Shown here: positions 1-64,000 of the stretch, one piece after another
Layout: every line of letters starts with the position of its first letter
Position numbering within the stretch: position 1 is the first letter of the stretch
From: a virus
Taxonomy: Duplodnaviria > Caudoviricetes
IMG/VR virus record: IMGVR_UViG_3300027740_000003
Location: 128,001-192,000 of that record
Strand: one strand, 5' to 3'
Length of the DNA: 64,000 nt
Program-made: the position numbers and the translations under genes
Notes under the pieces: generated by a model
The model's database searches: none
The model's input: only the letters and a program-made list of their open reading frames with translations
What the model was told of the DNA's origin: nothing

Positions 1-33
1 AAAGAAATTATAAAAATAATAAAATTATGTTAT

Positions 34-495
34 TTGGAACCGGTAAAAAACAATTGGAGAATATGGTCAGATAATCAAGGAAATATTATAACTCTATTTA
101 AAAATAGAGTTGTTATATCTAGAAAAATAAACAATTATTTATTAAAAGCAGATGATCTTTATTTAAAATCGCCAGCAGAAAGCATTATTGAAAACAGCCG
201 TTGGGCAATGATATGTTTAGAAGAAGACAATTGTGTTATATGGCTTCTAGGTGTCGATTCCAGACTACGACACATTCATTATACGAATGGTGTCTGGATA
301 GGAAATGTCCCCCCAATGAATAATGGTATTAATTCTATAAGAACAGTCATTGAAAATCTTGATACGGATAAAGTTATAACTTATCCAAATAAAAAATCTT
401 GGGCAGCTAATCTGCCTTTAAAACCAGATATAACAAAAGATATCTTTTCTACAAATAAAGATATCGGAGAAGCAATAAAGGAAATAACCAAATAA
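34..495 (+). CDS. hypothetical protein
   Basis: 153-aa ORF, stop overlaps start of IF-1 gene; true start uncertain. Confidence 0.55.
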   Translation: MEPVKNNWRIWSDNQGNIITLFKNRVVISRKINNYLLKADDLYLKSPAESIIENSRWAMICLEEDNCVIWLLGVDSRLRHIHYTNGVWIGNVPPMNNGINSIRTVIENLDTDKVITYPNKKSWAANLPLKPDITKDIFSTNKDIGEAIKEITK

Positions 496-719
496 TGTCA
501 AAAACAGACTATCTTCAATACACAGGAATTGTTAAAGAGTCCCGAGGAAATGGAAATTTCCTTGTTTTAATAGATGAGCTGGGAAGAGAAATCTCCTGTA
601 CATTATCAGGGAAAATTAGAAAGAACACTATAAGAATTTTGGATGGAGATAAAGTTTCTGTTGATGTCTCTGTTTATGATATGAACAAAGGAAGAATAAC
701 TTTCAGGCATAAAATATGA
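495..719 (+). CDS. infA: translation initiation factor IF-1
   Basis: S1/OB-fold signature GIVKESRGNGNFLV...LSGKIRKNTIRILDGDKVSVDVSVYDMNKGRITFRHK. Confidence 0.95.
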   Translation: MSKTDYLQYTGIVKESRGNGNFLVLIDELGREISCTLSGKIRKNTIRILDGDKVSVDVSVYDMNKGRITFRHKI

Positions 720-949
720 TTGTTCATCTTGCCCTGTTTCCTGATTCAAAAACACAAGTAAGAAATATTCTCTGCAACAATAGAGAATATACTTTTGACC
801 TAGAAACAACTCAAATTTACGGCGATATGGGGTTTTATGTTGGAATAAATAAAATTGACAATTCTAAAATATTTTATGCCTACAACGAAGGTAGAGTAAG
901 TTGTAAAGAATGTTTAGACAGCCTGATGATAAAAGATATAATAGAATGA
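716..949 (+). CDS. small Cys/His protein with IKDIIE C-terminal tag
   Basis: ends CKECLDSLMIKDIIE; ATGA overlaps on both sides. Confidence 0.8.
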   Translation: MIVHLALFPDSKTQVRNILCNNREYTFDLETTQIYGDMGFYVGINKIDNSKIFYAYNEGRVSCKECLDSLMIKDIIE

Positions 950-1179
950 CAGATTGCGATTTTGAAGATGGTTTGTATTATTTTACTGAACGTGATTGCT
1001 TCGGATTTGGTCCAGGAGTTTATAAACTTAAACTTAAATATCAAGGTGCCGTTTATAAATATAGTAAAGAAGATATGGTTTCCTGGTCTGATGTTAATCA
1101 TTATATAAATTTGTTAAAAACTGGGAAAATACAAAAATTAACAAATGATGAATTAATGATAAAGGATATAATAGAATGA
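946..1179 (+). CDS. small hypothetical protein with IKDIIE tag
   Basis: start re-assigned to ATG overlapping upstream TGA; ends LTNDELMIKDIIE. Confidence 0.8.
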   Translation: MTDCDFEDGLYYFTERDCFGFGPGVYKLKLKYQGAVYKYSKEDMVSWSDVNHYINLLKTGKIQKLTNDELMIKDIIE

Positions 1180-1610
1180 ACAATACAACTGTACATTACT
1201 GTTATTTTTGTTATGAAGACGTGTATCCATCGGAAACATTTTGTTTTTGTAATGGTGAATATTGCTCTGTTAATAATGCTGATTATAATTTACACATTTA
1301 TAATTTAATTTCTGAAGACGAGGAAAGGTATTATGTAGCCACAAATATTAAAGAAAATGTAAACTGCACAGCTTGTTTACAAAAATTAGCAGTAAAAGAT
1401 AAAATAACTATACATTATGCAAAAGACTATAATAATATGCCGGGAATTAAAATTTTATGTTCTAAAAAGGGGCATAATTATACAATGAATCTTTCGGGCC
1501 TCCCGCAGAATGTATTTTGTACAAGTGAAAACGATTATTCATACGTTATATATACCTTTGATGAGGACAAAATAACTTGTAAAGACTGTCTAGACAGATT
1601 AAAGGAATAA
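1176..1610 (+). CDS. Cys-rich protein with two H..C..CxxC units (paralogous to 716-949)
   Basis: TVHY...VNCTACL and TIHY...ITCKDCL repeats. Confidence 0.7.
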   Translation: MNNTTVHYCYFCYEDVYPSETFCFCNGEYCSVNNADYNLHIYNLISEDEERYYVATNIKENVNCTACLQKLAVKDKITIHYAKDYNNMPGIKILCSKKGHNYTMNLSGLPQNVFCTSENDYSYVIYTFDEDKITCKDCLDRLKE

Positions 1611-1613
1611 ACT

Positions 1614-2093
1614 ATGCCAGAATATAATAATCCATTTACTATTGGGAGAACAAAGTATGTTAAAGGAAATGCTGCTCGGCCTGTTTCTACGGATAACAGA
1701 ACCATCGTATTATTTGTCTCTACCACAGGCGATTTCGAAAAAATTGAAGGAAACGCCGCAGTGGCCAAGATCTACCCCAAAGCCAAAGACCTCTACAGAT
1801 CTTGGTGGAGAAGTCAGTCCAAATTCAAAGCAGGAGAATTCCAGGTAAATACTATTCTCTCAGATACAGAACTTGCTCACCTTATTGCATACGTGGAAGT
1901 AGATGGAGAAACCGGCTTCGAGGAAACTGCCCTCCGTGGCTCTATCGATAAATTAGGAAAACATGCTGCTTTGAACCGAACTAATGTTCATGTAAATAAA
2001 TGTGGGACAGAAGAGGAATGGGCGGTGATAGCAAAGCTGCTTGAGGAACTAGTTGCCAAGAGAGCAGTTAATGTATTTATATACGAGGCATAA
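1614..2093 (+). CDS. divergent macro-domain (TARG1/Appr-1-p-like) protein
   Basis: YVKGNAARP start, YRSWW..F.GEFQV, VHVNKCG...W.VI..LL....V.V.IY pattern; catalytic loop appears degenerate. Confidence 0.55.
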   Translation: MPEYNNPFTIGRTKYVKGNAARPVSTDNRTIVLFVSTTGDFEKIEGNAAVAKIYPKAKDLYRSWWRSQSKFKAGEFQVNTILSDTELAHLIAYVEVDGETGFEETALRGSIDKLGKHAALNRTNVHVNKCGTEEEWAVIAKLLEELVAKRAVNVFIYEA

Positions 2094-2287
2094 TGAATAT
2101 TAGAAAATATTTTTCCATTAACAAGCTGTGTGTTGTCTACATTGGATTTGGCAGGTTTTGTTTGCTTTGGGTTCCACCTTGGTGTTGGGAGGGAACTGCT
2201 TGGGAATGGATATTAGGATATGAACCAGATGATTACTCTTGGTATGTTAGAATTCTTGGTTGGGAAATAAACTGGATTAACAAATAA
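2093..2287 (+). CDS. small Trp-rich hypothetical protein
   Basis: 64-aa ORF, TAATG coupling. Confidence 0.6.
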   Translation: MNIRKYFSINKLCVVYIGFGRFCLLWVPPWCWEGTAWEWILGYEPDDYSWYVRILGWEINWINK

Positions 2288-2298
2288 TCTACACCCGG

Positions 2299-2330
2299 GC
2301 CCTGATGAGAAATTGTTAGGGCTTTGATTT
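2299..2330 (+). terminator. possible rho-independent terminator
   Basis: GCCCTGA...TTAGGGC hairpin followed by TTTGATTT after the gene run 34-2287. Confidence 0.4.
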
Positions 2331-2346
2331 GTGAATAATTCAGTAT

Positions 2347-3018
2347 TTGTGTATGTTAGAAGACCTTCCGGAAAAGATAAGTGATAGAGAAACAAAAATA
2401 CTGGATATCATTCAAAACCAAAAACATCGCGTTATTCATAATTGGTATCCAATAATTCTCCCAGAAGCCACCTACGTGGTGTCAGCTCAGCCTATCCGCA
2501 TCGATGGCGTTTTTATTACCCTATCCGCTAATGCTCAGACCCAGTTGGCCAAACTATGGGACTGTACCCTGCTAACAGCTAAGCTTGTTGATATCATTCA
2601 TCAACATGCTGATATCATTATAGAACCTTGTCCAAGACTAATCTCTTCAACCAAAAGCGCCATGATCCTACATAGCCAGAATGTAGATAAACAACTGGTA
2701 AAGTATGATACAACAAATAAGTTAGTATCTACCATAGGAAAGATGTGGATTAATAATTTATCTGCTCCGGCTGGCAAAGCAACTATATATGGTTGGCACA
2801 TAAATACCAACCAATTAAATTGGAAAGGAATTAAACTGTTTCCATCAGAAACATTACAGAACAGCAGAGTAATTCAGCCTGTTTCTACTACTCATAATAT
2901 GTTTCATAATGACTACTCTATGTGTCCTAGGTTTATATCTAGAATTATAGTAAAAGAAGAAATTTATAAAGCCGCGGATGTTATGTTTGATCCAGAATTT
3001 AAACACTTATTTTTCTAA
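2347..3018 (+). CDS. conserved hypothetical protein
   Basis: 223-aa ORF with TIYGWH...IQPVS..H...DYS motif. Confidence 0.6.
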   Translation: MCMLEDLPEKISDRETKILDIIQNQKHRVIHNWYPIILPEATYVVSAQPIRIDGVFITLSANAQTQLAKLWDCTLLTAKLVDIIHQHADIIIEPCPRLISSTKSAMILHSQNVDKQLVKYDTTNKLVSTIGKMWINNLSAPAGKATIYGWHINTNQLNWKGIKLFPSETLQNSRVIQPVSTTHNMFHNDYSMCPRFISRIIVKEEIYKAADVMFDPEFKHLFF

Positions 3019-3024
3019 AACACT

Positions 3025-3909
3025 ATGTATAATCATTTATTAAAATTATCCATGTTCTTCGAGAAATATGCTATTCGAAGTGTTGTGTATGATCCGAAAC
3101 AGCATGAAGAGTATAAATATTATGAGTCTAATATGGCTCCAGAAGATACATATGGAGAATCAAAAGAATATGGTCAAACGAAGAAATTTGACATGAATTA
3201 TTTCTCTAGGATTCAAGACCCAGAAAAGATCCGTTTATATGCTCATAGAAGGCTACAGATGCTTGGCCAAGGCTCTTCAAGGGTGGTCTATGTCTATAGT
3301 TCCAAGTATGCTTTAAAGATTGCTACAAACCTTGCTGGCCAGGCCCAGAACGAATTAGAATACAAAATTTCTCAAGATAGACAGTTCAATGAGATTGTTG
3401 CCAAATCTATTAAATCAGATAATTATTTTAATTGGTTGTTGTCGGAACTAGTTAGACCTGTAAATATTATGGACGATGAAGGTTGTCAAGACGAATTTTT
3501 AGAGAAAATGGAATTTGAGCAACACTCTCCTGTTCCATTTGATACATTAATTCAAGGAATTGATCCTAGGTATAGAGGAGAATATGACGAAGGGTTTGTT
3601 CCATATAGGAAGTTTGTTAAAACATCACCTCAGAAAGAGGAAATAAGAAGGAAAGTAAGAAAAGCAAGAGCATTGATTAAAAAATATAATTTAAAATTGC
3701 CAGACATAAAAGTTCCTTCCAATTGGGGGCAGACAACTGATGGCAGAATGGTTATTTTGGACTTTGGTTTTAATGATGATGTTAATATTAATTTTTATGG
3801 AACGCAGAGGCCAAAAAATTGGCCCATAGATCCAAATGACTACGGGCCAACATTTCCAGTGGACTTGACGATTAAAGAAAATCCCAACGCCCCGAAAGAA
3901 GAAGATTAA
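3025..3909 (+). CDS. protein-kinase-like fold protein
   Basis: LGQGSSRVVY, ALKIA, AQNELE, D..PSNWG, ILDFG; N-terminal LLKLSMFFEKYA motif. Confidence 0.7.
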   Translation: MYNHLLKLSMFFEKYAIRSVVYDPKQHEEYKYYESNMAPEDTYGESKEYGQTKKFDMNYFSRIQDPEKIRLYAHRRLQMLGQGSSRVVYVYSSKYALKIATNLAGQAQNELEYKISQDRQFNEIVAKSIKSDNYFNWLLSELVRPVNIMDDEGCQDEFLEKMEFEQHSPVPFDTLIQGIDPRYRGEYDEGFVPYRKFVKTSPQKEEIRRKVRKARALIKKYNLKLPDIKVPSNWGQTTDGRMVILDFGFNDDVNINFYGTQRPKNWPIDPNDYGPTFPVDLTIKENPNAPKEED

Positions 3910-4709
3910 TGATCAAAGAAAATCATTGGATCGTTGAAATTTATTTCTGGAATTAACGGCTCTTTTTTGTCATGTTTTTCAACATACCATTCGTTTTCTT
4001 CTGAAATCAATGAAAAACAGTGAGCAAGCCACGGATTAATTTGGCCCCACACTCTATTATATAACTCTCGTATCATACTGATTTTTGTTTTATTCATATT
4101 TTCAAAAGGAAATAGAATTATATTTTTAACCTCTTCATTATTCAATGATTCTTGTTTAGCTATATATGTAAAAATAGGAACGAGGTAGCTCGTTCCTCTA
4201 ACTTCTGTTCCTTGGCGAGATAATTTTAAATGTTTTATATATTTTTGTTCAAGAGGTATGTTTCCGCCAGTTTTTACAGAATCATAAACCTCTCTGCTAA
4301 TTTTATATTCTAACAAATCTTCATATTTGTTATTGTTAAATATTCTTTTTATACCTTCATCAGGTATTATGAACATATCACCTGCGCCATTAAGATTTCT
4401 TTTAACAACTACATAGTCAATATTTTGATCCAATATTTTTGTAAAAAATTTATCTTTTATTTCTATGTAAGGAAAGCTTTCTCCAAACACTAGTAAATCA
4501 TATATAATATATTGTAAAGAGCTTTTCACAATTGGAATAATTTCTTTGAATTTGTTATGATTTGTATCTATAATAGAAATTGATTTTTCTATATGTGATA
4601 TGTGGAATTCTATTGTAGGATTTACAATAGGATCAATTGTCGCGGCGCTCCTAAGCCAAGCATTAATTGTTGCTCTGTCTCGTGGAATGTTTAAATTTTC
4701 ATACAACAT
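3906..4709 (-). CDS. truncated/divergent portal-protein-like paralog
   Basis: LLVFGESFPYIE..NIDYVVVKR..PDEGIKRI..GGNIPLE..HL..RGTSY resembles the mid-section of large-phage portal proteins; only 267 aa. Confidence 0.5.
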   Translation of the reverse strand: MLYENLNIPRDRATINAWLRSAATIDPIVNPTIEFHISHIEKSISIIDTNHNKFKEIIPIVKSSLQYIIYDLLVFGESFPYIEIKDKFFTKILDQNIDYVVVKRNLNGAGDMFIIPDEGIKRIFNNNKYEDLLEYKISREVYDSVKTGGNIPLEQKYIKHLKLSRQGTEVRGTSYLVPIFTYIAKQESLNNEEVKNIILFPFENMNKTKISMIRELYNRVWGQINPWLAHCFSLISEENEWYVEKHDKKEPLIPEINFNDPMIFFDH

Positions 4710-4726
4710 GTTGTTTTCCTTTCATC

Positions 4727-5446
4727 TTAATATCCTGTTTTCATTCTTTTTTGAATTTCTTCTTCAATCGTTTTCATATCTAATCCAGCCGTGTCAATTT
4801 TGCCACGTTTCCAATTATAATGATTTAACAATCCGTTATAATTCATAGGATTAGGTAATACGGTCGTTATATAGCCATTTTTGTTTTTAGGGAATTCCGG
4901 TTTCACATTTGGGAATAATGTACAATAACCCCACATTAACTGAATAAGAGAATTCATTTGTGCTTGAGTTGGAAGATAAACTTTAAGTTTGGTTCCATGT
5001 ATCGGAGCTATTGTTGTTTCATGAGTGGGAACTTTCCATTTTTCGCAATCATTTTCATCATACATATTTCCTTCCCAGGCTCCGGGACGATAAGACATTT
5101 CTACTCCAGATCCTACATCATTCATTCCTGTTCCTTGGGACCATCCAGAATGTTGGCAATTTAATGGTTGATAAATTGTAGCATATCCATCTATATCATT
5201 ATCTCCAATAATGAAATTAACACTGTAGGCTCTGTATACCAAAGCCTCAAAAGTATTCTTTGCAGTATATGTATCAGACCAATGTACAGTAAATTTAGTA
5301 AAATTATTCTTTAATGTATTATAATTACAATTTCTATATCTATACTTTTTGTATGGGACAAAGTTGAGCCCATCAGGTTCGTCCCATTTAATTACTCTAC
5401 AACCGATATCAAAAGATTTTTCTGCTGCCCATATGCTGGTGTTCAT
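4727..5446 (-). CDS. N-acetylmuramoyl-L-alanine amidase (Amidase_2-like)
   Basis: TVHWS, SVNFII, WSQG..N..G.GVEM, LLNHYN..GKID. Confidence 0.7.
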   Translation of the reverse strand: MNTSIWAAEKSFDIGCRVIKWDEPDGLNFVPYKKYRYRNCNYNTLKNNFTKFTVHWSDTYTAKNTFEALVYRAYSVNFIIGDNDIDGYATIYQPLNCQHSGWSQGTGMNDVGSGVEMSYRPGAWEGNMYDENDCEKWKVPTHETTIAPIHGTKLKVYLPTQAQMNSLIQLMWGYCTLFPNVKPEFPKNKNGYITTVLPNPMNYNGLLNHYNWKRGKIDTAGLDMKTIEEEIQKRMKTGY

Positions 5447-6204
5447 TTAATAAAAACCTTGGTTTTAATCTTATCCCACCAACTAGGCTCTACACGATAA
5501 TAATTTTCGTATTCTTTTATTTCATCTTTTCTTTCAAAAAGTCTATAACTTTCCTGTGCTGTCATTCCAGCAATTCCACCGAGCTGTTGTAGTTCCCAAT
5601 CTGTGAATAGTGGTTGGGGCGGCTCTGGGATAGGTTCTGGTAGGGCTGGACGCCATTCTGAAAGGGTTTTGGCCTTGGCAGTGAATTGCTCAGCGAGCCG
5701 GATCAAACCCCTTGTGTAGAGGCTTTCTGATGCTGTGTAATATTTATTTTGATGCAATTCGTGGGAATAGCCGGCCGGATCTCCATCTAACACTTTCTGC
5801 CATACATTTTTATAACTAGGTTTAGCTAGGAATGCAAGATGATGAGCCATTCCGTCTTCGAGAGTTTTAAAAGCTCTGAAAGAGCAATTTGGATCCGGTG
5901 GATAAAACCAGACTTCTTTGCCATTAAGAATTTCCGAGCATTTGAATAATGTAAAAAATTCGTTAGGTTTAAGTTTACTAATATTAGCTCGAATATTTCC
6001 CATATTATACGAATGGAAGCCCTTTCTCCAGCCTCCCGTTTCTAATGCGCTATGTGCTAAAAGCACAATAACGCTTTTTGTGGATAATTTTATTTTGAGG
6101 AAATTTTCTGCACCAGTTTTAATGTAGTAGAACATTTGTTCTGGGGTGGATGCGATAAGTTCATCTGGTAAATATTGCGGGTGTTTTGTTAAATCTATTG
6201 CCAT
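5443..6204 (-). CDS. GH73 glucosaminidase (FlgJ-like) peptidoglycan hydrolase
   Basis: LAHSALETGG, YNMGNIRA, FRAF.TLEDG, YYTA. Confidence 0.8.
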   Translation of the reverse strand: MAIDLTKHPQYLPDELIASTPEQMFYYIKTGAENFLKIKLSTKSVIVLLAHSALETGGWRKGFHSYNMGNIRANISKLKPNEFFTLFKCSEILNGKEVWFYPPDPNCSFRAFKTLEDGMAHHLAFLAKPSYKNVWQKVLDGDPAGYSHELHQNKYYTASESLYTRGLIRLAEQFTAKAKTLSEWRPALPEPIPEPPQPLFTDWELQQLGGIAGMTAQESYRLFERKDEIKEYENYYRVEPSWWDKIKTKVFIK

Positions 6205-6221
6205 ATTTGAATGGCAAATTA

Positions 6222-6605
6222 TTATTCAATGATGTCTTTCACCATAATCTCATCATAAATTCTATCAACGTTTTGCGATAAATGTTTTAAATCTGGGTAA
6301 TATGCGTTAATTTTGTATCGTTCTTGTTCTAACCAATCTGGCATACAGTATTTAATATATTCTTTGGGGATATATTGGAGAAATTCATAATCAACTTTAT
6401 GATCTATCAATAATCCCATAGGATTGATTAATTCGTGTACTTGTATTAATCTGACACTATAATGTATATTAGGATTATTAACTGTTCCAATTACATAAAT
6501 AAATATTTCTTCAAGAAATTTATAATCAATATTGTCGGGCCAATTTGTTATTTTTGGACAGTTATCATATATACATAACGAATTAGAATGTAGCAATAAA
6601 TACAT
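6222..6605 (-). CDS. family-A paralog (IDYKF/IPKE) with IKDIIE tag
   Basis: WPDNIDYKFL, IPKEY, ends IYDEIMVKDIIE. Confidence 0.85.
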   Translation of the reverse strand: MYLLLHSNSLCIYDNCPKITNWPDNIDYKFLEEIFIYVIGTVNNPNIHYSVRLIQVHELINPMGLLIDHKVDYEFLQYIPKEYIKYCMPDWLEQERYKINAYYPDLKHLSQNVDRIYDEIMVKDIIE

Positions 6606-7016
6606 TTATTCTATGATGTCCTTTATCATCAATTCGTCATATATTTTATCTAAATTATCTTTTAAATATTGTAGCCTTTCTAAAATAGTTATATTTATAG
6701 AATTAGAAAGTATCAATTTTGGCAAAATATATTCAAAGAAATCTTTTGGAATTCTTTCTATTGTTTCATAATATATTTTATTATTATAGTCGTTAAAGTT
6801 CATTACGTTGCTCAAACGAATATATTTCATGAACAAATCTTGTGGTTTCCAAACTTCAAAATGTTTTTGATTTAAATCAAACAAATCAATGGTTCCAATA
6901 ATATCAATTTCTCCATATTTCAAATTTGAGATGAATTTATAATCAAGACCATCAGGCCAATCCAAAATTAGCGTTATATTAGGTCTGTAATCTAAAATTT
7001 TAGCTAGCAATTTCAT
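6606..7016 (-). CDS. family-A paralog with IKDIIE tag
   Basis: WPDGLDYKF, IPKDF, ends IYDELMIKDIIE. Confidence 0.85.
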   Translation of the reverse strand: MKLLAKILDYRPNITLILDWPDGLDYKFISNLKYGEIDIIGTIDLFDLNQKHFEVWKPQDLFMKYIRLSNVMNFNDYNNKIYYETIERIPKDFFEYILPKLILSNSINITILERLQYLKDNLDKIYDELMIKDIIE

Positions 7017-7019
7017 GTT

Positions 7020-7394
7020 TTATTCTATGATGTCTTTTATCATCAACTCATCGTATATTATGTCTATATTATCTTCGATATACTTGATCTCATTTTTCCA
7101 AAATGATTCTTTTATTTTATCATTTTTCCAGACATTTATTAAATATAACAAAACCTCTTTTGGAACATGTACATATATTCGTGCCATAGTGAAATCATAA
7201 ACATTAAATAATTCGTGTAATTCTACTATTTTAATATATTTTGGACAGGTATAAGCTAGAGATAATTCTGCTATTATATCTAGTTTATAGTTTAACCATT
7301 TATAATTAATTTTTAACTCATCTGGATAATGTAAAATCATATAATAATCTTCATCATCGTAATCTCCGTCTGTTTTTTTGTATAGCAATAACAT
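7020..7394 (-). CDS. family-A paralog with IKDIIE tag
   Basis: INYKWL, VPKEV, ends IYDELMIKDIIE. Confidence 0.85.
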   Translation of the reverse strand: MLLLYKKTDGDYDDEDYYMILHYPDELKINYKWLNYKLDIIAELSLAYTCPKYIKIVELHELFNVYDFTMARIYVHVPKEVLLYLINVWKNDKIKESFWKNEIKYIEDNIDIIYDELMIKDIIE

Positions 7395-7789
7395 TATTCA
7401 ATTATGTCCTTTATCATCAATTCGTCAGGAGTAAATATTTCTTTTTGTATGTAGTCGCCAGCATAAATTTTTGCATTATTAAATAAACAATAGTTTCCAT
7501 GAGACATTTCTGATTTATAACTATCTTCTATTTTACAAAAGAAGAAGATATTTGCAAATTTTCTATAATCTTTATTATAATATTTTATTATGGCGAATTG
7601 TGAATGATATGATTCAGATTCCAAATATAAAAATGGAATAAAAATATCATACCCGTTATGTCTTCCGAAAATTCTATCTACAGGATTTTCAATTCCAACA
7701 CTGTAAATGTCCTGATAAGTTCTATTTTTAGAAACACTAATTTCTTTGCAATAGCCAATGGTTTCGTTATTTGTTTTTAGATATATCAT
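7394..7789 (-). CDS. hypothetical protein (N-terminus reminiscent of tail-tube proteins) with IKDIIE tag
   Basis: IGYCKEISVSKNRTYQDIYSVG..NPVD; ends DELMIKDIIE. Confidence 0.75.
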   Translation of the reverse strand: MIYLKTNNETIGYCKEISVSKNRTYQDIYSVGIENPVDRIFGRHNGYDIFIPFLYLESESYHSQFAIIKYYNKDYRKFANIFFFCKIEDSYKSEMSHGNYCLFNNAKIYAGDYIQKEIFTPDELMIKDIIE

Positions 7790-7797
7790 TTTCTTCT

Positions 7798-8217
7798 TTA
7801 TTCTATGATATCCTTTATCATCAATTCGTCATAGGCTTTATCTAAATTTTCTTCAAAAAATTTTACTAATTCAGAACTCCATTCTTTTTTCCATTCACCA
7901 ACAATGAATTTGAGAACTTCTTTTGGGATTCTTTTTAAATTTTTCAGATTTATTTCAAATTTATTACCATTAGACACAGAATGACTTGCAAAAATCGAAG
8001 GATGATAAAATTGTGATAAATTTTTCAAACAACAACTGTTATGTTGTATTGTTTCTAAATCTAGCATTTCTTCGGGAACAATTCCAATAATAGAATGATA
8101 CAGATCGTTAAGAAACGAAAAATTGGTTATAAACGGTGGTGTTTTTATTAAAACTATATTTCCTATATCTAAATTTTCTTCTTTTAGAATAACAATCATT
8201 TTATTGTATTTCTCCAA
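7798..8217 (-). CDS. family-A paralog with IKDIIE tag
   Basis: NFSFL..IIGIV, IPKEV, ends AYDELMIKDIIE. Confidence 0.85.
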   Translation of the reverse strand: MEKYNKMIVILKEENLDIGNIVLIKTPPFITNFSFLNDLYHSIIGIVPEEMLDLETIQHNSCCLKNLSQFYHPSIFASHSVSNGNKFEINLKNLKRIPKEVLKFIVGEWKKEWSSELVKFFEENLDKAYDELMIKDIIE

Positions 8218-8791
8218 ATTCTTCTAACAACATCATTTCTAGAACAAATGAATGGCCCATAGATCTATCCGGATTATTAATTACATCTTCAATACTCATT
8301 CCCATTGCTTTCCTGTTGTATCCGTCATAACACCATAACATTATTCTTTTTTCTTTTTCATATAATTCACATAATTGTTTAAATGCATTTGTGGGTTTAA
8401 TAACTTCTTTATATACTGGAATATAAATTTCTCTTCTAGCTTCTATTTTTCCTAATAACCTTCCGTCCCACCACAAACCCTCAGGAACGGCTCCCTTGCC
8501 CCTAGGGTACCTGATAGCCGCCTTGAGTTGAAAACCGTTCCTGGCCCATTCTACCCAGTGGGAATTAGGTGTTCCATCTTGTCCGAGGTGGTCTTGGTAA
8601 ACCTTGCTGTACTGCCAACAATTTTCTATATTACATGCGGTTTCGGAGGGAGCACCAAGGTAAAGGCCACATGGGCCATTAAGGAATGGGGAAAGACCTT
8701 TTCCAAAAGAAGTAGAATGAGAGGTTGTATTAACAAAGAATGGCGAAGATGCTTTTCCTGGGCATTCCTGTGGACCAACAACCGTTATCAT
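8201..8791 (-). CDS. DUF6939-like (possible NADAR-fold) protein
   Basis: LSPF..GP, ENCWQYSKVY, WDG..LG.IEAR..IYIP.Y. Confidence 0.55.
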   Translation of the reverse strand: MITVVGPQECPGKASSPFFVNTTSHSTSFGKGLSPFLNGPCGLYLGAPSETACNIENCWQYSKVYQDHLGQDGTPNSHWVEWARNGFQLKAAIRYPRGKGAVPEGLWWDGRLLGKIEARREIYIPVYKEVIKPTNAFKQLCELYEKEKRIMLWCYDGYNRKAMGMSIEDVINNPDRSMGHSFVLEMMLLEEFGEIQ

Positions 8792-9039
8792 TCTATAATG
8801 TCCTTTATTATAAGATCGTCTTTTGTCAATTCTTCTATACAGTTTTCATTTATTAATTTTTCTATATCATAATTAGTATAGAAACTATTCGTGGAATACC
8901 AAACATTTCCAACTTTACATTCAAAAATATATTTTTTAAACCAATAATTATAAACACATCTGCACGTTTTATGTTTTTCAAATATACCAATAGGAATTAA
9001 AGGCATATTACACAAAAAATATTTTCCATTATAACTCAT
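8788..9039 (-). CDS. small protein with IKDIIE tag
   Basis: ends LTKDDLIIKDIIE. Confidence 0.8.
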   Translation of the reverse strand: MSYNGKYFLCNMPLIPIGIFEKHKTCRCVYNYWFKKYIFECKVGNVWYSTNSFYTNYDIEKLINENCIEELTKDDLIIKDIIE

Positions 9040-9362
9040 TCTATAATGTCCTTTATCATTAACTCATCTTCTGTTAGACATAATATATTGCAAAAATCGG
9101 GACCACATTTGTTTATCAAATTATGATTTGAAGAAGCGTTAGATGTTAATGTCTCTCCACATTTTCTACAACAAAAATACCACATAATTGTTTTATTTCC
9201 ATTTTCCAAAGAATATATAAAATTAAAATCATGTTGTTTTAACAACATATATGTGGTATAGTCTTTTTCTGACAACATCGTTTTGTTGTATCTGTCCCAC
9301 CAATTACGTGGTTTAAGGATATTTTTTATTTCTTTTGTTGAACAATCGTTTATTGTTCTCAT
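9036..9362 (-). CDS. Zn-ribbon-like protein with IKDIIE tag
   Basis: HDF..CCRKCG; ends LTEDELMIKDIIE. Confidence 0.8.
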   Translation of the reverse strand: MRTINDCSTKEIKNILKPRNWWDRYNKTMLSEKDYTTYMLLKQHDFNFIYSLENGNKTIMWYFCCRKCGETLTSNASSNHNLINKCGPDFCNILCLTEDELMIKDIIE

Positions 9363-9769
9363 TCAATGATATCCCTTATCATCATATTGTCATACAAAGA
9401 ATCTAATTCTTGTTCAAACGAAAGAACCACTTGAAGATCTTTTTTACAAATCTCTTTCCAATTTTTTATTACACATTTTATAAATTCTTTTGGAATACAC
9501 TCCAGCATTTGATATAATAATTTTTCTGCCAATTCATTGCCACGTTTATACTCTGCGTAATAATTAAATATAAAATTACATCTATCATATACTGAAAATA
9601 TTTTTATTTCTTTAGGAAGCTCACCATCAAACACAAAGCATCTTCCTGGCAATATTAATCCTTCATCTATTAAATATTCATTATTTAGAAATTTATAATC
9701 TATATTGATATTATCTGGATAATTTATAAAACAATACGTTCCAATTTCTACAGAAGTTATTAGAATCAT
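9359..9769 (-). CDS. family-A paralog with IRDIIE tag
   Basis: YPDNINIDYKFL, IPKEF, ends LYDNMMIRDIIE. Confidence 0.85.
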   Translation of the reverse strand: MILITSVEIGTYCFINYPDNINIDYKFLNNEYLIDEGLILPGRCFVFDGELPKEIKIFSVYDRCNFIFNYYAEYKRGNELAEKLLYQMLECIPKEFIKCVIKNWKEICKKDLQVVLSFEQELDSLYDNMMIRDIIE

Positions 9770-10146
9770 TCAATGATATCCTTTATCATAAGGTTATCAT
9801 ATATATAATCTAATTTTTGTTCAAATTCGGCAAGAATATTCAAATCAAAATTTCCCGGATATTCTTTCCATTTTAATATTAACCATTTAACAAATTCTTT
9901 CGGAACACCATTTAAATAATAGAATAAAGTTTTTTCATCATATATTGATGCATAAATTATTTTAAACATGTCTTCTAATCTAAATTTAGGCACATGGTCA
10001 TCAATTATTGAATTGTTATGAATTTTTCCTATTATTTCTCCTATTGAAATATTGGAATCGTTTAAAAAAGAATAATCAATATAAAATTCGTCAGAGTTTT
10101 CAACGAAGAATATCTCCCCGACAGTTCCTTTGCAAATATAAATCAT
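9766..10146 (-). CDS. family-A paralog with IKDIIE tag
   Basis: IDYSFL, VPKEF, ends IYDNLMIKDIIE. Confidence 0.85.
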   Translation of the reverse strand: MIYICKGTVGEIFFVENSDEFYIDYSFLNDSNISIGEIIGKIHNNSIIDDHVPKFRLEDMFKIIYASIYDEKTLFYYLNGVPKEFVKWLILKWKEYPGNFDLNILAEFEQKLDYIYDNLMIKDIIE

Positions 10147-10445
10147 TCAATAATGTCCTTGATTGTTTTTTCTTCTGGAGTTAACCAATGATCATAACCG
10201 ATTCTTCCGAAACAAAGAATAATTTCTCGCCCAATTGCAAATATATGCATTTGATTATAATGCCATTGTCTGTTTTCATCTATTGATATTTCTCCTAGTT
10301 CGTCAACAAATGACAGCGCTTTATTTCTATAATCTTCTAGAACATTTTGATTACAGAATTCTTCATACCAACTATAATTAAATATAATATCTTGTGCGGC
10401 GTATAGCCTTGTTTTTACTAAAGGGTCTACATTAGCCAACGACAT
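10143..10445 (-). CDS. hypothetical protein with IKDIIE tag
   Basis: ends LTPEEKTIKDIIE. Confidence 0.8.
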   Translation of the reverse strand: MSLANVDPLVKTRLYAAQDIIFNYSWYEEFCNQNVLEDYRNKALSFVDELGEISIDENRQWHYNQMHIFAIGREIILCFGRIGYDHWLTPEEKTIKDIIE

Positions 10446-10520
10446 AGGAACAGCCTTTCAATATTGATAGAAAAACAAATCCACATAACAGCCCATATAC
10501 AACAAAAATTATTTTATCTT

Positions 10521-10991
10521 TCATTTTATGTCCCGTATTTCTCTTTTTAAATTATATATAAAAAAGCAATTATTACATAGACACCTATCCCACCCTTTAT
10601 GATTTCTTAATTCCCCAGCAATACCACAATCTTCACAAGTGTTTAAAGATTTGTTTGCCGTTTGTTTAATTATTTCAACAATACGATCCCTGGCAATATT
10701 TCTACCAATAATAATAACATCAATATCAAAAGCTTCATTCCTATCGCGTTTAAAACCATAATAAATTCTCAGTTCTCCAAATTTTTCTTTTATTTGCAAC
10801 ATAGAAATGTTATAACCGTCTTTTTCTAAATCCCCCATATTTTCATATATTTTTTCTGACATGTCCCAAATTAAATCAAACCAACCATTTCCATGTTCAA
10901 AATGAAACCACTCAGGTTTCATCATAGGAGAATTTGGCTTATATAATTTTGGGAATGTTTGTGTAAGTTTTGTTTCTAACTCTGGTTTCAT
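10521..10991 (-). CDS. conserved phage protein with C-terminal Zn ribbon
   Basis: GNGWFDLI, QIKEKFGELRIY, CEDCG..GW.RCLC..C. Confidence 0.8.
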   Translation of the reverse strand: MKPELETKLTQTFPKLYKPNSPMMKPEWFHFEHGNGWFDLIWDMSEKIYENMGDLEKDGYNISMLQIKEKFGELRIYYGFKRDRNEAFDIDVIIIGRNIARDRIVEIIKQTANKSLNTCEDCGIAGELRNHKGWDRCLCNNCFFIYNLKREIRDIK

Positions 10992-11242
10992 TCTATTATA
11001 TCCTTAATTATTCTTTCATCAAAACTTAAACAAGTATCGTATACACCGTATCTAATAACTTCTTGTTGATATTCTTCGAAATCTTTTTTCTTCCAAAATC
11101 CTGGAATATAATATATGTGTCTTTTTAACGGATCAAATTCTTTTAAACAAGACGGAGTTGTTGCTTTTAATTCACAATTAATACATTTCCATAACGAAGT
11201 GGTCATTTTTCTTTCTACTAGAATCCATTCGTGTTGTTTCAT
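10988..11242 (-). CDS. H-CxxC-C zinc-finger family protein with IKDIIE tag
   Basis: MKQHEW..CINC..CLSFDERIIKDIIE; start moved to ATGA overlap. Confidence 0.8.
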   Translation of the reverse strand: MKQHEWILVERKMTTSLWKCINCELKATTPSCLKEFDPLKRHIYYIPGFWKKKDFEEYQQEVIRYGVYDTCLSFDERIIKDIIE

Positions 11243-11502
11243 TGAATAATATCTTTTATTCCTTGACAATCGGGACATAATAGTTTTGGAAATTTATCGA
11301 ATGACCACCCACAATTACTACAATCATATTTATTAATTTCTCCTAACATCTTACAAGAAGAACATTTAACAACAATTGTAGAACAATTACAGTCTGAACA
11401 AACAGTTTTTGCAATGTGCCCTGTTTCATTTTTTACATAAATATATTTAGGTTCACCACAAACTTTTTTGTTGCAAGAATAACATTTAAAATATAGTATC
11501 AT
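11239..11502 (-). CDS. multi-CxxC protein with IKDIIQ tag
   Basis: five CxxC pairs; ends LCPDCQGIKDIIQ. Confidence 0.8.
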   Translation of the reverse strand: MILYFKCYSCNKKVCGEPKYIYVKNETGHIAKTVCSDCNCSTIVVKCSSCKMLGEINKYDCSNCGWSFDKFPKLLCPDCQGIKDIIQ

Positions 11503-11687
11503 TCGATTATATCTTTAACAATTGCACAGTCTGGACACAAATGTTTACAGGAAAATTTAAAAGGAAAGCACCTATCATTAAAAATGATCCAACCTTTAGG
11601 GAAATCACCATTTAAAGATTTATAGATTACTGCTTTAAAACAAGAATCACATGTTATTTGATATTCTTTTATTTCAGACAACATCAA
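11499..11687 (-). CDS. CxxC zinc ribbon with VKDIIE tag
   Basis: CDSC..PKGW..HLCPDCAIVKDIIE. Confidence 0.8.
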   Translation of the reverse strand: MMLSEIKEYQITCDSCFKAVIYKSLNGDFPKGWIIFNDRCFPFKFSCKHLCPDCAIVKDIIE

Positions 11688-12147
11688 CTTGTACCCAATC
11701 TGGAAGATCTTTCATCCAATCTTTACATGAATAAATTGTTGTATTTAGTGGTTGGTGTGCTTTAATATATAAAGAGGTTGTTCCTAGCCCTGATTGATTG
11801 CTACAACTTGCATAAAAGTTCAAACTTTCGATTCTTCCTGCTGGTTTTCCATTAATATTTATATAACATTTTGGCGATACATGATTTGCAAAGCGTGGAC
11901 TAACACTAATATATGATTCAATTTTTATCATAATTCCATCATCCGGGGGAGAGTTCGTATCTTGCAAATACATACGAGGCGATATTAACATTATATCACT
12001 GATTGGAAAAGGAAACTGATTAATAGAAAGGTTAATTTGTATAGAATCAATAAGCCATACATAATACCAATTATCATTATTTTTAAAATATATAGTAGAA
12101 TGGGCAGGCCCCTTTCCATGTATATGAACTATTAGATCGTAATTCAT
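11674..12147 (-). CDS. hypothetical protein
   Basis: 157-aa ORF in operon. Confidence 0.65.
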   Translation of the reverse strand: MNYDLIVHIHGKGPAHSTIYFKNNDNWYYVWLIDSIQINLSINQFPFPISDIMLISPRMYLQDTNSPPDDGIMIKIESYISVSPRFANHVSPKCYININGKPAGRIESLNFYASCSNQSGLGTTSLYIKAHQPLNTTIYSCKDWMKDLPDWVQVDVV

Positions 12148-12153
12148 TATTAT

Positions 12154-12387
12154 TCATTCTATTATATTTTTTATAGCCAAACAATCCGGGCACAAATGTA
12201 TATAATCACAACCTGTACTAAAAAAGGCCCATCCATATGGAAGCTCTATAAGTTCATTAAAATCTGCCACAACAGCCCCGGTGTTTTCTCTTTTTTTGCA
12301 GGACGAACAAGATATCTTAATTAGATAACGTTTTTCACACCTAAAAATAGAACCATTAATTGATTTTGTGTAATATCTAGCGTTCAT
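12154..12387 (-). CDS. CxxC zinc ribbon with IKNIIE tag
   Basis: CSSC..LPYGW..HLCPDCLAIKNIIE; paralog of 11499-11687. Confidence 0.8.
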   Translation of the reverse strand: MNARYYTKSINGSIFRCEKRYLIKISCSSCKKRENTGAVVADFNELIELPYGWAFFSTGCDYIHLCPDCLAIKNIIE

Positions 12388-12389
12388 TA

Positions 12390-13097
12390 TTATTCTTTCT
12401 TGAATTTTACTTGATAATAATATTTACTTACTTCTTCATCAGAAAGTTCAGAAACCCTTTTTATAGCTTGTTCGTTGGTGGCATCAAAATTATCTATTAA
12501 ATATTTTATAAGTCTTTCTTTTTTATTATTGAAAGAATCGGGGCCCCAATCCCTTGGCCATACACCATATTGTCTTAATAAACGAATCATTGGCTCACCC
12601 ACCAAAACCCTATCAACACCCTTTGTTTTTTCTGAGAAATAATCTCCCGGCTCGACAGTTTGATACTGTGGATTCTCATATTCCCACTGCCCAGATAAAT
12701 CTTCTTTTGGTTTCCTTGACCAGGCCTTATCAGCTTCGTACATTACTACAATAGCCCCAAACCGCTTTAGCTCCTCATCAGAGACTTCATGAAACTGTTT
12801 TCCAAGCATACCAGCTACTGCTGAAACCATTCCTCCTAAGGCTTTGCTTAACTCTTCTTTGTCTGTTGCAAAGGTAAGGTCAAATACTGGCTTTTGATAT
12901 AACCCTTCGTATTCTTCAGAGTCTGTATCAAAATCCATTTCTGTTCCATAGCTATCCGAAACCCATTTCCCAACCTGAGGAACCAACCCATGCTGCTGAA
13001 TGCTTTTAACATTATTTATAGAAGTACCATGATATAAAGTTCTGTCTTTAGCAATCTTTTCAAATAAATAAGATAGTTGTGAAATACGAGAAAACAT
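12390..13097 (-). CDS. ADP-ribosyltransferase-fold-like protein
   Basis: LYHGTS..N..SI..HGL.P strand-1 motif; N-terminal ISQLSYLFEKIA motif. Confidence 0.55.
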   Translation of the reverse strand: MFSRISQLSYLFEKIAKDRTLYHGTSINNVKSIQQHGLVPQVGKWVSDSYGTEMDFDTDSEEYEGLYQKPVFDLTFATDKEELSKALGGMVSAVAGMLGKQFHEVSDEELKRFGAIVVMYEADKAWSRKPKEDLSGQWEYENPQYQTVEPGDYFSEKTKGVDRVLVGEPMIRLLRQYGVWPRDWGPDSFNNKKERLIKYLIDNFDATNEQAIKRVSELSDEEVSKYYYQVKFKKE

Positions 13098-13111
13098 AAA
13101 TTAATACAATA

Positions 13112-13651
13112 TTATCCGCCAGATACTTTCTCAAATCCGGCGGACATTTTTTCTATCTTTTCCAATGTGTCTTCTGCTAAAGTTTCAATTGCACCAACTG
13201 CATTACAGTATTCTTCAATAAATTCTGTAATCTCTTTTTTACTAGCAATTTCTCTTAGCTTCTTTGCTACATTGTTTGATAGCCTTTTGAATTCATTTTC
13301 ATCAATTGTTTCTAATAACTTAGCAACTAATCCACATATTTTGATTAACTTCTTCCAGTTGTTTAATAACAACACTGCGTCTTCTTGAATTTGTTGATCT
13401 AATTGAGGGTGGGATTGGCACCACTGATTAAGAACAAATCCAGTTGATGTTGGCAATAATCTTTTTATTTCTTTTAATGGGTTTTTAATTTCAGCAATTG
13501 TATCAGTAATTCCTACGTTGCCAGTTTCAGACAATTTGTTTGAAATAATGTTTAATTGGTGGGGCCAAGGTTCAAATAGAATATTGGACATACTGTAAGC
13601 AGTTTGCGCCAACGGAACAAGAATATTAACAGTATCTCTAGATAGCAACAT
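13112..13651 (-). CDS. helical hypothetical protein
   Basis: start moved downstream of the sigma70-like promoter that overlaps the track start. Confidence 0.65.
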   Translation of the reverse strand: MLLSRDTVNILVPLAQTAYSMSNILFEPWPHQLNIISNKLSETGNVGITDTIAEIKNPLKEIKRLLPTSTGFVLNQWCQSHPQLDQQIQEDAVLLLNNWKKLIKICGLVAKLLETIDENEFKRLSNNVAKKLREIASKKEITEFIEEYCNAVGAIETLAEDTLEKIEKMSAGFEKVSGG

Positions 13652-13748
13652 GATTGTCTTTTCGAGCCTCTGACCTGATTCGAACAGGCATCGTCCAATT
13701 ACGGCTGTCCAGTTTAGGAAACTGGCCCGATACAGAGGCGTTCTGTGT

Positions 13749-13777
13749 ATCCTAGTCATTCATCGGGGCTCTGTCAA
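13749..13777 (-). promoter_or_regulatory. sigma70-like promoter TTGACA-17-TAGGAT
   Basis: exact -35, 17-bp spacer, TAnnnT -10. Confidence 0.65.
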
Positions 13778-13799
13778 GTCTATATCTTAACAATACCCA

Positions 13800-14051
13800 C
13801 TATTTCTTTATTTCTGATAAAGTTATTGCAAATTTTGCAGCCAGCTCTTGAATTGTTTCATGAGCCTTCTTTTTTCTGCTCTTTTTCTTTCCTTTAAAAT
13901 AATTACTAGGACTCTTTTTCTGACAGTGTTTTGAATCTGGGTTTTTGTATTTACAATACCTGCTCCAAGCTACTGCCCAAGCTTTTGAATCATCATAATC
14001 TGGATTTTGTTCTTTTGTTTCTTTAAAATATCTATCTACATCTTTTGGCAT
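13800..14051 (-). CDS. ChaB-like small basic protein
   Basis: Y.K.....NPDY..SKAWAVAWS; basic tail; IQELAAKF motif. Confidence 0.55.
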   Translation of the reverse strand: MPKDVDRYFKETKEQNPDYDDSKAWAVAWSRYCKYKNPDSKHCQKKSPSNYFKGKKKSRKKKAHETIQELAAKFAITLSEIKK

Positions 14052-14151
14052 AATTTATTCCCCAACAATATAATATCCTATTAAGCACATATCATAAATT
14101 TTACAGAATTATCAATTGTTGCTATTGTCTTTCCTCCGACAATTATATTAA

Positions 14152-14463
14152 TTATTGGGGCCAAATGAAACTTAGCTGCTTTGGACATGTGTCTCTTTCC
14201 TCTTCTTTATCTACGACATCAACAATATTTTCTATCTCTCCAGAATATACTATAAATAATTCTACATCAGTTATTCCAGAAAGTTTATATGTTTGTCCTT
14301 CTAAAATCTTACAATCTTCACCTTCATATAAAACTATATTTCTACCACTTATTTCTATTAATAACGCTCCTTTAAAAACAATTATAATTTCATCACTTGT
14401 TTTGTTGTATCTGGGACCGATTATATCAAATTCTTTTATTTTCAATATATGCGAGTTAATCAC
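14152..14463 (-). CDS. hypothetical protein
   Basis: 103-aa ORF, overlaps upstream stop; ends QLSFIWPQ. Confidence 0.65.
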   Translation of the reverse strand: MINSHILKIKEFDIIGPRYNKTSDEIIIVFKGALLIEISGRNIVLYEGEDCKILEGQTYKLSGITDVELFIVYSGEIENIVDVVDKEEERDTCPKQLSFIWPQ

Positions 14464-14959
14464 TTAACATTCCTTTTTCCAAAAGATCCTCAACAGAAAC
14501 CTTTATCATTGACATTGCCTCTGTATCGTTTGGTGTTAGTTTTCTTTTCATTGCCTCTTCTATCCAAGTCCACATATTTTCATCCATAAAGAAGTCCACA
14601 GCATCTGCTGTCATTTCTTGTGGATCTAATAAAGCCTCAGCTGGAGGAAACAGCATTTCTTTTGTCCTAACCAAAGATCCTAACAGTCCAGTTGACAGAC
14701 CATCTTCTAATGTGTCTTCAATCTTTTTGACCTTAACAAGTTTATTAAATAAAGGAAGAACATCTTCTGGTTTTGACTTGATATATTCTGGAAATAAACT
14801 GTGGTTTTTACCTAGGTTTTTTAATATTGTTAATGCGGGGTTTAATTTACCAAGACGAAGAAGTTCATATAATTCGTGAAATTTTTTAATATAGTCAAAT
14901 GTATCTAGAGCGGATACTGAATATGGTTCTTCTGCCAGCTTTGATATCAGAGTTGTCAT
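14456..14959 (-). CDS. hypothetical protein
   Basis: 167-aa ORF beginning MTTLISKLAEE. Confidence 0.7.
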   Translation of the reverse strand: MTTLISKLAEEPYSVSALDTFDYIKKFHELYELLRLGKLNPALTILKNLGKNHSLFPEYIKSKPEDVLPLFNKLVKVKKIEDTLEDGLSTGLLGSLVRTKEMLFPPAEALLDPQEMTADAVDFFMDENMWTWIEEAMKRKLTPNDTEAMSMIKVSVEDLLEKGMLSD

Positions 14960-14984
14960 GAAATTATGTCAAAATAGTATTAGA

Positions 14985-15056
14985 AGCTAGAGGGAGAATC
15001 GAACTCACCAAACAACTGTTTTGCAGACAGTGCCATTTACCAATTTGGTATCTAGC
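14985..15056 (-). tRNA. tRNA-Cys(GCA)
   Basis: ACTGT-CTGCAAA-ACAGT anticodon arm, GTTCGATT T-loop, GCTAGA/TCTAGC acceptor; one T-stem mismatch, no CCA. Confidence 0.75.
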
Positions 15057-15148
15057 CTTAATTGATTTTGGTGCGCCATCCCGGTGATGCTCCGAGGTAC
15101 TCTGGTTGGAGGCCAAATATTCTACTGTTGAATTAATGGCGCATATTA

Positions 15149-16486
15149 TTACCATTGAATATCTATATCTCCAATGCTTCTATTTATATCATTTTTCAAT
15201 TTTGCTAAAACCTCTTCAGGAACAGCTTTCACATCAGCGGGATATATTATCTTGGCATTTTCGCCAGAATCAAAATCTTTTGAAAATTCTACTATTACTA
15301 CTATTTTATTGTTTCCGTTAAATCCAACATTTTCTACAAGTCTAGCATTAACGCTATTCCAATCTGAATTTGGATTTGTATTCCTGGCTAATATTTTTAA
15401 AGCTCTAGTAATTAAATCTTGATATTTTTTAAATTCAGCTTCTGATTCTGAAGAATTTGGTTTTGTGGGTTTTTGTAAATTTTTATTATTTTCTGAATAG
15501 GCCTCCCAAGCCCTATCATAATCATAATCTTCAACATAAGAAATTTTTCTTTTTATTGATGCTTTTGCTGTATTTTTTAATAGTTCCGTTAGTCTATTTT
15601 CTAAATCCGGATGAAGAGTATTACTTATTTTTGTTTTTATTTTAGATAAAGCGGTTTGTACAAAATACATTACGTCGGCAGAATTTTCCACAAAAAGGCT
15701 TCCGAAATAAGATAATGCTGCTTGGAATCCACTGCCGCCCGCAATACGCATTTCTAAATTAATTTCATCTTCATCTAGTATTAACGAATTGCGTTGGGCC
15801 TGAATTATTATGACAATAGGGTTTTCTCTTTTTTTATTTTTTGCATTGTTTGTTGAAATATAAGCTGTCATTAAATTTGGAGTTAGGTAAATTCCTTCTA
15901 AAGAGTTTCTAGAAGACATATTAAAATTTGATTCTTCGTCTATTTGCCAAGTTCTTTTTTTCGGATTAGCTAATAGTCCAGACGACATTATACTACTCAA
16001 ATTGCTTTTATGAGTTCCATGATATAAATATATTGGAGGTGTTTTTGCTAGTTTTTCAAACAAACACGCTAATTTCTCTACTTTATCTCTGTTTAATATA
16101 TTAATAGCCTTGGAAACATCTTCGTCTGTTATTCCTGTCTCATCATTAATATGAACTAAATTGTCAGGAAATAATAACAACAGGTCGTCTATTACTACAT
16201 AACTATCTACTTCTTTTCCTTCTAACCATTCTTCAATCTCACTTATCCTATTTCCTGTTATTCCAGTGTTGCCTATTATGTAAGAAGATAATGTTGGCAA
16301 TGATTTCCTAACAAGACCCATATCGAAACGCCAATTAGAGGAAATAACTATCTTGGCACCCGTAGCTGATACAATCTTTTCTATTCTTTTTATTTTCTCA
16401 GGATCTAAATAATTGTGTCCATACTTACCGAGTTCCTTGTAAGTATTTAATACACCATCTAGATCAAGGAAAATAACAGAAACCAT
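15149..16486 (-). CDS. HAD phosphatase (HAD_SAK_2-like) fused to ART-fold-like domain
   Basis: IFLDLDGVLN..IVISSNWR..YVVIDD; then YLYHGTH..NL.SI..SGL. Confidence 0.75.
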   Translation of the reverse strand: MVSVIFLDLDGVLNTYKELGKYGHNYLDPEKIKRIEKIVSATGAKIVISSNWRFDMGLVRKSLPTLSSYIIGNTGITGNRISEIEEWLEGKEVDSYVVIDDLLLLFPDNLVHINDETGITDEDVSKAINILNRDKVEKLACLFEKLAKTPPIYLYHGTHKSNLSSIMSSGLLANPKKRTWQIDEESNFNMSSRNSLEGIYLTPNLMTAYISTNNAKNKKRENPIVIIIQAQRNSLILDEDEINLEMRIAGGSGFQAALSYFGSLFVENSADVMYFVQTALSKIKTKISNTLHPDLENRLTELLKNTAKASIKRKISYVEDYDYDRAWEAYSENNKNLQKPTKPNSSESEAEFKKYQDLITRALKILARNTNPNSDWNSVNARLVENVGFNGNNKIVVIVEFSKDFDSGENAKIIYPADVKAVPEEVLAKLKNDINRSIGDIDIQW

Positions 16487-16503
16487 AACATAATGCGGTT
16501 ATA

Positions 16504-17160
16504 TTATCTCTTGCGCATTCTCCCGGCGGTTTTTTTAAATAGCTTTTGGAAAGGAGGCATCTCTTGCATAACCATTGGTTTATTAAAATCAGGGATTAGT
16601 CCTGTAGAAAGATACGCTTGAGTTTCATCAATAAAGAAATCATCAGAATATCCACACTTCTTTAGTTTTTTAGAAATGAAATTTCTTGTTTTTGTTGGCA
16701 ATGCGTTAACCAAAGCCGTTGTTTTGGTTTTATATTTCTCGTCAGTATAAAAGAATCCATGAGCAAGCTCGTGGTTAAATGTTCCAACCAAGTCCGCGTC
16801 TTCACCTGATGTTCCAATTATATAAAAATCGCTTCTATTATCTTCTTTTGAACAAATAAATTCTGCCAGGGAGAGCATAAGTTTATCATATCGATTTGGA
16901 TCTTGTATACCATCTTTGTGGAGGGAAAAGATATATTCGCCAGGAAGGTTGAAACCAGCCCAATCTTTAGTATATGTAAAGACACCTTCTCCCATTTCTC
17001 TTGCATACCAATCCATGTAATTCACTAAAGTTAGATTGGTCTTCCTGAATTTTGGAGACTCATAGAACTCCTGATATCTCAGGAAGTGCATTGTTAGATC
17101 GTAGTGGTGGTCAAAATGTAGATGCCAAATTTGCTTTCTGAGTTGCTTTAAACTAAACAT
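16504..17160 (-). CDS. conserved phage protein with HExxH metallopeptidase-like motif
   Basis: FLRYQEFYESP, WAGFNLP, HELAHG, DETQAY. Confidence 0.7.
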   Translation of the reverse strand: MFSLKQLRKQIWHLHFDHHYDLTMHFLRYQEFYESPKFRKTNLTLVNYMDWYAREMGEGVFTYTKDWAGFNLPGEYIFSLHKDGIQDPNRYDKLMLSLAEFICSKEDNRSDFYIIGTSGEDADLVGTFNHELAHGFFYTDEKYKTKTTALVNALPTKTRNFISKKLKKCGYSDDFFIDETQAYLSTGLIPDFNKPMVMQEMPPFQKLFKKTAGRMRKR

Positions 17161-17275
17161 TCACCCTCCAGCCGTATATATCTATGCTGGATTATAGTCT
17201 GGGCATTGAACTTTAATATAATAATAATAATAATAGAATTGTGGGGAATATGTGGTGTAAACTTTTGTTTACATA

Positions 17276-17458
17276 TTATTCATTTGCTGCTAATTTTATA
17301 TCTTCTTCGGAAGCTATTTTTATTATGAACGTTCCTGACAATTCCATTATTCTACTAGCACCAGCTCTAAGAATGGTTGCTAATTTATAATCGTATGAAT
17401 ATTCGTCTGCTAAGTCTGATATTTTTTCTGCTGCTTCTAGATAAAAGTTATTTCCCAT
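17276..17458 (-). CDS. small hypothetical protein (paralog of 17490-17669)
   Basis: YLEAAEKISDLADEY vs YREAADKVWELAKQY. Confidence 0.6.
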   Translation of the reverse strand: MGNNFYLEAAEKISDLADEYSYDYKLATILRAGASRIMELSGTFIIKIASEEDIKLAANE

Positions 17459-17489
17459 TATTACCACCCACAATAACTATATCAAAATA

Positions 17490-17669
17490 TTACTTATCAT
17501 CCTCTGTTTGTTTAGCTCTTGCCAAAGCATGGATTTGAGAGACAATATTTTTTAATTCCCCGGCAAGCTCAAACAAACCCTTGTCTTCGTATTGTTTGGC
17601 TAATTCCCAAACTTTATCGGCCGCTTCCCTATATGACTGGCCTTCTGTTTTTAATTCATTGTCTCCCAT
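17490..17669 (-). CDS. small hypothetical protein
   Basis: start moved to MGDNELK; track start is an artefact of the upstream FLVCA tag read in another frame. Confidence 0.6.
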   Translation of the reverse strand: MGDNELKTEGQSYREAADKVWELAKQYEDKGLFELAGELKNIVSQIHALARAKQTEDDK

Positions 17670-17683
17670 GCCTTTATAACAAA

Positions 17684-17806
17684 TTATGCACAAACAAGAA
17701 ACGTTTCATTTTCCATTATAGAATCTATAATAGAGGAAACAAGCAAATCTTCTTGTATTTGAATGTCTCTTAAGAAATTTAGATAACATTGTTGAGTTAT
17801 GCACAT
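17684..17806 (-). CDS. 40-aa mini-ORF E ending ETFLVCA (capsid-like fragment)
   Basis: hand-translated MCITQQCYLNFLRDIQIQEDLLVSSIIDSIMENETFLVCA*. Confidence 0.7.
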   Translation of the reverse strand: MCITQQCYLNFLRDIQIQEDLLVSSIIDSIMENETFLVCA

Positions 17807-17943
17807 ACTAAAAATAGCTCCTCATACCTATCAATTATGTTAAACCGTCGCATTTTAACATCTGATAGAGTTATAGGACACGTAGACCAATCAACAACCT
17901 TAAATGTAGGAACAACAACTCTATTTGCTTTTAAATAATTCAT
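17797..17943 (-). CDS. 48-aa mini-ORF D ending ELFLVCA (capsid-like fragment)
   Basis: hand-translated MNYLKANRVVVPTFKVVDWSTCPITLSDVKMRRFNIIDRYEELFLVCA*; ATGA overlap. Confidence 0.8.
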   Translation of the reverse strand: MNYLKANRVVVPTFKVVDWSTCPITLSDVKMRRFNIIDRYEELFLVCA

Positions 17944-18071
17944 GCACACACCAAAAATGTAGGACAATTAAGAGTTGTTCTTAATGGTTGAAGCATTGCT
18001 TTTGCTAATCTTTTTCTTCCTTCCAGAGTGTAAAGTAATTGGCTAATTAAAGGGTGGTTATTTATGCACAT
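17940..18071 (-). CDS. 43-aa mini-ORF C ending PTFLVCA (capsid-like fragment)
   Basis: hand-translated MCINNHPLISQLLYTLEGRKRLAKAMLQPLRTTLNCPTFLVCA*. Confidence 0.75.
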   Translation of the reverse strand: MCINNHPLISQLLYTLEGRKRLAKAMLQPLRTTLNCPTFLVCA

Positions 18072-18163
18072 ACAAGAAATGTCCTTTCTTTAAATAAATG
18101 AGTTATTTGCAGCGGTATGTATGGTAGTATTGGTATGCTTGGCGGGGGTGGCGGGGGTGGCAT
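18062..18163 (-). CDS. 33-aa poly-Pro mini-ORF B ending RTFLVCA
   Basis: hand-translated MPPPPPPPSIPILPYIPLQITHLFKERTFLVCA*; could start further upstream. Confidence 0.65.
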   Translation of the reverse strand: MPPPPPPPSIPILPYIPLQITHLFKERTFLVCA

Positions 18164-18194
18164 TGGTATTTTTAGTGTGCATAATATTAAACAA

Positions 18195-18329
18195 TCAAGC
18201 ACAGACGATGAAATTTGTTGACTCATATCCAAATACTTTTAAAATTACTTCTTGCCTAATCAGTCCTTGATTAACATACTTTGATATGTCAATATTATAA
18301 GCTTTTGCTAACAGGTTCCAATCTGGCAT
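18195..18329 (-). CDS. 44-aa mini-ORF A ending NFIVCA
   Basis: hand-translated MPDWNLLAKAYNIDISKYVNQGLIRQEVILKVFGYESTNFIVCA*; starts 2 nt after upstream stop. Confidence 0.7.
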   Translation of the reverse strand: MPDWNLLAKAYNIDISKYVNQGLIRQEVILKVFGYESTNFIVCA

Positions 18330-18331
18330 AA

Positions 18332-18583
18332 TTATCCCAGATCCTTTCTGTCCAACATAAACTTTTCCATATATTCCCTAATAAGTTCTTCTCTGTCTTT
18401 TGGAAGCTTTCCTCCCCAAACATTGCATAATTCTATTCCAAACATTTCTTCCACACTATCATAGTGTAATAATACCCAAGTCTTAGTAAATTCTTGGCAG
18501 ATCGCCAACCTTAATTCCATCATTAATTCCTTTGAAGAGTCAATTACTAATACTTCATCTCTCTCACCAAGCGGTAGAATCAT
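18332..18583 (-). CDS. hypothetical protein
   Basis: 83-aa ORF. Confidence 0.65.
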   Translation of the reverse strand: MILPLGERDEVLVIDSSKELMMELRLAICQEFTKTWVLLHYDSVEEMFGIELCNVWGGKLPKDREELIREYMEKFMLDRKDLG

Positions 18584-18641
18584 GTGTCCTCATGTGTCTA
18601 TGTAGGTTTACGTTATGCTCTCGGCAGATCTGTGTCCTATT

Positions 18642-18842
18642 TTAGTTTCTCCACAGATCCATTATTCCAGCTTTTTCTACCGACAGTATTCCAGGAACCT
18701 CTAAAAGCAATATGTATTCTTCATTTGATACTTCGGCTGTGAATTTTTCATCACTTGAAGTGATTATATTTATTCCAATTTCCTCCAAAGCATTTTTAAC
18801 ATCTTCAGATTTTCCCTCTTTACAGAATATGTTTATTTTCAC
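18642..18842 (-). CDS. small hypothetical protein (ferredoxin/I9-like pattern)
   Basis: 66-aa ORF, ATGA coupled. Confidence 0.6.
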   Translation of the reverse strand: MKINIFCKEGKSEDVKNALEEIGINIITSSDEKFTAEVSNEEYILLLEVPGILSVEKAGIMDLWRN

Positions 18843-19093
18843 AGCTTGTTCTCCGTTGTTGAACTCAGGCCTTCTATTACTAGAATTCTATTTTCTACCT
18901 CATCGATTAATTTTTTGTCTAAAGAATAATATCTCATTCCTTGGCCTGGAATCATTTTATAAAATCCCGCCATATCTATTCCATTAACCCTAAGTTTTGC
19001 TTTGAACATAGGATAGTCATCGGTTTTAATTTCTATTGAAAAATAGAGTATTAAAACAATAATTAATAGCAAAATTAACCATATATAAATCAT
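18839..19093 (-). CDS. small protein with N-terminal TM helix
   Basis: MIYIWLILLLIIVLILYFSI. Confidence 0.65.
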   Translation of the reverse strand: MIYIWLILLLIIVLILYFSIEIKTDDYPMFKAKLRVNGIDMAGFYKMIPGQGMRYYSLDKKLIDEVENRILVIEGLSSTTENKL

Positions 19094-19275
19094 AATATAA
19101 CCTTTGTAATTTCATTGTTATTAATTTCAACATTAATCATTTCTGGATTAAGAGCTCCAAAGTTAATGCCATTTGATATAGCAACCCGAAACTTCAATCC
19201 GTGATCTCTAACAATTTTGGCTCCTTCTTTGATATTGAGCCCAATAATTTCTTCTGCAATGTGTTCGTAATTCAT
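19090..19275 (-). CDS. small hypothetical protein
   Basis: AAGGAG RBS; IIGL....A......G...RV...RINVE-like pattern. Confidence 0.65.
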   Translation of the reverse strand: MNYEHIAEEIIGLNIKEGAKIVRDHGLKFRVAISNGINFGALNPEMINVEINNNEITKVIL

Positions 19276-19296
19276 TTTCTCTCCTTAAAAACATCA

Positions 19297-19319
19297 ATGG
19301 CCAGCTTCTGGCTGGCCAT
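19297..19319 (-). terminator. intergenic 9-bp hairpin, possible terminator
   Basis: ATGGCCAGC-TTCTG-GCTGGCCAT perfect inverted repeat. Confidence 0.45.
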
Positions 19320-19343
19320 TTGGAATAATTAGATTAACTTCTT

Positions 19344-19772
19344 TTATTCCCGAATAGCCTTCCAAACCAACTCTTCGTTTACATTATATTTTTGTGCCAA
19401 ATCTTTAACTTTATTTCTAAGCAATAATAGTTGTTTTTCTTGTCCGTTTAAAAAATCATTATAACCGTCTGAAAGCACCACCTCTTTTGGTGCAAACTGT
19501 GTTTTTATATTAGATTTGATAATATCGTAATCGTATCCTTTTATTTCATCGTAATTCAAAGCAGTACGCATTATTTTAATATTACATGTAAAAGACCTGT
19601 TAAAATAAAATTCAAAATATAATTTCTTTAATGTCGCAAGCTCTTTTTTGGACAATTTCGTTATTTTTATTAAATCAACAAACTCAACTAATTTAAAAAG
19701 TTTATCAATTGATTCATTCGTCATATTAATTGTTTCTTTTTTACCATCTCTGTCTATCGTTATTTTTGCCAT
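19344..19772 (-). CDS. hypothetical protein
   Basis: 142-aa ORF. Confidence 0.65.
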   Translation of the reverse strand: MAKITIDRDGKKETINMTNESIDKLFKLVEFVDLIKITKLSKKELATLKKLYFEFYFNRSFTCNIKIMRTALNYDEIKGYDYDIIKSNIKTQFAPKEVVLSDGYNDFLNGQEKQLLLLRNKVKDLAQKYNVNEELVWKAIRE

Positions 19773-19780
19773 TGCTCACC

Positions 19781-20104
19781 TTATTCAATCAGATCTTTTA
19801 TTATCTTTTCGTCTTCTGAAAGTGGTACAAATTCTTCTATGGAAGTTTTTTCATACATTCCACATCTTTTGCATGGAATTAGATTTAAACAATATTTGTA
19901 TTTGTCATAATCGTATGATATACAATTGTATGTCAATGACGGGGGGCATTCTTGTTCTATTGTTATTGAATCTGATTTTACATAATATCCCTGGTCAGAA
20001 TTGTTTTTAATTTTAATATGACCAAATATTCTGCATAATAAACGATCCCACCATGTAGGCTCCCTAATTATTATTTTTCCTTTGGAAACTATTTTTACAG
20101 GCAT
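19781..20104 (-). CDS. Zn-finger-like protein with IKDLIE tag
   Basis: LCRIFGH..CKRCG; ends LSEDEKIIKDLIE. Confidence 0.8.
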   Translation of the reverse strand: MPVKIVSKGKIIIREPTWWDRLLCRIFGHIKIKNNSDQGYYVKSDSITIEQECPPSLTYNCISYDYDKYKYCLNLIPCKRCGMYEKTSIEEFVPLSEDEKIIKDLIE

Positions 20105-20592
20105 GTTGGATCAATTCTATGTATTTTATACTCGGGCCTAACTTTCTGTTGCTTCTGAGCATATCTTATTGTTCCATAAGTTCCACCTTTTTCAATACCA
20201 TTCCATACAGCTAATAAACAATCAGAATTATCTATAATCCACCTATCACGAGTATGCATCTTTTCTGGTGCATATGAACCAGGCGATACTATAACTACCT
20301 TTTCTGCAAGGCTTAATAAATGTTTAAATATGCGCTTGGTATCATCTGGCCACATCGAATCCTGACCTTCAAATGGTACTGCTGCTATAAAAGGTATATT
20401 TAGTTCTATTGCTGCCCAACAGGAAATTGTGTCAGTCCCCAGCGCCATTCCAGATATAATCTTTTCCGGAGATAATTCGTGGAACTTGTCTACGATTGCT
20501 TTGTAAACTTTATCATATACAGGATTGGGAATTTCATATCCACATCCAAGTCCGGGGGGCCGATGACCAGAGATGCCAACAATATTACTCAT
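20095..20592 (-). CDS. SLOG superfamily protein (YspA/DUF1273-like)
   Basis: ISGHRP, ISGMALGTD, AAVPF..Q...W, RDRWIIDNS..LLAVWNG..GGT..TI.YA. Confidence 0.9.
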   Translation of the reverse strand: MSNIVGISGHRPPGLGCGYEIPNPVYDKVYKAIVDKFHELSPEKIISGMALGTDTISCWAAIELNIPFIAAVPFEGQDSMWPDDTKRIFKHLLSLAEKVVIVSPGSYAPEKMHTRDRWIIDNSDCLLAVWNGIEKGGTYGTIRYAQKQQKVRPEYKIHRIDPTCL

Positions 20593-20687
20593 TTATTTCC
20601 TATCTGGGTGCGTATGGTACAAAATGATTCCCAACAACACTCCTGCTGTTAACATTATTATTACAAAAAAATGATGTTGGCATTTTG

Positions 20688-20760
20688 TGGCTCTGAGTGT
20701 AGTCGAAACACTGATCGGGTTTTTAGAGAACCCTGCTTTAGACCGCTAAGCTACAGAGCC
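20688..20760 (-). tRNA. tRNA with CUA anticodon (amber suppressor)
   Basis: GGCTCTG/CAGAGCC-A acceptor, GCTT/AAGC D-arm, GGGTT-CTCTAAA-AACCC anticodon arm, AGTGT-TTCGACT-ACACT T-arm; all stems perfect. Confidence 0.9.
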
Positions 20761-20763
20761 ATT

Positions 20764-20786
20764 TGATCACCATTTTATGGTGATCA
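20764..20786. repeat. 10-bp perfect inverted repeat between PTH2-like gene and CUA tRNA
   Basis: TGATCACCAT-TTT-ATGGTGATCA. Confidence 0.7.
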
Positions 20787-20791
20787 TTTGT

Positions 20792-21124
20792 TCACTTGCT
20801 CATTGCTAATGGTAATTTCCTTAACAATCTCTTTGCAGCGTCTCCTGGTTCAAAAGCCACTGCTGTTATCTGATTGTTTAAATCTGGCTCCCTAAACACA
20901 GAATATCTTATTTCTTTGCTTGCCGCAATATCTGTGAAATAAGATAACTGTGATTCATTTTCACATTCTAGGACAGCTAGATAATCAGAGTCTAAATGCC
21001 ACTCTTCTGTTATTTCCGTATGTTCTTTTGCAAATAGAAGAGCAGCATGAATCCCTTGAGCTAACATTGCTCCTGGTTTTATGTCTTTACGTATTACTAC
21101 ATAAAGTTTAGTTCCCTAAATCAT
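20792..21124 (-). CDS. peptidyl-tRNA hydrolase 2 (PTH2)-like protein with in-frame TAG at codon 3
   Basis: ATG ATT TAG GGA ACT AAA CTT TAT GTA GTA ATA CGT AAA GAC = MI*GTKLYVVIRKD, then AQGIHAAL, FREPDLNNQITAVAF, KLPL. Confidence 0.75.
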
Positions 21125-21462
21125 GCCGCCACCTCTTCAATTTTAGTAGCGTACTTAGCAAAAACCCAGGCTCTAATTTCTTCTCTCAGATTCCCGTCTT
21201 TGAGAAATTCTTGGAAAGATAAATCATATCCTTCGTATTTTCCAAAGTAATATACATCATTACATATACTATATATTAGACAAGAAAGAAAACTATTTCT
21301 TCCTATTTCTGGAAAATTATCTTCATTTATTTTTCTTTCAAGTTTCACATATGCAGCTCCTCTTAGGAACGCATAAGCAAGAGCTTGAGTTCTAGATAAA
21401 TAATGATGTTTCTTTGCTAGATTTTTAAATACCTTCAGCGCTTCTTTTTTATCAAATGTCAT
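21121..21462 (-). CDS. hypothetical protein upstream of PTH2-like gene
   Basis: R..ALAYAFLRG..Y..LE motif; TGA overlaps next ATG. Confidence 0.7.
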   Translation of the reverse strand: MTFDKKEALKVFKNLAKKHHYLSRTQALAYAFLRGAAYVKLERKINEDNFPEIGRNSFLSCLIYSICNDVYYFGKYEGYDLSFQEFLKDGNLREEIRAWVFAKYATKIEEVAA

Positions 21463-21741
21463 CACGAAACCTCCTTGTCTCGATTTACAAGGTATCGAGC
21501 TACCTTTGTAGGGTATAGTCAAACAAATATACCAAAAACAATTATTGAATTAACTATTTCTAAGGAGGGCCACGAATATTAATCTACGCCATTTTAAATA
21601 CCTTTAACCTTTCTGACAGCTTAGCTGTCAATCATATTCCTAATTATTCCCAGCTTCCTCGACATGTACATGGAAAATGTTTCTTTTATTCCTAGGAACG
21701 GCCTATTACTATATACCCTGTGTCCTTGGAATAAAACTTTT

Positions 21742-22176
21742 TCATAGTGGCACTTTATATGGTTTTTGATAGACATATTTATACCAATAACATTTAGAAC
21801 AATGTATTAGTGCTGCAAATTTATAATAGCTTTCATTTTTACCTGTGTGTTTCTTGTTAATCGGAATAATTTTATTGTTATTGGCTATTTTTATATTATG
21901 TTTAAGTTCTCCTATAATTCTTCCTTTAGCTTTAACTTCTGATAAATTATCATCTATTTCGTCAATAATGAAAACGGAATATTTATATATGTTTCTATTG
22001 TTATTGATTCTGCTAAACGATTCTTCTATGCCACAATCATAATCTTGATATTTGCCCATTTTACATTTATAATCTTTAATTTCTAATAAAGAAAAAGTTT
22101 CAGATCCGCAGTAGGGACAACGATATTGCCCTTGTTTCAATTTGGTTAAACTAATTTGGGCTTGAAAATTATTCAA
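21742..22176 (-). CDS. CxxC-containing hypothetical protein
   Basis: CPYCGS...CSKC; TTG start. Confidence 0.6.
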   Translation of the reverse strand: MNNFQAQISLTKLKQGQYRCPYCGSETFSLLEIKDYKCKMGKYQDYDCGIEESFSRINNNRNIYKYSVFIIDEIDDNLSEVKAKGRIIGELKHNIKIANNNKIIPINKKHTGKNESYYKFAALIHCSKCYWYKYVYQKPYKVPL

Positions 22177-22650
22177 TGATATCCTTTATCATCAAATTGA
22201 CTAATATCTCTTGTTCAAATTCTTTCCAATCTGGACATAATAATATTATTGCAATATCATATCTAGATTGTTCTATTGCAGTTTTTTGAACTTCTTTTGA
22301 AGGATTGTTTATAAATTGAACAGATCGGGAGGATTCTTTATAAATCGAATAGAGCTTCCATTTTGTTTAACCGCTAATAATTGCATTTCCTTTGAAGGGT
22401 TCTTTATAAGTTGAATAGAATATCCATATTGTTTAACTGCTTCTAATTGTGCTTCTTTAGAAGGGTTCTTTATATATTGAATAGACCATCCACTTCGTTT
22501 AATAGCTTCTAATTGTACTTCTTTAGAAGGATTTTTTATATATCGAATAGAATATTCATCTTGTTTAACTGCTTTTAAACACTCTGATTCATTTTCTGGA
22601 TCGAACCCTAGTTTGTTTATAATAAATTTTTTGATTGATGTATTAGTCAT
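22169..22650 (-). pseudogene. DUF4116-like 22-aa repeat protein, frameshifted near 22320
   Basis: repeats SKEVQLEAVKQ..SIQYIKNP break out of frame; second frame continues ..CPDWKEFEQEILVNLMIKDIIE*. Confidence 0.8.
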
Positions 22651-23119
22651 CTTGGGGCCTTTTAACAATATATGTTTTAACACCTGATTTGTCTGCAAAA
22701 TCATCAATGGCTTTTAGATACCAATCCCAATCTCCACCAGCCAAACCACACCCAATTTTATAAGGAAAAGCAATAGACTGCAAACCATTAATACAAGATA
22801 TGTTTGTCAAACAACATATGAACCATAATTGGCGCATATCTGGTGTCTCGTTAAATTTTATACTATTCATAGAATATCTTCCCGACGGACCGGGATAAAA
22901 TTGTCCCATTGCATTAATTACATGTTTTTTTATGTAAATATATCCTGGCTTGTGCCAATAATTACTATTAGATCTTTCTTTATATATATTTGTTTCTGGC
23001 CATTTATCAAAAATAGCCCTAGCTATTCCGCTTGCTCCAGAAGAAACACAGTTGGTTTGATGCACAATATATTGCATCGTTGATTCTAAAAGATCACCTT
23101 CTATTTGTTTTGTTGGCAT
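22643..23119 (-). CDS. macro domain (Appr-1''-p processing) protein
   Basis: IEGDLLE, IVHQTNC.S.GASGIA, IAFPYKIGCGLAGGDW. Confidence 0.9.
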   Translation of the reverse strand: MPTKQIEGDLLESTMQYIVHQTNCVSSGASGIARAIFDKWPETNIYKERSNSNYWHKPGYIYIKKHVINAMGQFYPGPSGRYSMNSIKFNETPDMRQLWFICCLTNISCINGLQSIAFPYKIGCGLAGGDWDWYLKAIDDFADKSGVKTYIVKRPQDD

Positions 23120-23127
23120 TGTAAACC

Positions 23128-23290
23128 TTATAGTATTATGTCTCTTATCATTGCTTCATCTTCTGTTAGTTGAATAAAAAATGCCTCTGTTATCTATTGC
23201 GACACATTTGAATAATATATTATATTTTGTTAAGTGAAAATAATTTTTACATTCATCGTTAAGACAATAGTATTTTCCATCTTCAATCAT
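23128..23290 (-). pseudogene. small tagged ORF with frameshift at T6
   Basis: MIEDGKYYC... frame stops at RR*; +1 frame reads ..IQLTEDEAMIRDIIL*. Confidence 0.55.
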
Positions 23291-23538
23291 TGAATTATGT
23301 CTTTAATAACCATTTCTTCATCAGAGAGACATGGTATATCAGAAAATATTTTATATTTTAAAGCCAAAAGTAATTTTTCAGCCAATTCTGAATCTGGGTC
23401 ATTTTTAATTTTTTCTTTAATATCTTTGAATAAATCAACATTATTTTTAATAAATAATTTTGTTATATCTGTAATATTTACATCACACCTTAAACATTTT
23501 CCTGCTTTGTTCCAAATATGTTCAATTGGTTTTTTCAT
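23287..23538 (-). CDS. H-CxxC-C protein with IKDIIQ tag
   Basis: HIW..KCLRC; ends PCLSDEEMVIKDIIQ. Confidence 0.8.
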   Translation of the reverse strand: MKKPIEHIWNKAGKCLRCDVNITDITKLFIKNNVDLFKDIKEKIKNDPDSELAEKLLLALKYKIFSDIPCLSDEEMVIKDIIQ

Positions 23539-23800
23539 TAGTTTTCCTCGGGAAATATTTATAATAAATCAGAATGATAACAATTGCAATATTTAAAATA
23601 TAATTCGACAATTGTATTGTATCAAAATCTTTAAACAAAACATATATAATGTAAAAAACCTCTCCCCAAAACCAAAGCCACAAGAAGGCATGACTAATTC
23701 CTTCTGAATGACCATCTTTAATAGATTTGATCATTTGAGGAAAGCCACAGATAGCAAGAAGAATTGTGCCTATCCAGCCAATTATTCCAATGTTAATCAT
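23522..23800 (-). CDS. PQ-loop (SemiSWEET-like) membrane protein
   Basis: IGWIG.ILL.IC.FPQ..KS.K....EGIS..F; three TM helices. Confidence 0.85.
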   Translation of the reverse strand: MINIGIIGWIGTILLAICGFPQMIKSIKDGHSEGISHAFLWLWFWGEVFYIIYVLFKDFDTIQLSNYILNIAIVIILIYYKYFPRKTNEKTN

Positions 23801-23964
23801 CTTTTATTTTGTTCCAAATTCGGAACTTCTGCATCCTAAGTTCTAGGGACAGTCTTCGCAGCTCCTCGGCAAGATCTTCTGCTTTTTCAAGAGTCTCAAG
23901 TAATTCTTTATATTCTTCCTTGGTTAGAACAATATATTCTTTTGTCATCTGTAATTATATCATT

Positions 23965-24340
23965 CTATTCTATTATATCTTTTATCATCATGTTGTCTAG
24001 TATCTCTTGTTCAAATTCTTTCCAATCAGGACATAATGCTATTATTGCAATATCATATCTAGATTTCTCTATGGCCTCTAATTGAACTTTTTTTGTAGGA
24101 TTATTTATATATCGAATATTAAATTCATTTATTTTAATAGCTTCTAGTTGTGCTTGTTCTGAGGGATCTTTCATATATACGATAGAAAAAAAAGCTCTGT
24201 TTAACAGCCGCTAGTTGTTCTTGTTCTGAAGGATTTTTTATATATCGAATATTGTGTGCTTCTCGTTTAATGTTTGTAAAACAATCCAATTCATTTTCTG
24301 GATCGAAGCCTAAATGTTTTATAATCATTTCTTTTAACAT
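23965..24340 (-). pseudogene. DUF4116-like repeat protein, frameshifted at T8 (24186-24193)
   Basis: removing one T joins KQSFFSIVYMKDPSEQ..CPDWKEFEQEILDNMMIKDIIE. Confidence 0.8.
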
Positions 24341-24345
24341 AACAA

Positions 24346-24585
24346 TTAATAGCCCTTTATATAAGGAAATACAACATCTTCTAAATTAATAGAACTACAA
24401 ATTTCTCTCTCTAATTTTTCTATGACATCCATTTGTTGACAATCTTTTAGAGCTAATTTTTCCTCTTCAGGATAATATTGCCCAGCGTGGAAGAACTGTC
24501 CATTTTTGTATATGGCAACTCCACATCCTTTTTCTTTTAGACGGATATCAAACTTGTTGTCCCCAATGTAGACGATCTTGGTCAT
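24346..24585 (-). CDS. hypothetical protein
   Basis: 79-aa ORF. Confidence 0.6.
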   Translation of the reverse strand: MTKIVYIGDNKFDIRLKEKGCGVAIYKNGQFFHAGQYYPEEEKLALKDCQQMDVIEKLEREICSSINLEDVVFPYIKGY

Positions 24586-24601
24586 ATTCCGACATTCCTA
24601 T

Positions 24602-25363
24602 ATGTATGGTTCCATCCTAAGGCTCTCTGAGCTCTTTGTCAAGCTGGCAGAAGAACTGGCTACGGTAGATTCGGCTAAAGTAAGATATCCTTCTGTTCTT
24701 CCTGAACTTAATCCAGAATTGCTTGATGATAAAATAAAAGAAATTTTAAAAAGAAAGCAATTTAATTATGATGAATTTTCAGAATTACAAACCATAAAAG
24801 AAGTAAAAGAATATATAGATTCAACATTGTTCCCGATTTTCAGTGCGGGAAAGCAAAAAAGAGGAACTTCTAGAATGGCCTATGGCCTTGAAGATAATGT
24901 TTTAAAAGTAGCTATTAATCAGGCGGGGATCGCTCAGAACAACATGGAAGCTAGGATACAAAACAGAAGCGAATTATTTACTAAAGTTTTTGATATGCAC
25001 CCCCGAGCCCTTTGGATAATTGTTGAGAAAGTTTACCCATTTGAAAATATAGACGAATTTGAACATCATACGGGAATTCCAAAAAATCTGTTTAGTAGCA
25101 AATGGCTTTACGATGTTATACGTTATAAATTTACAAAAAGCAATATTAAAAATCTTAAAAAATATAATCTATCAGATGATGCTATTAAAACACTAATAGA
25201 GATTGGTGATATTATTAATTTGGGTGTTATTTATGGTGATGCAAGAAACCCTGAACATTGGGGTTTAAATAAATTTGGAGATTTAAAATTATTTGATTTT
25301 GGATTAGACTCTACAATGCATTCTAATTTTTATACACATGAAGGTTTTTTGAAGGATGAGTGA
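24602..25363 (+). CDS. protein-kinase-like fold protein (paralog of 3025-3909)
   Basis: GTSRMAY, VLKVA.NQAGIAQN..E, GD..NPEHWG, LFDFG; N-terminal ILRLSELFVKLA. Confidence 0.7.
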   Translation: MYGSILRLSELFVKLAEELATVDSAKVRYPSVLPELNPELLDDKIKEILKRKQFNYDEFSELQTIKEVKEYIDSTLFPIFSAGKQKRGTSRMAYGLEDNVLKVAINQAGIAQNNMEARIQNRSELFTKVFDMHPRALWIIVEKVYPFENIDEFEHHTGIPKNLFSSKWLYDVIRYKFTKSNIKNLKKYNLSDDAIKTLIEIGDIINLGVIYGDARNPEHWGLNKFGDLKLFDFGLDSTMHSNFYTHEGFLKDE

Positions 25364-25394
25364 ATAATTTAATATTAAGACTGAGGACTAAAAT

Positions 25395-25772
25395 ATGGAC
25401 AAAAAGGCTCAAGCACATACAAACACTGTTAATTATGGACCTGTTTCTTCTGGAACCGGACGGCCTGAGGGAAATGCTTCTCCTGCAACGTCAACTGAAA
25501 GAAGTAATGTATCAGAGCTTACATATGCTTTAAAAACAATTATAAGAGCTCTTCAGTCTGGACAACAGGATAAAGCCCAAAGGCTTTGGGAAGCTAATAA
25601 AGAAGCTTTTATAAAAGAAGTGCAGAATGCTTTAGATCCTAATAGCATGGTTGGTCAACAGGACAAAGAACTTGTTAACAATACTATTCCAAAAGCTTGG
25701 ATAAAAACAGCTTCAAAAATAGCTAGCTTAGCATCAGAATTTGAACTAAAATATCTTGGTAAAAAAAAGTAA
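25395..25772 (+). CDS. hypothetical protein
   Basis: C-terminal KTASKIASLASEFELKY motif. Confidence 0.7.
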   Translation: MDKKAQAHTNTVNYGPVSSGTGRPEGNASPATSTERSNVSELTYALKTIIRALQSGQQDKAQRLWEANKEAFIKEVQNALDPNSMVGQQDKELVNNTIPKAWIKTASKIASLASEFELKYLGKKK

Positions 25773-26025
25773 TCTGACCAAGCTAGCAGAGTTTAATCAT
25801 CCAGGAGCTGATTTTGTTAATGCATTTGAAAGCCGAATAAGCGAAGCTTTATACAGTATGGCTGAAGGCATTCAGGTTTTAATAGAAAGTATAGAAAATG
25901 ATTTTAATAGTTTGCCTGAAGATAAACAAATAAAAGTAAAAAGAATAGAAAAACAAAAAATTGATCTATTAACTGGTTTGGCTAAACAAATGGAACCATT
26001 AGATAATGAAGAAACTTCTATCTAG
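25756..26025 (+). CDS. hypothetical protein
   Basis: 89-aa ORF, NLTKLAEF. Confidence 0.6.
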   Translation: MVKKSNLTKLAEFNHPGADFVNAFESRISEALYSMAEGIQVLIESIENDFNSLPEDKQIKVKRIEKQKIDLLTGLAKQMEPLDNEETSI

Positions 26026-26161
26026 GAATCCCTCTAAGCACATACTAGAAAATACTCTTTTAGAGGATAATCAAAATAAAATATATTTCCAATGGAAATT
26101 GGAAACATTGGTTGAATTATAAGATCCGATATTTTAAACATAGTATTTAAAGTTATTTGTT

Positions 26162-26413
26162 TCATTCGATTATGTCTTTTATCACTAATTCATCACACGA
26201 TAGCTCGTTTCCTACCAATGTCCACGTCCACTTATCTCTTTTTGATATAAAAAGATTATATTCTAAATCATTTGTGTCGCAAATTATACCACATTTTTTA
26301 CATGTATATATTGTTGACGGACATTCTATATTTTCTTCCAAACTATTATAACAGAAAACAAAACTATGATCTGAATCATTTGGCGGTTCAAACAATGGTG
26401 ATTCAGCATTCAT
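26162..26413 (-). CDS. H-CxxC-C zinc-finger protein with IKDIIE tag
   Basis: DHSF..YTCKKCG..LSCDELVIKDIIE. Confidence 0.85.
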   Translation of the reverse strand: MNAESPLFEPPNDSDHSFVFCYNSLEENIECPSTIYTCKKCGIICDTNDLEYNLFISKRDKWTWTLVGNELSCDELVIKDIIE

Positions 26414-26634
26414 TCAATTATATCCTTTATCATCATTTCGTCGCATGACAAATAGTTTTTCGGAAAACAACCCAAACCATCAATTGTAATTTGTATTTTA
26501 CATTTTGAACATTCATATGAGGAGCCCGAAAATAATATAAGCCCATCCACATAATCATGATTTTTAATCAAAACTAAATCATGTCCTTTTTTATCATAGC
26601 TAAATTTTAAAATAGGCTCTTTAATTTTGTTCAT
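26410..26634 (-). CDS. H-CxxC-C zinc-finger protein with IKDIIE tag
   Basis: GHDL..YECSKC..LSCDEMMIKDIIE; start at TAATG overlap. Confidence 0.85.
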   Translation of the reverse strand: MNKIKEPILKFSYDKKGHDLVLIKNHDYVDGLILFSGSSYECSKCKIQITIDGLGCFPKNYLSCDEMMIKDIIE

Positions 26635-26918
26635 TATTCTATTATATCTTTTATCATCATTTCTAAACAAGATAATCCATATGTGTTCCCATTATGACCA
26701 TAATAACTATGACACAAAAACACATCATCAAAACCTTCAACCTCTTCCTCTATCATTAGAATAACTCCACATTTTTTACATTTATAAAATGATTGTTTGT
26801 CGTCTGGCCCACAAAGAAAAGAAATACTCCAATTAATATCTACGAACTCACAATTATTTGAAATGAAAATAAATTCATGATCTGTTTTAATAGGTGGATC
26901 AAAATTAGGCTTATCCAT
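26634..26918 (-). CDS. H-CxxC-C zinc-finger protein with IKDIIE tag
   Basis: DHEF..YKCKKCG..LSCLEMMIKDIIE. Confidence 0.85.
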   Translation of the reverse strand: MDKPNFDPPIKTDHEFIFISNNCEFVDINWSISFLCGPDDKQSFYKCKKCGVILMIEEEVEGFDDVFLCHSYYGHNGNTYGLSCLEMMIKDIIE

Positions 26919-26920
26919 AT

Positions 26921-27157
26921 CTACTCTATTATGTCTTTTATTATTACTTCGGCACAACTCAAAATTTCATTTTTATAAATTCTCCCCCTAGAACAAAACT
27001 TGGGATAAAAATGAAAACTATCTCTTTTAAAATCAATTCTAATTTTTGAAACACATTTCGCACATTCGTACCAAACTACATTGTTGGTAAATCTGCCAAG
27101 CTCAACAAGTACATGATCTTGTGCAATATTGTTGGGAACAATATATTTTTTAATCAT
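26921..27157 (-). CDS. H-CxxC-C zinc-finger protein with IKDIIE tag (TAG stop)
   Basis: DHVL..YECAKC..LSCAEVIIKDIIE. Confidence 0.85.
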   Translation of the reverse strand: MIKKYIVPNNIAQDHVLVELGRFTNNVVWYECAKCVSKIRIDFKRDSFHFYPKFCSRGRIYKNEILSCAEVIIKDIIE

Positions 27158-27720
27158 CTGCTTGCTTTCAAAAACATTTCAGATAATTCAACAATGCTGT
27201 CAGAACTCTTCTTCTCAACACCAAGAGAGAATGGGAAATTAACAAATATCTCTGAATCTGCTTCGTCTCCACCAAATAATGCAATCTGGTTTATCATGAA
27301 CTTTGCCTTGGTTGGTAGCCTCAAATTCTTTTGCCTCTTCTTATTAAAAGATAATGTAATGTGAGGTTTGTACTCATCATGGTCATTACTGTATTCTACT
27401 TTGTTCTTATCAAGTAATTTGCGAATCTTTTCTCGAATCTCGAGAAGTTTCTCTGATTTAACTTCGGCAATAATTGGGTATTCCTTTTTATCCTCTCCTT
27501 TGGGAAAGGAGGTTATCTTTCCGACAGTAGCCTCAAATGGCCTAACGTCCTCAACCACTTTATGTATAATAGGAATTATATCTAATATAGTATCTAAAGA
27601 TATCTCATCTCCTAGATAGAATAAAGTAATGTGGTCAGAAGGGTCTCTGTGTCCATCTATATCAATTTCTCTAAAAAGACGGGACACATCAGGTGATATT
27701 GGAACTGCTATCATTGCCAT
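27154..27720 (-). CDS. 2H phosphoesterase (2'-5' RNA ligase/ThpR family)
   Basis: two HITL motifs; C-terminal IVELSEMFLKA. Confidence 0.9.
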   Translation of the reverse strand: MAMIAVPISPDVSRLFREIDIDGHRDPSDHITLFYLGDEISLDTILDIIPIIHKVVEDVRPFEATVGKITSFPKGEDKKEYPIIAEVKSEKLLEIREKIRKLLDKNKVEYSNDHDEYKPHITLSFNKKRQKNLRLPTKAKFMINQIALFGGDEADSEIFVNFPFSLGVEKKSSDSIVELSEMFLKASR

Positions 27721-27889
27721 GATTTAATGCAAGAATATTATGCGCAAACAATAAAATATTCCTCCTCCAAAATATGTCTTCTAGCAATTCCTTGATAAGG
27801 AAGAGATGGTTTAACTTTAGTCTTTGGTTTTTTACCAGAAATATCTATGTCTCTAGGATAATCTATTATTAGAAATGGTTTTTTCACAG

Positions 27890-27976
27890 AGGAAGGCAGA
27901 GAATTCGAATCTCACTGATTTTACTCAGCCCACCGGTTTCGAGCCGGGTACAGCGAACCTGTCTGTTTTACCTTCC
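27890..27976 (-). tRNA. tRNA-Ser(CGA)
   Basis: GGAAGGT/TGCCTTCC acceptor, CCGG-CTCGAAA-CCGG, long variable arm, TTCGAAT. Confidence 0.8.
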
Positions 27977-27986
27977 ATAGATACGG

Positions 27987-28070
27987 AGGAAAGCATCGGA
28001 GTCGGACCGAATGCCTTTCGGCACATTCTGTTTAGCAAACAGATGAACAACCACTTGTTCTTTACTTTCC
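27987..28070 (-). tRNA. tRNA-Ser(GCT)
   Basis: TCTGT-TTGCTAA-ACAGA, long variable arm GTGCCGAAAGGCAT. Confidence 0.8.
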
Positions 28071-28076
28071 ATTTAG

Positions 28077-28151
28077 TCGGCACACCCTGGATTGAACAGG
28101 GAGCCTCAAGTTTATCAGACTTGCGTGCAAAACCAATTACACCTTGTGCCG
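28077..28151 (-). tRNA. tRNA-Ile(GAT)
   Basis: CAAGT-CTGATAA-ACTTG, CCCTG-TTCAATC-CAGGG. Confidence 0.85.
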
Positions 28152-28158
28152 AATATTG

Positions 28159-28476
28159 TCAATTATCACTAGGCCAACATTTTTCACACCATTTCGTAAA
28201 AGGATTCCCACACCAACAAAATGTTATCCACCCCAGGTGCAACATACAATGCGGACCATCATAGTAATAATGTTCCCTACCAAAACGAAATTTATTATCT
28301 AACCATACTTCGTAAACCGTAGTGTGAGAAGACTCCCACTCCCCATTACTTTTATTCTTATATTGCCAAACAAATCCTATGTGCCACATTCCTGTTTCAA
28401 ATACCCATCTAAATGCAGAACAAGGATACTTTTCCCCTCTTGTCTCTGGAATCTCTTTAAACTTGTAAATTATCAT
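28159..28476 (-). CDS. aromatic-rich hypothetical protein
   Basis: 105-aa ORF within tRNA cluster. Confidence 0.65.
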   Translation of the reverse strand: MIIYKFKEIPETRGEKYPCSAFRWVFETGMWHIGFVWQYKNKSNGEWESSHTTVYEVWLDNKFRFGREHYYYDGPHCMLHLGWITFCWCGNPFTKWCEKCWPSDN

Positions 28477-28489
28477 TTTCTATCCTCAG

Positions 28490-28576
28490 CGGAGAGTGGT
28501 GGTCCCGCCCCACAAGGCCTTTTCAAACCTCCATCACCTTTCCAAGATGCTCCGAAACTTATTCGGTTCACTCTCC
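28490..28576 (-). tRNA. degenerate tRNA-Ser(GGA)
   Basis: GGAGAGT/ACTCTCC-G acceptor, TTGGAAA loop, long variable arm, but T-loop lacks TTC. Confidence 0.55.
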
Positions 28577-29149
28577 ATTACATATTATATCATATTCTCT
28601 GCCATTTTCCTTGCTAAAAATGCCATTACAATCATTTATATCTTCCAACAATTCCGGGTGAATATTCATCAACGCTTTCAACAAAACCACCTCTCCATCT
28701 TTATTAATAATTATCATTTCATCTTTCGTTATGCTAAAATCAAAATCCCACGGGTTCCAATTGCAATCACAATCAACCTCAGAGTCTCCATAAGAATTAG
28801 CAGTGCTATGAAATATATTATCTAAATAATTATACCAATCATCAATTGAAAATTGCGATTCAGCCTCTACAGAATAGCTAGCCCCACATCTGGGACATTT
28901 TTCGGGAGGATTATTTTGATCTCTTTTATCCCAAGCTTTTCTGCAACATGGCGCCATATATGTTTTGTATCTATTAATATGGTCTACATGTTCTTTAATT
29001 TCAAAAGAATATTTCGTATATAGATATTCTGCTAGGGAATGTAAAGCTTCTTTTCTTGTTTCAAAAGCATGTTCTGGTGTGAATATAAGCACAGCAGAAG
29101 TGGCAGATTCTACATATCCAAAAGTTAGTGCTATTGCTTTATATGTCAT
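28568..29149 (-). CDS. hypothetical protein with CC..CPRC
   Basis: start moved to MTYKAI; track start lies in tRNA-His. Confidence 0.7.
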   Translation of the reverse strand: MTYKAIALTFGYVESATSAVLIFTPEHAFETRKEALHSLAEYLYTKYSFEIKEHVDHINRYKTYMAPCCRKAWDKRDQNNPPEKCPRCGASYSVEAESQFSIDDWYNYLDNIFHSTANSYGDSEVDCDCNWNPWDFDFSITKDEMIIINKDGEVVLLKALMNIHPELLEDINDCNGIFSKENGREYDIICNGE

Positions 29150-29163
29150 GATGTTCTTTCTTG

Positions 29164-29237
29164 TGGGTCCTTCCAGAGTCGAACTGGAACCAGCTTCGGG
29201 CCACAACCGAAGGCTCTACCATTTAAGCTAAGGATCC
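29164..29237 (-). tRNA. tRNA-His(GTG), no encoded G-1, A73
   Basis: TTCGG-TTGTGGC-CCGAA; position -1 is T; discriminator A. Confidence 0.85.
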
Positions 29238-29248
29238 AAGTATTTTAG

Positions 29249-29495
29249 CGGCCATAGTGGAATTCGAATCCACATTGAAGATACAAATTCTCGTTTTGGA
29301 AATGTGCTTCCCTAGCGACCCAGGATCTCTGTGCCATTCGGTGCATCAGCAACCATGAGAAAATTCACATTAGTAGAGGTCTATCCGAGCATCACCCTAT
29401 AAACATTTGCTAATGCTACTTTATCTTCCCTCTTTCGAGTATAGGTTCCGATTTACATTTTTACCTACGCATTGTCCTTTTTATGCTATATGGCC
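29249..29495 (-). ncRNA. tRNA-like RNA with ~170-nt structured insertion replacing the anticodon loop
   Basis: GGCCATA/TATGGCC-G acceptor, GCAT-AAAAAGGACA-ATGC D-arm, GTGGA-TTCGAAT-TCCAC T-arm, 247 nt total. Confidence 0.75.
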
Positions 29496-29499
29496 CTAG

Positions 29500-29571
29500 T
29501 CGGAATTATAGGATTTGAACCTATGACTTTTTCTCTGTGAAAGAAAACTTCTACCGCTGAATTAAATTCCG
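29500..29571 (-). tRNA. tRNA-Val(CAC)
   Basis: TTTCT-TTCACAG-AGAAA, ATAGG-TTCAAAT-CCTAT. Confidence 0.85.
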
Positions 29572-29577
29572 AATCGT

Positions 29578-29778
29578 TTATGATTTAAAAAACTTTACGA
29601 GATCTACCTCATCTTCCATCAAAAATTCTTTTATCCAAACTGCATCACTGATGTCTTTTAAATATATAATAACATCACCACGGAATTGACCAATTGCAGA
29701 CACTTTTATATCAAGCTTTTCAAATCTCTTTTTAAGCGTATCTACAAGCAATATTCCTTTGAGCAATTTATCATCCAC
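29578..29778 (-). CDS. small hypothetical protein
   Basis: GTG start after AAGGA, downstream of promoter. Confidence 0.55.
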   Translation of the reverse strand: MDDKLLKGILLVDTLKKRFEKLDIKVSAIGQFRGDVIIYLKDISDAVWIKEFLMEDEVDLVKFFKS

Positions 29779-29796
29779 AATGTTCCTTAGGCACAC

Positions 29797-29825
29797 ACTA
29801 TAAACACTTCCGGCCCCTTTGTCAA
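29797..29825 (-). promoter_or_regulatory. sigma70-like promoter TTGACA-17-TATAGT
   Basis: near-consensus; reads into the tRNA cluster. Confidence 0.75.
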
Positions 29826-29932
29826 CCTCCGAGGTCCGTTATATCCACATTTTATACATTTATATTGTTTTATATATTTAATGAATTCAGAACAATGTTG
29901 GCAGAACATACTTATATGCAATATTAATCATC

Positions 29933-30009
29933 TGGTTGCGGAAATTGGATTTGAACCAATGTCCTTCAGCTTATGAGGCTGACGGGCTTCCTGACTGCCC
30001 TATTCCGCA
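29933..30009 (-). tRNA. tRNA-Met(CAT), initiator-like body
   Basis: TCAGC-CTCATAA-GCTGA, ends CCGCAACCA; lacks the 3 G:C anticodon pairs. Confidence 0.85.
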
Positions 30010-30017
30010 ATATTATT

Positions 30018-30245
30018 TTATCCAAATATCTCGTCCATTAATAATTCTTCAATTAGGTCATCAAAATCAATTTCTCTATATCCATAAACTGTTTCTTTTA
30101 TTTTATCTATTCCAATAGAATTCGAAATACCCGCTTTGCATTCAAATACTATTTTGTTCCTTGTTATATGCGCCATTATAGAAAATCTATTTCTATTTAA
30201 TTTTATTGTCTTGTTGGCCAAGTGTTTTATATAATCATCTTGCAT
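30018..30245 (-). CDS. small hypothetical protein
   Basis: 75-aa ORF between tRNAs. Confidence 0.6.
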   Translation of the reverse strand: MQDDYIKHLANKTIKLNRNRFSIMAHITRNKIVFECKAGISNSIGIDKIKETVYGYREIDFDDLIEELLMDEIFG

Positions 30246-30249
30246 TTTG

Positions 30250-30322
30250 CTGAGCTACTCCGAGTTGGACGGAGATTTCAAGGGCCAGAACCTTGCGTAA
30301 TGTACCGTTATACCATAGCCCA
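30250..30322 (-). tRNA. tRNA-Gln(CTG)
   Basis: TGGGCTA/TAGCTCA-G, CAAGG-TTCTGGC-CCTTG. Confidence 0.85.
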
Positions 30323-30386
30323 ATTTAACATACACCCTACTATATATCTCAAATCATTACCATAGTCAATATTTTCTCATATTCTT

Positions 30387-30737
30387 ATGACAAAGTTATT
30401 AAAACTAGCCAAAGAGTTTTCAAAGAAATATGCCCAAGTTCTGCCTTTGGGAGAAAGCGAGAAAGAACGAATCTCTGTAGGAGAAGCAGAAGCCCTTGCA
30501 GAAGAGTGGTATAATAAAATTCCACAAACACAATCACAATATACTACAGCAAAAGAACTACTAGGCTTCCTTACTGGCAATAGAGCCTCTAAAGCTCTTT
30601 TAGAAAGACCTATTACTGCTCATTCACGTTATTGGGCCCTTGATGATGTTAAAAAATATCATTCAACTGTTATTGACCCAGAACAGTTTAAAGAAGTTGT
30701 TGATGTCCTTTGGGATTACAAAAAACCCAATCTTTAA
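30387..30737 (+). CDS. hypothetical protein
   Basis: counter-oriented; N-terminal LLKLAKEFSKKYA. Confidence 0.7.
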   Translation: MTKLLKLAKEFSKKYAQVLPLGESEKERISVGEAEALAEEWYNKIPQTQSQYTTAKELLGFLTGNRASKALLERPITAHSRYWALDDVKKYHSTVIDPEQFKEVVDVLWDYKKPNL

Positions 30738-30849
30738 AACCACATCTAGCTCTATATTCTGTGATTTTGGTGTTGGTTATGGGTGATGCTCCCATCTTAA
30801 TTCTGCTTATGAAACAGACGCAATCCTGGATTGCTAAACCAACATGGAT

Positions 30850-30926
30850 TGGAGCCAGCCGCGAGAATCGAACTCGCCTTATTCCTGCTTACAGGGCAGG
30901 TGCTATCCCTTGATTGCTAGACTGGC
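30850..30926 (-). tRNA. tRNA-Thr(TGT)
   Basis: CCTGC-CCTGTAA-GCAGG, encoded CCA. Confidence 0.85.
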
Positions 30927-30933
30927 TGATAAT

Positions 30934-32307
30934 TTACTCTACACAACAGGCGTACTCACCTGTCTCCGTACACAAACATCCATTGAAATAATGCGGATGC
31001 ATCTCAATACAAGAATCAATTTCAAAACTATTCACAATTACAGTTCCATTCACTTGCCCACTACCATTACTTCCAAATGATGCCAGTGGTGCTAATATCG
31101 ATCCTTGAACTGCTGTACCACTTACCGATATCACTTCAGCTTCATAAAAATTCCAGATTAACTGATTGCAAAAGTCATCCAATGATACTGCCCCAGATCC
31201 ACAAGAAACTCCATCCGGCAATATAGTTGTTCCATTTACAAATCCAGCCTCTGTTCCCGAAACGTTTATTATAACCGTAGATGCTACAGGAACATTAATT
31301 GTAAATCCATTTGAGGATAACATATCTGAACCACTTATGGAGAATACATTCATTTCCGTATCAGTACCTGTAAACACCGTTGGAGAACCTACGTCTGTGG
31401 TTCCATTTGTTTCATATTCTGCTAGTCTGGTACTGTATGCAATTAATGTTTCCTCTAATGACTCGAAATCTACTGGCGAAGGAAGATCTCCCCAAACTCC
31501 TCCACATTGAGAAGTTCCATTAAGCACATTTCCTCCAACCCAGATTTTTCCTTTTATTCCTCCATTAGCATCTAGATCCCCTCCAACAACAAGAACGTAA
31601 TTTTCTGTATCACATTGAGATAGTTGAGCACCTACGCCGTATCCACTTAATGTAGCATTGCCACCAACCCACATTCTTCCTTCTGTATCACATCCGCTTG
31701 CATTTGCGTTTTCGAAAATTAGAAGGTTAACCGCTTCTTCACCAAAACCTAGAATGTCTGGGGTACAAGTGGTAATGCATAAGTCAGTGGTTCCGCCAGT
31801 TCCTAGATCAACAGAGCCTCCGGTTCCCAGGTCTACTGTGCCACCAGTACCAAGGTCAACCGTACCTCCCGTTCCAAGATCAATGGTTCCGCCTGTTCCT
31901 AAATCTATTGTATTTCCTTCCCCTCCTGTTCCTAGATCGATAGTACCACCTGTTCCAATATCATAAGTTGCTCCAGTGGAAGGGGCTTCCCCAGCTGTTC
32001 CTCCATAAGAGAATACAGAACCGGCCATTCCTGGTTCCAGGATGCCCGCAGAGCCTGCTTCGTTCTCAGGACCACCCGCAGCTCCTGGATCAGTTCCTGC
32101 TGTCTCAGAGCCACCTGAACCAATTATAATATCTCCTCCTGTTTCATTAGGAGCAGAGCCGGTAGCAATTCCACCGCCACCGGTAGTAATAGCAGATGTA
32201 GAGCCAGCAATTCCATCTGGACTTGTACCGACATTTATACTATTTGGTGTAGAACAAGACAGTAGAATTGTTGCAATTATAGATGTTAGGAACTTATTTG
32301 TTTTCAT
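30934..32307 (-). CDS. lipoprotein with Gly/Thr linker and choice-of-anchor A domain
   Basis: lipobox LLSC, (LGTGGT[IV]D)n repeats, DTEGRMWVGGNATL, LIWNFYEA, GSILAP.A, GQVNG. Confidence 0.8.
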   Translation of the reverse strand: MKTNKFLTSIIATILLSCSTPNSINVGTSPDGIAGSTSAITTGGGGIATGSAPNETGGDIIIGSGGSETAGTDPGAAGGPENEAGSAGILEPGMAGSVFSYGGTAGEAPSTGATYDIGTGGTIDLGTGGEGNTIDLGTGGTIDLGTGGTVDLGTGGTVDLGTGGSVDLGTGGTTDLCITTCTPDILGFGEEAVNLLIFENANASGCDTEGRMWVGGNATLSGYGVGAQLSQCDTENYVLVVGGDLDANGGIKGKIWVGGNVLNGTSQCGGVWGDLPSPVDFESLEETLIAYSTRLAEYETNGTTDVGSPTVFTGTDTEMNVFSISGSDMLSSNGFTINVPVASTVIINVSGTEAGFVNGTTILPDGVSCGSGAVSLDDFCNQLIWNFYEAEVISVSGTAVQGSILAPLASFGSNGSGQVNGTVIVNSFEIDSCIEMHPHYFNGCLCTETGEYACCVE

Positions 32308-32375
32308 TTTATCTTCTCATTTCTTTTATAGTTTGTAGGCTTGTTAACCATTAATATATGGATTTATTAGTTTAG

Positions 32376-32451
32376 TAGACCCTCCCACAATTGCAGTGGG
32401 GCAATCTCCCGGGTAAGAGCCGGGTGCTGTTCTCTGTCTAGCTTAGGGTCC
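32376..32451 (-). tRNA. tRNA-Lys(CTT)
   Basis: CCCGG-CTCTTAC-CCGGG; T-loop atypical (TGCAATT). Confidence 0.75.
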
Positions 32452-32524
32452 AAAATATTTTGTATAAAACGTGTAGCGCACACTTAAACATTCACACTGT
32501 TTTAATGGAGTTAAACCATATATC

Positions 32525-32564
32525 CTTCCGCTGGAACGATATGTCTTCCGCTGGAACGATATGT
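32525..32564. repeat. 20-bp direct tandem duplication
   Basis: CTTCCGCTGGAACGATATGT x2. Confidence 0.85.
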
Positions 32565-32670
32565 TTCCGAACTTAACAGTGGATTATTTCCAGGCTCCTA
32601 ACTGGGACTTTTTATACAAAATATCCAATACAACATAGAGTTCTAGACCTCTTATTTGTTGTAATAGTTT

Positions 32671-32973
32671 TTATTCTACAGATTTGTGTACATGATAATA
32701 TGTTCTTTGCCAATCACTTTCGTTTTGATCATGATCATATTTGTCTCCCTTTTTACGATTCCTTTTTAAATGATTAATTTTCGCATATGGGGTTGAATTG
32801 CTTGGCGTAAAACTCCATCCCGGGAGTTTGGAAATATTCATAATTGTTTTATGCACCATATTTTTTGATGCATTGAATTTCTTTGCTAATTCTTCCAAAG
32901 TTATATAGGAATCATTTTGTAATGATGATATTAAAGACAGTTGTAGATCTTCTAATTGTTTTTGTTTGTTCAT
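32671..32973 (-). CDS. HTH-domain protein
   Basis: ITLEELAKKFNASKNMVHKTI. Confidence 0.65.
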   Translation of the reverse strand: MNKQKQLEDLQLSLISSLQNDSYITLEELAKKFNASKNMVHKTIMNISKLPGWSFTPSNSTPYAKINHLKRNRKKGDKYDHDQNESDWQRTYYHVHKSVE

Positions 32974-32988
32974 TATAGCTTCCTTTTG

Positions 32989-33061
32989 TCAGCATATTCT
33001 GATTTGAACAGAAACTATATGGTCCCAGGCCATAGGTACTACCAGGTTATACTATATGCTG
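32989..33061 (-). tRNA. tRNA-Pro(TGG)
   Basis: CAGCATA/TATGCTG-A, TATGG-CCTGGGA-CCATA. Confidence 0.8.
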
Positions 33062-33065
33062 ATAA

Positions 33066-33154
33066 AGAATATGTTCCGATTCGAACGGAATTTAACCAAT
33101 ATAGGACTCGAACCTATTTAACCTCGTCAGGTTGGGAAACCCATCCCCATATTC
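33066..33154 (-). ncRNA. aberrant tRNA-like RNA with two TTCG 7-nt-loop hairpins
   Basis: GAATATG/CATATTC-T acceptor; ATAGG-TTCGAGT-CCTAT and TTCCG-TTCGAAT-CGGAA; no normal D-arm. Confidence 0.5.
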
Positions 33155-33158
33155 TTAG

Positions 33159-33230
33159 CGCCTCCAAGGGAACTCGAATCCCTGTATCTGCTTCGACAGA
33201 GCAGTGTCCTTGCCGCTGAACGATGAAGGC
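33159..33230 (-). tRNA. tRNA-Asp(GTC)
   Basis: CTGCT-CTGTCGA-AGCAG, G73. Confidence 0.85.
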
Positions 33231-33237
33231 AATTACT

Positions 33238-33630
33238 TTATGCACACAATATAAACCTTATAGGTTCTTTAACAATTTCCCAACTAAATATACATTTTAA
33301 ACTTTTATAGTCGTATTCTGTTTTATATGGGACAACAACCGCACCAATAAGAGAACCATATTGGTTTACATATTTACATTTTAAATTATTCATGGCATTA
33401 GTGATTTTGTTAAATTTTCTTTCTCTAATTTCACCTGGTGTCAAAGAAACTGTTTCGATTATTCTTTCCATATTATTCCTAAGAGGCCTGGGAGAGATTT
33501 GAACTCTCGACCCGGAACTTATCTTTGGATCTTCCAGACTTGAACTGGAAAGAGACGTGTATCTAGATCCCACAGGTTCCCGCTCTTCCTCTGAGCTACC
33601 AGGCCTTGTATTAAAAAAAATATCACTCAA
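33238..33630 (-). CDS. hypothetical protein ending RFILCA (FLVCA-type tag)
   Basis: 130-aa ORF; C-terminus TTT ATA TTG TGT GCA TAA. Confidence 0.7.
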   Translation of the reverse strand: MSDIFFNTRPGSSEEEREPVGSRYTSLSSSSLEDPKISSGSRVQISPRPLRNNMERIIETVSLTPGEIRERKFNKITNAMNNLKCKYVNQYGSLIGAVVVPYKTEYDYKSLKCIFSWEIVKEPIRFILCA

Positions 33631-33641
33631 TTACTAAAGCT

Positions 33642-33820
33642 TGGGGTGCTCTGCCATTGAGCTAGTTATTCTGATTATTCATTTCTTCGAGCCGGCACAA
33701 AGACGGCAGTTAGCTACCTGCCTAGCATTGCTTTTGTCCTAAGACATAACGGCTGAGAGGAAATTGCCTTTGCAGGGCTGATTTCTTCAGAATAGCAAGG
33801 ATTCGAACCTCTTCTCCCCA
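33642..33820 (-). ncRNA. circularly permuted tRNA-like RNA (3' half precedes 5' half)
   Basis: TGGGG..T-arm(GG TTCGAAT CC)..GCTATTCTGA, 112-nt spacer, TCAGAATAAC TA GCTC-AATGGCA-GAGC A CCCCA. Confidence 0.75.
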
Positions 33821-33824
33821 TTAG

Positions 33825-33898
33825 TGGCCTGAATCGGATTTGCGCCGATGACACCAAACTTTTCAGACTTGTGCTCTACGTAGCTGAGCTATCAGGCC
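33825..33898 (-). tRNA. tRNA-Phe(GAA)
   Basis: GGCCTGA/TCAGGCC-A, CTGAAAA loop. Confidence 0.85.
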
Positions 33899-33907
33899 AT
33901 ATATAAG

Positions 33908-33991
33908 TGGTGATGGTTGGATTTGCACCAACACAGGATAACCGGGAGTTTTACAGACTCTTGCCTTCGCTAAAAATAGGCGAGCACCACC
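33908..33991 (-). tRNA. tRNA-Tyr(GTA)
   Basis: GAGT-CTGTAAA-ACTC, long variable arm. Confidence 0.8.
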
Positions 33992-34037
33992 AAAACAACT
34001 ATTTAATTTTCATAGAACAATAGAATTTCTTCTATTA

Positions 34038-34113
34038 TGGTGAACCCAATCGGATTTGAACCGACGTTCTTCCGGGTGAGAGCCGGATGATTTTTCCGCT
34101 AATCTATGGGTCC
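34038..34113 (-). tRNA. tRNA-Glu(CTC)
   Basis: TCCGG-CTCTCAC-CCGGA, encoded CCA. Confidence 0.85.
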
Positions 34114-34148
34114 AAAACAAAAACCCGGCAACTTCTTCAAGTTCCGGG
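34114..34148 (-). terminator. rho-independent terminator directly upstream of tRNA-Glu
   Basis: CCCGG-AACTT-GAAG-AAGTT-G-CCGGG followed by TTTTTGTTTT. Confidence 0.7.
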
Positions 34149-34353
34149 CCGTGCATCCTTTTTCTTTCTGAGGTTTATTTCCTTTCCTCCATTGCACAAC
34201 CCGAAACATTACTAGGCTTATTAATAAAGCTATCCGGCTCCATATTATTATATGGAGAATGTTCCTGGAATTGTGTGGTTAATTTTATCATGTCCAAACC
34301 TATATCTTGTTATGCCTAGCCGTTCTCGACTTTTTCTTCGATTTTCTTTTATT

Positions 34354-34605
34354 CTACTCTATTATGTTTTTGATTATATACTCGGCACAGGACAATTTGT
34401 CCAATTCATAGTTCTTATTAATTATGAATAATGAATGGTAAAATCCACAGGAACCGTCTCTAAAAATGTGAAAATAAGTTCTACATATTGAACATTTATA
34501 TTTCGAGCAATAAGTATCTGACAATTTACTATAATTGTTTTCTATAAAATGAAACTCATGATCTTTTTTATATTTAGTTGGTATTGAATACCAAGGAGCT
34601 TCCAT
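34354..34605 (-). CDS. H-CxxC-C zinc-finger protein with IKNIIE tag (TAG stop)
   Basis: KKDHEF..YKCSIC..LSCAEYIIKNIIE. Confidence 0.85.
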   Translation of the reverse strand: MEAPWYSIPTKYKKDHEFHFIENNYSKLSDTYCSKYKCSICRTYFHIFRDGSCGFYHSLFIINKNYELDKLSCAEYIIKNIIE

Positions 34606-34727
34606 TATTCTATTATGCTTTTTAAACATTTAAAATTATATCCATTAACAGTAGGAATAAAATCATGATCTTTTTTAATATCAGGTGGTATTTTCGCAAT
34701 TAGCGCTGGCCATGTATTTTTTAACAT
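34605..34727 (-). CDS. 40-aa internally deleted zinc-finger paralog ending LKSIIE
   Basis: hand-translated MLKNTWPALIAKIPPDIKKDHDFIPTVNGYNFKCLKSIIE*; coupled by TGATG and TAATG overlaps. Confidence 0.65.
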   Translation of the reverse strand: MLKNTWPALIAKIPPDIKKDHDFIPTVNGYNFKCLKSIIE

Positions 34728-34978
34728 CACTCTATTATGTTTTTTATTATTATTTCATCGCAAGAAAGTGTTTTACCATTTATTATTGAATAATAAATAT
34801 AATTATGCTGCGGATATATATGGCATATTAATCCACATTTTAAACATCTATATTTCGACAGAAACCCTTGTTTGTTTTGTCCTTTATATCCAAAATATAT
34901 ATCAACATTCTTTTCAAATACATAATTATGATCTTTAATTTGATCATCTGGAATTTTGTGAAACGCTTCCTCTTTCAT
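34727..34978 (-). CDS. H-CxxC-C zinc-finger protein with IKNIIE tag
   Basis: IKDHNY..YRCLKCG..LSCDEIIIKNIIE. Confidence 0.85.
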   Translation of the reverse strand: MKEEAFHKIPDDQIKDHNYVFEKNVDIYFGYKGQNKQGFLSKYRCLKCGLICHIYPQHNYIYYSIINGKTLSCDEIIIKNIIE

Positions 34979-35262
34979 TCTATTATATCTTTTATTATTA
35001 TTTCACTACAAGTAAGCGTTTGTAATTCTTCTGATAAATATAGTCCATTTTTTTGACTAAAATCTAATCCATCAGAAAATTGATGATGAAATTTTCCAAA
35101 TATAATTTTGCATTCATCGGAATAAATTCTTAATATAATTTTACATTTAGAGCAAATATACCTCGAATAAAATAATTTATTTGTAGTTAGGTATACGTTC
35201 GAAACAAATGTATAATCATGATCTTTTTTAATTTCTTCCGGAATTTTAAATGCGGGGGTCAT
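34975..35262 (-). CDS. H-CxxC-C zinc-finger protein with IKDIIE tag
   Basis: KKDHDY..YICSKC..LTCSEIIIKDIIE; start moved to MTPAF. Confidence 0.85.
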   Translation of the reverse strand: MTPAFKIPEEIKKDHDYTFVSNVYLTTNKLFYSRYICSKCKIILRIYSDECKIIFGKFHHQFSDGLDFSQKNGLYLSEELQTLTCSEIIIKDIIE

Positions 35263-35593
35263 ATATACCAAGCTTCCCCCAATATAACTCAGCCACACGA
35301 TATGTCAACCCCGGCGGTCCAAATTTGTTGTTCTCAATCGCTGCCATTCCATTGTTAACATAAATAACTACATCCGCAAATATTCTGTTATTTAATTCCG
35401 TAAAAGGTCGCATCACCATCACTCTTTCACTATGGTTCCTTACCCATGTAGGATATCCAGGATTACTTGCTACATATCCATCAAATGCATACCCGTCCAT
35501 TAGTTGGGTTATAAATAATTGTTTTCTCAACGTATCCCGAACCTGGTCAGGCACATTGTTGTTCATAAACACAATGGCACCAGGTAATGTCAT
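35246..35593 (-). CDS. hypothetical protein
   Basis: 115-aa ORF coupled to upstream gene. Confidence 0.7.
   Translation of the reverse strand: MTLPGAIVFMNNNVPDQVRDTLRKQLFITQLMDGYAFDGYVASNPGYPTWVRNHSERVMVMRPFTELNNRIFADVVIYVNNGMAAIENNKFGPPGLTYRVAELYWGKLGIYDPRI
35281..35308 (-). promoter_or_regulatory. sigma70-like promoter TTGACA-16-TATATT
   Basis: precedes the tagged zinc-finger run 34354-35262. Confidence 0.55.
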
Positions 35594-36051
35594 TAAGAGC
35601 TCCCAATGTTTACATCGAATCCTTCAGAAAGATCATTTACATCCTCTACTTCTTCTTTCTTTGTTTTCTTTTCATATCGGCAAAGGTCATTAGTATCAGC
35701 ATTATAAGAATATCTTTTCCCATCCTTGATATAAGCAACATCGTCTTCGTCTGTTCCAATATTAACTTCGTCAGCTCCAGAGAAATCCATGTTCCTAAGA
35801 ATTTCATGGGCTTTCTTCATCTCTGCTCTGGTTAATGCTTCCCCTTCCTTATGCTCTTCAATAAAAGTTTGAAGTTTGTCTAATTGGCTCTGAGCATCTT
35901 TAAGCGATGTGGATAAAGAAGAATACTGTTTCTTGAGTTTATCAAGAAATTTCTCCACAGACTTTCTATTGTTTTTTCCCTTGAGCTTTTCAGTCTTTTC
36001 TGTTTTTGCAGCAAGCTTCTCTAAAAATCTTCTTCTAACCAATTTATTCAT
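35593..36051 (-). CDS. charged coiled-coil hypothetical protein
   Basis: N-terminal RRFLEKLAAK. Confidence 0.7.
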   Translation of the reverse strand: MNKLVRRRFLEKLAAKTEKTEKLKGKNNRKSVEKFLDKLKKQYSSLSTSLKDAQSQLDKLQTFIEEHKEGEALTRAEMKKAHEILRNMDFSGADEVNIGTDEDDVAYIKDGKRYSYNADTNDLCRYEKKTKKEEVEDVNDLSEGFDVNIGSS

Positions 36052-36084
36052 CGATGCATCCTTTGGATAAGATATTCCAATATT

Positions 36085-36537
36085 ATGTCAGAATATAACC
36101 TGCCTGATTATGGCACAAACATACATGAATATATAAGAGATAAAATCCAAACTGCTATGCAAAAAATCATCGGCGAACCAATGAACAACCAGGCCTTGTC
36201 AGTATTAGAATATAATTGCAAAGAAATAATCAAAAGTTTACCTTTTACAGTTATTGATAGTGAGATAATAGTTAAACAAGACGAATTCGATACGACCAAA
36301 ATAAACTTTACATTTCCATTTATTTCAGAAATACTTGGATATATTTTATTTGATCCGAAAAATGACAATCATTATTGGGATTATTTGTCTGATACTAATG
36401 TTTATTTAAATTCAGGACATTATACTTCTTTCAAATGCAGAAAATGTGGATTAGAAATGATTATAAATAACGGATGGAAGCTTGCCAAACAGAATCTGAC
36501 TTGCGAAGAAATGGTAATAAAAGATATAATTGAATGA
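36085..36537 (+). CDS. fusion of tail-sheath-C-terminus-like segment, zinc finger and IKDIIE tag
   Basis: IIVKQDEFDTTKINFTF; NHYW..FKCRKCG..LTCEEMVIKDIIE. Confidence 0.75.
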   Translation: MSEYNLPDYGTNIHEYIRDKIQTAMQKIIGEPMNNQALSVLEYNCKEIIKSLPFTVIDSEIIVKQDEFDTTKINFTFPFISEILGYILFDPKNDNHYWDYLSDTNVYLNSGHYTSFKCRKCGLEMIINNGWKLAKQNLTCEEMVIKDIIE

Positions 36538-37157
36538 CCGCAACATCTTTAAGCAAACTACGAAGCCTTCCTTATCACGAAAGGATAAAATTTATCTTCC
36601 TTCAAAATAATTGGTTTGAAGAAACTTTGTATTTATTAAAAGATTATCCAAATTGGGACCACGATGAACTAGAAAAGAAATTGGCTATCGAAATAACATC
36701 ACATGAATGTGTTAATTTATTTAATGTTTGTGCTTTGTTAAAACACAGGGGTATAAATTTTGACAGAATGTTTTCTTACATTCTACAACACATTCCTATA
36801 TATCATCTTTCAGATTCTCTCTACGAACCCACCGTTATAATAGAGTGTATTGTTAAATCTGAGAAAATAAATTCTCTAAATGCATTTATTCGCTTTCTTT
36901 CTGAAAAAGAAAATGATGAAAGTTATTTTAATAATTTATTTTGTTATAATTCTATAGTAAATAACATCGATCATTTAATACATCAAAATAAAGAAAAATT
37001 TATTGATTTTAATACTATTATAGATGTGTGTTTGAAAAATTTAAATAAAGACCGCCGTGCCGCACACATTTTGTCCACATTATTAAAATTGCTGAAAAAC
37101 AAAGATTTAATTCAGAAAATAAAAGATAATTTGTTGATTTATGATATTATGACGTAA
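36534..37157 (+). CDS. helical protein with divergent tag (DNLLIYDIMT)
   Basis: 207-aa ORF, ATGA coupled. Confidence 0.7.
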   Translation: MTATSLSKLRSLPYHERIKFIFLQNNWFEETLYLLKDYPNWDHDELEKKLAIEITSHECVNLFNVCALLKHRGINFDRMFSYILQHIPIYHLSDSLYEPTVIIECIVKSEKINSLNAFIRFLSEKENDESYFNNLFCYNSIVNNIDHLIHQNKEKFIDFNTIIDVCLKNLNKDRRAAHILSTLLKLLKNKDLIQKIKDNLLIYDIMT

Positions 37158-37338
37158 TCTTTTCCAAAGAGGAGAGATAATATCTTAGTACATACGGTTT
37201 GCCACGTTCTGGAACAAAACATACATAGGAATCCAAGTCTCCATTCTCATCTTCCCATATTTTTACCACAATACCTGTTTCTAGATTGCCATTGCAATCA
37301 TAAAAAACCCAATCGCCAACCTTAATATCTTTTTCCAT
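37147..37338 (-). CDS. small KOW/SH3-like protein
   Basis: IKVGDWV..GIVVKI..LEKI. Confidence 0.6.
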   Translation of the reverse strand: MEKDIKVGDWVFYDCNGNLETGIVVKIWEDENGDLDSYVCFVPERGKPYVLRYYLSSLEKITS

Positions 37339-37726
37339 TATTTTCCCTGGTATACAAAATTGTTTCTGCAACGTGAAATCCTGCATTAAGCTCTTCTTTA
37401 TGTTTATTTAAATCCGATGCTGTTTCGGGTCCAATTACTTTAAATGCTATAACTTTATCTAAGACATCTTCTGGTAATTGGGCTAATACCTCTGCTACAC
37501 TAGGTTTAAAAAAACCATAATAAGCATATGTATGCAAAGTCGGTAGTGATGCGAATTCTTTTAACCCTTTTGCTTTACAATCTTTTTCAGCCCATGAAAA
37601 AGACTCATTTCTAAGATCACAGGATTTGTAATAAAACAATTCGCCATTTTCTTCTTTTGCCGGCCTGATTCTTTTGCTTAGCTCTTCAAGTTTTTCGTCA
37701 GATATCTTTGGGATCTTTATTTCCAT
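37322..37726 (-). CDS. conserved phage hypothetical protein
   Basis: TLHTYAYYGFFKPSVAEVLAQ.P. Confidence 0.75.
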   Translation of the reverse strand: MEIKIPKISDEKLEELSKRIRPAKEENGELFYYKSCDLRNESFSWAEKDCKAKGLKEFASLPTLHTYAYYGFFKPSVAEVLAQLPEDVLDKVIAFKVIGPETASDLNKHKEELNAGFHVAETILYTRENNGKRY

Positions 37727-38006
37727 TTTCGCTCCTATTATTAAACGGATTACACAAGTCAGCTATCTCGCCTAAAGCATAATATACATCAAATATATAA
37801 TCAGAAAGATCTAATAATTTACTGGCTAGCATTTTTCTTCCAGCCATTCTGTCTTTATTTGAATCAGACAATACTTTATCATGCAACTGAAACATGAATT
37901 CACACAGAGTCTCGTAATTCAGGTTCCCGAAGTTTTCTGCCCAAGCTTTCATATCTAATACATTTGAAGGAATTTTGGGACTTTTGGGGTGTTTTTCTGC
38001 CGACAT
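37698..38006 (-). CDS. hypothetical protein
   Basis: start uncertain; overlaps upstream ORF. Confidence 0.55.
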   Translation of the reverse strand: MSAEKHPKSPKIPSNVLDMKAWAENFGNLNYETLCEFMFQLHDKVLSDSNKDRMAGRKMLASKLLDLSDYIFDVYYALGEIADLCNPFNNRSENGNKDPKDI

Positions 38007-38370
38007 CTTTTACTCTCTGGTTAACAAATGCTACAATTGTTTTACACCTAGTCATTGAAAATTGTTTTATATCAAAATCTATTTTGTTTACTTTAATCTT
38101 CCTACACAAATCATCAAATATTTTCTTTCTTGTTTTTTCAGGAAGCAAATTATTTCTCCATAAACCTTCCATAGCCACTTCAGCTTTAACTCTTAATATA
38201 TGGCTTTTCTCATCCTCTTTAACAGGATTGCCTAAATTGTCAGCGTCTATCTTGCCTAGACAGCCATCAAATAACCATTTAGAACAAGAGTAGAATACTC
38301 CAATCCGGCCCTTCTGAAGAACCATATTAGAACTGCATTTAGGACAGGTTAGGTTTTTGTAGACTCTCAT
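37900..38370 (-). CDS. topoisomerase-type zinc ribbon / DUF3268-like protein
   Basis: CPKCSSNMVLQKGRIGVFYSCSKW...C. Confidence 0.7.
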   Translation of the reverse strand: MRVYKNLTCPKCSSNMVLQKGRIGVFYSCSKWLFDGCLGKIDADNLGNPVKEDEKSHILRVKAEVAMEGLWRNNLLPEKTRKKIFDDLCRKIKVNKIDFDIKQFSMTRCKTIVAFVNQRVKDVGRKTPQKSQNSFKCIRYESLGRKLREPELRDSV

Positions 38371-39599
38371 ACAACATCTTTCACAAAAAATTCATGCAAC
38401 TCGTGGTATACATATTTTATTAAACCTTTTTCTGGCCACAAAATTTCTAAATCACTTAATCTTTCTCCACCATTTCCACGTTCCTCTTTTATTGCTTTTT
38501 TCAATAAACCAACGTTTCCATTTTTATCACAAATTTTCATGTCCATAACCAATCTCTCCATTGGATAATTTAATAATGGAATAGAGGCATCCCTAACTGC
38601 CCAACCAAAACCAGGTTTTACTGCACCAGATATTTCCTTTGAACCAACGATTCCTCCAATGAATTCCATAGGATACTGTTTATCATAATAATTCCATATA
38701 AATGGAACTGTAGATATTCCTTTGGGGAATTCGTTAATTGTTAAACCTCCGCCGAAAGACTTAACATTATCAAAACATACATATTTATTTTGATAATATT
38801 CGTTATTTGTATCTATCAAATATGGGTAAAATTTAATAACATGACCATTGATAAATGGGCCTCCGCTCCCGCCACCTTCTGAATAAAAATTCATCCAAAA
38901 GTCTGTATCAACATTGCCTTTGGCACTGTCAACAATCTTCTCTAAAACCGGATCTAGTTTTATAGTCCACCAATCAAGATTATATTGTGCCAATTGTTTT
39001 GTTTTATCTCTAATTAGTTCCCAGTCTTCTACTGTTCCTTCCAGCGTGATAGAAGGAATTCCACAGAGGGTAGTACAAGAATAATTAAAATATTTGCTCA
39101 TTGCGTCCATAAAAACAATTTCACTACTTACTCTTTCTAATATTCCAGTTGTGCTGAAATTTCCCACTATTAAATCTTTTTGTGGACCAATTTCTTTGCC
39201 TATTTTTTCTGAGAATTCATCGAAACAACCTTCCCAATGATTATTGCCACCTTTTACAAAACTGTCTCTTCTTACATCTATTGTTTTCTTTCCATCGAAA
39301 TTAACAAATTTGCTTCGTAATTTTTCTGCATTTTCAGTAATATGAGCAGCCATCCCACGTTCTATTGTTAGCCAAATAGAATCAGGATCAAGAATTAAAT
39401 GACGATGCTCTGCAAATGAAAGCTGAACAACAGATACCAAACCTGATCCAGTTCCGGAAACAAATTCTCCTTCTGAGCATTGTTCTAAATCACCCCCAAC
39501 CAATTGTTTTATTTGTATGTTAGTTTTTGATTTTCGGGAAGGATCGGTGTTGGTAGAAAAATTCTTTTTAGTTAGTGCTACGTCAAATGTTGCTGTCAT
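38367..39599 (-). CDS. DUF4419 family protein
   Basis: HRHLIL.PD.IWL.I, NFSTT, CGIPSITLEGT.EDW. Confidence 0.85.
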   Translation of the reverse strand: MTATFDVALTKKNFSTNTDPSRKSKTNIQIKQLVGGDLEQCSEGEFVSGTGSGLVSVVQLSFAEHRHLILDPDSIWLTIERGMAAHITENAEKLRSKFVNFDGKKTIDVRRDSFVKGGNNHWEGCFDEFSEKIGKEIGPQKDLIVGNFSTTGILERVSSEIVFMDAMSKYFNYSCTTLCGIPSITLEGTVEDWELIRDKTKQLAQYNLDWWTIKLDPVLEKIVDSAKGNVDTDFWMNFYSEGGGSGGPFINGHVIKFYPYLIDTNNEYYQNKYVCFDNVKSFGGGLTINEFPKGISTVPFIWNYYDKQYPMEFIGGIVGSKEISGAVKPGFGWAVRDASIPLLNYPMERLVMDMKICDKNGNVGLLKKAIKEERGNGGERLSDLEILWPEKGLIKYVYHELHEFFVKDVV

Positions 39600-39643
39600 T
39601 GTATTATATCCCTAATAGTTAGTTAATTTTTTCTTGATTGGAA

Positions 39644-39832
39644 TCAACCATTTTTATACCCATCCTTCGCCCAACCACTTCCTTTTAAATGAAATGGTGG
39701 GGCTCCTGATATTAATCTTTTAGCAGATTCTTTTCCACATTTTGGGCATATTTTAATGACAGGATCTGTAATCTTTTGATCTTCTTTCCATTCGTGTTTG
39801 CAATATTCACAGATGTAATCGTATTCTATCAT
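39644..39832 (-). CDS. FmdB family zinc ribbon protein
   Basis: YDY.C..C.H.W....KITD....CPKCG....KRLIS..F.LKGSGW. Confidence 0.9.
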   Translation of the reverse strand: MIEYDYICEYCKHEWKEDQKITDPVIKICPKCGKESAKRLISGAPPFHLKGSGWAKDGYKNG

Positions 39833-40752
39833 TTGAAAAACTCCATAGCATCAGCATATTTGAATCCACATCTAGAAGCAAAGGTTTTATCAGACGTCAT
39901 GTCTCCAACCATAATGCATTCTTTAGGATTTAGTTTATATTTCTCTACAAACTCTATCCCTATTCCAGGCATAGGTTTCCTCTTCCATGATATAATCGGA
40001 GGAACTTTAGATGTATCAAATTGATACTCTATATCTAACCCAATCAATTTATTAGTATGTTCAAAACAAGCAGTGGCAGCTTCTATTGTTAAATCTCCTT
40101 TTGCTACACCGCTTTGATTAGATGCTCCTAATAATTTGTATCCTTTTTCCAGGTATGATTTTAAAACCTCTGTTCTTCTTGGCAATAATTTTATTTGATC
40201 TGTGCTTGTTGGGAACATACCGTTTCCATTAACAATTTCTCTTAATGTTCCGTCATAGTCCAATATTAATGCTTTATTAACATATTCTGATTCCCATTTC
40301 CTAGTAAAGTTATTCTTAATTATTTCTGAAAATCCCTCGTTTATATTTGGTTTTTCAAATTCTTTGTTGGCTTTGAATAATACTGCCGGTGGAAATGTGT
40401 TTGGATCTTTTTCCTTTTTTAACTCTTCGGGAGTTAATACTTTGCCAAATTTAGAACACATTCTCCTACATGCATTAACTTGACAATCTTCTATACTGGT
40501 AGTTTGCCAGATACATTTAATTTCAACATTATATTTCTCAGCCAGATCAATAAAAGGTTTTCTATCTGAAACTTTAGTAAACAAATTATCTATAATAACA
40601 TCTTTTGATGAAGATATTAGAACTTCTAGTTTAGGCAGAAGATCAACAACTTTTCCGCCTACAAGATCTCTGTTAAGTCTTTCGTAGGTTGGATATTGGT
40701 TAGTTATTGTTGTTTTTCCTGAAGCTGGCAAACCACAAACAAGTAAAATCAT
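39829..40752 (-). CDS. polynucleotide kinase / HAD-IIIA 3'-phosphatase fusion
   Basis: GLPASGKTT, LILDYDGTL, SNQSG, RKP.PG, MVGD..SD. Confidence 0.85.
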   Translation of the reverse strand: MILLVCGLPASGKTTITNQYPTYERLNRDLVGGKVVDLLPKLEVLISSSKDVIIDNLFTKVSDRKPFIDLAEKYNVEIKCIWQTTSIEDCQVNACRRMCSKFGKVLTPEELKKEKDPNTFPPAVLFKANKEFEKPNINEGFSEIIKNNFTRKWESEYVNKALILDYDGTLREIVNGNGMFPTSTDQIKLLPRRTEVLKSYLEKGYKLLGASNQSGVAKGDLTIEAATACFEHTNKLIGLDIEYQFDTSKVPPIISWKRKPMPGIGIEFVEKYKLNPKECIMVGDMTSDKTFASRCGFKYADAMEFFK

Positions 40753-41039
40753 AGTATTAAATCCTTAATCATTACTTCATCACAACTTAGTAGATCGGTT
40801 GGTAAAATTGACTTTTTATCAAATATTAGCGAAGTTCCTGTCATAAAACATTTTTTGCATTTCCAGGACGCTTTATCGTAGCTATATTTTCCTCCAAAAT
40901 ATCTTTCCCATTCATGATCTAATATTTTAAATGGTTTTAACATTTTATTCCCATAACAATCACCAAATGTATAAGCTATTATTTCAGGATAAACAGCGCT
41001 TCGATAAATATATCTTTTTATTTTAACAATATTAACCAA
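40749..41039 (-). CDS. H-CxxC-C zinc-finger protein with IKDLIL tag
   Basis: DHEW..WKCKKC..LSCDEVMIKDLIL. Confidence 0.8.
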   Translation of the reverse strand: MVNIVKIKRYIYRSAVYPEIIAYTFGDCYGNKMLKPFKILDHEWERYFGGKYSYDKASWKCKKCFMTGTSLIFDKKSILPTDLLSCDEVMIKDLIL

Positions 41040-41103
41040 TTTATATCCGGTTCTTTTTAGACCAAAATTAGTAATATATGAAAACTTCTTCTTCCTAACT
41101 GTT

Positions 41104-41412
41104 TTACCAGGTTTGATTAAATGAATTTGATTGTTCCATTTTTTTTATATTTTCTGGCAATAAATTCCATTCATATTTTTCATTATCAGTTAATTCTGAT
41201 TCTTTTATATGTTCTTTAAAATTGGTTAAAATCCTGTCATAAATTCCATCAATTTTATATTCTATAATTCTTTGGGCAAATTTTACTTTACTTAGGATAT
41301 AAATTAAATCATTGTAAAACTGATCAATTGTAGAGAATTCATCATTATACACGGGCAAATATTCTGGATCCACATATTCGTACTTATCATCAAAATAAAA
41401 AGATGAACTCAT
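41104..41412 (-). CDS. hypothetical protein
   Basis: 102-aa ORF, ATGA coupled. Confidence 0.65.
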   Translation of the reverse strand: MSSSFYFDDKYEYVDPEYLPVYNDEFSTIDQFYNDLIYILSKVKFAQRIIEYKIDGIYDRILTNFKEHIKESELTDNEKYEWNLLPENIKKMEQSNSFNQTW

Positions 41413-41750
41413 TGGATAATATCCTTAATCATTACTTCATCAGCGGTCAATAATAACAACTCCGTTGATCCTTTAGAATTACCCCTGTATTTTGTTTTTA
41501 AATTTTTCTTATCTACATTTATATACATTACCGGGCTGTTCTCTGACATTTTTTGAGCTTCTAAACCGGTTTTGTTGCATCTAAATGTTCTGGGCCATGT
41601 CAATTGTTTTTGAGATCCGTCTTCTTCAAACTCTATCATTGTAATATCGAACCAGTCAAATGTTTTTGCACACTCTATAGCTTTTTCATAATCTTTATTT
41701 CTAATTGTTGGTTCAAATTTTTGTGATTTTGTTATTTGGAAAAATGCCAT
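41409..41750 (-). CDS. hypothetical protein with IKDIIQ tag
   Basis: ends LTADEVMIKDIIQ. Confidence 0.8.
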   Translation of the reverse strand: MAFFQITKSQKFEPTIRNKDYEKAIECAKTFDWFDITMIEFEEDGSQKQLTWPRTFRCNKTGLEAQKMSENSPVMYINVDKKNLKTKYRGNSKGSTELLLLTADEVMIKDIIQ

Positions 41751-42033
41751 ATCTAATCCTTTTTAAAAAATTGACGCAAATGATACTTCGTATCATTTGA
41801 TTATATATTGCATTTGATCCTTAGGATCTACTATTTGTATAGATCATAGTAGAGGATCAATAAGGACTACTTTGCAATAGTCGTGCCAACATTTGGACGG
41901 CGAATATAAATTTCTAGGCCTAAAATTTTAATAAATGAATAATTCCCCATAATTTTTGTAAATTGGTTTCTTCTGAAGCAGAATAACCAATCTGTTGTGG
42001 GAAGCCAATTAAACCAAACGTTTCCTAGTTTTC

Positions 42034-42786
42034 TCATTTTTCATCTTGCTCCAAAGCTTTTTCAATTATTAAACTGTCCTCCGAGAAAATTGGAGTTTCC
42101 GAGCTGGCATAGATTTTACTTCTTATAGATCCAGAATCAGATGTTTCTTTTGCCCTACATAAACATATTCCAAGTTTTTCCCAATCTGATAATTTGTCCC
42201 AATCTATTCCTTTGTTTTTTAACATTAATTTCATCTCTTTACATGTTTTGTTCATTAGCTGCTTATGAGAGAAATTTGCTTGTGCTAGACTTGATACGCT
42301 ATTTCTTATCGTGTCAAGTTGCCTCCAATAATAATAATTCACCACATCTTCTCTTGGAACTACGAAGGCCCGGCAATCAAAGAGAGCGGGGTTCTTGGGA
42401 ACGCTTTTCCCACTGGCGAGGATGAATTCTAAAACAGCTTTGTTGAAGGCTGCTGTAGCGATACTGGCAGAGACTGAAACGACCTTAGACAGCTTACTGC
42501 CAAACCAGGGCTGGGTATTGAATTTCCGGTATGGATTTATTAAAATAGAGATCTCGTCAGATTGAGTATAAGCAAACTCAGCTCCGGATATTTGTTTAAT
42601 GAGAGCCGATGAGGTTTCAATCATTCCGTGTCGGATCGCAGGATCCCATGGTTTATCAAACTTTTTGGTATACGAAGAAAAATGGCAACCATCAACACGA
42701 ATAATAATTGGAGACCGGGGAACTAAAAATATTTCACTAGACAATTCATATTGTTTCATCCTTTTTCCCAAATTATTAAATTTCAT
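42034..42786 (-). CDS. thg1: tRNA(His) guanylyltransferase Thg1-like protein
   Basis: LG.RMK.YE, IIRVDG..F, AYTQSDEISI, FDCR, NY..WRQ.D..RNS. Confidence 0.92.
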   Translation of the reverse strand: MKFNNLGKRMKQYELSSEIFLVPRSPIIIRVDGCHFSSYTKKFDKPWDPAIRHGMIETSSALIKQISGAEFAYTQSDEISILINPYRKFNTQPWFGSKLSKVVSVSASIATAAFNKAVLEFILASGKSVPKNPALFDCRAFVVPREDVVNYYYWRQLDTIRNSVSSLAQANFSHKQLMNKTCKEMKLMLKNKGIDWDKLSDWEKLGICLCRAKETSDSGSIRSKIYASSETPIFSEDSLIIEKALEQDEK

Positions 42787-42790
42787 ATAT

Positions 42791-43588
42791 TTAATTTATT
42801 TTTTTGTGGAAGGCTCTGTTGCAGATATAGCATTTGTATGCCTGTCTTGTTGCAACTTTATTATTGTAAGTTTTACCATTTTTAAAAGTTTTATTTAAAC
42901 AAAATTTGCACGGAACATTTTCTTTATCATTTAATAATTGATAATTTTTTCTCCAAATATCTGATTTTCTATCCATAAAATCAAATACAGGATCTATTAA
43001 ATCAACAAATTTTTTAACATTTTTTTTATTAGTAATATACAATATCGGTTGAAACTTGTTTTTACGATCTGTATACCCTAAAGATGTTTTTATATCAAAT
43101 TTTGACAGTTCTTTTTGCAGAATTTTTATATCATTTTCTGAAAATGAATGCGTAGATAGTTTTATTGAATAACGTCCTTTTTTGATAACAATTGATCCGT
43201 CATCTGCAAACCAAGTTGCTATTATTTCTGCATTTAAACACAAATCTTCAGGAATTGTCTTTTTGCCATTTTTATACCATTTTTTATGTAATGATGTAAA
43301 AAATCTATTACATTTTGTTCTTAACCTGATGTTATAATAAATTTTATTAGTTCTTTTGTCGAAAATAGCCCCTTCTGATACGGACTTTTCTGTAAGAAAA
43401 TTTATTAATTTATTTTTGCTAAAAAGAAGGTAATTTTTATCTTTTATTGCTCGGGTTAATTTTAAACAAGCATTTTTGCCAAATTTGTGTAGTTCAAGAT
43501 GTCCGTCTCCTAAAATTAACCCCAAAACATGATTCATTATATTCATAATTAAATGAAAAATTATTACCAGACATGTAATTATTTTCAT
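42791..43588 (-). mobile_element. free-standing LAGLIDADG homing endonuclease with C-terminal zinc ribbon
   Basis: LGLILGDGHL and WFADDGS helices; CKFC..KNG..YKC.IC.R.F. Confidence 0.85.
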
Positions 43589-43604
43589 TGTGATGAAAAA
43601 TAGT

Positions 43605-43688
43605 TATAATTGGCATACGTGGAGTAAGACAAAATTGATAAGTTCCTTCGTAAGATTTCATCCTATTGCCAAGATCACTGTTTTCCAT
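43605..43688 (-). pseudogene. orphan 5' fragment of a second Thg1 gene
   Basis: MENSDLGNRMKSYEGTYQFCLTPRMPII matches Thg1 N-terminus, then runs into endonuclease sequence. Confidence 0.75.
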
Positions 43689-43978
43689 TATTCTATTATA
43701 TCCTTTATCATTAGTTCATCTTTGGTTATCAACACAGAGTTTTCTTTTATTTTATCTAAAACTTCGGGAAATTTATTATTGGACACACTAGCTATTATTT
43801 TGCTTGAACTGGTTGTTATTTTTCGTTTTGTTCTCTTGTTTTTTGGATATAAAATTTTAATTATATCATTTTTAACAAAAATAAACCCCCATATACAATC
43901 TTTGTATTGCAAATTACCAATTGTAAATGACCGTTTGGCTAAATAAAATTCTTCTCTCTCAATTTTGACAATATTCAT
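43688..43978 (-). CDS. hypothetical protein with IKDIIE tag
   Basis: ends ITKDELMIKDIIE; start at ATGA overlap. Confidence 0.8.
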   Translation of the reverse strand: MNIVKIEREEFYLAKRSFTIGNLQYKDCIWGFIFVKNDIIKILYPKNKRTKRKITTSSSKIIASVSNNKFPEVLDKIKENSVLITKDELMIKDIIE

Positions 43979-44730
43979 TCTATTATATCTTTTATCATTA
44001 AATTGTCTATTATTTCTTCGGCAAATTCTTTCCAATCTGGACATAATAATATTATGTTTATATTATATCCAGATTGTTCTATTGCAGTTTTTTGAACTTC
44101 TTTAGGAGGGTTCTTTATAAATTGAATAGAATATGCATCTTGTTTAACTGCTTCTAATTTTATTTCTTTAGAAGGATTTTTTATAAATTGAATAGAATAT
44201 GCATTTTGTTTAATCGCTACTAATTGTACTTCTTTAGAAGGATTCTTTATAAATTGAATAGAATATGCATTTTCTTTAACAGCTGCTAGTTTTATTTCTT
44301 TAGAAGGGTTATTTATATATTGAATAGAATTTCCATTTTGTTTAACTGCTTCTAATTGTACTTCTTTAGAAGGGTTCTTTATAAACCTAATACGAAATCC
44401 GTCTTGTTTAACAGTCTCTAATTTTGTATTTTTTGTGGGTTTATTTATAAATTGAATATAACTTCCGTCTCTTTTAACCACTACCAGTTGTACTTTTTCT
44501 GTAGGATTTTCTATATACTTAATTGAAATTGGGTCTAGTTTAACAGCTTTTAATTGTATTTCTTCTGAAGGATTTTTTATATACCTAATTGAATATGAAT
44601 CTTGGTTAATAGTTTCTAACTGTACTTCCCTAGAAGGATTTTTTATATATTTAATGTAATCACTGTCAAAATCAATAAGTTTTCCTAAATGAGATGATAA
44701 TAAATCCTCAACTTTTTTAGCATGCGACAT
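43975..44730 (-). CDS. DUF4116-like 22-aa repeat protein with IKDIIE tag (intact)
   Basis: ~9 repeats SKEVQLEAVKQ..SIQ[FY]IKNP; ends CPDWKEFAEEIIDNLMIKDIIE. Confidence 0.9.
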   Translation of the reverse strand: MSHAKKVEDLLSSHLGKLIDFDSDYIKYIKNPSREVQLETINQDSYSIRYIKNPSEEIQLKAVKLDPISIKYIENPTEKVQLVVVKRDGSYIQFINKPTKNTKLETVKQDGFRIRFIKNPSKEVQLEAVKQNGNSIQYINNPSKEIKLAAVKENAYSIQFIKNPSKEVQLVAIKQNAYSIQFIKNPSKEIKLEAVKQDAYSIQFIKNPPKEVQKTAIEQSGYNINIILLCPDWKEFAEEIIDNLMIKDIIE

Positions 44731-46731
44731 TTATACATCCTCCACAGATTCATCATATCCAAGCAATTTGTCTTTAGACTTGGCGCCAAATTTATCTACA
44801 ATTATCTTTTGCCATTTTGTCTGTTCAATAATCGCCGAAGCTTCACCTTTTGTTATATTTGTTATATCTAAATCAAATTTTATTTTCCCAGCAAACATTA
44901 GATTCTCAATAAACTTCTTTTGAGAATCACTTGCTAATGTCTTCTTCCATTTAGCGTCTCCCCTAACCAAAGGCAATACTCCAGCTTTCCTAGCCGATTC
45001 TACAATATAACTTTTAGCATCTTGCTTTGTTAACCTGTCATCTTTCAATACAACAAGATCATTCTTAACCTTGGTCATTTCTACAATACGACCTTTGTCG
45101 GTAGTAGTTGGAAAACACAAATAGAATATCCTGTCCACTTTCTTTTTATCTTTTTGTTCAGATATCTCTTGGAACTCATGTTTTACTTTAAGATCAGATA
45201 TTGATACAAATTCCTTCCTTCCAGACATCCATCCGTCAGAATTAAATTCTACTTTTACTTCTAATCCCAGTCCAATATCAACAATTTTCCCTTCGCCAAA
45301 CGTATCATGCATAACATTAATAGGATATTGTTTTACAGCACTTATTGTTGGTTTAATTGTTAGCGGTTTCCACGTTGATTTGTCAATTATTTTATCCAAC
45401 AACTGTTCTTCGGTCCACGTAATAAGCCTTTGATCATTTGCAACAACCCATGAGGTTATCTGCATAAAATCGTCATCTGTAGTCCATCGGTCTTGGTCTT
45501 GATGAATCATAAATACGGGGAAATTGATAAGCTTTTCTGCAATATGGTCATTGGTTGGGTTTTTGCCAGTACCAGATCCTTGCAGCTCTTTCCAAGTTGG
45601 AAGATTTGCTGTTAAGATATTATTGGCTCGTTTCTTTTCTCCATACATATCACCATGTTGAGCCATATCCTCAAATGTGATACGAGATTGTTTTACTTTA
45701 AGCTTATCGTATACATCAACTATAATAGCATCAGTTTTGCCTGGATATTTTCGCAATGGCCGTCCAGCCATTTGAAGATAAAGCCCAAGGCTTCTTGTTG
45801 GTCTAGCAATAGTTGCAAAGCTTAAATGTGGAACATTCCAACCTTCCGTGCAAACCAAATTATTAACGAAGCAATCTATTTCACCGCCTCTAACTTTTTC
45901 CATAAAATATCTTCTTTGTTCTTTTGGCGTATCTCCATAAACCTCAGCCGCTCTAATGTCATTTTTTAATAATTCATACATATCATGAGAATGAGCAACA
46001 TCAACACCAAATAATATCCCCTGTCTTTTTTGGTCTTTAACTAGCTCTATAATGCGCTTTGCAATTAATTTATTTCTTTCTTCGGTATTTACTGTTTGAG
46101 ACAGTTCTTTTGTGGCAAAATCTCCCATTTGTGTTTTAACATTGGCTAAAGATACATTAGATTTTAATATTTCTGGAACTGCTGCAATTAGATATCCATG
46201 TGATATAGCTGTTCCTATATCCATTTCTAATAAAACTTCTCCTAGAGGCAGTTCATCACCAGAAAACCTCCAAGGGGTAGCTGTAAGTCCAAGAATTTTT
46301 GTTCTGGGAAACCAATCTTTTAAATTTTGATATGTTTTATTTTTCTCAGAAAAATGATGATATTCATCTATAATTATTAGATCTGGTTTGAATCCTTTTA
46401 AATGAGATCTTCTTCCGGCTAATGTCTGAACAGACCCAACAATAATATCGCTATTATTATCGGCTTTAAATTCTGCCATTTCTTTTGATAATTTTTGTGT
46501 CCATGATACTGTTTCTGACAAACAATCATTAGCCTGATCAATAAGCTCCTCCCTATGGGCAACCCAAAGAATTTTTAAACCACTAATTTTATCAATGCAC
46601 AATGATGCGGATTTGGTTTTTCCAGTGCCACAAGGAAGAATGATTGTGGCCAATTTCCCATCAGTATTAATCCATTTCTCAAAATTTTCAACAATCCTTT
46701 CTTGATATCTTCTTTTCTCAAATTGAATCAT
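44731..46731 (-). CDS. SF2 DEAD/DEAH (ResIII/IRC3-like) helicase
   Basis: LPCGTGKT, AHREELI.Q, IIDEYHH, GLTATP, TEGW.VP, YLQM.GR.LR. Confidence 0.92.
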   Translation of the reverse strand: MIQFEKRRYQERIVENFEKWINTDGKLATIILPCGTGKTKSASLCIDKISGLKILWVAHREELIDQANDCLSETVSWTQKLSKEMAEFKADNNSDIIVGSVQTLAGRRSHLKGFKPDLIIIDEYHHFSEKNKTYQNLKDWFPRTKILGLTATPWRFSGDELPLGEVLLEMDIGTAISHGYLIAAVPEILKSNVSLANVKTQMGDFATKELSQTVNTEERNKLIAKRIIELVKDQKRQGILFGVDVAHSHDMYELLKNDIRAAEVYGDTPKEQRRYFMEKVRGGEIDCFVNNLVCTEGWNVPHLSFATIARPTRSLGLYLQMAGRPLRKYPGKTDAIIVDVYDKLKVKQSRITFEDMAQHGDMYGEKKRANNILTANLPTWKELQGSGTGKNPTNDHIAEKLINFPVFMIHQDQDRWTTDDDFMQITSWVVANDQRLITWTEEQLLDKIIDKSTWKPLTIKPTISAVKQYPINVMHDTFGEGKIVDIGLGLEVKVEFNSDGWMSGRKEFVSISDLKVKHEFQEISEQKDKKKVDRIFYLCFPTTTDKGRIVEMTKVKNDLVVLKDDRLTKQDAKSYIVESARKAGVLPLVRGDAKWKKTLASDSQKKFIENLMFAGKIKFDLDITNITKGEASAIIEQTKWQKIIVDKFGAKSKDKLLGYDESVEDV

Positions 46732-46735
46732 TAAT

Positions 46736-47293
46736 TCACCATTTGAACCTTGGTATACCAGGAACAACCTTTATATTAGTTGCTTTAATATGCTGGTGAT
46801 ATTTAGCAACAATTTTTTTCTGATCCATTGTTAAAGCATACCAAAATGGATGCTTGGCAGGATCTTCTGGATTGGTCAATATGCCTTTATATTTTTCCTG
46901 ATGTGTAGTAAGATTATATGCCCACTCTTGTTCTCTTTGTTCATCAAGCATATTTACATTAGATAGTTTATGTTCATGTCCGCTGATTTCTGAATATATT
47001 TCATTCACTCGCCCATTAAACATATTTCCAAATGGCAAAATATCAGCATAAAGTTGAAACCTTAACCAAGGTCTAGTTATTTCCAGATCAATTAAATTTT
47101 GACTGCCAACAACAAGCAGGTTTTTATCCTCTATTTCAATTATATCATCTTCATCATCTTCAAAATAATAAACTTCAGCGGTTAATCCGGTTTTATCACA
47201 TAATAGTTTCAAACCATCGCATGTGGCCGCGAATCCATTTGTTCCAAATGCTTTATTCTGTTCTATAAGCCATTCAACAAGTTTATTCATCAT
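46736..47293 (-). CDS. hypothetical protein
   Basis: 185-aa ORF. Confidence 0.7.
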   Translation of the reverse strand: MMNKLVEWLIEQNKAFGTNGFAATCDGLKLLCDKTGLTAEVYYFEDDEDDIIEIEDKNLLVVGSQNLIDLEITRPWLRFQLYADILPFGNMFNGRVNEIYSEISGHEHKLSNVNMLDEQREQEWAYNLTTHQEKYKGILTNPEDPAKHPFWYALTMDQKKIVAKYHQHIKATNIKVVPGIPRFKW

Positions 47294-48140
47294 TCTATTA
47301 TGTCCCTTATTATTACATTATTATATATTGTTTCTAACGTTTTTGTATCTAACCTGGATAGATTTATAGTCCCAATAACATTTAAATTATATTTACTTGC
47401 AACAACGGCTTGTTGTTGTACTTCTTTTGAAGGGTTTTTTATAAATTTAATAGAAGACGGGTTTTGTTTTACAGCTGCTAGTTGAATTTCTTTTGAAGGG
47501 CTCTTTATACTTACAATAGATAGACCGAATTGTTTAACAGCTGCTAATTGGACTTCTTTAGATGGATTTTTTATATATTGAAGTGCATATCCATTTTGTT
47601 TAACAGCTAGTAATTTCATTTTTTCTGAAGGATTACGTATGTCTTCAATACAAAGTGAACATTGTTTAATAGCTGCTAGTTTTATTTTTTCGGAAGGTTT
47701 TTTTATATATTGAATAGAAAAACCGTTTTGTTTAACAGCCTCCAATTGAAGTTCTTTAGAAGGATTATGTATAAATTGAATAGAATGCCCGTTTTCTTCA
47801 ATCGCTGCTAATTTAACTTCTTTTGAGGGATTTTTTATATATTTAATAGAACATCCGTTTTGTTTAACAGCTACTAGTTTTATTTTTTCGGAAGGATTTT
47901 TATATAACATATAGATCCTCCGTTTTGTTTAACTGCTTCTAATTTTAATTCTTCTGAGGGGTTCTTTATAAACTTAATAGAATATCCGTTTTGTTTAACA
48001 GCTGCTAATTGCATTTCTTCAGTAGGATTATTAATATTTCGAATATTATGTAAATCTTGTTTAACAAGATTTAATCTTTTAGAATATAAAAAATTATCTA
48101 ATTTAGAGATAATGTCCGATTTAACAAGTTCATTTGTCAT
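47290..48140 (-). pseudogene. DUF4116-like repeat protein, frameshifted at A5 (47897-47901)
   Basis: adding one A restores ..SICYIKNPSEKIK..; ends LETIYNNVIIRDIIE. Confidence 0.8.
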
Positions 48141-48658
48141 TCTATTATGTCTTTTATTATTACGTTATTATATATTGTTTCTAGATTTTCTTTGCTCAAT
48201 TTTGACAAATCGACAAATACAATAACTTTTGGATCAAATTTACTAGCAATAATAGCTTCCATAACAATTTCTTCGGTTGCCCATCCTTTTTCATAATACA
48301 TATCCAAATTAAATGGATGAAGTTTAATTGCCTCCAATTTCATTTCTTCACTAGGACCAACCGGATCTTTAATCCAATATATTGCATTATAGGCCCTTTT
48401 AATTGCTTCTAATTGAAGCCATTTTGGAGGATTCATTACACTATGAATAGAACAAGGCTCTTGTTTAACTGCTTCTAACATAACCTCGTTTGAAGGATTT
48501 TGTATCCACTGTAGGGAATTGCCCCAAACTTTAACAGCTTCCAATTTCATTTCCTCAGATGGATTTTTTATTTTTGAGAAATAAAGGCCAGGATTATTTT
48601 TAATTAGCTCCAATTTTGCATTGTACAACATTTCGTCTATTTTATCTGCAATGTCCAT
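48137..48658 (-). CDS. DUF4116-like repeat protein with IKDIIE tag
   Basis: IKNPSEEMKLEA repeats; ends LETIYNNVIIKDIIE. Confidence 0.85.
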   Translation of the reverse strand: MDIADKIDEMLYNAKLELIKNNPGLYFSKIKNPSEEMKLEAVKVWGNSLQWIQNPSNEVMLEAVKQEPCSIHSVMNPPKWLQLEAIKRAYNAIYWIKDPVGPSEEMKLEAIKLHPFNLDMYYEKGWATEEIVMEAIIASKFDPKVIVFVDLSKLSKENLETIYNNVIIKDIIE

Positions 48659-49683
48659 TATGCCACCAAAACCTTGAATTGTTTAACAATTGTTTCTTCA
48701 ACAGAGTTAAATAAATCATCAGACAGTCTGGTTAATTCTCTTCTCTTCTCCAGATCTCTTTTTAGTAGTTTTGGAAATGCAGCTGCTCCCCATCTGGCCC
48801 CAACCAATGCCGCATACATTGCCCCTATAGTATCTGTGTCCCCTCCCTGTTGTATTAGTTCACATAAATTAGGAAAAGCTTGCCGGCGATTCTTTGTGTT
48901 CAAAAACACAGCGGTCGCCGTTATCCATGATTCCGTTGCTTTGCCATTGGTTCCAATTTGCTCTGCAATAATTTCTATTGTTGGCAACTTAACCGCTATT
49001 TTCAATTTATCAGCAAACCTAGTTTCCCCAAATAAACTTTCTTCAATTCTAGCAAGCTCTTCAATTAATATTTTTTTATTACGAATGCCGTTTATGGACA
49101 TTGCTATCAAAACAGATTGAAGCACTCCGGCCGTAATACCTATTTCATGATGTGTAATCTTTCCAACAGATACAATAGAGTTAATTGTGTTATAAAAAGT
49201 TTTATGATCCTTCATAGAACTTAAATAACACCCCAAGGGAGCTGCCTTCATTGCAACACCATTTCCGTAGCCCAAACTAGTGTCAGCGGCCCGGGTCCAA
49301 GGAACACCCTCGCTAAGCCGCTTTACAGCCTCTCTGGTGGACTTTCCCCATCCCCTAAGCTCCTCCTCCTGGTACACCTTCAAACTGAATCTAGCAATGT
49401 CCTGAGGGCATATATAACCAAGGTTTGTTATGGACAGCAATATTGGCTTCATTAGTTGTGTATCATCTGTCCATTGTCCTGAGCCACGAACATTCTGATG
49501 AATACTTTGTGGACGATTAACCTTGCCAGGATCAACATATTGATATATTACAGGATATTGTTTAATAATATCTTTTTTAGACATACATTCAAAAGGGGCT
49601 CCAAGAGCATCACCAATTGCTGTTCCTAAAATAGCGCCACGATATCGAGATTTTACTGTGATTGGATTTCTAGTAGAGGTCAT
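48658..49683 (-). CDS. ADP-ribosylglycohydrolase (ARH/DraG family)
   Basis: GAILGTAIGDALG, WTDDTQL, GNG.AM..AP, GGDTDTIGAM.AAL.GA. Confidence 0.92.
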   Translation of the reverse strand: MTSTRNPITVKSRYRGAILGTAIGDALGAPFECMSKKDIIKQYPVIYQYVDPGKVNRPQSIHQNVRGSGQWTDDTQLMKPILLSITNLGYICPQDIARFSLKVYQEEELRGWGKSTREAVKRLSEGVPWTRAADTSLGYGNGVAMKAAPLGCYLSSMKDHKTFYNTINSIVSVGKITHHEIGITAGVLQSVLIAMSINGIRNKKILIEELARIEESLFGETRFADKLKIAVKLPTIEIIAEQIGTNGKATESWITATAVFLNTKNRRQAFPNLCELIQQGGDTDTIGAMYAALVGARWGAAAFPKLLKRDLEKRRELTRLSDDLFNSVEETIVKQFKVLVA

Positions 49684-49689
49684 GGGGGT

Positions 49690-49718
49690 AGCATAAGGCT
49701 TCCATCGGTCTTTGTCAA
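49690..49718 (-). promoter_or_regulatory. sigma70-like promoter TTGACA-17-TATGCT, leaderless
   Basis: -10 lies 6 nt upstream of the ARH ATG. Confidence 0.7.
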
Positions 49719-49905
49719 CGACGAAGGCCTCGACATCTTACGATGTCAAGGCCCTCTGAATAATAGTTCCAATTTTAATTTAAGTAATGACTAACCGTTT
49801 TTTCTCATTGACTTCCTGTATTTTGGAGATCTGAGGTTGCTAAATAACGGCTTACTTTCAAAGCTCGTTTGTTTGGAAATAATAACGGCTTATTCACCCA
49901 ATCGG

Positions 49906-49983
49906 CTCCGGGACCTGGAATTGAACCAAATATTACCTACACCTGTTTATGGCCGCAGATAGTCTTACGTTTAAACAACCCGG
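49906..49983 (-). pseudogene. degenerate tRNA-like sequence (CAT in an enlarged loop)
   Basis: CCGGG/CCCGG acceptor-like ends, TTGG-TTCAATT-CCAG, 10-nt anticodon-like loop. Confidence 0.35.
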
Positions 49984-50039
49984 TATATTTCACTTAATCT
50001 TTCAAAGAAATTATATTCTCGACAACAAACCTTAATTAT

Positions 50040-50441
50040 TTAAAATGGCCAATTATTAGCTAGAGCAGTAATTAATACTCCAGCCAGTGCTAGAATCCCA
50101 GAAACCATAGCGGTTTTTGTTTGCCAGATTCCTTGGCTAGCTTCTTTTTTTATTGTTTTGTTTTCTTGTATATAAGATTGTGTTGCTTTTTGTTCATTTT
50201 CTAAAGCGCTAACTCTATCTAATAGACTTGCTTTTCCATTTCCGTCTCTAATTATTTTTATTAAATGATCTACGCTTTTTTTCATTTCATCATGAGAAAG
50301 ACATTGCAGAGCTAATGTTTTATCGATTACAGAAAGCTGTTTTTGAAATTCAGATATGGCATCTTTTGACGATTCCAAACCGTCTATTATATTTTTTATT
50401 ACTAGTCTGTTTATATCTGGAGGATCTGAATTAGCTACCAT
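50040..50441 (-). CDS. coiled-coil protein with C-terminal TM helix
   Basis: GNGKASL..RV..LE; MVSGILALAGVLITAL. Confidence 0.7.
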   Translation of the reverse strand: MVANSDPPDINRLVIKNIIDGLESSKDAISEFQKQLSVIDKTLALQCLSHDEMKKSVDHLIKIIRDGNGKASLLDRVSALENEQKATQSYIQENKTIKKEASQGIWQTKTAMVSGILALAGVLITALANNWPF

Positions 50442-50983
50442 AAATCTCCCGTGTCTGTTAATTCTCTTAATTCTTTTATAACATCATCTAATTTAGATAA
50501 CGATTGGGAAACCTCTTGTTTTTCAATTGACTGTAATATAATTATTTGTTGTTCAAGTCTTTTTGCCTTTGCTTCTGATGCTGCACTTCTAGATAATATT
50601 TTTAATTCTAATGTTTCATTTAATCTTTCCAACTCTTCGTCTCTTGACCTTTGATAAAGTAAAATTCCGCCAACAAATGTTAAAATAACTATAGAAAAAA
50701 ACCTAAACAATCCTTCATAATCTAACTCTGCTTGAATTATTCCAATATCTACAAATGATTTAACAAATCTGGTTTGGTATAGCCAACCAATTATAGTTAA
50801 AGATACAGAAATAACAACAGACCCGGCCATGTTAAATTTTCTTTTTGCAAACCAAAAAGTGATTAGCATTAAAAAAATATAACATAAAGAAATGGCGCCA
50901 AGGCTAAAAGTAATATCTGCTATAAATATTAAACTAGATACAATTAACCAAAGCAGCAAGAGACGAAGATCGAAAAGATGCAT
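50435..50983 (-). CDS. 4-TM membrane protein with cytoplasmic coiled coil
   Basis: hydrophobic N-terminal half; LERLNETLE.KI. Confidence 0.75.
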   Translation of the reverse strand: MHLFDLRLLLLWLIVSSLIFIADITFSLGAISLCYIFLMLITFWFAKRKFNMAGSVVISVSLTIIGWLYQTRFVKSFVDIGIIQAELDYEGLFRFFSIVILTFVGGILLYQRSRDEELERLNETLELKILSRSAASEAKAKRLEQQIIILQSIEKQEVSQSLSKLDDVIKELRELTDTGDLW

Positions 50984-51006
50984 ACAGTTATGCTAAACTA
51001 TTGATA

Positions 51007-51228
51007 TTACTTACGCAAAGCTCTTCTTTTTGCTTTATTCTTATTTCTTTGTTTTCTTTTTTGTTCAGCAATATTGTTTAATTCCGCTGAAGCAACAGTC
51101 TCTAAGTCAAAATGTCTTGGGATTGTATTAATCGGCTTTTCTTGTTCAGAAAAAGCTTTTTCCACAGCTTTTAGTGCTCTTTCAAACTTAGCGGTTCTTT
51201 TTTGAATTTTTCGTACCAAAGTGCCCAT
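51007..51228 (-). CDS. small basic hypothetical protein
   Basis: 73-aa ORF. Confidence 0.55.
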   Translation of the reverse strand: MGTLVRKIQKRTAKFERALKAVEKAFSEQEKPINTIPRHFDLETVASAELNNIAEQKRKQRNKNKAKRRALRK

Positions 51229-51745
51229 TTCTAAAAACTCCTTTTCTTATCCATCCAAAATCATGAACAATTTCCTCAATCTCGACAACTGACCCATCAT
51301 TTTGTCCAATTATCTTTCTAGGACATTTCTCAAATGCTTTTAACATCCTAACACAGGTTTCTAAAGGAACATTGTGTACATTTGATTTAAAACTATCCTC
51401 GGCAGTCATTCCTGTTATTGAATGACAAATTACTTTATATCCAGCTTCTTGCCCTAATAAAGCATATACTTTAAGGTCTTTTAATTTAATATTCGTATTA
51501 TCTATTATGATTAATTCTTTTTCTACTTCAATTGCTTTAATACAATTATATTTACAAGATCCGTGAGCTTTGCTTAACAAAGCAATATCGAATTTATAAT
51601 TCTCTGGAATTTGTTCTTTACCAAAGTACCAATAATGATCTGCACTACATACTGTAGCTTCTTGACCATATTGTTTTTCTAACTCTTTTATTATTGTGGT
51701 TTTTCCTGCTCCTGGAAGACCACGTAGTATTATTAGTGTTTTCAT
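51188..51745 (-). CDS. AAA_33 P-loop kinase (N4BP2/PNK-like)
   Basis: ILRGLPGAGKTT, CSADHY, IIIDNTN, NVHNVP. Confidence 0.85.
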   Translation of the reverse strand: MKTLIILRGLPGAGKTTIIKELEKQYGQEATVCSADHYWYFGKEQIPENYKFDIALLSKAHGSCKYNCIKAIEVEKELIIIDNTNIKLKDLKVYALLGQEAGYKVICHSITGMTAEDSFKSNVHNVPLETCVRMLKAFEKCPRKIIGQNDGSVVEIEEIVHDFGWIRKGVFRNGHFGTKNSKKNR

Positions 51746-52194
51746 TCGATTATGTCTTTAATCATCAATTGATCTTTTATATATGGCCAAATGTCTTTAG
51801 GATATTGCGTTTCTAAATAACACGTTGATGTTCCGGAAATTCTTCTTAAGAATTTTGCAGATATGAGCGTCTTTCTATATTCTAGAGGAAGATTTTTGTT
51901 TTGTATTAATATTGAATCTGATACTATATATTCTGATACTATATATGTGGACATCGCGGCATTTACTAATAAATTTTCAGTTGCTTGTTTAGATTTTACT
52001 TTTCTAAGCAACCTGAGGGCTGTTGATTTATTCATTTTTTTTAAACATAGTTTTTCTAATTGAGATTCGGACAAATCATTTCTATGAGAAAGCCATTGAA
52101 TGGCTATTGTATCACCAAGATCAATTACTACATCAAAAGCTTTAGATATATCTTCTAGTGTGAAATTTGTTGATTGTTGTTTCTTTTTAATCAT
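51742..52194 (-). CDS. helical protein with IKDIIE tag
   Basis: ends IKDQLMIKDIIE. Confidence 0.8.
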   Translation of the reverse strand: MIKKKQQSTNFTLEDISKAFDVVIDLGDTIAIQWLSHRNDLSESQLEKLCLKKMNKSTALRLLRKVKSKQATENLLVNAAMSTYIVSEYIVSDSILIQNKNLPLEYRKTLISAKFLRRISGTSTCYLETQYPKDIWPYIKDQLMIKDIIE

Positions 52195-52391
52195 TCGATT
52201 ATATCCTTAATCATCATTTCATCACATGATAATATTTCAACATAGAGATTGTAAAATAATGTCGGTTTTTTCATATGAATAAATAAGTCGCCAAAAGCTT
52301 CGAATCCACATTTTTTGCATTTAAATCTATAGGTAGAAATTTTCTCAAAATCATGGGAGTTTAATTTTTCACCAAGATTATTTATACTCAT
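52191..52391 (-). CDS. H-CxxC-C zinc-finger protein with IKDIIE tag
   Basis: SHDF..FKCKKCG..LSCDEMMIKDIIE. Confidence 0.85.
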   Translation of the reverse strand: MSINNLGEKLNSHDFEKISTYRFKCKKCGFEAFGDLFIHMKKPTLFYNLYVEILSCDEMMIKDIIE

Positions 52392-52624
52392 TCTATTATA
52401 TTCTTTATAATAAATTCGTCGCAAGAAAGAATATTATAAATGTCTCTTAAATAAGATAATCCGTAGCTGTCTAATCTATTAAACTTCATTCGAATTTTAT
52501 ATCCACATTTTTTACACTTATAAACAACGCCATTATATCCAAAATTATCTAAAGGAAAAAACTCATGTGTTTTAAGTTTTTCATCGGCAATTTTAAACAG
52601 ATCTGGAAAGCTATTTATGTCCAT
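52388..52624 (-). CDS. H-CxxC-C zinc-finger protein with IKNIIE tag
   Basis: THEF..YKCKKCG..LSCDEFIIKNIIE. Confidence 0.85.
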   Translation of the reverse strand: MDINSFPDLFKIADEKLKTHEFFPLDNFGYNGVVYKCKKCGYKIRMKFNRLDSYGLSYLRDIYNILSCDEFIIKNIIE

Positions 52625-53304
52625 AATGTCATGCGAATATCAATTAGTTCTTTCAACTTTTCATTAATTGTTTCATCAATCTTTTGTTGAAGATCCCACG
52701 TTTGATCCAATTTGTCTTTATCATAATCTCCAAAACCCCTTCCGCCAACAGCTTCATGGCAAAGCTTGTCATGCTCTTTATACATCTTGGGAAGCTCATA
52801 TTTCCACCATCTATAAAGTTCTAATTCCTTCTCCATACTTTTTATCTGATCAGAAGGAACATCTTCCAGCGTTTTTAATTCAGCAATATGTTTCTCTGCT
52901 GCTTTACATCCGCCCCGCTCTTTTTCTACAAATTCAACCAACAGATTAAAATTAGCAAAAATCATCTTATTAACAACATCACACCATCCCCAACGATAAT
53001 CATAATATCCACCTTTAGGTTGACGCAAATCAAGCAGATGATATTTGTTATATGTATTGCACCTAATGTAGTAAAATACATTATCAATTTTATCGGCTAA
53101 CCGATAAAGTCTGCTAGGAACCTCTTCCATCAAATAATGCCTAATTGGATATTTGTTTTTCATCATCTTGTGCCAAGATTCCCAAGTCATTTCTCCATCC
53201 TTCTTGTGTTTAAACATTTCCATAGGAAGAGCATAAGGAACTTGCCATTTAAACACCTTATGAACTAACTTTTCCAAATCTAGAATTTTTTCTTTAAGTT
53301 CCAT
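52615..53304 (-). CDS. conserved phage hypothetical protein
   Basis: YRWGWCD....I..ANF.LL..FVE.E. Confidence 0.75.
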   Translation of the reverse strand: MELKEKILDLEKLVHKVFKWQVPYALPMEMFKHKKDGEMTWESWHKMMKNKYPIRHYLMEEVPSRLYRLADKIDNVFYYIRCNTYNKYHLLDLRQPKGGYYDYRWGWCDVVNKMIFANFNLLVEFVEKERGGCKAAEKHIAELKTLEDVPSDQIKSMEKELELYRWWKYELPKMYKEHDKLCHEAVGGRGFGDYDKDKLDQTWDLQQKIDETINEKLKELIDIRMTLWT

Positions 53305-53328
53305 TGTGTCGGATCCATCCTAACCATT

Positions 53329-53907
53329 CTAGCTACCGTTGTCAATGAGCTTTATACGAAAATCTTCGTCAAAGTTTATTTTTCCTTGTTCCCATAATTC
53401 TGTTATTATTTCTTTAACTATACTTCGATCAAATCCCTCTTTAGAAAGAAGATCTTGAATTTCTTGCGAACTATAAGAACCAGAAGTAATTGTTCTTATT
53501 ACCGCATCTGTTGTTTTGAAAAATTCCATGGCTGTTTTCCCCCAACGTATTGTTGTAGAATATGTAATTGGTGTATTTTCATATGATACATCGATTAGTT
53601 GACAATAATTTTTAGGAACAGGGTTGGGAACTTCCCCATGAATATCCAAAGCGCCACCACTGTTCACATAATCTTCTTTTTGTTTTCTTAACTTTTCTTT
53701 TTGATCATTAATCTCTTTTTCACGCTTTTGATTATTTTCATATATAATTTTTTCTCTTTCTTCTGGCATTAAAAAAGAATAATTTGAGTATTCTTTTCTA
53801 GTAACACCAACCTCATCATAATCAACAATATCTATACATCTATTGTGTTCTTTACAAAGAAGTTTATATTTCTGCAAAAACTCTATGTCCTTTTCTTCTT
53901 CAGTCAT
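53329..53907 (-). CDS. hypothetical protein, possible C-terminal winged helix
   Basis: 192-aa ORF. Confidence 0.65.
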   Translation of the reverse strand: MTEEEKDIEFLQKYKLLCKEHNRCIDIVDYDEVGVTRKEYSNYSFLMPEEREKIIYENNQKREKEINDQKEKLRKQKEDYVNSGGALDIHGEVPNPVPKNYCQLIDVSYENTPITYSTTIRWGKTAMEFFKTTDAVIRTITSGSYSSQEIQDLLSKEGFDRSIVKEIITELWEQGKINFDEDFRIKLIDNGS

Positions 53908-54506
53908 TCTTCACCAACTTTATGAGCAAATCTTTTTATGTGAGAAACGGCAGGAATTCCTTCCTTCTTCAATTTGTCCCATAACATATAGTTGTTCTGT
54001 GTATCAATAACGGCATTATGAGATCCTTCTTTAGGCTTACCACCAACAAGAATTAATGAACTCTCTAAATCTAATTTTTGTTTGCCAAGACCGTTTTTCT
54101 TAACAAAATCTTTTACATAAGTATGAGTATCAAGCCACAGGTTTGCAGGAAAAATATATCCTAAACTTTCCCAAAGCGAATGGAGAAAACGTTTATCAAA
54201 AGCAATTATTTTATGTCCAACAATACATCTTTCCTCTGGAGTCTTTCCGTCGGCTTCAAAGAAAGCATTGCAAAAATCTACAACGTCTTTTTTAGGATCC
54301 CCTTTATCAAGGTCCTCCATTGTCCTATCAGTATAAGTCAGAGCATCAATAGATGTTCTTTCTGGATGTTCTATACGAATATATTTATTTAACTGAACTC
54401 TATCTGAACAACGGATTATAGAGATTTGTGTAATCTCATGCCAATATCCAGCAGACTTAGATCCGTTCGTTTCTGTATCCAACATATAGTATTGTATATC
54501 TGCCAT
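53904..54506 (-). CDS. DEDDh 3'-5' exonuclease (DnaQ-like)
   Basis: LDTET.G, EI.QI, GH.I.AFD..FL, SHNA..D. Confidence 0.85.
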   Translation of the reverse strand: MADIQYYMLDTETNGSKSAGYWHEITQISIIRCSDRVQLNKYIRIEHPERTSIDALTYTDRTMEDLDKGDPKKDVVDFCNAFFEADGKTPEERCIVGHKIIAFDKRFLHSLWESLGYIFPANLWLDTHTYVKDFVKKNGLGKQKLDLESSLILVGGKPKEGSHNAVIDTQNNYMLWDKLKKEGIPAVSHIKRFAHKVGEE

Positions 54507-54540
54507 ACAAAACGAACAAGTTAATATCCGTCAGCTCGAC

Positions 54541-54792
54541 TCAAAATTTGCGAATATGTTTTATTACGTTCGTGCCGTACTCATAAACCTTTGCAGACAG
54601 CCTTTTCATCTTTGCTAGTTGTAGCTTCGGAGGAGCTGCCGGAACAGCTTTTACACTCTCCAGTGCCGCCTTGTCATATTCTCCCTCATCTACCATTATT
54701 CGATATTTAACTATGGCTGGAATAAGACACTCTACCTCAACTGTATAAAATTTCTTGTCTATTGACTTTTCCTGTTTTTCTTTTTTTTGCAT
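54541..54792 (-). CDS. hypothetical protein
   Basis: start moved to MQKKE. Confidence 0.65.
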   Translation of the reverse strand: MQKKEKQEKSIDKKFYTVEVECLIPAIVKYRIMVDEGEYDKAALESVKAVPAAPPKLQLAKMKRLSAKVYEYGTNVIKHIRKF

Positions 54793-54809
54793 AATCTGAT
54801 ATATAACTG

Positions 54810-55391
54810 ATGGCAATTGAGAATGTAAAAAATGAATTAGAAGAATTAGCCAGGTCCCTAGGGATAACATTGCCAGGCCAGCGGGCCGAATCTAATACAC
54901 AGACTTATAGAATGCCAACTGAAGGACAAATAATCAGCCAACATCATCCTATATCCCAAGGAGGATTTGCCACGCCAACCCATCCACAAGGGCATTTCGG
55001 ATTAGATATATTAGGACAGGTTGGCACACCAATATATGCTATTGGCCCCGGGGTTGTCTCACAAATATACAACGAAAGCAATAATCCCAAAGGCGGGAAT
55101 GCTGTAAAAATATACCACGAAGACGGAGCTGTAGTTTCATACTATGCTCATTTAGATAAAGTTGATGTGTCTGCGGGAGACGAGGTAAATCAGAACACAC
55201 AAATTGGAACAATGGGTACTAGCGGAATGATTTATAATGGGAAAAAACGACACACAGCTCCACATTTGCATTATCAAGTAAAAATTAACGGGACCGATGT
55301 TAATCCATCAATGATTGCCAGCAAACCAATCGGATCCTTTTCTAGAGTTGCCAGGCTAGCCGAAGAATTTAGAAAAAAGCTAGGATTTTAA
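54810..55391 (+). CDS. M23 family peptidase
   Basis: HFGLDI, GTPIYA...G.V, YYAHL, PHLHYQV; C-terminal VARLAEEFRKKL. Confidence 0.92.
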   Translation: MAIENVKNELEELARSLGITLPGQRAESNTQTYRMPTEGQIISQHHPISQGGFATPTHPQGHFGLDILGQVGTPIYAIGPGVVSQIYNESNNPKGGNAVKIYHEDGAVVSYYAHLDKVDVSAGDEVNQNTQIGTMGTSGMIYNGKKRHTAPHLHYQVKINGTDVNPSMIASKPIGSFSRVARLAEEFRKKLGF

Positions 55392-56366
55392 TTCATCAAT
55401 TTTTGGCACAAATTTTTCCGCTTCTTCCTTAAAGAAAGAAGGTGGTTTTACCGATGACAAATCAAGATCAAAATCCGGCTTATCTATTGGATCAGAAACT
55501 TTTGCAAAGAATTCATTTTCTTCTCTTTTGGTCATTCCCAAATTATCGCAAGGATGAGATTTTATTACAAAATCTTCGCTAAGAAGATTTCTTAAAGCTA
55601 GTAAATCTTGGTAAGAAAAACTCTTTGCACAATAGTTATAATCTAACCATGCTTCAAAAGAAATTGGCACAACCCGTTTTACCATAGCCGCTATTATATT
55701 TGCATATTCCCTAGTTTCAAATTGAGCATGTTCGTCGCATCTTAATTTTAGAAAATGAAATAAGTTATGCAAATCCATCTTCCAATACCATTCGGTATAT
55801 GTAGACAACGGAAGATCTATCCTGGCAATTTCTCTGGCAGTTTCGTTCTTCAGGTCTTTAACATAAAGATTACCACAATATTCTCTTAAACTAATATGAT
55901 CCTCGATCCAGTTGCCGTAAAGATTTTCGTCAACAATACCAGAACGTCCTTGTTTGTTATCTGTCGATTGATATTGAAAATCTTTGTGTTTAGGAGTATA
56001 GAATTGTAATGGCATAATTGAATATCTGCCGCTGAGCTCGTTCAAATTAGCAACTCTGTGCCGTACTATTTGTCTAGCAACAAATATAGGCAGCTTCATA
56101 TGGAATTTTAATTCTACCATCTCTAGCGGCGAAGTGTGTTTGTGATTAATCAAATATCTAATTAGACCTTTGTTATTAGATATAGATTTGGTTCCAGCTC
56201 CATATGAACATCTTGCTGCTTGTGCTATACAAGCATCATTACCCATATAATCAATCAAGGAACAGAATCCATTATCTAAAACTGGGAAATATAATCCTAG
56301 TAATTCTTCTGCTCCCCGATTTGATCTAAAATTTTTCGCCTCAATATTTGCTTCCGACAATCCCAT
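55380..56366 (-). CDS. thyX: FAD-dependent thymidylate synthase
   Basis: H.SPLEM, RQIVRHR.A.LNELSGRYS, ARIDLP, LRCD.HAQ.E.R. Confidence 0.95.
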   Translation of the reverse strand: MGLSEANIEAKNFRSNRGAEELLGLYFPVLDNGFCSLIDYMGNDACIAQAARCSYGAGTKSISNNKGLIRYLINHKHTSPLEMVELKFHMKLPIFVARQIVRHRVANLNELSGRYSIMPLQFYTPKHKDFQYQSTDNKQGRSGIVDENLYGNWIEDHISLREYCGNLYVKDLKNETAREIARIDLPLSTYTEWYWKMDLHNLFHFLKLRCDEHAQFETREYANIIAAMVKRVVPISFEAWLDYNYCAKSFSYQDLLALRNLLSEDFVIKSHPCDNLGMTKREENEFFAKVSDPIDKPDFDLDLSSVKPPSFFKEEAEKFVPKIDELKS

Positions 56367-56953
56367 TATTTCGCCCTCTGGTACCAATTAATAACAACAG
56401 CATGAAAATCTCCAATGTTCTTAATAGTTTCGTGTTCGACGTCTATTGTATAAAAATCTTTAATATTAACATTTTTTACATAATCAATTAAATAAAGATC
56501 TGTTGGAATGCTATAAATATATCTGTTCCCAACAACAAATAATAATTTATATGTATTTGTTTCTTTGGTTTCGACAATATCAACCAACGTTGCTGGATGT
56601 TCTGTGTTATTGATTATATTTGTTCCCCTATATCCAGCAACATAGGTTTTCCCAGAAATTATTTTTGTTGGCAATGACATGTCTTGTAAAGCTCCACTGA
56701 TATTATATAGAGTGGCTTCTGGCCCAAAAATCAAAGCAAGATCCTTAACGACTTTACTTAAGGAAACCTCTTCCTCTTTTAATGAATCAACAAGTGCTTC
56801 CAATGCCTGTTCTTTTGTTGCCCACCCTACAATGTTAGGTCTTCTATCTTCTAGTATCATTCCGTATTTGTATCCTTGATCAAGCATGTTATTCTCCATT
56901 TGTTCTTCTATTGCTGTTAGTAAATCCATTGGACAAGCATATGCCACAGTCAT
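56366..56953 (-). CDS. hypothetical protein
   Basis: 195-aa ORF. Confidence 0.65.
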   Translation of the reverse strand: MTVAYACPMDLLTAIEEQMENNMLDQGYKYGMILEDRRPNIVGWATKEQALEALVDSLKEEEVSLSKVVKDLALIFGPEATLYNISGALQDMSLPTKIISGKTYVAGYRGTNIINNTEHPATLVDIVETKETNTYKLLFVVGNRYIYSIPTDLYLIDYVKNVNIKDFYTIDVEHETIKNIGDFHAVVINWYQRAK

Positions 56954-56954
56954 A

Positions 56955-57359
56955 TTAGGTTCCTTTATACTTCTTTCTCATTTTTACACCAAAAACACTA
57001 ACTGTATCGGTTTCTTCTTTTTCGGTGCCCCAACAATCTGATTTATATATTTTTAAATTGATTCCCTGATCAAATCCTTTCATAAATTTCCAAATCCAAT
57101 AAGTGTCTTCTCCAAGAATTTCACAGCAATCTTTTAACCATCCTGAATAAGGAAATGAATTCGAAATATCTTTAATAGATTCTGCTGTTTTTATTTCAGG
57201 TTTGGCAAATCCTTTTCTAAGCATAACAGAGCCAATTGCACTAACTCCAATTAGTTTACCATTAACATAATCATATGCACAACTGGTTGCTATTATTCTA
57301 TATCCGTTTTCTTTTGCCCAAGAAAGAGATTCGTCAATGATAGTCTCTGCCTTCGACAT
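56955..57359 (-). CDS. hypothetical protein
   Basis: 134-aa ORF. Confidence 0.65.
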   Translation of the reverse strand: MSKAETIIDESLSWAKENGYRIIATSCAYDYVNGKLIGVSAIGSVMLRKGFAKPEIKTAESIKDISNSFPYSGWLKDCCEILGEDTYWIWKFMKGFDQGINLKIYKSDCWGTEKEETDTVSVFGVKMRKKYKGT

Positions 57360-58239
57360 TATCTAGCCTTTCAGATAAAGAAAAAACTATATCTTCTAAT
57401 TTTTGAATTCTACTATTAAGTTCTTCAATTGAATTTTCTATAATAATTTCACTAACAGTAATTTTCTTTTGTAATTTTCCGACTTTCTTCAGTTTCTTTA
57501 ACCTATTTTCTACATCTAGTAGAGATTTCTGATTAAATATTTCCGCTTTTGTATAATATATATCAAATAAATTATTTAGAATTGCTTGGAATCTATGGTG
57601 CCCATCAATAAGTTTAAGTTTTTTATTGTTATCTTTAATAACAATTAGGTTGTTTAATTTTTTATCCACCATCAGCTCAGAGATTTTGTTTATATCTGGA
57701 TTGTGATTAGTAATAACTAATTTGTTTATTAAATCTTTTAAAGTTATAGAATATATTTTTACATCACAAATATTTTCATGATCTTTTAATAATTGTCCAT
57801 GTTCTAAAGTAGATGCTAGTTTTAATATTTCAGTATTTCTTTTTCCAACCAACTGTTTGGCAAAATTAATAAACTCATTTGCTTTTGAACAGTTTAATTT
57901 TATGCTATCAATCTCTTCTCCATAATATCCTTCGATAATATTTATGTCAAAACTATCACTGCTAATAGTATTTTTAATATATTTTTCAACAGCATATAAA
58001 ATATTTTCAGCCGTTTTTGAAGTAGAATCAATTTCGATAAAAAGCGATACGTCTTTTGCTATTTCTCTGTAATCTATATTTTCCACTCTAGCATTTAGAA
58101 TTTTTTTACATCGACAACAACCATCGCTGTTAATACATTCTGAAGTGCAACCGGTTGTATCATATTCACAATCACCATAATAATATTTACAATTATCAAA
58201 AAGATGAATTTTTGGAACGTTATTTTTTAACTTTTTCAT
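57334..58239 (-). CDS. ParB/Srx N-terminal domain-containing protein
   Basis: LIVI......LIDGHHRFQA; Cys-rich N-terminus. Confidence 0.75.
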   Translation of the reverse strand: MKKLKNNVPKIHLFDNCKYYYGDCEYDTTGCTSECINSDGCCRCKKILNARVENIDYREIAKDVSLFIEIDSTSKTAENILYAVEKYIKNTISSDSFDINIIEGYYGEEIDSIKLNCSKANEFINFAKQLVGKRNTEILKLASTLEHGQLLKDHENICDVKIYSITLKDLINKLVITNHNPDINKISELMVDKKLNNLIVIKDNNKKLKLIDGHHRFQAILNNLFDIYYTKAEIFNQKSLLDVENRLKKLKKVGKLQKKITVSEIIIENSIEELNSRIQKLEDIVFSLSERLDNVEGRDYH

Positions 58240-59270
58240 AGTATTATATCATGTGGTTTAGATTCGACAATACCAGCATTACTTATCTCAACAAATTCTG
58301 GATTGCGCTTTAGATCTTCTAGATTACTTACTCCTTGATAAGAACATCCGGATCTAATTCCGTCCATCAACCTTGCAATAACTATTTTAACATCTCCTCG
58401 ATAAGGAACATAACCAGAAACACCTTCTATATTGGCAGATTTATGTGTAGACGATCCTGCATACTGTTTGTATATTTGTCCATTTATTATAATCTTATCT
58501 CCGGGGGCTTGGTCTGTTCCAGCCAAAAGATTTCCTAACATAACTGCATCTGCAATAGATAATGCTTTAACACAGTCTCCTGCGTTTTTTATACCACCAT
58601 CTGCTATAATTTTAACATGTGAAAAATAATTTTGTTCCAAAGCCTCTCTACAATCATCCAAAGAAGTAAGTGATCCGCAACCATTACCCGTTTCTATTCT
58701 GGTAGAACAGCACGACCCCCCTCCGACGCCAACTTTTATTACATCCGCCCCGGCAATAGCTAAAAATAAAGCACCTTCACCTGTTGCAACATTACCGGCA
58801 ATAATTAAAACGTCAGGCATATGTTTCCTAACAAAATTAATCATGTCCGATGTATTTTTATGATGCCCATGAGCAACATCAATACAAACAATTTTTACCC
58901 ATTCTTTTAGTGGCAAATATTTTTCAACAAGATATTGTTTTTCTTGATCGGTTGTTCCAACTGACACACCAACGTAATTTACATATTGATCATGTTTTAT
59001 ACTGGCAGATAACCATTTAATAGCTGCAAGATAATCTTGATCCCTGTTATTATTAAACCTATGTAAAATAGCTAATCCGCCAAGTTCTGCCATTGACCGA
59101 GCAAGCTCAGGTCCCGTCACAAACTTCATGTTGGCAGATACAATAGGAATATCTAAAACAATTCCCCGTCCCAGATCTGCCTTTGTTGATACCTCTGATC
59201 TGTGCTGAATTTCTGAATATTTCGGCACAAGTAATAAGTCGTCATACGAATAGCTTTTTCTAATATTCAT
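58236..59270 (-). CDS. guaB: IMP dehydrogenase / GMP reductase (CBS-less)
   Basis: SYDDLLLVP, IDVAHGH, GNVAT, KVGVGGGSCCSTR, IIADGGI, GIRSG.SY.G. Confidence 0.88.
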   Translation of the reverse strand: MNIRKSYSYDDLLLVPKYSEIQHRSEVSTKADLGRGIVLDIPIVSANMKFVTGPELARSMAELGGLAILHRFNNNRDQDYLAAIKWLSASIKHDQYVNYVGVSVGTTDQEKQYLVEKYLPLKEWVKIVCIDVAHGHHKNTSDMINFVRKHMPDVLIIAGNVATGEGALFLAIAGADVIKVGVGGGSCCSTRIETGNGCGSLTSLDDCREALEQNYFSHVKIIADGGIKNAGDCVKALSIADAVMLGNLLAGTDQAPGDKIIINGQIYKQYAGSSTHKSANIEGVSGYVPYRGDVKIVIARLMDGIRSGCSYQGVSNLEDLKRNPEFVEISNAGIVESKPHDIIL

Positions 59271-59330
59271 TCCCAACTCCAACAAGTTGTTGTTGGTACA
59301 GTGTGCGTGTCTCGACAGAAACACCAGATT

Positions 59331-59663
59331 CTAATAATAAACCTCGCCATCACAATTGTGTTTTGGTGCTTCAATATCATCTCTAGGAATTATAGTCTTC
59401 AAAACCAAAGATACAGCTTTTTCTAAAGTAGGAACGTTCACTACTTTCTTATCTTTATAATAAATAGAATTACTGCCATTGTCTTTTTCGAAGAAAACTT
59501 CATACCCAAAATCATTTTGCTCAATAATAAAGCCGTCTTTTATAAAATTAATTGAAGAGTATTTGTCTCTATATCCGCCACCATATATTAATTCACTCAA
59601 ATCACAATACCTACAAATTAATTTGGCATCCTGTAATGTTTTTACCGCCTCTTGTGGTGTCAT
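59331..59663 (-). CDS. hypothetical protein
   Basis: 110-aa ORF, ATGA coupled. Confidence 0.65.
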   Translation of the reverse strand: MTPQEAVKTLQDAKLICRYCDLSELIYGGGYRDKYSSINFIKDGFIIEQNDFGYEVFFEKDNGSNSIYYKDKKVVNVPTLEKAVSLVLKTIIPRDDIEAPKHNCDGEVYY

Positions 59664-60508
59664 TCTATGATATCCTTTATTATTAAATTATCTACTATTT
59701 CATCTGCAAATTCATTTCTATCAGAACATAAACATATTATGTCCATATCATATTTTGATTGTTCTATTGCAATTTTTTGTAATTCTTTAGAAGGATTCTT
59801 TATATAAGATATAGAATATGCATCTTGTTTAACTGCTGCTAATTGTACTTCTTCGGAAGGATTTTTTATATAAGATATAGAAACCCCTATATTTTTAACT
59901 GCTGCTAATTTAACTTCTTTTGAGGGATTCTTTATAAATTGAATAGAAAGCCCGTTTTCTTTAACGGCTGCTAATTTCATTTCTTTAGAAGGATTCTTTA
60001 TATATTGAATAGAGTTTCCGTTTTGTTTAACGGCTGCTAATTTCATTTCTTTAGAAGAATTCTTTATATATCGAATAGAAGTTCCAATTTGTTTAACCGC
60101 TGCTAACTGCATTTCTTTAGAAGAATTCTTTATATATCGAATAGAAGTTCCAATTTGTTTAACCGCTGCTAATTGTGCTTCTTCGGAAGGATTCTTTATA
60201 TATTGAATAGAAGTTCCAATTTGTTTAACCGCTGCTAATTGTGCTTCTTCGGAAGGATTTTTTATATAACAAATAGAATAGCTATTTTGTTTAACAGCTG
60301 CTAATTGCATTTCTTTAGTGGGGTTTTTTATATAACAAATAGAGGTTCCGTCTTGTTTAATAGCTACTAACTGCATTTCTTTAGTGGGTTTTTTTATATA
60401 TTTAAGATTGCTTCCAGCTAGTTTAACTGCCTTTAAAGCAAATTCCTCATCGTCATAATCAAATTTAAGATGTTTAATGCATAATTTATTTAATTTATCT
60501 ATTGACAT
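59660..60508 (-). CDS. DUF4116-like 22-aa repeat protein with IKDIIE tag (intact)
   Basis: ~10 repeats incl. near-identical 66-bp units; ends EIVDNLIIKDIIE. Confidence 0.9.
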   Translation of the reverse strand: MSIDKLNKLCIKHLKFDYDDEEFALKAVKLAGSNLKYIKKPTKEMQLVAIKQDGTSICYIKNPTKEMQLAAVKQNSYSICYIKNPSEEAQLAAVKQIGTSIQYIKNPSEEAQLAAVKQIGTSIRYIKNSSKEMQLAAVKQIGTSIRYIKNSSKEMKLAAVKQNGNSIQYIKNPSKEMKLAAVKENGLSIQFIKNPSKEVKLAAVKNIGVSISYIKNPSEEVQLAAVKQDAYSISYIKNPSKELQKIAIEQSKYDMDIICLCSDRNEFADEIVDNLIIKDIIE

Positions 60509-60518
60509 TTTTTTTCTT

Positions 60519-60863
60519 TTAATAGCAGTAGTTAGCCCGACACCGCTTGCCAAGATTAATTTCTTTTGTATTAGTTATACAAACAGTTTTTGCATTGCTA
60601 CATTCTAAAACTTTATTCGGATAACAAGCAAGTTCACAATTGGTTTGTTTATAAGACAAAGCCAATACCAAGAACACAAAAATAACTACAATCATAATAC
60701 CAATTATTCCAAACATATTTTCTTTTGATTGTCTGGCGTCTATTTCGTCAATGAGCCGATCGATTTCAGTATTAGAATTTTCTAATTTTAAAATTGATGC
60801 ACCAAAATTTACTATTACCTTTTCTAATTCTACAACTGTTTTCTCTAATTTTTCATCGGACAT
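60519..60863 (-). CDS. coiled-coil + single TM + Cys-rich C-terminus protein
   Basis: IIGIMIVVIFVFLVLAL; four Cys downstream. Confidence 0.65.
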   Translation of the reverse strand: MSDEKLEKTVVELEKVIVNFGASILKLENSNTEIDRLIDEIDARQSKENMFGIIGIMIVVIFVFLVLALSYKQTNCELACYPNKVLECSNAKTVCITNTKEINLGKRCRANYCY

Positions 60864-60906
60864 ATTATTTTTTCAACCAAAGCAATAGAGTTTTGTAAAA
60901 TTTTTG

Positions 60907-61344
60907 TCAGTTGGTTGGATATTTTGAATCTCTTTTTAGTCTCTTTTGGTTTATTTCTAAACTTTTTCTTAAATTCCCATCATAATGTCTTTGACATGAA
61001 GAGGCCCAATCACAAAACATCTCAATAATATCAATCAAATTCATATCATCAATTCCTTCAGCAAAATGCTCCGGATGATGTGAGTTTTTCGCATAATGAT
61101 GTATTAAAGCAGGTTTTAAACCATCCAAAGATTTTTGATATTCATCAGAACCATATGTTAAATCCTTCAACTTTTTCGTGTATTCAGAAAATAATGGAGA
61201 TTCAACTTCGCCTAATTTAGACAAATCATGTTGTTCTCCTCGGTTTAGTAATTCTATAATTATTGAATTTAGTAGATTCCTTACCAACAGTATATGTGCT
61301 CTAGTTTCTGATTCTGATGAATATTTATCTTCCTTTGTCGTCAT
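60907..61344 (-). CDS. DUF5662-like (HD-like) protein
   Basis: H..HDLSK, HHY..N.HHPEH, D..EM.CDW. Confidence 0.75.
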   Translation of the reverse strand: MTTKEDKYSSESETRAHILLVRNLLNSIIIELLNRGEQHDLSKLGEVESPLFSEYTKKLKDLTYGSDEYQKSLDGLKPALIHHYAKNSHHPEHFAEGIDDMNLIDIIEMFCDWASSCQRHYDGNLRKSLEINQKRLKRDSKYPTN

Positions 61345-61347
61345 ATA

Positions 61348-62181
61348 TTATCTTCTTGTACATGTAAACTCAAGCAGGTACTTCATTATATGTTGGTCTG
61401 TTTTATATAAAATCATTTCATCGTTGATCACTCCAGAATTTTTACCTCCGAGGGCCCACACAGAATGATTTGGTTGAACATTATTCCATGAATACATATG
61501 AGATCCATTAGCTAATTTCTGATTGCCTAATATACAATCATTAATAAACAAATACGCAACATTATCATTTCCTTTCGCCCAAATACTTGAATTTATTGAA
61601 GAATACCCGCAGGCCTTGCTCGACAGTCCGTGATAGATCCCGTTCCCGTACATTGACCCACATAAAACTACACCAGAAGGTCTTATCAACAAACCTTTCT
61701 TCAATATACCAGTAAGGTTCTCAGTCCTAGTTCCATGGAACAAAGGAATTACATTAGCTTTCTGATACAACTCAGGGTTCCCGTCAGGCCTAGTTTTTAC
61801 TAGCTTTTCCATCTTGTCTGGAAATACTTGCTTTCCACAAACTTGAGCAATAGTCTCCGCTGTATTTTTAAATCTAGCAACCTCTCCTTTTCTTTCAATT
61901 GACCAAGCGTTTAGTAAAGAAATCTTTCCTAGGTAATGATGATTTGAAGCACGTGTCTCCTGAATCATCTTATCTAACCATTTGAACCTATCATCTGTAT
62001 GATCTATAAATGAAAATTCTGTTTCCAAACTTCTATACTGGTCATCAACACCATTACCAGTTAATTCTATATTAAGATCTTTGGCATCTAATAATGTATC
62101 TAAATCATACTCTTTCTGAATAATTTTATCTTGACTATCTAATTGGTGTTGCAGAAAGATATATGGAAAGGGCGTCTGTAA
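61348..62181 (-). CDS. PARP-like ADP-ribosyltransferase catalytic domain, apparently 5'-truncated
   Basis: LFHGTR, GIL..GL.I.P, GSMYGNGIY, SKACGY, DEMILY (H-Y-E); frame open to 62181 but no ATG; first possible start TTG at 62028. Confidence 0.8.
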   Translation of the reverse strand, partial: LQTPFPYIFLQHQLDSQDKIIQKEYDLDTLLDAKDLNIELTGNGVDDQYRSLETEFSFIDHTDDRFKWLDKMIQETRASNHHYLGKISLLNAWSIERKGEVARFKNTAETIAQVCGKQVFPDKMEKLVKTRPDGNPELYQKANVIPLFHGTRTENLTGILKKGLLIRPSGVVLCGSMYGNGIYHGLSSKACGYSSINSSIWAKGNDNVAYLFINDCILGNQKLANGSHMYSWNNVQPNHSVWALGGKNSGVINDEMILYKTDQHIMKYLLEFTCTRR

Positions 62182-63293
62182 TTATTGCAGATGAAATGTC
62201 TTGGTCTAGAGAATCGAATGCTCGAAAAAGAATAGAAAACGCAATAAAATCAAAAAACTATTTATCCGCGGCAAAAATTGCATTTCATGAGTTTAATATA
62301 GACCAAAATTGGGATACAGGATATGGAGGAAAAAAATGGGCCGAATTCTGTAAATATCTTGTTGCTCTTGGAACGGCTATAGAATTATTTAAAAAATCAA
62401 AAACAGAAGAAGAAAAATTAAAATCATCAAATGACATTTCTATTTATATGAATGTTCTTAATGGGCTTACCCATAATACAGGTTCTTTTTCGGAAAAGAT
62501 GATTTACAACGAATCTAATACTAATGTTTTTAATAATTCTTTTGGTAATTCTTTTGGTAATGAATATGAAAATAAAATGAGGGAATTTCTTAAAATTATG
62601 AACGCAAAACAACTAACTCATAAAGAGGACGTTTTACCATTCATAAAACAATACATGTATAACAATCCCGACTCTTTTTTATATCGAGAGCATTTTTCTA
62701 AATTGTTAGCACGGGATAAGCCAGATCTAAATAGGGCAGAAATTGAATTACAAGAAATTAGTAAAAGAAAAAAACTAATAAATTATGTTATTAATTTTAT
62801 TGATTTTAATATCGAAAGAATACAAAATGATTTAACTGAACATAACGTTGTAAATTACAACAATTATATAACGACTATATTAAGTTTGGTAAATAATGTT
62901 ATTTGGAAAAATATAAAAAACAAATTGCTAAATATTGCTAACGAATACAATTTGATTTCAGAAAGTCATAATGTCGAAAATGATATTGAAAATTTATATA
63001 AATATTTTAAAGAAAATGAATTTGGTCTATTTCCAGGAAACTATATAATTATTCTTGATTGGAAATCGAAATATGAAATGAGTTATAATAATGGAAAAAT
63101 TATCATAAAAGCAATAGACAATTATTATCAAACATTATCTAATGATTTTCTTAATTATGAACAAATAGATTTGAATCGCAGTATAATTGATCTTCCGTTG
63201 TTAGAAAAATTAGAAAACGCACTAAATGCATTAAAAAAAATGCGTTCCATAATTAATCAGGAATATAATCTTGGTCTGCCAGAACTAAATTAA
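62163..63293 (+). CDS. hypothetical protein
   Basis: 376-aa ORF with WDTGYGGKKWA motif. Confidence 0.7.
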   Translation: MERASVIIADEMSWSRESNARKRIENAIKSKNYLSAAKIAFHEFNIDQNWDTGYGGKKWAEFCKYLVALGTAIELFKKSKTEEEKLKSSNDISIYMNVLNGLTHNTGSFSEKMIYNESNTNVFNNSFGNSFGNEYENKMREFLKIMNAKQLTHKEDVLPFIKQYMYNNPDSFLYREHFSKLLARDKPDLNRAEIELQEISKRKKLINYVINFIDFNIERIQNDLTEHNVVNYNNYITTILSLVNNVIWKNIKNKLLNIANEYNLISESHNVENDIENLYKYFKENEFGLFPGNYIIILDWKSKYEMSYNNGKIIIKAIDNYYQTLSNDFLNYEQIDLNRSIIDLPLLEKLENALNALKKMRSIINQEYNLGLPELN

Positions 63294-63741
63294 TAGAAAA
63301 TTCAATTTGTGATTGTGTTTCTGGACCAAACACAATACTTTTAACTATATCTAGTGATTCTTTTGGATCTTTATGCAACATAATCATTAAAGATAATATG
63401 GCCATTCCAGTTCTGCCATGCCCGCCGAAACAATGAATATATATGTTTTCCCCACTATTCAATAAATTAATAATTTTCAAAACATCTTTAATAAAATCTT
63501 TTTTATTTTCTGGAACGGAATAATCTGCAATTGGTGAATGAAAAACTGAGAAATGTTTTTTCTCTATTTGTGCTATGGTGTTATCTTCCAACAATGTCCA
63601 AATAACAGATACATTATTTTTTTTCAAATAATCGAATGTTTTATTCATTTTGTCTATTGTTTCATAAGACGACCCAAACCAAATTTTACCTTTGGTTCCT
63701 ATATCAACAAATCCACTAATTGATGTTTCTTTGATGTCCAC
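63253..63741 (-). CDS. dual-specificity/tyrosine protein phosphatase
   Basis: PIADYSVP, IHCFGGHGRTG, PET.SQ. Confidence 0.9.
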   Translation of the reverse strand: MDIKETSISGFVDIGTKGKIWFGSSYETIDKMNKTFDYLKKNNVSVIWTLLEDNTIAQIEKKHFSVFHSPIADYSVPENKKDFIKDVLKIINLLNSGENIYIHCFGGHGRTGMAILSLMIMLHKDPKESLDIVKSIVFGPETQSQIEFSINLVLADQDYIPD

Positions 63742-63747
63742 GACTGG

Positions 63748-63776
63748 AACCTAATCACCATTGTTTGACTTGTCAA
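63748..63776 (-). promoter_or_regulatory. sigma70-like promoter TTGACA-17-TAGGTT, leaderless
   Basis: -10 lies 6 nt upstream of the phosphatase GTG start. Confidence 0.65.
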
Positions 63777-63799
63777 GCTGCATATTATTGTATATCTGC

Positions 63800-64000
63800 A
63801 TGAGTAGAATTGCCAGATTAAAGGTAATCAAAAGCATATTTAAAAATGCAGGATACATTACTACACTAGTAGATCAGATTATTTCTCAAAAACAATCTGG
63901 AGAAACGACAGAAACCAAACCTGCTTTAGAATATAAACAAGTTCCAATTAGTCTTGGCCCAGCCGCTACTGTAATGATGCCGTCTAATGTTGTCAACCCC
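63800..64000 (+). CDS. hypothetical protein (partial, runs off window)
   Basis: MSRIARLKVIKSILKNAG... Confidence 0.55.
   Translation, partial: MSRIARLKVIKSIFKNAGYITTLVDQIISQKQSGETTETKPALEYKQVPISLGPAATVMMPSNVVNP

What the first reader, a model, noticed from the sequence alone, without database searches (positions are those of the whole stretch)
20688..21124. Amber-codon switch: PTH2-like gene with in-frame TAG sits directly upstream of a CUA suppressor tRNA
Seen: the upstream gene's TGA overlaps an ATG (ATGA at 21121-21124) that reads ATG ATT TAG GGA ACT AAA CTT TAT GTA GTA ATA CGT AAA GAC (TAG at 21116-21118). The conserved first strand of the PTH2 family (KLYVVIRKD) follows, with no alternative start before it. 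31 nt past the stop lies a perfectly paired tRNA with anticodon CUA (20724-20726), with a 10-bp hairpin between them. TAG remains a real stop elsewhere (e.g. after IKDIIE at 26921 and 34354), so this is local suppression, not genome-wide recoding. Inference: a self-contained module in which full-length peptidyl-tRNA hydrolase is made only when the co-transcribed suppressor is charged; it could be a timing/feedback device or a stage in TAG reassignment.
Basis: partly seen in the sequence, partly recalled or inferred. Interest (0 to 1): 0.86.

Follow-up and report, generated by a model that had tools for sequence, protein, structure and literature searches.

The report
Stop-codon-gated tRNA hydrolase with suppressor tRNA
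A giant soil phage that otherwise uses the normal genetic code has a small peptidyl-tRNA-hydrolase-like gene with a UAG stop as its third codon, next to the phage's own UAG-reading tRNA; dozens of unrelated phages share this layout, so it looks like a natural translational switch rather than a broken gene.

Summary
On the minus strand there is an SD (GAGGTG), then ATG ATT TAG, then an intact PTH2-fold frame. 31 nt past its stop lies a sound tRNA with anticodon CUA.

The 435-kb phage genome uses the standard code. TAG ends 58 of about 627 called genes, and I found no other convincing in-frame TAG.

The case is not unique. I grouped relatives from viral and metagenome contigs into 61 clusters at 80% identity. 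In 43 of them the gene reads start codon, 1-10 codons, stop, then 1-12 codons without ATG/GTG/TTG, then strand beta-1.
- The stop is TAG in 39 clusters, TGA in 2 and TAA in 2.
- Both TGA cases lie beside a tRNA-UCA. One TAA case lies beside a tRNA-UUA.
- 49 of 60 viral loci hold a suppressor tRNA within 3 kb.
- Three near-complete giant relatives also use the standard code.

Still unknown are expression of the tRNA, its charging, the residue inserted, and the enzyme's substrate.

"A stage in TAG reassignment" is not supported. I found no publication describing the pairing. This scan has already noted the same cassette on other DNA (44 notes in at least 34 genomes); I reached the result independently before reading those notes.

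The parts
21130..21135 (-). Shine-Dalgarno-like GAGGTG, 5 nt before the ATG. It lies inside the last codons (EEVAA) of the upstream gene.
   Evidence: Read directly. The same GAAGAGGT(G/A)GCGGC stretch is kept in L013 and L094.
21122..21124 (-). Start codon ATG of the PTH2-like gene. It overlaps the upstream gene's TGA as ATGA.
   Evidence: L013 has ATG and L094 has GTG at the same place.
21116..21118 (-). In-frame TAG at codon 3: the gate.
   Evidence: Conserved in L013 and L094. An early stop of this kind is present in 43 of 61 clusters.
20792..21124 (-). PTH2-like coding frame, 110 codons counting the TAG, with its stop TGA at 20792-20794.
   Evidence: Pfam PF01981 40.2 bits against a cut-off of 23, residues 6-96. 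A PDB profile search hits Pth2 2zv3 at E 5.7e-10, aligned from chain residue 2. AlphaFold2 pLDDT is 92.3, with beta-1 at residues 6-12. Foldseek TM is 0.77-0.83 to Pth2 structures.
20764..20786 (.). 10-bp palindromic hairpin with a 3-nt loop. It ends 3 nt before the tRNA 5' end.
   Evidence: L013 has a 6-bp hairpin 5 nt before its tRNA. This is not a general feature of suppressor tRNAs in the relatives.
20688..20760 (-). tRNA with anticodon CUA (20724-20726). It has a 7-bp acceptor stem, discriminator A, and no encoded CCA.
   Evidence: ARAGORN. Rfam RF00005 56.7 bits. The ortholog in L013 differs by compensatory changes in the acceptor, anticodon and T stems.
21121..21522 (-). Upstream gene of unknown function (up to 133 aa). 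Its stop overlaps the PTH2 start, which suggests translational coupling.
   Evidence: Homologs sit at the same place in L013 and also in L019 and L024. No Pfam or PHROG match.

Best explanation
This is a two-part cassette: a suppressor tRNA and a gene that needs it.

Proposed mechanism:
1. Ribosomes load at the SD GAGGTG, or arrive from the overlapping upstream gene, and start at ATG 21124.
2. They add Ile and meet UAG at codon 3.
3. If release factor 1 acts, only a dipeptide results, or fMet-Ile-tRNA drops off.
4. If the phage tRNA-CUA encoded 31 nt downstream is present and charged, it inserts a residue into the unstructured five-residue leader. Translation then continues into a complete 110-residue PTH2-fold protein.

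Output of the PTH2-like enzyme therefore follows the activity of the suppressor tRNA.

What is shown: the sequence layout, the fold, the standard code of the genome, conservation of the gate, and its co-variation with the linked anticodon.

What is inferred:
- The tRNA is made, probably from the same transcript, and charged by a host synthetase.
- The very early position is chosen because release factors act slowly on very short nascent chains, and because any residue is tolerated there.
- The enzyme recycles tRNAs from peptidyl-tRNA, or N-blocked aminoacyl-tRNA, that accumulates while UAG is being read through.
For: - Layout and SD.
- PTH2 family and fold. Beta-1 is residues 6-12 and residues 1-5 are coil. 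Met20 lies inside helix 17-34.
- tRNA soundness and compensatory changes.
- Standard code: TAG ends 58 of 627 called genes. TAG shows no excess of coding sequence on both sides compared with TAA and TGA. Every TAG followed by an in-frame coding extension has a start within 2-18 codons, or the extension is an antisense frame.
- Closest relatives L013 and L094 keep the TAG despite 42% synonymous codon change.
- 25 of 35 viral clusters and 18 of 26 further metagenome clusters are gated, with no ATG/GTG/TTG between the stop and beta-1.
- Stop and anticodon change together: L003 and L113 have TGA with tRNA-UCA, L057 has TAA with tRNA-UUA, and 26 TAG clusters have tRNA-CUA.
- The base after the stop is a purine in 42 of 43 gated clusters.
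- 49 of 60 viral loci hold a suppressor tRNA on the same strand within 3 kb, and often it is the only tRNA there. In this genome the CUA tRNA sits beside PTH2, more than 5 kb from the tRNA clusters.
- No third gene is shared by more than 7 of 35 clusters.
- Three near-complete relatives (332, 425 and 369 kb) use the standard code.
- Termination slows and drop-off rises as minigenes shorten from 8 to 2 codons (PMC2490762).
Against: - There are no expression, charging or proteomic data. No RNA run holds the locus, and raw reads could not be checked.
- An active amber suppressor would also extend the phage's 58 TAG-ended genes and host genes. I saw no enrichment of back-up stops after TAG (median 18.5 codons, the same as after TAA).
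- The phage also encodes a truncated RF1-like factor, which might work against suppression.
- Met20 has an AGGAG 2 nt upstream, so some truncated product could be made.
- In L013 and in mycobacteriophages Bxz1 and Myrna, a canonical start (ATG or GTG) follows the TAG, so the gate is not absolute everywhere.
- The linked tRNAs have very different acceptor stems and discriminators, so no amino-acid identity can be assigned.
- The family reaches only 27 bits against a cut-off of 126 on the NCBIfam Pth2 equivalog model. The canonical loop lysine is not kept in alignment A1. The substrate may therefore differ from that of Pth2.
Confidence: 0.75

Rival explanations
1. The ATG-ATT-TAG is only a two-codon upstream mini-frame of the start-stop or bar-minigene type. 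The enzyme would then be made without readthrough, either by re-initiation at a non-canonical codon after the TAG or from Met20.
For: Bxz1 and Myrna have (A/G)TG TAG GTG, with the SD best spaced for the second GTG. L013 has ATG four codons after the TAG. The codon after the stop is often ATT or ATC, which are weak starts. AGGAG lies 2 nt before Met20.
Against: - In the window and in L094 no ATG, GTG, TTG, CTG, ATT or ATC lies between the TAG and beta-1.
- In many clusters the next codon is GTA, GTT, GGA, GGC, AAT or AGA, none of which is a start.
- A Met20 product lacks beta-1 and the first three residues of helix 1.
- This reading does not explain why the stop type follows the neighbouring anticodon.
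Confidence: 0.1
2. The UAG is read through at a low level by host near-cognate tRNAs, or by a suppressor from another source. The neighbouring tRNA-CUA would then serve another purpose, such as acting on host or competitor genes.
For: 12 of 39 TAG-gated clusters show no suppressor tRNA in the DNA held, although many of these are short contigs. L019 has a TAG gate but only a tRNA-UUA within 3 kb.
Against: The linkage is tight (49 of 60 loci). The anticodon matches the stop in all four TGA or TAA clusters that have a suppressor tRNA.
Confidence: 0.07
3. The gene is a pseudogene or carries an assembly error, or the phage is in transition to a TAG-sense code (code 15).
For: Gene callers report only the 91-residue product from Met20 (P0001). 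TAG is the rarest stop, at 9%. Two unresolved candidate in-frame TAGs lie elsewhere in the genome.
Against: - The TAG is kept in independent samples and in 43 clusters.
- The frame behind it is under constraint: between the window and L013 there are 44 identical, 32 synonymous and 35 non-synonymous codons.
- ORF coverage under the standard code is 0.93-1.0 over the structural region.
- The gain from reading TAG as sense is no larger than the gain in the TGA control.
Confidence: 0.04

Closest known systems
Stop-codon-recoded phages with phage-encoded suppressor tRNAs (TAG read as Gln, 'code 15'; Borges et al., preprint 10.1101/2021.08.26.457843)
   Same: A phage tRNA that reads a stop codon makes it possible to translate phage genes carrying that stop in frame. 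Those authors also proposed it as a timing device, and described a 'code change module' of suppressor tRNA, synthetase and release factor.
   Different: Here the genome uses the standard code, and TAG ends 58 genes. The single clear client is one small gene. The stop always lies in the first few codons, not scattered. The partner is a PTH2-like enzyme, which that paper does not mention ('peptidyl' 0 hits, 'hydrolase' 0 hits).
prfB (release factor 2) autoregulation through an early in-frame UGA
   Same: A translation-related gene carries an early in-frame stop, so its own output reports how that stop is being handled in the cell.
   Different: prfB needs a +1 frameshift and senses a shortage of release factor. 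Here no frame change is needed, and the signal would be the presence of a suppressor tRNA. This comparison rests on my own knowledge and was not tested here.
Lambda bar and other 2-8-codon minigenes, whose expression traps tRNA as peptidyl-tRNA when Pth is limiting (PMC2490762 and references in it)
   Same: A strong SD, AUG, one sense codon (Ile here) and a stop. Such frames terminate slowly and shed peptidyl-tRNA, which is the substrate of peptidyl-tRNA hydrolase.
   Different: Here the minigene is fused in frame to a hydrolase-like gene and paired with a tRNA that can read its stop. Toxicity and drop-off were not tested.
Archaeal and eukaryotic peptidyl-tRNA hydrolase 2 (Pfam PF01981; PDB 2zv3, 3erj, 1xty, 1q7s)
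   Same: The same fold (TM 0.77-0.83), with sequence motifs around QxxHA and the last strands.
   Different: Sequence identity to the solved structures is 19-29%. The protein scores below the NCBIfam equivalog cut-offs. It has an REPD motif where Pth2 has DAG, and the loop lysine is not kept. Activity is unknown.
Orphan suppressor tRNAs of standard-code jumbo phages (for example Xanthomonas phage XacN1, PMC5852040)
   Same: tRNA-CUA genes in a phage that uses the standard code. [quoted passage not shown]
   Different: XacN1's own PTH2 genes are not gated and lie far from its tRNAs. The cassette described here offers a target for such tRNAs in other phages.

Membership tests
Pth2 (PF01981) | Sequence match above the curated Pfam cut-off | tested here: met
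   40.2 bits against 23, residues 6-96 on profile positions 2-102. In the genome search, 39.4 bits.
Pth2 (PF01981) | Pth2 alpha/beta fold with the N-terminal strand in the central sheet | tested here: met
   AlphaFold2 pLDDT 92.3 and pTM 0.86, with strands at 6-12, 48-54, 74-79 and 85-91. The top 14 Foldseek PDB hits are all Pth2 entries, TM 0.61-0.83.
Pth2 (PF01981) | Equivalog-level similarity to archaeal Pth2 (NCBIfam NF003314, TIGR00283) | tested here: not met
   27.1 bits against 126, and 22.4 bits against 82. This is a separate, phage-borne subfamily (phrog_1866).
Pth2 (PF01981) | Catalytic residues, and hydrolysis of peptidyl-tRNA | tested here: inconclusive
   Q23, H26, E79, D81 and T87 are invariant in alignment A1. 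Against 2zv3, REPD takes the place of RDAG, and the GK loop lysine has no conserved counterpart. Which residues are catalytic in Pth2 comes from my memory. Enzyme activity is not testable with these tools.
Amber suppressor tRNA | Cloverleaf, with a 7-nt anticodon loop holding CUA after U33 and before a purine at position 37 | tested here: met
   Rfam tRNA 56.7 bits, full length 1-71. The loop reads CU-CUA-AA.
Amber suppressor tRNA | Selection on the structure | tested here: met
   The ortholog in L013 has changes on both sides of pairs in the acceptor stem (pair 6:67), the whole anticodon stem and the T stem.
Amber suppressor tRNA | Expressed, processed, given a CCA end, aminoacylated, and active at UAG | not testable with these tools
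   No RNA run holds the locus. CCA is not encoded.
Code-15 (TAG-sense) phage | Low coding density under the standard code that is restored by reading TAG as sense, with in-frame TAG in many genes, especially late genes | tested here: not met
   The same holds for relatives G001, G002 and G005.
Suppressor-gated PTH2 cassette (as seen in relatives and in earlier notes of this scan) | Start codon, a few codons, a stop, then no canonical start before beta-1 of a PTH2-like frame | tested here: met
   Window. 43 of 61 clusters.
Suppressor-gated PTH2 cassette (as seen in relatives and in earlier notes of this scan) | A matching suppressor tRNA on the same strand nearby | tested here: met
   Window: 31 nt downstream. 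Relatives.

The most novel reading that the evidence does not exclude
The cassette would be a self-contained sensor and effector for stop-codon readthrough.
- The two-codon minigene ending in UAG measures the contest between release factor 1 and the charged phage suppressor tRNA.
- Its output, a peptidyl-tRNA hydrolase, clears the tRNAs trapped by drop-off and ribosome stalling that UAG readthrough causes.
- In standard-code giant phages this gene would be the main, or the only, in-genome target of otherwise orphan suppressor tRNAs. Their primary role would then be regulatory or directed at the host, not decoding of phage genes.
Probability: 0.25. Interest if true: 0.9.

Novelty: new variant of a known kind. 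Interest (0 to 1): 0.8.

Why it matters
Many large phages that use the standard code carry suppressor tRNAs, and their targets have been an open question. The XacN1 authors looked for targets and found none (PMC5852040).

A conserved gene that cannot be translated without such a tRNA supplies a first natural target. It also gives a simple, testable circuit made of one tRNA and one early stop codon.
- It links stop-codon readthrough with peptidyl-tRNA recycling, alongside the tmRNA and a truncated release-factor-like gene in the same genome.
- It warns annotators that the 91-residue gene call is probably wrong.
- It offers a natural design for suppressor-dependent gene control.

Tried and rejected
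- **Read support for the TAG.** Only Logan contigs were available, and none from the likely source run covered the place. A relative in a groundwater run covered 21021-21138, but the letters at the TAG were not listed. No verdict.
- **Residue inserted.** I first read TAG as aligned with Gln in homologs such as MKQIHSKL. This is circular, because the Q in those database proteins is itself a TAG (P0009 translates only with TAG=Q). Dropped.
- **Origin of the tRNA.** It is not derived from the phage's tRNA-Gln(CUG), with only 38% identity. The 44 linked suppressor tRNAs share no acceptor or discriminator pattern.
- **Ribozyme beside the tRNA.** No theta or HDV-like ribozyme, or any other Rfam family, lies next to it.
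- **Hairpin before the tRNA as a general feature.** The 40 nt upstream of suppressor tRNAs fold no better than those upstream of other tRNAs (p = 0.74).
- **A third conserved gene.** None is shared by more than 7 of 35 clusters. The YpsA/SLOG-like neighbour recurs only in L013, L036 and L037.
- **XacN1 as a cultured example.** Its PTH2 genes are not gated.
- **Cellular genomes.** Only three hits, all on contigs binned into archaeal metagenome-assembled genomes. One has the same length (425,361 bp) as viral contig L018 and is probably phage.
- **Other in-frame TAGs in this genome.** Genome 100286, 102653, 10708 and 45995-46582 stay unresolved. There are no family matches, and ordinary stops explain them as well.
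- **Literature.** Searches combining peptidyl-tRNA hydrolase or PTH2 with suppressor tRNA and phage gave no description of the pairing.

Full report
**What is there**

On the minus strand the window reads GAGGTG, then GCGGC, then ATG ATT TAG GGA ACT AAA CTT TAT GTA GTA ATA CGT AAA GAC.
- The ATG (21124-21122) overlaps the TGA of an upstream 133-codon frame.
- The TAG is at 21118-21116.
- The frame runs on to TGA at 20794-20792.
- A tRNA with anticodon CUA lies 31 nt further on, at 20760-20688 (ARAGORN; Rfam tRNA 56.7 bits).
- Between the gene and the tRNA is a 10-bp hairpin (20764-20786), which ends 3 nt before the tRNA.

**The gene**

Read through the TAG, the product has 110 residues.
- It matches Pfam PTH2 at 40.2 bits (cut-off 23) from residue 6.
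- A profile of the family finds Pth2 crystal structures. For 2zv3 the E-value is 5.7e-10, aligned from chain residue 2.
- The AlphaFold2 model is confident (pLDDT 92.3). Residues 1-5 are coil, strand beta-1 is residues 6-12 (KLYVVIR), and Met20 lies inside helix 17-34.
- The best structural matches are all Pth2, with TM 0.77-0.83.

A product starting at Met20 is what gene callers report (P0001, 91 aa). It would lack beta-1 and the first three residues of the first helix. No ATG, GTG, TTG, CTG, ATT or ATC lies between the TAG and beta-1.

The protein falls well below the NCBIfam equivalog cut-offs for archaeal Pth2. It belongs to a phage family (phrog_1866) with an REPD motif in place of DAG. 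I therefore call it PTH2-like and leave its substrate open.

**The genome**

The window is part of a single 435,004-bp contig. CheckV rates it 100% complete. It carries 22 tRNAs by ARAGORN, a tmRNA and a truncated RF1-like gene. It has no SmpB and no class Ic aminoacyl-tRNA synthetase (the GlnRS/GluRS family).

The genome uses the standard code.
- Frames of 100 or more codons cover 88% of it, and 93-100% of the structural region.
- TAG ends 58 of 627 called genes.
- TAG shows no excess of coding sequence on both sides compared with TAA and TGA.
- Every TAG followed by an in-frame coding extension has a start within 2-18 codons, or the extension is an antisense frame.
- A scan for a start, a few codons, a stop and then coding sequence without a start found PTH2 as the only TAG case with an SD before an ATG.
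- A few other TAG sites stay unresolved.

**Relatives**

The closest relatives come from other samples: L013 (about 71% protein identity) and L094 (77%). Both keep the layout.
- Window: ATG ATT TAG GGA ACT AAA CTT.
- L013: ATG AAA TAG GGA CAG AAA ATG.
- L094: GTG AAA TAG GGA GAA AAA CTT.

Each has a tRNA-CUA downstream. Between the window and L013, 42% of same-residue codons differ, so the TAG is kept against a diverged background. L013 has an ATG at the codon that is CTT here. The window and L094 have no such escape.

I collected 60 viral loci and 80 metagenome loci and grouped the proteins at 80% identity into 61 clusters.
- 43 clusters are gated: a start codon, 1-10 codons, a stop, 1-12 codons with no ATG/GTG/TTG, then KLxVVxRxD.
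- The stop is TAG in 39 clusters, TGA in 2 and TAA in 2.
- Both TGA cases (L003, L113) lie beside a tRNA-UCA.
- One TAA case (L057) lies beside a tRNA-UUA. The other is a 1.9-kb contig with no tRNA.
- 26 TAG clusters show a tRNA-CUA in the DNA held.
- The base after the stop is a purine in 42 of 43 clusters.
- 49 of 60 viral loci hold a suppressor tRNA on the same strand within 3 kb, often as the only tRNA there.
- More distant clades with ordinary starts, Lak-like phages among them, still keep a suppressor tRNA next to the gene.
- No third gene is shared widely.
- Three near-complete giant relatives use the standard code over the 120 kb sampled from each.
- Cultured cluster C mycobacteriophages carry the pair too. 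There a GTG directly follows the TAG, so the gate may be leaky.

**The tRNAs**

The window's tRNA and its L013 ortholog differ by compensatory changes in three stems.

Across relatives, the 44 distinct linked suppressor tRNAs have unrelated acceptor stems and all four discriminator bases. No amino acid can be assigned. This fits a gate placed in an unstructured leader where any residue would do.

My first impression that the stop aligns with Gln was circular, because the Q in those database proteins is a TAG.

**How it most likely works**

The protein can be completed only when UAG at codon 3 is decoded, most plausibly by the adjacent tRNA.

The early position may help the tRNA compete. Published minigene work states that termination slows and peptidyl-tRNA drop-off rises as frames shorten from 8 to 2 codons (PMC2490762). 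The same work shows that such frames generate the substrate of peptidyl-tRNA hydrolase, which makes the choice of gene suggestive.

Why a phage would tie this enzyme to its suppressor is inference. My preferred reading is that the enzyme recycles tRNAs from the by-products of readthrough. Alternatives are a delay timer, or a brake on the suppressor.

**Against, and unknown**
- Nothing is experimental.
- An active suppressor should also extend TAG-ended phage and host genes, and I saw no back-up stops after TAG.
- A truncated RF1-like gene is present in the genome.
- Co-transcription is only suggested, by the shared strand, the 31-nt gap and the lack of a good promoter match between the gene and the tRNA.

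**Known or new**

The recoding literature describes suppressor tRNAs, synthetases and release factors as a code-change module, and does not mention this enzyme. The XacN1 paper states that no targets of its suppressor tRNAs were found. My searches found no description of the pairing.

Within this scan the cassette has been reported before on other DNA: 44 notes in at least 34 genomes. I read those notes after reaching the result. They agree with it, and a later check there rated the observation at 85/100 and the bold reading at 20/100.

Noticed in passing
window 22171-22190 and 25 other places in the window; 75 in the genome: The 'IKDIIE-stop' C-terminal tails noted by other readers coincide with a strand-specific DNA motif, roughly GATAAAGGAYATAATAGAAT. 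It has 72 hits on the coding strand and 3 on the other, at up to 4 mismatches. The motif also contains an SD-like AAGGA, a TATAAT-like box and the next gene's start overlapping the stop. The tail may be a by-product of an intergenic control or coupling element and not a protein tag.
   Followed up: partly
G000:C1:343012-343587 (L071:114-689, minus strand), outside the window: A 191-residue truncated RF1-like protein with GGQ, and SPT where RF1 has PxT and RF2 has SPF. It scores 158 bits on the RF1 model over positions 157-330. Similar short RF-1-domain frames occur in 3 of 5 relatives, one about 3 kb from the PTH2 gene.
   Followed up: partly
G000:C1:79260-79333 (L072:62-134, minus strand), outside the window: A tRNA (Rfam 45.6 bits) whose anticodon loop reads CUUAAG and cannot be fitted to seven bases. 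ARAGORN gives a two-base anticodon. It may be an odd UUA-type or four-base reader.
   Followed up: partly
window 33484-33605 and 15072-15142, minus strand: Rfam finds two tRNAs that ARAGORN missed. The first is 122 nt long and may hold an intron.
   Followed up: no
window 20095-20592, minus strand: Directly after the tRNA lies a 165-residue YpsA/SLOG (DprA-like) protein (Pfam 56 bits). It is shared with L013, L036 and L037 only.
   Followed up: partly
window 15149-16486, minus strand: A 445-residue protein with the HAD domain of 'Swiss Army Knife' RNA repair proteins, next to tRNA-Cys.
   Followed up: no
G000:C1:97812-98149, outside the window: A phage tmRNA with tag ANDNADLTAAAA, but no SmpB gene in the genome. 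In another carrier (the P0005 contig) SmpB lies about 0.5 kb from the PTH2 gene.
   Followed up: no
G000:C1 100286, and 45995-46582 (L069), outside the window: Possible further in-frame TAGs: one after ...DGDAWGIYW, and one after MIKGGLFL with no start for 30 codons. There are no family matches, and either could be an ordinary stop.
   Followed up: partly

What the first reader, a model, noticed from the sequence alone, without database searches (positions are those of the whole stretch)
29249..29495. tRNA scaffold carrying a ~170-nt structured domain in place of the anticodon loop
Seen: perfect acceptor (GGCCATA/TATGGCC, G73), D-arm with GG, T-arm (GTGGA-TTCGAAT-TCCAC) and a 4-bp anticodon-like stem (TAGGT/ATCTT), enclosing ~170 nt. 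The insert has long-range helices (GCATTAGCAA/TTGCTGATGC 10 bp; AATGTG/CACATT; TTCTC/GAGAA; CTC-GAAA-GAG). I could not find group I P7/R/S motifs or a BHB, and no anticodon reconstitutes cleanly. A short frame ATAAAGTA-GCA TTA GCA AAT GTT TAT AGG GTG ATG CTC GGA TAG resembles a tmRNA resume context, but G3:U70 is absent and a D-stem is present. Inference: a novel intron, mini-tmRNA, or tRNA-scaffolded ncRNA.
Basis: partly seen in the sequence, partly recalled or inferred. Interest (0 to 1): 0.7.

Follow-up and report, generated by a model that had tools for sequence, protein, structure and literature searches.

The report
tRNA-framed RNA with invariant core
This 247-base gene in a giant soil phage's tRNA cluster is not a split tRNA or a mini-tmRNA; it belongs to a conserved, apparently undescribed family of tRNA-shaped RNAs that cannot read codons, carry a nearly invariant folded core, and occur in phage tRNA arrays and in some bacterial chromosomes.

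Summary
The tRNA frame is real. On the minus strand of 29249-29495 there is a perfect 7-bp acceptor stem, a D-arm with GG and a T-arm, inside the tRNA array of a 435-kb phage.

The proposed anticodon stem TAGGT/ATCTT is not supported. Compensatory changes show TAGGT pairs with ACCTA as a local hairpin, and ATCTTC pairs with GAAGAT to close a ~150-nt domain next to the T-arm. No anticodon loop can be rebuilt.

ARAGORN and Rfam 15 (group I introns, tmRNA, all ribozymes) find nothing. The genome has its own ordinary tmRNA.

A 95%-identical copy sits in a related phage whose neighbouring protein is only 63% identical. A core pattern then recovered relatives in 8 viral loci and 8 bacterial MAG contigs. 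All are 198-247 nt and have the same frame, and 19 could be delimited full-length.

The shared core is a four-way junction, GGUUGC.GA.GCACCGAAUGGCA...GGUCGCUAGGGAAGC. Covariation is strong: 96.5% of cells pair and 28 pairs change on both sides.

The family is single-copy in 9 of 32 Sandaracinaceae genomes. Related contigs occur in two metatranscriptomes. No Rfam family or paper found describes it, and the scan noted one member before (e1-984664).

Most likely it is an unspliced, non-decoding RNA whose tRNA frame serves processing. Its partner is unknown.

The parts
29489..29495 (-). acceptor stem, 5' strand (GGCCAUA, p1-7)
   Evidence: Pairs 7/7 with 29250-29256. All 19 delimited family members have a fully paired 7-bp acceptor, with 2-5 pair types at six of the seven positions (C4:G69 is invariant).
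29469..29486 (-). D-arm (GCAU-AAAAAGGACA-AUGC, p10-27), preceded by U8 A9
   Evidence: In the groundwater variant the D-stem covaries to GUCU/AGGC. A D-arm with GG was found automatically in 17 of 19 relatives.
29442..29467 (-). hp1: local hairpin in the anticodon-arm position (UAGGU / 16-nt loop AAAAAUGUAAAUCGGA / ACCUA, p29-54). The loop starts with the family motif AAAA(C/U)G.
   Evidence: Relatives have a 3-5-bp stem with 9-16-nt loops that hold AAAACG or AAAAUG. The loop is 8 nt shorter in the groundwater variant. No anticodon-loop signature is present.
29430..29439 (-). hp2: small hairpin CUC-GAAA-GAG (p57-66)
   Evidence: Relatives carry CC-GUAAAA-GG or CC-GUAAGA-GG at the same place.
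29422..29428 (-). P-a, 5' strand (GAAGAUA, p68-74); closes the large domain
   Evidence: Pairs with 29277-29283. In the groundwater variant the helix becomes GAUUGUA/UACAAUC, three double changes. In the family, all 7 pairs change on both sides (helix 1).
29367..29416 (-). P-b: variable-length hairpin domain (outer helix p80-86/123-129; inner helices p92-97/112-117 and p99-102/106-109)
   Evidence: L123 shows three compatible one-sided changes. The groundwater variant shows three double changes at 81/128, 82/127 and 85/124. Helices 2 and 3 covary in the family.
29357..29361 (-). P-e, 5' strand (UUCUC, p135-139); closes the four-way junction
   Evidence: Pairs with GAGAA at 29288-29292. The groundwater variant has AACCU/GGGUU, three double changes. 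Helix 4 covaries in the family, but its exact register is uncertain.
29298..29354 (-). Near-invariant core: H1 GGUUGC-UGAU-GCACC (p142-156), GAAU, H2 (p161-179), GCUA, H3 GGGAA-GCACA-UUUCC (p184-198)
   Evidence: Most columns are invariant across 16 sequences. The distal H2 pairs 165/175 and 166/174 each show four pair types. The same stretch recurs in seven further metagenome and metatranscriptome contigs.
29288..29292 (-). P-e, 3' strand (GAGAA, p204-208)
   Evidence: See P-e 5' strand.
29277..29283 (-). P-a, 3' strand (UAUCUUC, p213-219), followed by a 3-nt linker AAU
Evidence: See P-a 5' strand.
29257..29273 (-). T-arm (GUGGA-UUCGAAU-UCCAC, p223-239)
   Evidence: The T-loop is UUCGANN in all 19 relatives and the stem covaries.
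29249..29256 (-). acceptor stem, 3' strand (UAUGGCC) plus discriminator G; no encoded CCA
   Evidence: The discriminator is A in L123 and always a purine in the family. CCA is encoded in L222 and L226 only.

Best explanation
The element is a complete gene for a non-decoding, tRNA-framed structured RNA, and it belongs to a conserved family of 198-247-nt RNAs.

Shown:
- The two ends form a genuine tRNA 'top half' plus D-arm: a 7-bp acceptor, a T-arm with loop UUCGANN, and a D-loop with GG.
- Between the D-arm and the T-arm sit two small hairpins (hp1, whose loop begins AAAACG or AAAAUG, and hp2 with an A-rich loop).
- They are followed by a 7-bp helix, P-a, which closes a large domain.
- That domain holds a variable hairpin (P-b) and a four-way junction (P-e, H1, H2, H3) whose sequence is almost invariant from AT-rich phages to 70%-GC myxobacteria.

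Inferred:
- The gene is transcribed with the neighbouring tRNAs.
- The tRNA frame makes it a substrate for RNase P and the 3' tRNA-processing and CCA-adding enzymes (the phage encodes two CCA-adding-type nucleotidyltransferase homologues), and gives it the stable L-shape.
- It is not spliced and cannot decode.
- The invariant four-way junction is the working part. It probably docks a partner that is conserved across bacterial phyla, most plausibly a component of the tRNA or translation machinery. Phages would carry it in their tRNA arrays for the same reason they carry tRNAs and tmRNA.
- The partner itself is not identified.
For: Frame and position.

No known class fits. ARAGORN finds nothing with introns up to 300 nt and lowered thresholds. 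Rfam 15 gives nothing at gathering score or at E<=10 for the element. The same holds for GC-rich relatives.

Selection acts on the whole unit. L123 and L124 hold a 95%-identical copy (E 8e-68) that has moved relative to its neighbours, and the adjacent protein is only 63% identical.

A diverged groundwater variant gives double compensatory changes in P-a (3), P-b (3), P-e (3) and the D-stem (1).

The family was found as follows. The pattern GGTTGCNNNNGCACCGAATGGCA hit 8 IMG/VR loci and 13 GTDB contigs. The covariance model R1 matches 16 of them, all 8 viral loci and 8 MAG contigs, at E 2e-6 to 6e-18. Every one that is not truncated is framed by a perfect 7-bp acceptor plus T-arm.

Covariation on 19 sequences:
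- 96.5% of cells pair, against 72% in shuffles and 42-50% when partners are slid.
- 28 pairs change on both sides.
- The covariation score is 0.438, against 0.12 in shuffles and 0.035-0.09 when slid.

Context and distribution:
- The viral-contig members and some MAG-contig members sit inside dense tRNA arrays.
- Bacterial copies are single. They occur in 9 of 32 Sandaracinaceae genomes, 8 of 121 genomes of the order and 1 of 151 in the phylum sample.

Expression of relatives: contigs from two metatranscriptome studies (X11, X16) carry the core with homologous flanks.
Against: - Nothing shows that this phage's copy is transcribed, processed or stable. The RNA-library contigs belong to relatives and could be carried-over DNA.
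- No partner is identified. No protein gene is consistently linked: neighbours are tRNAs, small ORFs, or housekeeping genes in Sandaracinaceae.
- The family alignment used for the covariation count was fitted to the model's structure, which inflates pairing.
- The P-e register differs between the RNAalifold model and the groundwater variant.
- H1, proximal H2 and H3 never vary, so their pairing is not proven.
- The patchy distribution in bacteria could mean a mobile origin rather than a cellular function.
Confidence: 0.6

Rival explanations
1. It is a tRNA gene interrupted by a new kind of intron, self-splicing or removed by proteins, and splicing yields a normal decoding tRNA.
For: - It sits in a tRNA array with an intact acceptor, D-arm and T-arm.
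- Another tRNA in the same array carries a 50-nt insert.
- The phage encodes RNA-ligase-family proteins and a 2H phosphoesterase.
- Lak megaphage tRNAs have unexplained introns (PMC6784885).
Against: - No combination of splice sites gives a 7-nt loop with U33 (by inspection).
- The strand needed for an anticodon stem (ATCTTC) is held in the covarying helix P-a, and TAGGT in hp1.
- The same holds in all 19 relatives, whose hp1 loops are 9-16 nt and contain AAAACG or AAAAUG.
- The group I model lists the element not even at E<=10.
- There is no U.G pair at a candidate 5' splice site.
- RtcB and the tRNA-splicing endonuclease are absent from the phage.
- No insert-free version of the same tRNA was seen in any relative.
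Confidence: 0.1
2. It is a tmRNA-like or otherwise aminoacylated RNA that enters the ribosome. The first reader's version had it resuming translation on the short frame ALANVYRVMLG.
For: - The acceptor/T-arm minihelix and purine discriminator are kept in all members.
- CCA is encoded in two members.
- One member (L226) has G3.U70 with A73.
- Phages with tRNA arrays also carry tmRNA.
Against: - Position 3:70 is C-G in the window copy and in most members. Acceptor sequences differ widely, so no single identity set exists.
- A full D-stem is present.
- ARAGORN calls no tmRNA here, yet finds a normal one at G000:C1:97812-98149.
- The frame lies in helix P-b. Its substitutions in L123 and in the groundwater variant are compensated by changes downstream of its stop codon.
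- P-b is variable in length and sequence across the family, so the frame is not conserved.
Confidence: 0.08
3. It is a dead tRNA gene disrupted by a chance insertion or a mobile-element remnant, with no function.
For: It is undetectable by tRNA finders. The phage array contains several aberrant tRNA-like genes (earlier notes).
Against: - The copy is 95% identical where the adjacent protein is 63% identical.
- Compensatory changes occur throughout.
- The core is invariant across phages and bacteria with GC content from 0.42 to 0.72.
Confidence: 0.02

Closest known systems
Bacteriophage T4 stable RNAs species 1 and 2 (rnaC, rnaD; NC_000866 70908-71171)
   Same: They are small stable RNAs of unknown function encoded inside a phage tRNA cluster. 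rnaC ends in a tRNA-type T-arm and an acceptor-like stem. They are probably matured by the tRNA-processing enzymes.
   Different: I saw no sequence or structural similarity to the domain here. rnaC is 139 nt, lacks the four-way-junction core, and was not recovered by any search.
tmRNA (SsrA)
   Same: Both have a tRNA-like acceptor/T-arm frame whose anticodon region is replaced by a large structured domain. Both occur in bacteria and in large phages.
   Different: Here there is no G3.U70 in most members, a complete D-stem, no conserved reading frame, no pseudoknot ring, and about 200-250 nt rather than about 360. ARAGORN and Rfam do not match it. The genome has a real tmRNA.
Class II tRNAs (Leu, Ser, Tyr, Sec) with a long variable arm
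   Same: Extra helices emerge between the anticodon-arm position and the T-arm, and the discriminator is a purine.
   Different: Here two extra helices emerge, one carrying about 150 nt. The hairpin in the anticodon-arm position has a 9-16-nt loop without U33 or an anticodon. Rfam tRNA and tRNA-Sec models do not match.
Group I introns in bacterial tRNA anticodon loops (tRNA-Leu UAA, tRNA-fMet, tRNA-Ile)
   Same: Both are a structured RNA of about 200 nt inside a tRNA gene.
   Different: Here the domain is not in an anticodon loop. There is no P1 with U.G, no P3/P7 pseudoknot order, no match to RF00028, and no exon ligation product that is a tRNA.
YrlA / bacterial Y RNAs (RF02553; PMC4201824)
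   Same: Both are non-decoding RNAs that combine a tRNA-mimicking module with another functional module.
   Different: In YrlA the tRNA-like part is internal and the ends form the Ro-binding stem. Here the ends form the acceptor. The phage has no Ro60/TROVE gene, and Rfam gives no match.

Membership tests
Canonical tRNA (Rfam RF00005) | 7-bp acceptor stem, D-arm with G18G19, T-arm with UUCRANY loop | tested here: met
Canonical tRNA (Rfam RF00005) | 5-bp anticodon stem closing a 7-nt loop with U33 and an anticodon, directly or after removal of an insert | tested here: not met
   ARAGORN with introns 0-300 nt and thresholds down to 80% finds nothing here. RF00005 does not match. Every splice register gives AAUUUGU-type loops without U33. 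The needed strands are held in hp1 and P-a.
Group I intron (Rfam RF00028) | Match to the covariance model (P3-P9 core with P7 G-binding site) | tested here: not met
   At E<=10 the whole genome gives two weak hits elsewhere and none at the element.
Group I intron (Rfam RF00028) | P1 with a U.G pair at the 5' splice site, and exon ligation restoring a tRNA | tested here: not met
   The hp1 stem is UAGGU/ACCUA here and mostly CCGG/CCGG in relatives, with no conserved U.G. No tRNA is restorable.
tmRNA | G3.U70 alanine identity in the acceptor stem | tested here: not met
   C3-G70 in the window copy. G.U at position 3 occurs in only 1 of 19 relatives.
tmRNA | Conserved resume codon and tag reading frame; detection by ARAGORN or Rfam | tested here: not met
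   The proposed frame lies in the variable helix P-b and is not conserved.
Archaeal-type bulge-helix-bulge (BHB) tRNA intron | BHB motif at the exon-intron borders and a splicing endonuclease plus RtcB-type ligase | tested here: not met
   By inspection, no 3-nt/4-bp/3-nt motif lies around P-a or hp1. PF01974 and PF01139 are absent from the phage. Host enzymes could not be examined.
Class II tRNA | A single variable arm of 3-7 bp plus a normal anticodon arm | tested here: not met
   Two helices emerge in that region, one closing a ~150-nt domain, and the anticodon arm is abnormal.
YrlA / Y RNA | Ro60-binding terminal stem and a linked Ro60 (TROVE) gene | tested here: not met
   No Rfam match. 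No TROVE gene in the phage. The topology is inverted.
The tRNA-framed four-way-junction family defined here (model R2) | tRNA frame + hp1 (AAAAYG loop) + hp2 + P-a + P-e + core GGUUGC.GA.GCACCGAAUGGCA...GGUCGCUAGGRAAGC | tested here: met
   The window copy has every element. It was one of the two founder sequences of model R1, so its own score is circular. The independent support is that R1 finds 16 other loci.

The most novel reading that the evidence does not exclude
The family is a new class of translation-linked tRNA-shaped RNA, comparable in rank to tmRNA. It would be matured and CCA-tailed like a tRNA, and perhaps aminoacylated. Its invariant four-way junction would be delivered to a universal partner such as the ribosome, EF-Tu, RNase P or a tRNA-targeting nuclease. 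Phages would carry it in their tRNA arrays to steer host translation or to blunt tRNA-directed defences.
Probability: 0.2. Interest if true: 0.9.

Novelty: new variant of a known kind. Interest (0 to 1): 0.68.

Why it matters
Large phages carry tRNA arrays whose role in infection and counter-defence is under active study. The odd genes inside those arrays are invisible to tRNA finders and are usually left unannotated.

This work turns one such oddity into a defined RNA family with:
- a covariance model;
- a covariation-backed secondary structure;
- a core that stays invariant across a GC range of 0.42 to 0.72;
- a distribution spanning soil, groundwater, landfill and wastewater phages and the chromosomes of one family of myxobacteria.

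That degree of sequence constraint is typical of RNAs that contact a universal cellular machine. Because some carriers are bacterial genomes with the gene on a multi-megabase contig, the function may be testable by ordinary genetics, if a cultured strain carries the gene, rather than only in uncultured phages.

Tried and rejected
- Sequence searches with no result. BLASTN (distant mode) of the element against 50,697 phage records found nothing. nhmmer and model R1 found nothing in 120 IMG/VR loci sharing the same T-arm, in 80 huge-phage loci around homologues of the neighbouring 2H phosphoesterase, or in whole records of five related huge phages. Model R2 also found none there.
- Exact-pattern scans that were too strict. 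GTGGATTCGAATTCCACTATGGCC, GATGCTCGGATAGACC, TAGCGACCCAGGANNNNNNTGCCATTCGG and TGCTCGGATAGACCTCTAC gave nothing in IMG/VR. The metagenome scan returned only the already known L124 contig. The first genome contigs pattern gave nothing.
- Neighbour-protein look-ups. These gave syntenic contigs without the element, except L123 and L124.
- ENA or JGI records could not be searched whole.
No similarity was seen.
- Linked proteins. Ro60 and RtcB were not found in the phage. Neighbours of the Sandaracinaceae copies are unrelated to each other.
- Literature. Five full-text searches found no description of such an RNA. The L-array paper PMC8421152 does not mention it.
- Stop-codon recoding. An open-frame count did not discriminate between codes.
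- Read laying. No joints (skipped parts) were seen, but all runs were contigs, so nothing can be said about splicing.
- The single-sequence fold z-score is weak (-1.55). The structure rests on comparison, not on thermodynamics.

Full report
**Where it is**

The window is bases 128001-192000 of a 435,004-bp virus record that CheckV rates complete. The region 28-34 kb is a minus-strand tRNA array interspersed with small ORFs. I number the RNA so that position p = 29496 minus the window coordinate.

**The observation**

Read on the minus strand, 29249-29495 begins 3 nt after tRNA-Val and ends 11 nt before tRNA-His. It has:
- acceptor GGCCAUA/UAUGGCC, 7 of 7 pairs;
- U8-A9, then D-arm GCAU-AAAAAGGACA-AUGC;
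- T-arm GUGGA-UUCGAAU-UCCAC and discriminator G.

A simple scanner for 'T-arm + 7-bp acceptor + D-arm at any spacing up to 700 nt' finds it in the whole genome. Beside it, the scanner finds the ordinary tRNAs, the tmRNA and one 121-nt interrupted tRNA. So the tRNA frame is real.

ARAGORN does not call the element, even with introns of 0-300 nt and the threshold lowered to 80%. Rfam 15 gives nothing at gathering score or at E<=10. The group I intron model gives two weak hits elsewhere in the genome at E<=10 and none here. The genome has a normal tmRNA at 97812-98149.

**Close relatives and the true fold**

The neighbouring 193-aa protein has a 63%-identical homologue on two JGI metagenome contigs, L123 and L124. 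These contigs carry a 247-nt copy of the element that is 95% identical (nhmmer E 8e-68). It lies on the other side of the tRNA-His and protein gene. The unit is therefore conserved as a whole and much more strongly than its surroundings.

Five of the twelve substitutions inside the element fall in predicted helices and keep pairing.

I then laid public contigs on the locus. A groundwater metagenome holds the L123 type, and it also holds a variant differing at 25 positions over p40-202 whose flanks are still homologous. Reading its differences against the window sequence gives:
- P-a: GAAGAUA/UAUCUUC becomes GAUUGUA/UACAAUC, three double changes.
- P-b outer helix: 81/128 C-G to U-A, 82/127 A-U to U-A, 85/124 A-U to U-A.
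- P-e: UUCUC/GAGAA becomes AACCU/GGGUU, three double changes.
- D-stem: GCAU/AUGC becomes GUCU/AGGC.

ATCTT(C) pairs with GAAGAT(A). TAGGT pairs with ACCTA in a local hairpin. There is no anticodon stem that encloses the insert.

The 10-bp GCATTAGCAA/TTGCTGATGC and the AATGTG/CACATT helices compete with supported helices and are not kept in the wider family.

**A wider family**

In the same laying, p142-190 also matched four further DNA contigs with different flanks. It matched three contigs from two metatranscriptome studies as well (sludge and wastewater). Their visible flanks are homologous to the window's P-e and P-a strands, and in two cases they run into a T-arm.

Several exact patterns taken from the element failed. 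A pattern from the most constant part, GGTTGCNNNNGCACCGAATGGCA, hit 8 IMG/VR loci and 13 GTDB contigs. A covariance model built only from the window and L123 copies of the domain (R1) matches 16 of these loci at E 2e-6 to 6e-18. The other five pattern hits are not members.

Each member that is not truncated is framed by a perfect 7-bp acceptor stem and a T-arm. A D-arm with GG was found automatically in all but two. Total length is 198-247 nt.

Rfam finds only ordinary tRNAs in these loci, often dozens of them, and nothing for the element even at permissive thresholds.

**Consensus architecture**

In order along the RNA:
1. Acceptor stem, then two nucleotides (usually UA), then the D-arm, then one nucleotide.
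2. hp1: a 3-5-bp stem with a 9-16-nt loop that holds AAAACG or AAAAUG.
3. hp2: CC-GUAAAA-GG, or CUC-GAAA-GAG in the window copy.
4. P-a, 7 bp.
5. P-b, a hairpin of variable length.
6. P-e.
7. H1 GGUUGC-NGAN-GCACC, then GAAU.
8. H2 GGCA...GGUC with a covarying distal helix, then GCUA.
9. H3 GGGAA-GCGCG-UUUCC, then the return strands of P-e and P-a.
10. A 3-4-nt linker, the T-arm, and the acceptor 3' strand.

Covariation on the 19-sequence alignment made with R1:
- 96.5% of cells form standard pairs, against 72% in column shuffles and 42-50% when partners are slid by 1-3 columns.
- 28 of 48 pairs show changes on both sides.
- The covariation score is 0.438, against 0.12 in shuffles and 0.035-0.09 when slid.
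- All seven P-a pairs and seven of eight P-e pairs change on both sides.
- The distal H2 pairs 165/175 and 166/174 each show four pair types.

Caveats:
- The alignment is fitted to the model's structure.
- H1, proximal H2 and H3 never vary, so they are conserved in sequence but not proven as helices.
- The P-e register preferred by the groundwater variant (p135-139/204-208) differs by two positions from the one in the model.

The acceptor stem shows two to five pair types at six of its seven positions. C4:G69 is invariant. The discriminator is always a purine. Only one member has G3.U70, and CCA is encoded in two.

**Distribution**

Members occur on IMG/VR contigs of 10 to 424 kb and on contigs of MAGs labelled Sandaracinaceae, Polyangiaceae, Deltaproteobacteria and Clostridia.

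Within bacteria:
- There is one copy per genome.
- It is present in 9 of 32 Sandaracinaceae genomes, two of them on multi-megabase contigs.
- It is present in 8 of 121 genomes of the order.
- It is present only in the query genome among 151 sampled from the phylum (stricter filters).

In some Sandaracinaceae the gene stands alone next to housekeeping genes such as phosphoglycerate mutase and an ABC1 kinase. In others it ends a short tRNA array.

It was not found in 1.6 Mb of tRNA-rich regions from 80 other huge phages, nor in 0.8 Mb of other phage tRNA loci. The family is therefore broad but sparse.

An earlier first-stage note of this scan (e1-984664) describes a 217-nt frame with acceptor UCCCGCG/CGCGGGA in another genome. 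That matches the L236-type member, so the scan has met this family once before, without follow-up.

**What it is not**

- An anticodon-loop intron. No tRNA can be restored in any member. There is no group I signature. RtcB and the splicing endonuclease are absent from the phage, although RNA-ligase-family genes and a 2H phosphoesterase exist.
- A tmRNA (see the membership table).
- A Y RNA. The phage has no Ro60 gene, and the topology is inverted.
- A pseudogene, given the conservation.

**What it most likely does**

Shown: a conserved, structured, tRNA-framed RNA gene without decoding capacity.

Inferred:
- It is co-transcribed with the flanking tRNAs. An 11-of-12 sigma-70-like promoter match lies at 29825-29797 on the minus strand, but promoter-like sites are no more frequent here than in shuffled sequence.
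- It is matured by RNase P and the 3' tRNA-processing enzymes, and CCA-tailed. The phage encodes two PolyA_pol/CCA-type nucleotidyltransferase homologues.
- The frame provides processing, stability and the tRNA elbow.
- The invariant four-way junction is the functional module. Its sequence constancy across very different genomes points to a partner shared by distant bacteria, most plausibly in the tRNA or translation apparatus.

I put 0.6 on this reading. The family membership and the fold are much more certain than the mode of action.

A tentative tertiary contact is worth testing. The start of the hp1 loop can pair with the loop and 3' side of H3: AAACG with CGUUU in most members, AAAUG with CAUUU in the window lineage, and AACUG with CGGUU in L223. 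This overlaps the H3 stem and is not established.

**Novelty**

No Rfam 15 family matches, and five full-text searches found no paper describing it.

The general kind is known: tRNA-shaped non-decoding RNAs such as tmRNA, YrlA and the T4 species 1 and 2 RNAs. Other agents of this scan have noted several unrelated insert-bearing tRNA-shaped phage RNAs.

I therefore class this as a new variant of a known kind. It is distinguished by its invariant core and by its presence in both phages and bacterial chromosomes.

Noticed in passing
window 33483-33605 (-): A second aberrant tRNA in the array. ARAGORN reads tRNA-His(GTG) with a 50-nt insert, and the insert contains a T-arm-like hairpin (CCAG-UUCAAGU-CUGG).
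   Followed up: partly
G000:C1:97812-98149 (-), outside the window: A canonical tmRNA with tag ANDNADLTAAAA is encoded by the same phage.
   Followed up: no
window 27154-27720 (-): A 188-aa 2H/LigT-like phosphoesterase. It also matches the Acb1 profile, just under Pfam's cut-off (26.3 vs 27 bits). It lies 1.5 kb from the element. Homologues sit in more than 100 IMG/VR contigs, many from 200-600-kb phages.
   Followed up: partly
window 29797-29825 (-): TTGACA-17-TATAGT, an 11/12 match to the sigma-70 consensus. It lies upstream of the 72-aa ORF, tRNA-Val, the element and tRNA-His. It may be the promoter of this block.
   Followed up: no
window 29343-29416 (-), p80-153: In the window lineage, strand p80-86 can pair either with p123-129 or with p147-153 (the H1 loop and 3' strand). 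In the diverged groundwater variant both partners changed so that both pairings stay perfect. In L123 the second pairing is weakened. This could be a conformational switch or chance. It is not a family-wide feature.
   Followed up: partly
window 29449-29462 (-), hp1 loop: The 16-nt hp1 loop contains a near-duplication, GUAAAAAU next to GUAAAUCG. The groundwater variant appears to lack 8 nt here, which would give an 8-nt loop.
   Followed up: no
window 29340-29354 (-), H1: The invariant H1 stem, GGUUGC/GCACC with a bulged U, resembles what I recall of the upper stem of the E. coli fdhF SECIS hairpin. The loop differs (NGAN here). This rests on memory only and was not tested.
   Followed up: no
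L152:18076-18298 (+) and L181:1876-2175 (+): Two other huge-phage loci hold tRNA frames (7-bp acceptor, D-arm, T-arm) spanning 223 and 300 nt. Models R1 and R2 do not match them, so they are probably different insert-bearing tRNA-shaped RNAs.
   Followed up: no
L236:7685-7766 (-): The Clostridia-MAG tRNA array that holds a family member also has an Rfam tRNA-Sec hit just above threshold (49.5 bits against a cut-off of 47).
   Followed up: no
window 20687-20760 (-): A tRNA with anticodon CUA, i.e. an amber suppressor (ARAGORN labels it Pyl), lies in the same genome.
   Followed up: no

What the first reader, a model, noticed from the sequence alone, without database searches (positions are those of the whole stretch)
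33642..33820. Circularly permuted tRNA-like gene (T-arm before D-arm) with a structured 112-nt insert
Seen on the minus strand, in order: anticodon-stem 3' strand TGGGG, T-arm (GG-TTCGAAT-CC), acceptor 3' strand GCTATTCTGA, a 112-nt spacer, acceptor 5' strand TCAGAATAAC, canonical D-arm TA-GCTC-AATGGCA-GAGC-A, then CCCCA. The acceptor stem extends 3 bp into the spacer. The spacer has hairpins (GAAAT..CCT-GCAA-AGG..ATTTC; GGCAG..CTGCC; AGCCG/CGGCT). The termini can pair further (ACTAA/TTAGT around a 4-nt bulge). No anticodon is encoded. Established: permuted tRNA genes occur in Cyanidioschyzon and some archaea; bacterial YrlA Y RNAs have the same T-AS-D topology; two-piece tmRNAs are permuted. 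Inference: a phage permuted tRNA, a Y-RNA-like tRNA mimic, or a decoy for anticodon nucleases.
Basis: partly seen in the sequence, partly recalled or inferred. Interest (0 to 1): 0.8.

Follow-up and report, generated by a model that had tools for sequence, protein, structure and literature searches.

The report
Back-to-front tRNA look-alike carrying conserved RNA module
A giant soil phage encodes, inside its tRNA gene cluster, a non-coding RNA shaped like a tRNA written in swapped order and without an anticodon, and fused to a conserved folded RNA module; matching paired mutations in related phages show it is a working RNA of an undescribed family, though its job is unknown.

Summary
On the minus strand, 33820-33642 reads: anticodon-stem 3' strand, T-arm, acceptor 3' strand, 112 nt, acceptor 5' strand, canonical D-arm, anticodon-stem 5' strand. 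There is no anticodon loop.

It is not an assembly artefact. Independent assemblies from other samples carry it.

It is not a dead remnant. I found four permuted elements, in three phage lineages plus one paralogue. Across them 97% of cells pair, and 23 of 37 pairs changed on both sides (0 of 500 shuffles reach this; slid controls give 1-3). The tRNA elbow and core nucleotides are kept in all four.

The new point is that the 'spacer' is the most conserved part. It is a roughly 100-nt three-way-junction module: a short hairpin with a GNRA-type loop and one bulged base, plus a P3-P4 arm with conserved junction bases. In another phage contig it stands alone between two ordinary tRNAs.

Nothing in Rfam matches it, YrlA included. 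I found no Ro60 (TROVE) or RtcB gene, and no anticodon loop can be rebuilt from the ends.

Best reading: an intact tRNA-mimicking scaffold RNA, Y-RNA-like in design but not a YrlA member, released from the tRNA operon transcript. Its function is inferred, not shown. The scan has noted other permuted tRNA mimics in phages, but not this module.

The parts
33821..33824 (-). 5' leader CUAA, directly after the discriminator of tRNA-Phe (33825). It can pair with the trailer UUAG.
   Evidence: CUAA or CUUA also precedes the anticodon-stem strand in L012 and L028.
33816..33820 (-). Anticodon-stem 3' strand UGGGG.
   Evidence: Pairs with 33646-33642. Four of the 5 pairs show changes on both sides across the 4 elements (helix 1).
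33797..33815 (-). Variable region AGAA, then the T-arm GAGG-UUCGAAU-CCUU (4-bp stem).
   Evidence: Three of the 4 stem pairs covary. U54 U55 C56 A58 and G53-C61 are kept in all 4 elements.
33787..33796 (-). P1 5' strand: the acceptor 3' strand (7 nt) plus 3 more paired bases.
   Evidence: The 10-bp helix with 33674-33665 has 9 of 10 pairs changed on both sides, the three outermost included (helix 3).
33766..33786 (-). Linker ending in CA, then the P2 hairpin G-N-CCU-GCAA-AGG-C (GNRA loop, one bulged base).
   Evidence: Invariant stem in all 5 modules. The loop is GCAA, GUGA (wetland variant), GAAA (L024) or GUUAA (E2). The bulged base varies.
33750..33764 (-). P3 5' strand AUUUC, junction CUCUC, P4 5' strand AGCCG.
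   Evidence: P3 and P4 pair with 33694-33681. P4 differs completely between members yet always pairs (helices 5 and 6).
33695..33749 (-). Variable distal part of the module: begins UUA, holds two hairpins, ends GUGC.
   Evidence: Length (46-55 nt) and sequence vary. The flanking UUA and GUGY are conserved.
33675..33694 (-). P4 3' strand CGGCU, junction CGAA, P3 3' strand GAAAU, linker GAAUAA.
   Evidence: The conserved motif YGAA-GAAAW is present in 4 of the 5 modules; the L012 orthologue (E1L) reads CGAA-AGAAU.
33642..33674 (-). P1 3' strand (3 extra bases plus the acceptor 5' strand GAAUAAC), U8 A9, D-arm GCUC-AAUGGCA-GAGC, A26, anticodon-stem 5' strand CCCCA.
   Evidence: U8, A14, G18 G19 and A21 are kept in all 4 elements.
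33606..33641 (-). 3' trailer: AGCU bulge, UUAGU, then a U-rich stretch up to the 5' end of the next tRNA at 33605.
   Evidence: No terminator or promoter signal above chance.

Best explanation
This is a gene for a non-coding RNA of about 180-220 nt. It is probably made as part of the phage's tRNA operon transcript and freed when the neighbouring tRNAs are trimmed by RNase P and the 3'-end enzymes.

The RNA is a chimera of two parts:
- A tRNA-shaped domain in circularly permuted order. The T-arm comes first and the D-arm last. The two ends meet at the anticodon stem, and there is no anticodon loop.
- A conserved three-way-junction module of about 100 nt. The acceptor helix, lengthened to 9-10 bp, runs straight into it. 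The module has a short GNRA-capped hairpin, a P3-P4 arm and conserved junction bases.

The RNA cannot decode. Most likely it stays in one piece and acts as a tRNA-mimicking scaffold, much like bacterial Y RNAs in design. The tRNA elbow would give stability and recognition by tRNA-binding proteins, and the module would bind an unknown partner.

Shown: the fold and that it is under selection. Inferred: how the RNA is released, that it stays intact, and what it does.
For: - Anatomy at the stated coordinates.
- It lies on the sense strand of a tRNA array, 4 nt after tRNA-Phe and 36 nt before the next tRNA. No promoter or terminator signal of its own.
- Independent assemblies. The source contig spans it. 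A wetland run from another study holds 33646-33807 at about 95% identity. ENA and JGI contigs carry an identical orthologue.
- Four permuted elements share one architecture.
- A model built from the window sequence alone finds the others at 80, 67.5 and 61 bits.
- Covariation: 97.2% of cells paired; 23 of 37 pairs changed on both sides; 0 of 500 shuffles reach this; slid controls give 1-3.
- The tRNA tertiary nucleotides U8, A14, G18 G19, A21, U54 U55 C56, A58 and G53-C61 are kept in all four.
- The module also stands alone, with its own 9-bp closing stem, between tRNA-Asn and tRNA-Pro in L024.
- Four of the five wetland-variant changes fall at positions that also vary between members, including GCAA to GUGA, which keeps the GNRA class.
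- The three pairs beyond the 7-bp acceptor covary, so a continuous helix is selected. That fits an uncut chimera better than an RNase P/Z cleavage site.
Against: - No transcript, end-mapping or binding data exist.
- Only five family members are known, and covariation was counted on four sequences aligned to the model itself.
- The orthologue in L012 has lost the 5' strand of P3 and has 2-3 unpaired bases between the T stem and the acceptor. Not every copy may be fully functional.
- No conserved neighbouring protein gene was found, so the 'partner' is purely inferred.
- M. smegmatis YrlA, the nearest analogue with a 7-bp acceptor-like stem, is cut by RNase P (PMC4201824). Cleavage here cannot be excluded.
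Confidence: 0.5

Rival explanations
1. Processing scaffold. The permuted tRNA fold is a built-in guide for RNase P and the 3'-end enzyme. They cut at the acceptor and release the module as a small RNA with exact ends. Left behind is a nicked, possibly CCA-tailed, anticodon-less tRNA-like pair of halves, as happens with M. smegmatis YrlA.
For: - In L024 the same module is flanked by a real tRNA 3' end and a real tRNA 5' end, so there tRNA enzymes would release it.
- The elbow nucleotides that RNase P reads are conserved.
Against: - Positions -1 to -3 pair with 73 to 75, and these pairs covary. A continuous helix is a poor RNase P/Z substrate.
- The T stem has 4 bp in E1, and the 1:72 pair is A.A in L028.
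- No CCA is encoded.
Confidence: 0.2
2. A Y RNA in the strict sense. It would be bound through its terminal stem by a Ro60-like ring protein encoded elsewhere in the phage.
For: - Same T-acceptor-D order as YrlA.
I confirmed the ORF and two tandem hairpin RNAs.
Against: - No TROVE match in this genome or in G001.
- The 693-aa ORF gives no Pfam or PDB sequence match to Ro60 and has no homologue in G001 (that record is about 51% complete).
- No YrlA model hit.
- The terminal stem covaries freely and carries no conserved sequence, whereas Ro sites are sequence-conserved.
- The two small RNAs beside the ORF lack the module motif.
Confidence: 0.08
3. The conserved module is a catalytic or self-processing RNA, for example a new self-cleaving ribozyme that helps cut up the tRNA operon transcript. 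The tRNA-like halves would be its structural context.
For: - The conserved bases sit in junctions (CA-G, UCU, UUA, GUG, GAA) around short helices, as in small ribozymes.
- It lies between tRNAs in every case.
- A 2H phosphoesterase and a kinase-phosphatase that could heal cyclic-phosphate ends lie in or next to the array.
Against: - No match to any ribozyme family in Rfam.
- A resemblance of CAGUCCUG to the hairpin-ribozyme substrate, recalled from memory, does not map onto the fold.
- No cleavage data.
Confidence: 0.08
4. A true circularly permuted tRNA gene. Its ends would be ligated, for instance by a phage RNA ligase, and its acceptor opened to give a decoding tRNA.
For: - The 3' half precedes the 5' half, and both stems are complementary.
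- Earlier notes report RNA ligase genes in the genome (e1-5380261, not checked here).
Against: - No join of trailer and leader gives a 7-nt loop with U33.
- Trailers are 7, 9, 20 and 36 nt and are not alike.
- The intervening sequence is the most conserved part.
- No RtcB.
- The host is bacterial, since the phage carries its own tmRNA, so no BHB splicing endonuclease is expected.
Confidence: 0.02
5. A non-functional scar left by tandem tRNA duplication and deletion, or an assembly artefact.
For: - Fold energy is no better than shuffled sequence.
- The descriptor score is matched by shuffled genomes.
Against: - Independent assemblies carry it.
- Extensive compensatory change in every helix.
- The wetland relative is about 95% identical here but 88% in the neighbouring protein gene.
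Confidence: 0.03

Closest known systems
YrlA (Y RNA-like A, Rfam RF02553; Chen et al. 2014, PMC4201824), the tRNA-mimicking Y RNA of bacteria and mycobacteriophages
   Same: - Order is variable region, T-arm, closed acceptor-like stem, D-arm.
- The RNA ends sit where the anticodon stem would be, and there is no anticodon.
- tRNA elbow and core nucleotides are conserved.
- It occurs in phages.
   Different: - No GNCGAAN0-1G Ro-binding motif near the 5' end.
- No Ro60/TROVE gene within 4 kb, or detectable anywhere in the genome.
- No hit with the RF02553 model.
- The acceptor-like stem is capped by a conserved three-way-junction module of about 100 nt, not by a small loop.
- It is embedded in a tRNA array.
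Circularly permuted tRNA genes of Cyanidioschyzon merolae and Thermofilum pendens (from my own knowledge: Soma et al. 2007; Chan et al. 2011)
   Same: The 3' half is encoded upstream of the 5' half. The two are joined through the acceptor ends by an intervening sequence.
   Different: - Those genes rebuild a normal anticodon loop through a bulge-helix-bulge site cut by the splicing endonuclease, and their intervening sequence is discarded.
- Here no loop can be rebuilt, the host is bacterial, and the intervening sequence is the conserved part.
Two-piece (permuted) tmRNA genes
   Same: Permuted gene order around a tRNA-like domain.
   Different: - Here there is no tag reading frame and there are no pseudoknots, and the D-arm is canonical.
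- ARAGORN finds no tmRNA at this site, and the genome has an ordinary one-piece tmRNA elsewhere.
Permuted tRNA-mimic RNAs beside DUF7873 genes, and phage Y-like RNAs beside Ro60-shaped genes
   Same: Back-to-front tRNA look-alikes without an anticodon, some of them inside phage tRNA clusters.
   Different: - No sequence look-alike of this element or its module exists in the scan's index.
- None of the flanking ORFs I scanned against Pfam matched DUF7873.
- I could not search the genome for DUF7873, because I did not know its accession.

Membership tests
YrlA / bacterial Y RNA (RF02553) | Stem-loops in the order V, T, acceptor-like, D, with RNA ends at the anticodon-stem position. | tested here: met
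YrlA / bacterial Y RNA (RF02553) | GNCGAAN0-1G motif near the 5' end (presumed Ro60 contact; PMC4201824). | tested here: not met
   The 5' ends are CUAA plus a freely covarying stem. The only similar string, YGAA-GAAAW, lies in the 3' part of the module and lacks the leading G-N-C.
YrlA / bacterial Y RNA (RF02553) | Encoded within about 4 kb of a Ro60 (TROVE) gene on the same strand. | tested here: not met
   No PF05731 match in G000 or G001. Neighbouring ORFs have no such domain.
YrlA / bacterial Y RNA (RF02553) | Score above the Rfam gathering threshold. | tested here: not met
   No hit at E <= 10 on the element. The only genome-wide match is elsewhere, at 13 bits.
Permuted tRNA gene (decoding tRNA after processing) | 3' half upstream of 5' half, with complementary acceptor and anticodon-stem strands. 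| tested here: met
Permuted tRNA gene (decoding tRNA after processing) | The termini can be joined into a 7-nt anticodon loop with U33 and an anticodon. | tested here: not met
   Every split of trailer and leader puts G or C at position 33. Trailers differ in length and sequence among the four elements.
Permuted tRNA gene (decoding tRNA after processing) | Circular or ligated RNA intermediate. | not testable with these tools
   No RNA run holding the stretch was listed.
Canonical tRNA (RF00005) / tmRNA | Detected by tRNA and tmRNA finders. | tested here: not met
   ARAGORN and Rfam call the flanking tRNAs but nothing at 33642-33820.
New family proposed here: tRNA-array module RNA, with or without the permuted tRNA domain | A 9-10-bp closing stem; hairpin G-N-CCU-(GNRA or 5-nt loop)-AGG-C; WUUUC/GAAAW helix; P4 flanked by UUA and GUGY; YGAA junction. 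| tested here: met
   Window, L028, L012 (E2) and L024 have all of these features. The L012 orthologue lacks the WUUUC strand.

The most novel reading that the evidence does not exclude
The roughly 100-nt module is a new functional RNA, either a small ribozyme or a high-affinity protein- or ligand-binding fold. Giant phages would mount it on a natural 'tRNA scaffold'. The permuted tRNA body would recruit tRNA enzymes (RNase P, CCA-adding or modification enzymes) either to cut the module out with exact ends or to protect and deliver it. That would be a natural counterpart of engineered tRNA-scaffold RNAs, and a Ro-independent class of tRNA-mimic RNPs.
Probability: 0.15. Interest if true: 0.8.

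Novelty: new variant of a known kind. Interest (0 to 1): 0.62.

Why it matters
Phage tRNA arrays are usually annotated as plain tRNA lists. This element shows that they also hold selected, non-decoding RNAs that standard finders miss.

A permuted tRNA body fused to a conserved module, with no Ro60, widens the known range of tRNA mimicry beyond YrlA. It also gives a compact, testable object of about 180 nt with a clear covariation-backed fold. It can be used for RNase P/Z assays, structure work and partner pull-downs.

If the module proves catalytic or protein-recruiting, it would be a new RNA class. It could also be a natural design for stabilising or processing RNAs with tRNA parts.

Tried and rejected
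**Collection scans**
- Pattern scans of viral, metagenome and genome collections using the D-arm, the T-arm/acceptor, the tRNA-Phe end or the spacer hairpin found only ordinary tandem tRNAs or nothing.
- Two scans used a motif with a loop one base too long, so they could not match the E1 type. The corrected pattern found nothing in viral or genome contigs.
- Two scans failed on pattern syntax.
- L016, L025, L026, L027 and L029 are chance matches inside coding sequence.

**Searches for relatives through neighbouring proteins**
- Protein-based locus searches in IMG/VR with the adhesin-like and DUF4419 proteins found nothing.
- Contigs fetched through more distant adhesin or 2H homologues (L015, L018-L023, L031-L033) do not carry the element.
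- No phage record is similar by blastn.

**Within this genome and session**
- No paralogue of the spacer in the genome.
- My structural descriptor scan does not separate the element from shuffled sequence. A second 'hit' at window 27753-27922 is a false positive: its T-arm belongs to a normal-order tRNA-like RNA, and the downstream half is absent in L012.
- MAFFT could not align the members structurally. I used a covariance model instead.

**Weak resemblances**
- The weak Rfam hit to the HTH-XRE motif (E = 5.6, unpaired flanks only) did not recur on the other modules.
- From memory I also considered a K-turn, a sarcin-ricin loop, hammerhead and hairpin-ribozyme cores and the 11-nt tetraloop receptor. 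The strands do not map.

**Expression and earlier notes**
- No RNA holder was listed for the stretch.
- DUF7873 could not be searched by name.

Full report
**Setting.** The window is bases 128001-192000 of a 435-kb virus record from a soil metagenome. The phage carries 23 tRNA genes and its own one-piece tmRNA, all on the minus strand, so its host is bacterial. The finding lies in a dense tRNA array. tRNA-Phe ends at 33825, 4 nt upstream. An unusual tRNA with a 53-nt anticodon-loop insert starts at 33605, 36 nt downstream.

**The observation.** Read on the minus strand, 33820-33642 has these segments in order:
- UGGGG, then AGAA.
- T-arm GAGG-UUCGAAU-CCUU.
- GCUAUUCUGA.
- 112 nt.
- UCAGAAUAAC, then UA.
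- D-arm GCUC-AAUGGCA-GAGC, then A.
- CCCCA.

The minimum-free-energy fold gives the permuted cloverleaf, but its energy equals that of shuffled sequence (z = 0.05). A descriptor scan I wrote finds equally good permuted cloverleaves in shuffled copies of the genome. Taken alone, the shape is therefore not beyond chance. ARAGORN and Rfam report nothing here, at gathering thresholds or at E <= 10, apart from a weak partial match to the HTH-XRE motif that did not recur on relatives. The YrlA model RF02553 does not hit it.

**It is not an artefact.** The source-sample contig spans the whole region at even depth. A wetland metagenome from a different study holds a 161-nt contig covering 33646-33807 at about 95% identity. 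That contig bridges both junctions of the 'spacer'. In the same run the neighbouring protein gene is only 88% identical.

**Relatives.** Close relatives are missing from IMG/VR under several patterns. I found relatives by three routes:
- Through the adhesin-like protein in the array I reached an ENA contig (L012) and an identical JGI contig (L014). Downstream of the orthologous tRNA-Phe, L012:4027-4169 is the orthologue (E1L).
- 100 nt further on, between two tRNA-Asn genes, L012:4275-4444 is a paralogue (E2L).
- A motif scan then found a third lineage, L028:4664-4842 on the minus strand. It lies in a 219-kb IMG/VR record (G001) and is followed 7 nt later by tRNA-Leu.

Each of G000 and G001 holds one copy.

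**Covariation.** All four elements fit one architecture. Their helices differ in sequence but stay complementary:

| Helix | Window | E1L | L028 | E2L |
|---|---|---|---|---|
| Anticodon stem | UGGGG/CCCCA | UGGAG/CUCCA | GGGGU/GCCCC | GAGAA/UUCUC |
| T stem | GAGG/CCUU | GAGG/CCUC | AUUGG/CCAAU | GGAAG/CUUCC |

A covariance model built from the window sequence alone, with my structure, retrieves the other three at 80, 67.5 and 61 bits. On the resulting alignment:
- 97.2% of cells are standard pairs.
- 23 of 37 pairs show changes on both sides.
- No shuffle out of 500 reaches these values.
- Sliding the partners by 1-3 columns drops pairing to 35-47% and double changes to 1-3.

Two caveats apply. 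There are only four sequences, and the alignment was fitted to the model. The tRNA tertiary nucleotides U8, A14, G18 G19, A21, U54 U55 C56, A58 and G53-C61 are present in all four. A real tRNA elbow and core are therefore being maintained.

**The 'spacer' is the conserved core.** The most conserved sequence is not in the tRNA-like arms but in the insert:
- After the 9-10-bp closing helix (P1: the 7-bp acceptor plus 2-3 more pairs) comes a linker ending in CA.
- Next is the hairpin G-N-CCU-loop-AGG-C (P2), then an A.
- Then WUUUC (P3), a junction with UCU, and a 4-5-bp P4.
- P4 is followed by UUA, two variable hairpins and GUGY.
- The 3' side is P4', YGAA, GAAAW (P3') and a linker back to P1'.

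Three features support this fold:
- The P2 loop is GCAA in the window, E1L and L028, GUGA in the wetland variant, GAAA in L024 and GUUAA in E2L. The bulged base is C, U or A.
- P3 covaries (A-U against U-A).
- P4 is entirely different in each member.

AUUUC pairs with the 3' GAAAU, not with the 5' one.

In L024 (contig JBINNZ010007070.1 of NCBI assembly GCA_043956535.1, reached through the 2H phosphoesterase) the same module, with its own 9-bp stem, sits between an ordinary tRNA-Asn and an ordinary tRNA-Pro. It has no permuted halves there. The module is therefore the family-defining unit. The window element is that module mounted on a permuted tRNA body. E1L has a shorter module that lacks the 5' strand of P3, and it may be decaying. 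No Rfam family matches any of the modules. The scan's own index holds no look-alike.

**What it is not.**
- *Not a decoding permuted tRNA.* Every way of joining trailer to leader puts G or C at position 33. The trailers are 36, 20, 9 and 7 nt and are unrelated. There is no RtcB.
- *Not a YrlA family member.* The GNCGAAN0-1G motif that Chen et al. place near the 5' end is absent (PMC4201824). The terminal stem has no conserved sequence. No TROVE gene is detectable in G000 or G001.
I confirmed the ORF and the RNAs. I found no sequence support for Ro60, no homologue in G001 and no shared motif with this element.
- *Not a tmRNA*.

**How it probably works.** The flanking tRNAs imply release from a polycistronic precursor by RNase P and the 3'-end enzymes. 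This would leave ends held together by the anticodon stem, plus a short leader-trailer helix that recurs in two of the three other elements. The pairs beyond acceptor position 1:72 covary (columns 38-40), so a continuous 9-10-bp helix is selected. That is a poor substrate for RNase P and RNase Z. I therefore favour an intact chimeric RNA whose tRNA domain gives stability and recognition and whose module binds an unknown partner (confidence about 0.5). The main rival is cleavage at the acceptor, as shown for M. smegmatis YrlA, which would release the module (0.2). Lesser rivals are a strict Ro/Y-RNA role, a ribozyme, a true permuted tRNA and a scar.

A polynucleotide kinase-phosphatase and a 2H phosphoesterase lie in or near the array. 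They are compatible with several of these readings and decide none.

**Novelty.** Permuted tRNA mimics are known (YrlA), and this scan has noted others in phages. This one differs by the conserved acceptor-end module, by the lack of Ro60 and by its place in tRNA arrays. Three literature searches found no description of it. I rate it a new variant of a known kind.

Noticed in passing
window 33484-33605 (-): An otherwise canonical tRNA (Rfam 50.3 bits) with a 50-53-nt insert in the anticodon loop. ARAGORN calls it tRNA-His(gtg) with an intron. The insert contains a T-arm-like hairpin. In L012 the matching position holds an 86-nt tRNA-Asn with a long variable arm.
   Followed up: partly
window 33909-33990 (-): Probable tRNA with anticodon GUA and a long extra arm. 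It scores below the Rfam threshold (24.8 bits) and ARAGORN misses it. A counterpart exists in L012 at about 3840-3925.
   Followed up: no
window 27890-28075 (-); L012:10985-11160: A stretch of about 190 nt downstream of tRNA-Ile is strongly conserved between the two phages. It ends in a T-arm with a 7-bp acceptor-like pairing (GGAAGGU/GCCUUCC). It is probably another large tRNA-like RNA.
   Followed up: partly
L012:4186-4271 and L024:549-637: tRNA-Asn(GUU) genes with unusually long variable arms capped by GNRA loops (GUAA, GAAA). Each lies next to a copy of the module RNA.
   Followed up: no
window 39829-40752 (-) and 27154-27720 (-): A polynucleotide kinase/HAD phosphatase fusion lies 6 kb upstream of the element, beyond the tRNA array, and a 2H (LigT-like) phosphoesterase lies at the array's downstream end. 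Together they form an RNA end-healing set. The 2H gene is syntenic with tRNA arrays in several related contigs.
   Followed up: partly
window 30934-32307 (-): A 'choice-of-anchor A' ice-binding-like adhesin gene sits inside the tRNA array. Its closest non-phage homologues (58-69% identity) lie on bacterial-looking contigs, and one is labelled as a Polyangiaceae MAG. This is a possible hint to the host or to gene capture.
   Followed up: partly
genome 47800-47960 (-) = L011:800-960: Two tandem hairpin RNAs of about 70 nt share GAU(G/A)GGCCA and UCGAUUYCCYAUCA ends. They lie just downstream of a 693-aa ORF with no Pfam family.
   Followed up: partly
genome 97812-98149 (-): The phage encodes a one-piece tmRNA with tag ANDNADLTAAAA.
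   Followed up: no
window 33238-33468 (-): A small ORF of 76 aa with a ribosome-binding site lies between the intron-bearing tRNA and tRNA-Asp. It has no Pfam match and is absent at this position in L012.
   Followed up: no
window 30814-30850 (-): Directly after tRNA-Thr comes an acceptor-like strand and a D-arm-like hairpin (UA-GCAA-UCCAGGA-UUGC). This may be a further tRNA or tRNA-like gene that the finders do not call.
   Followed up: no
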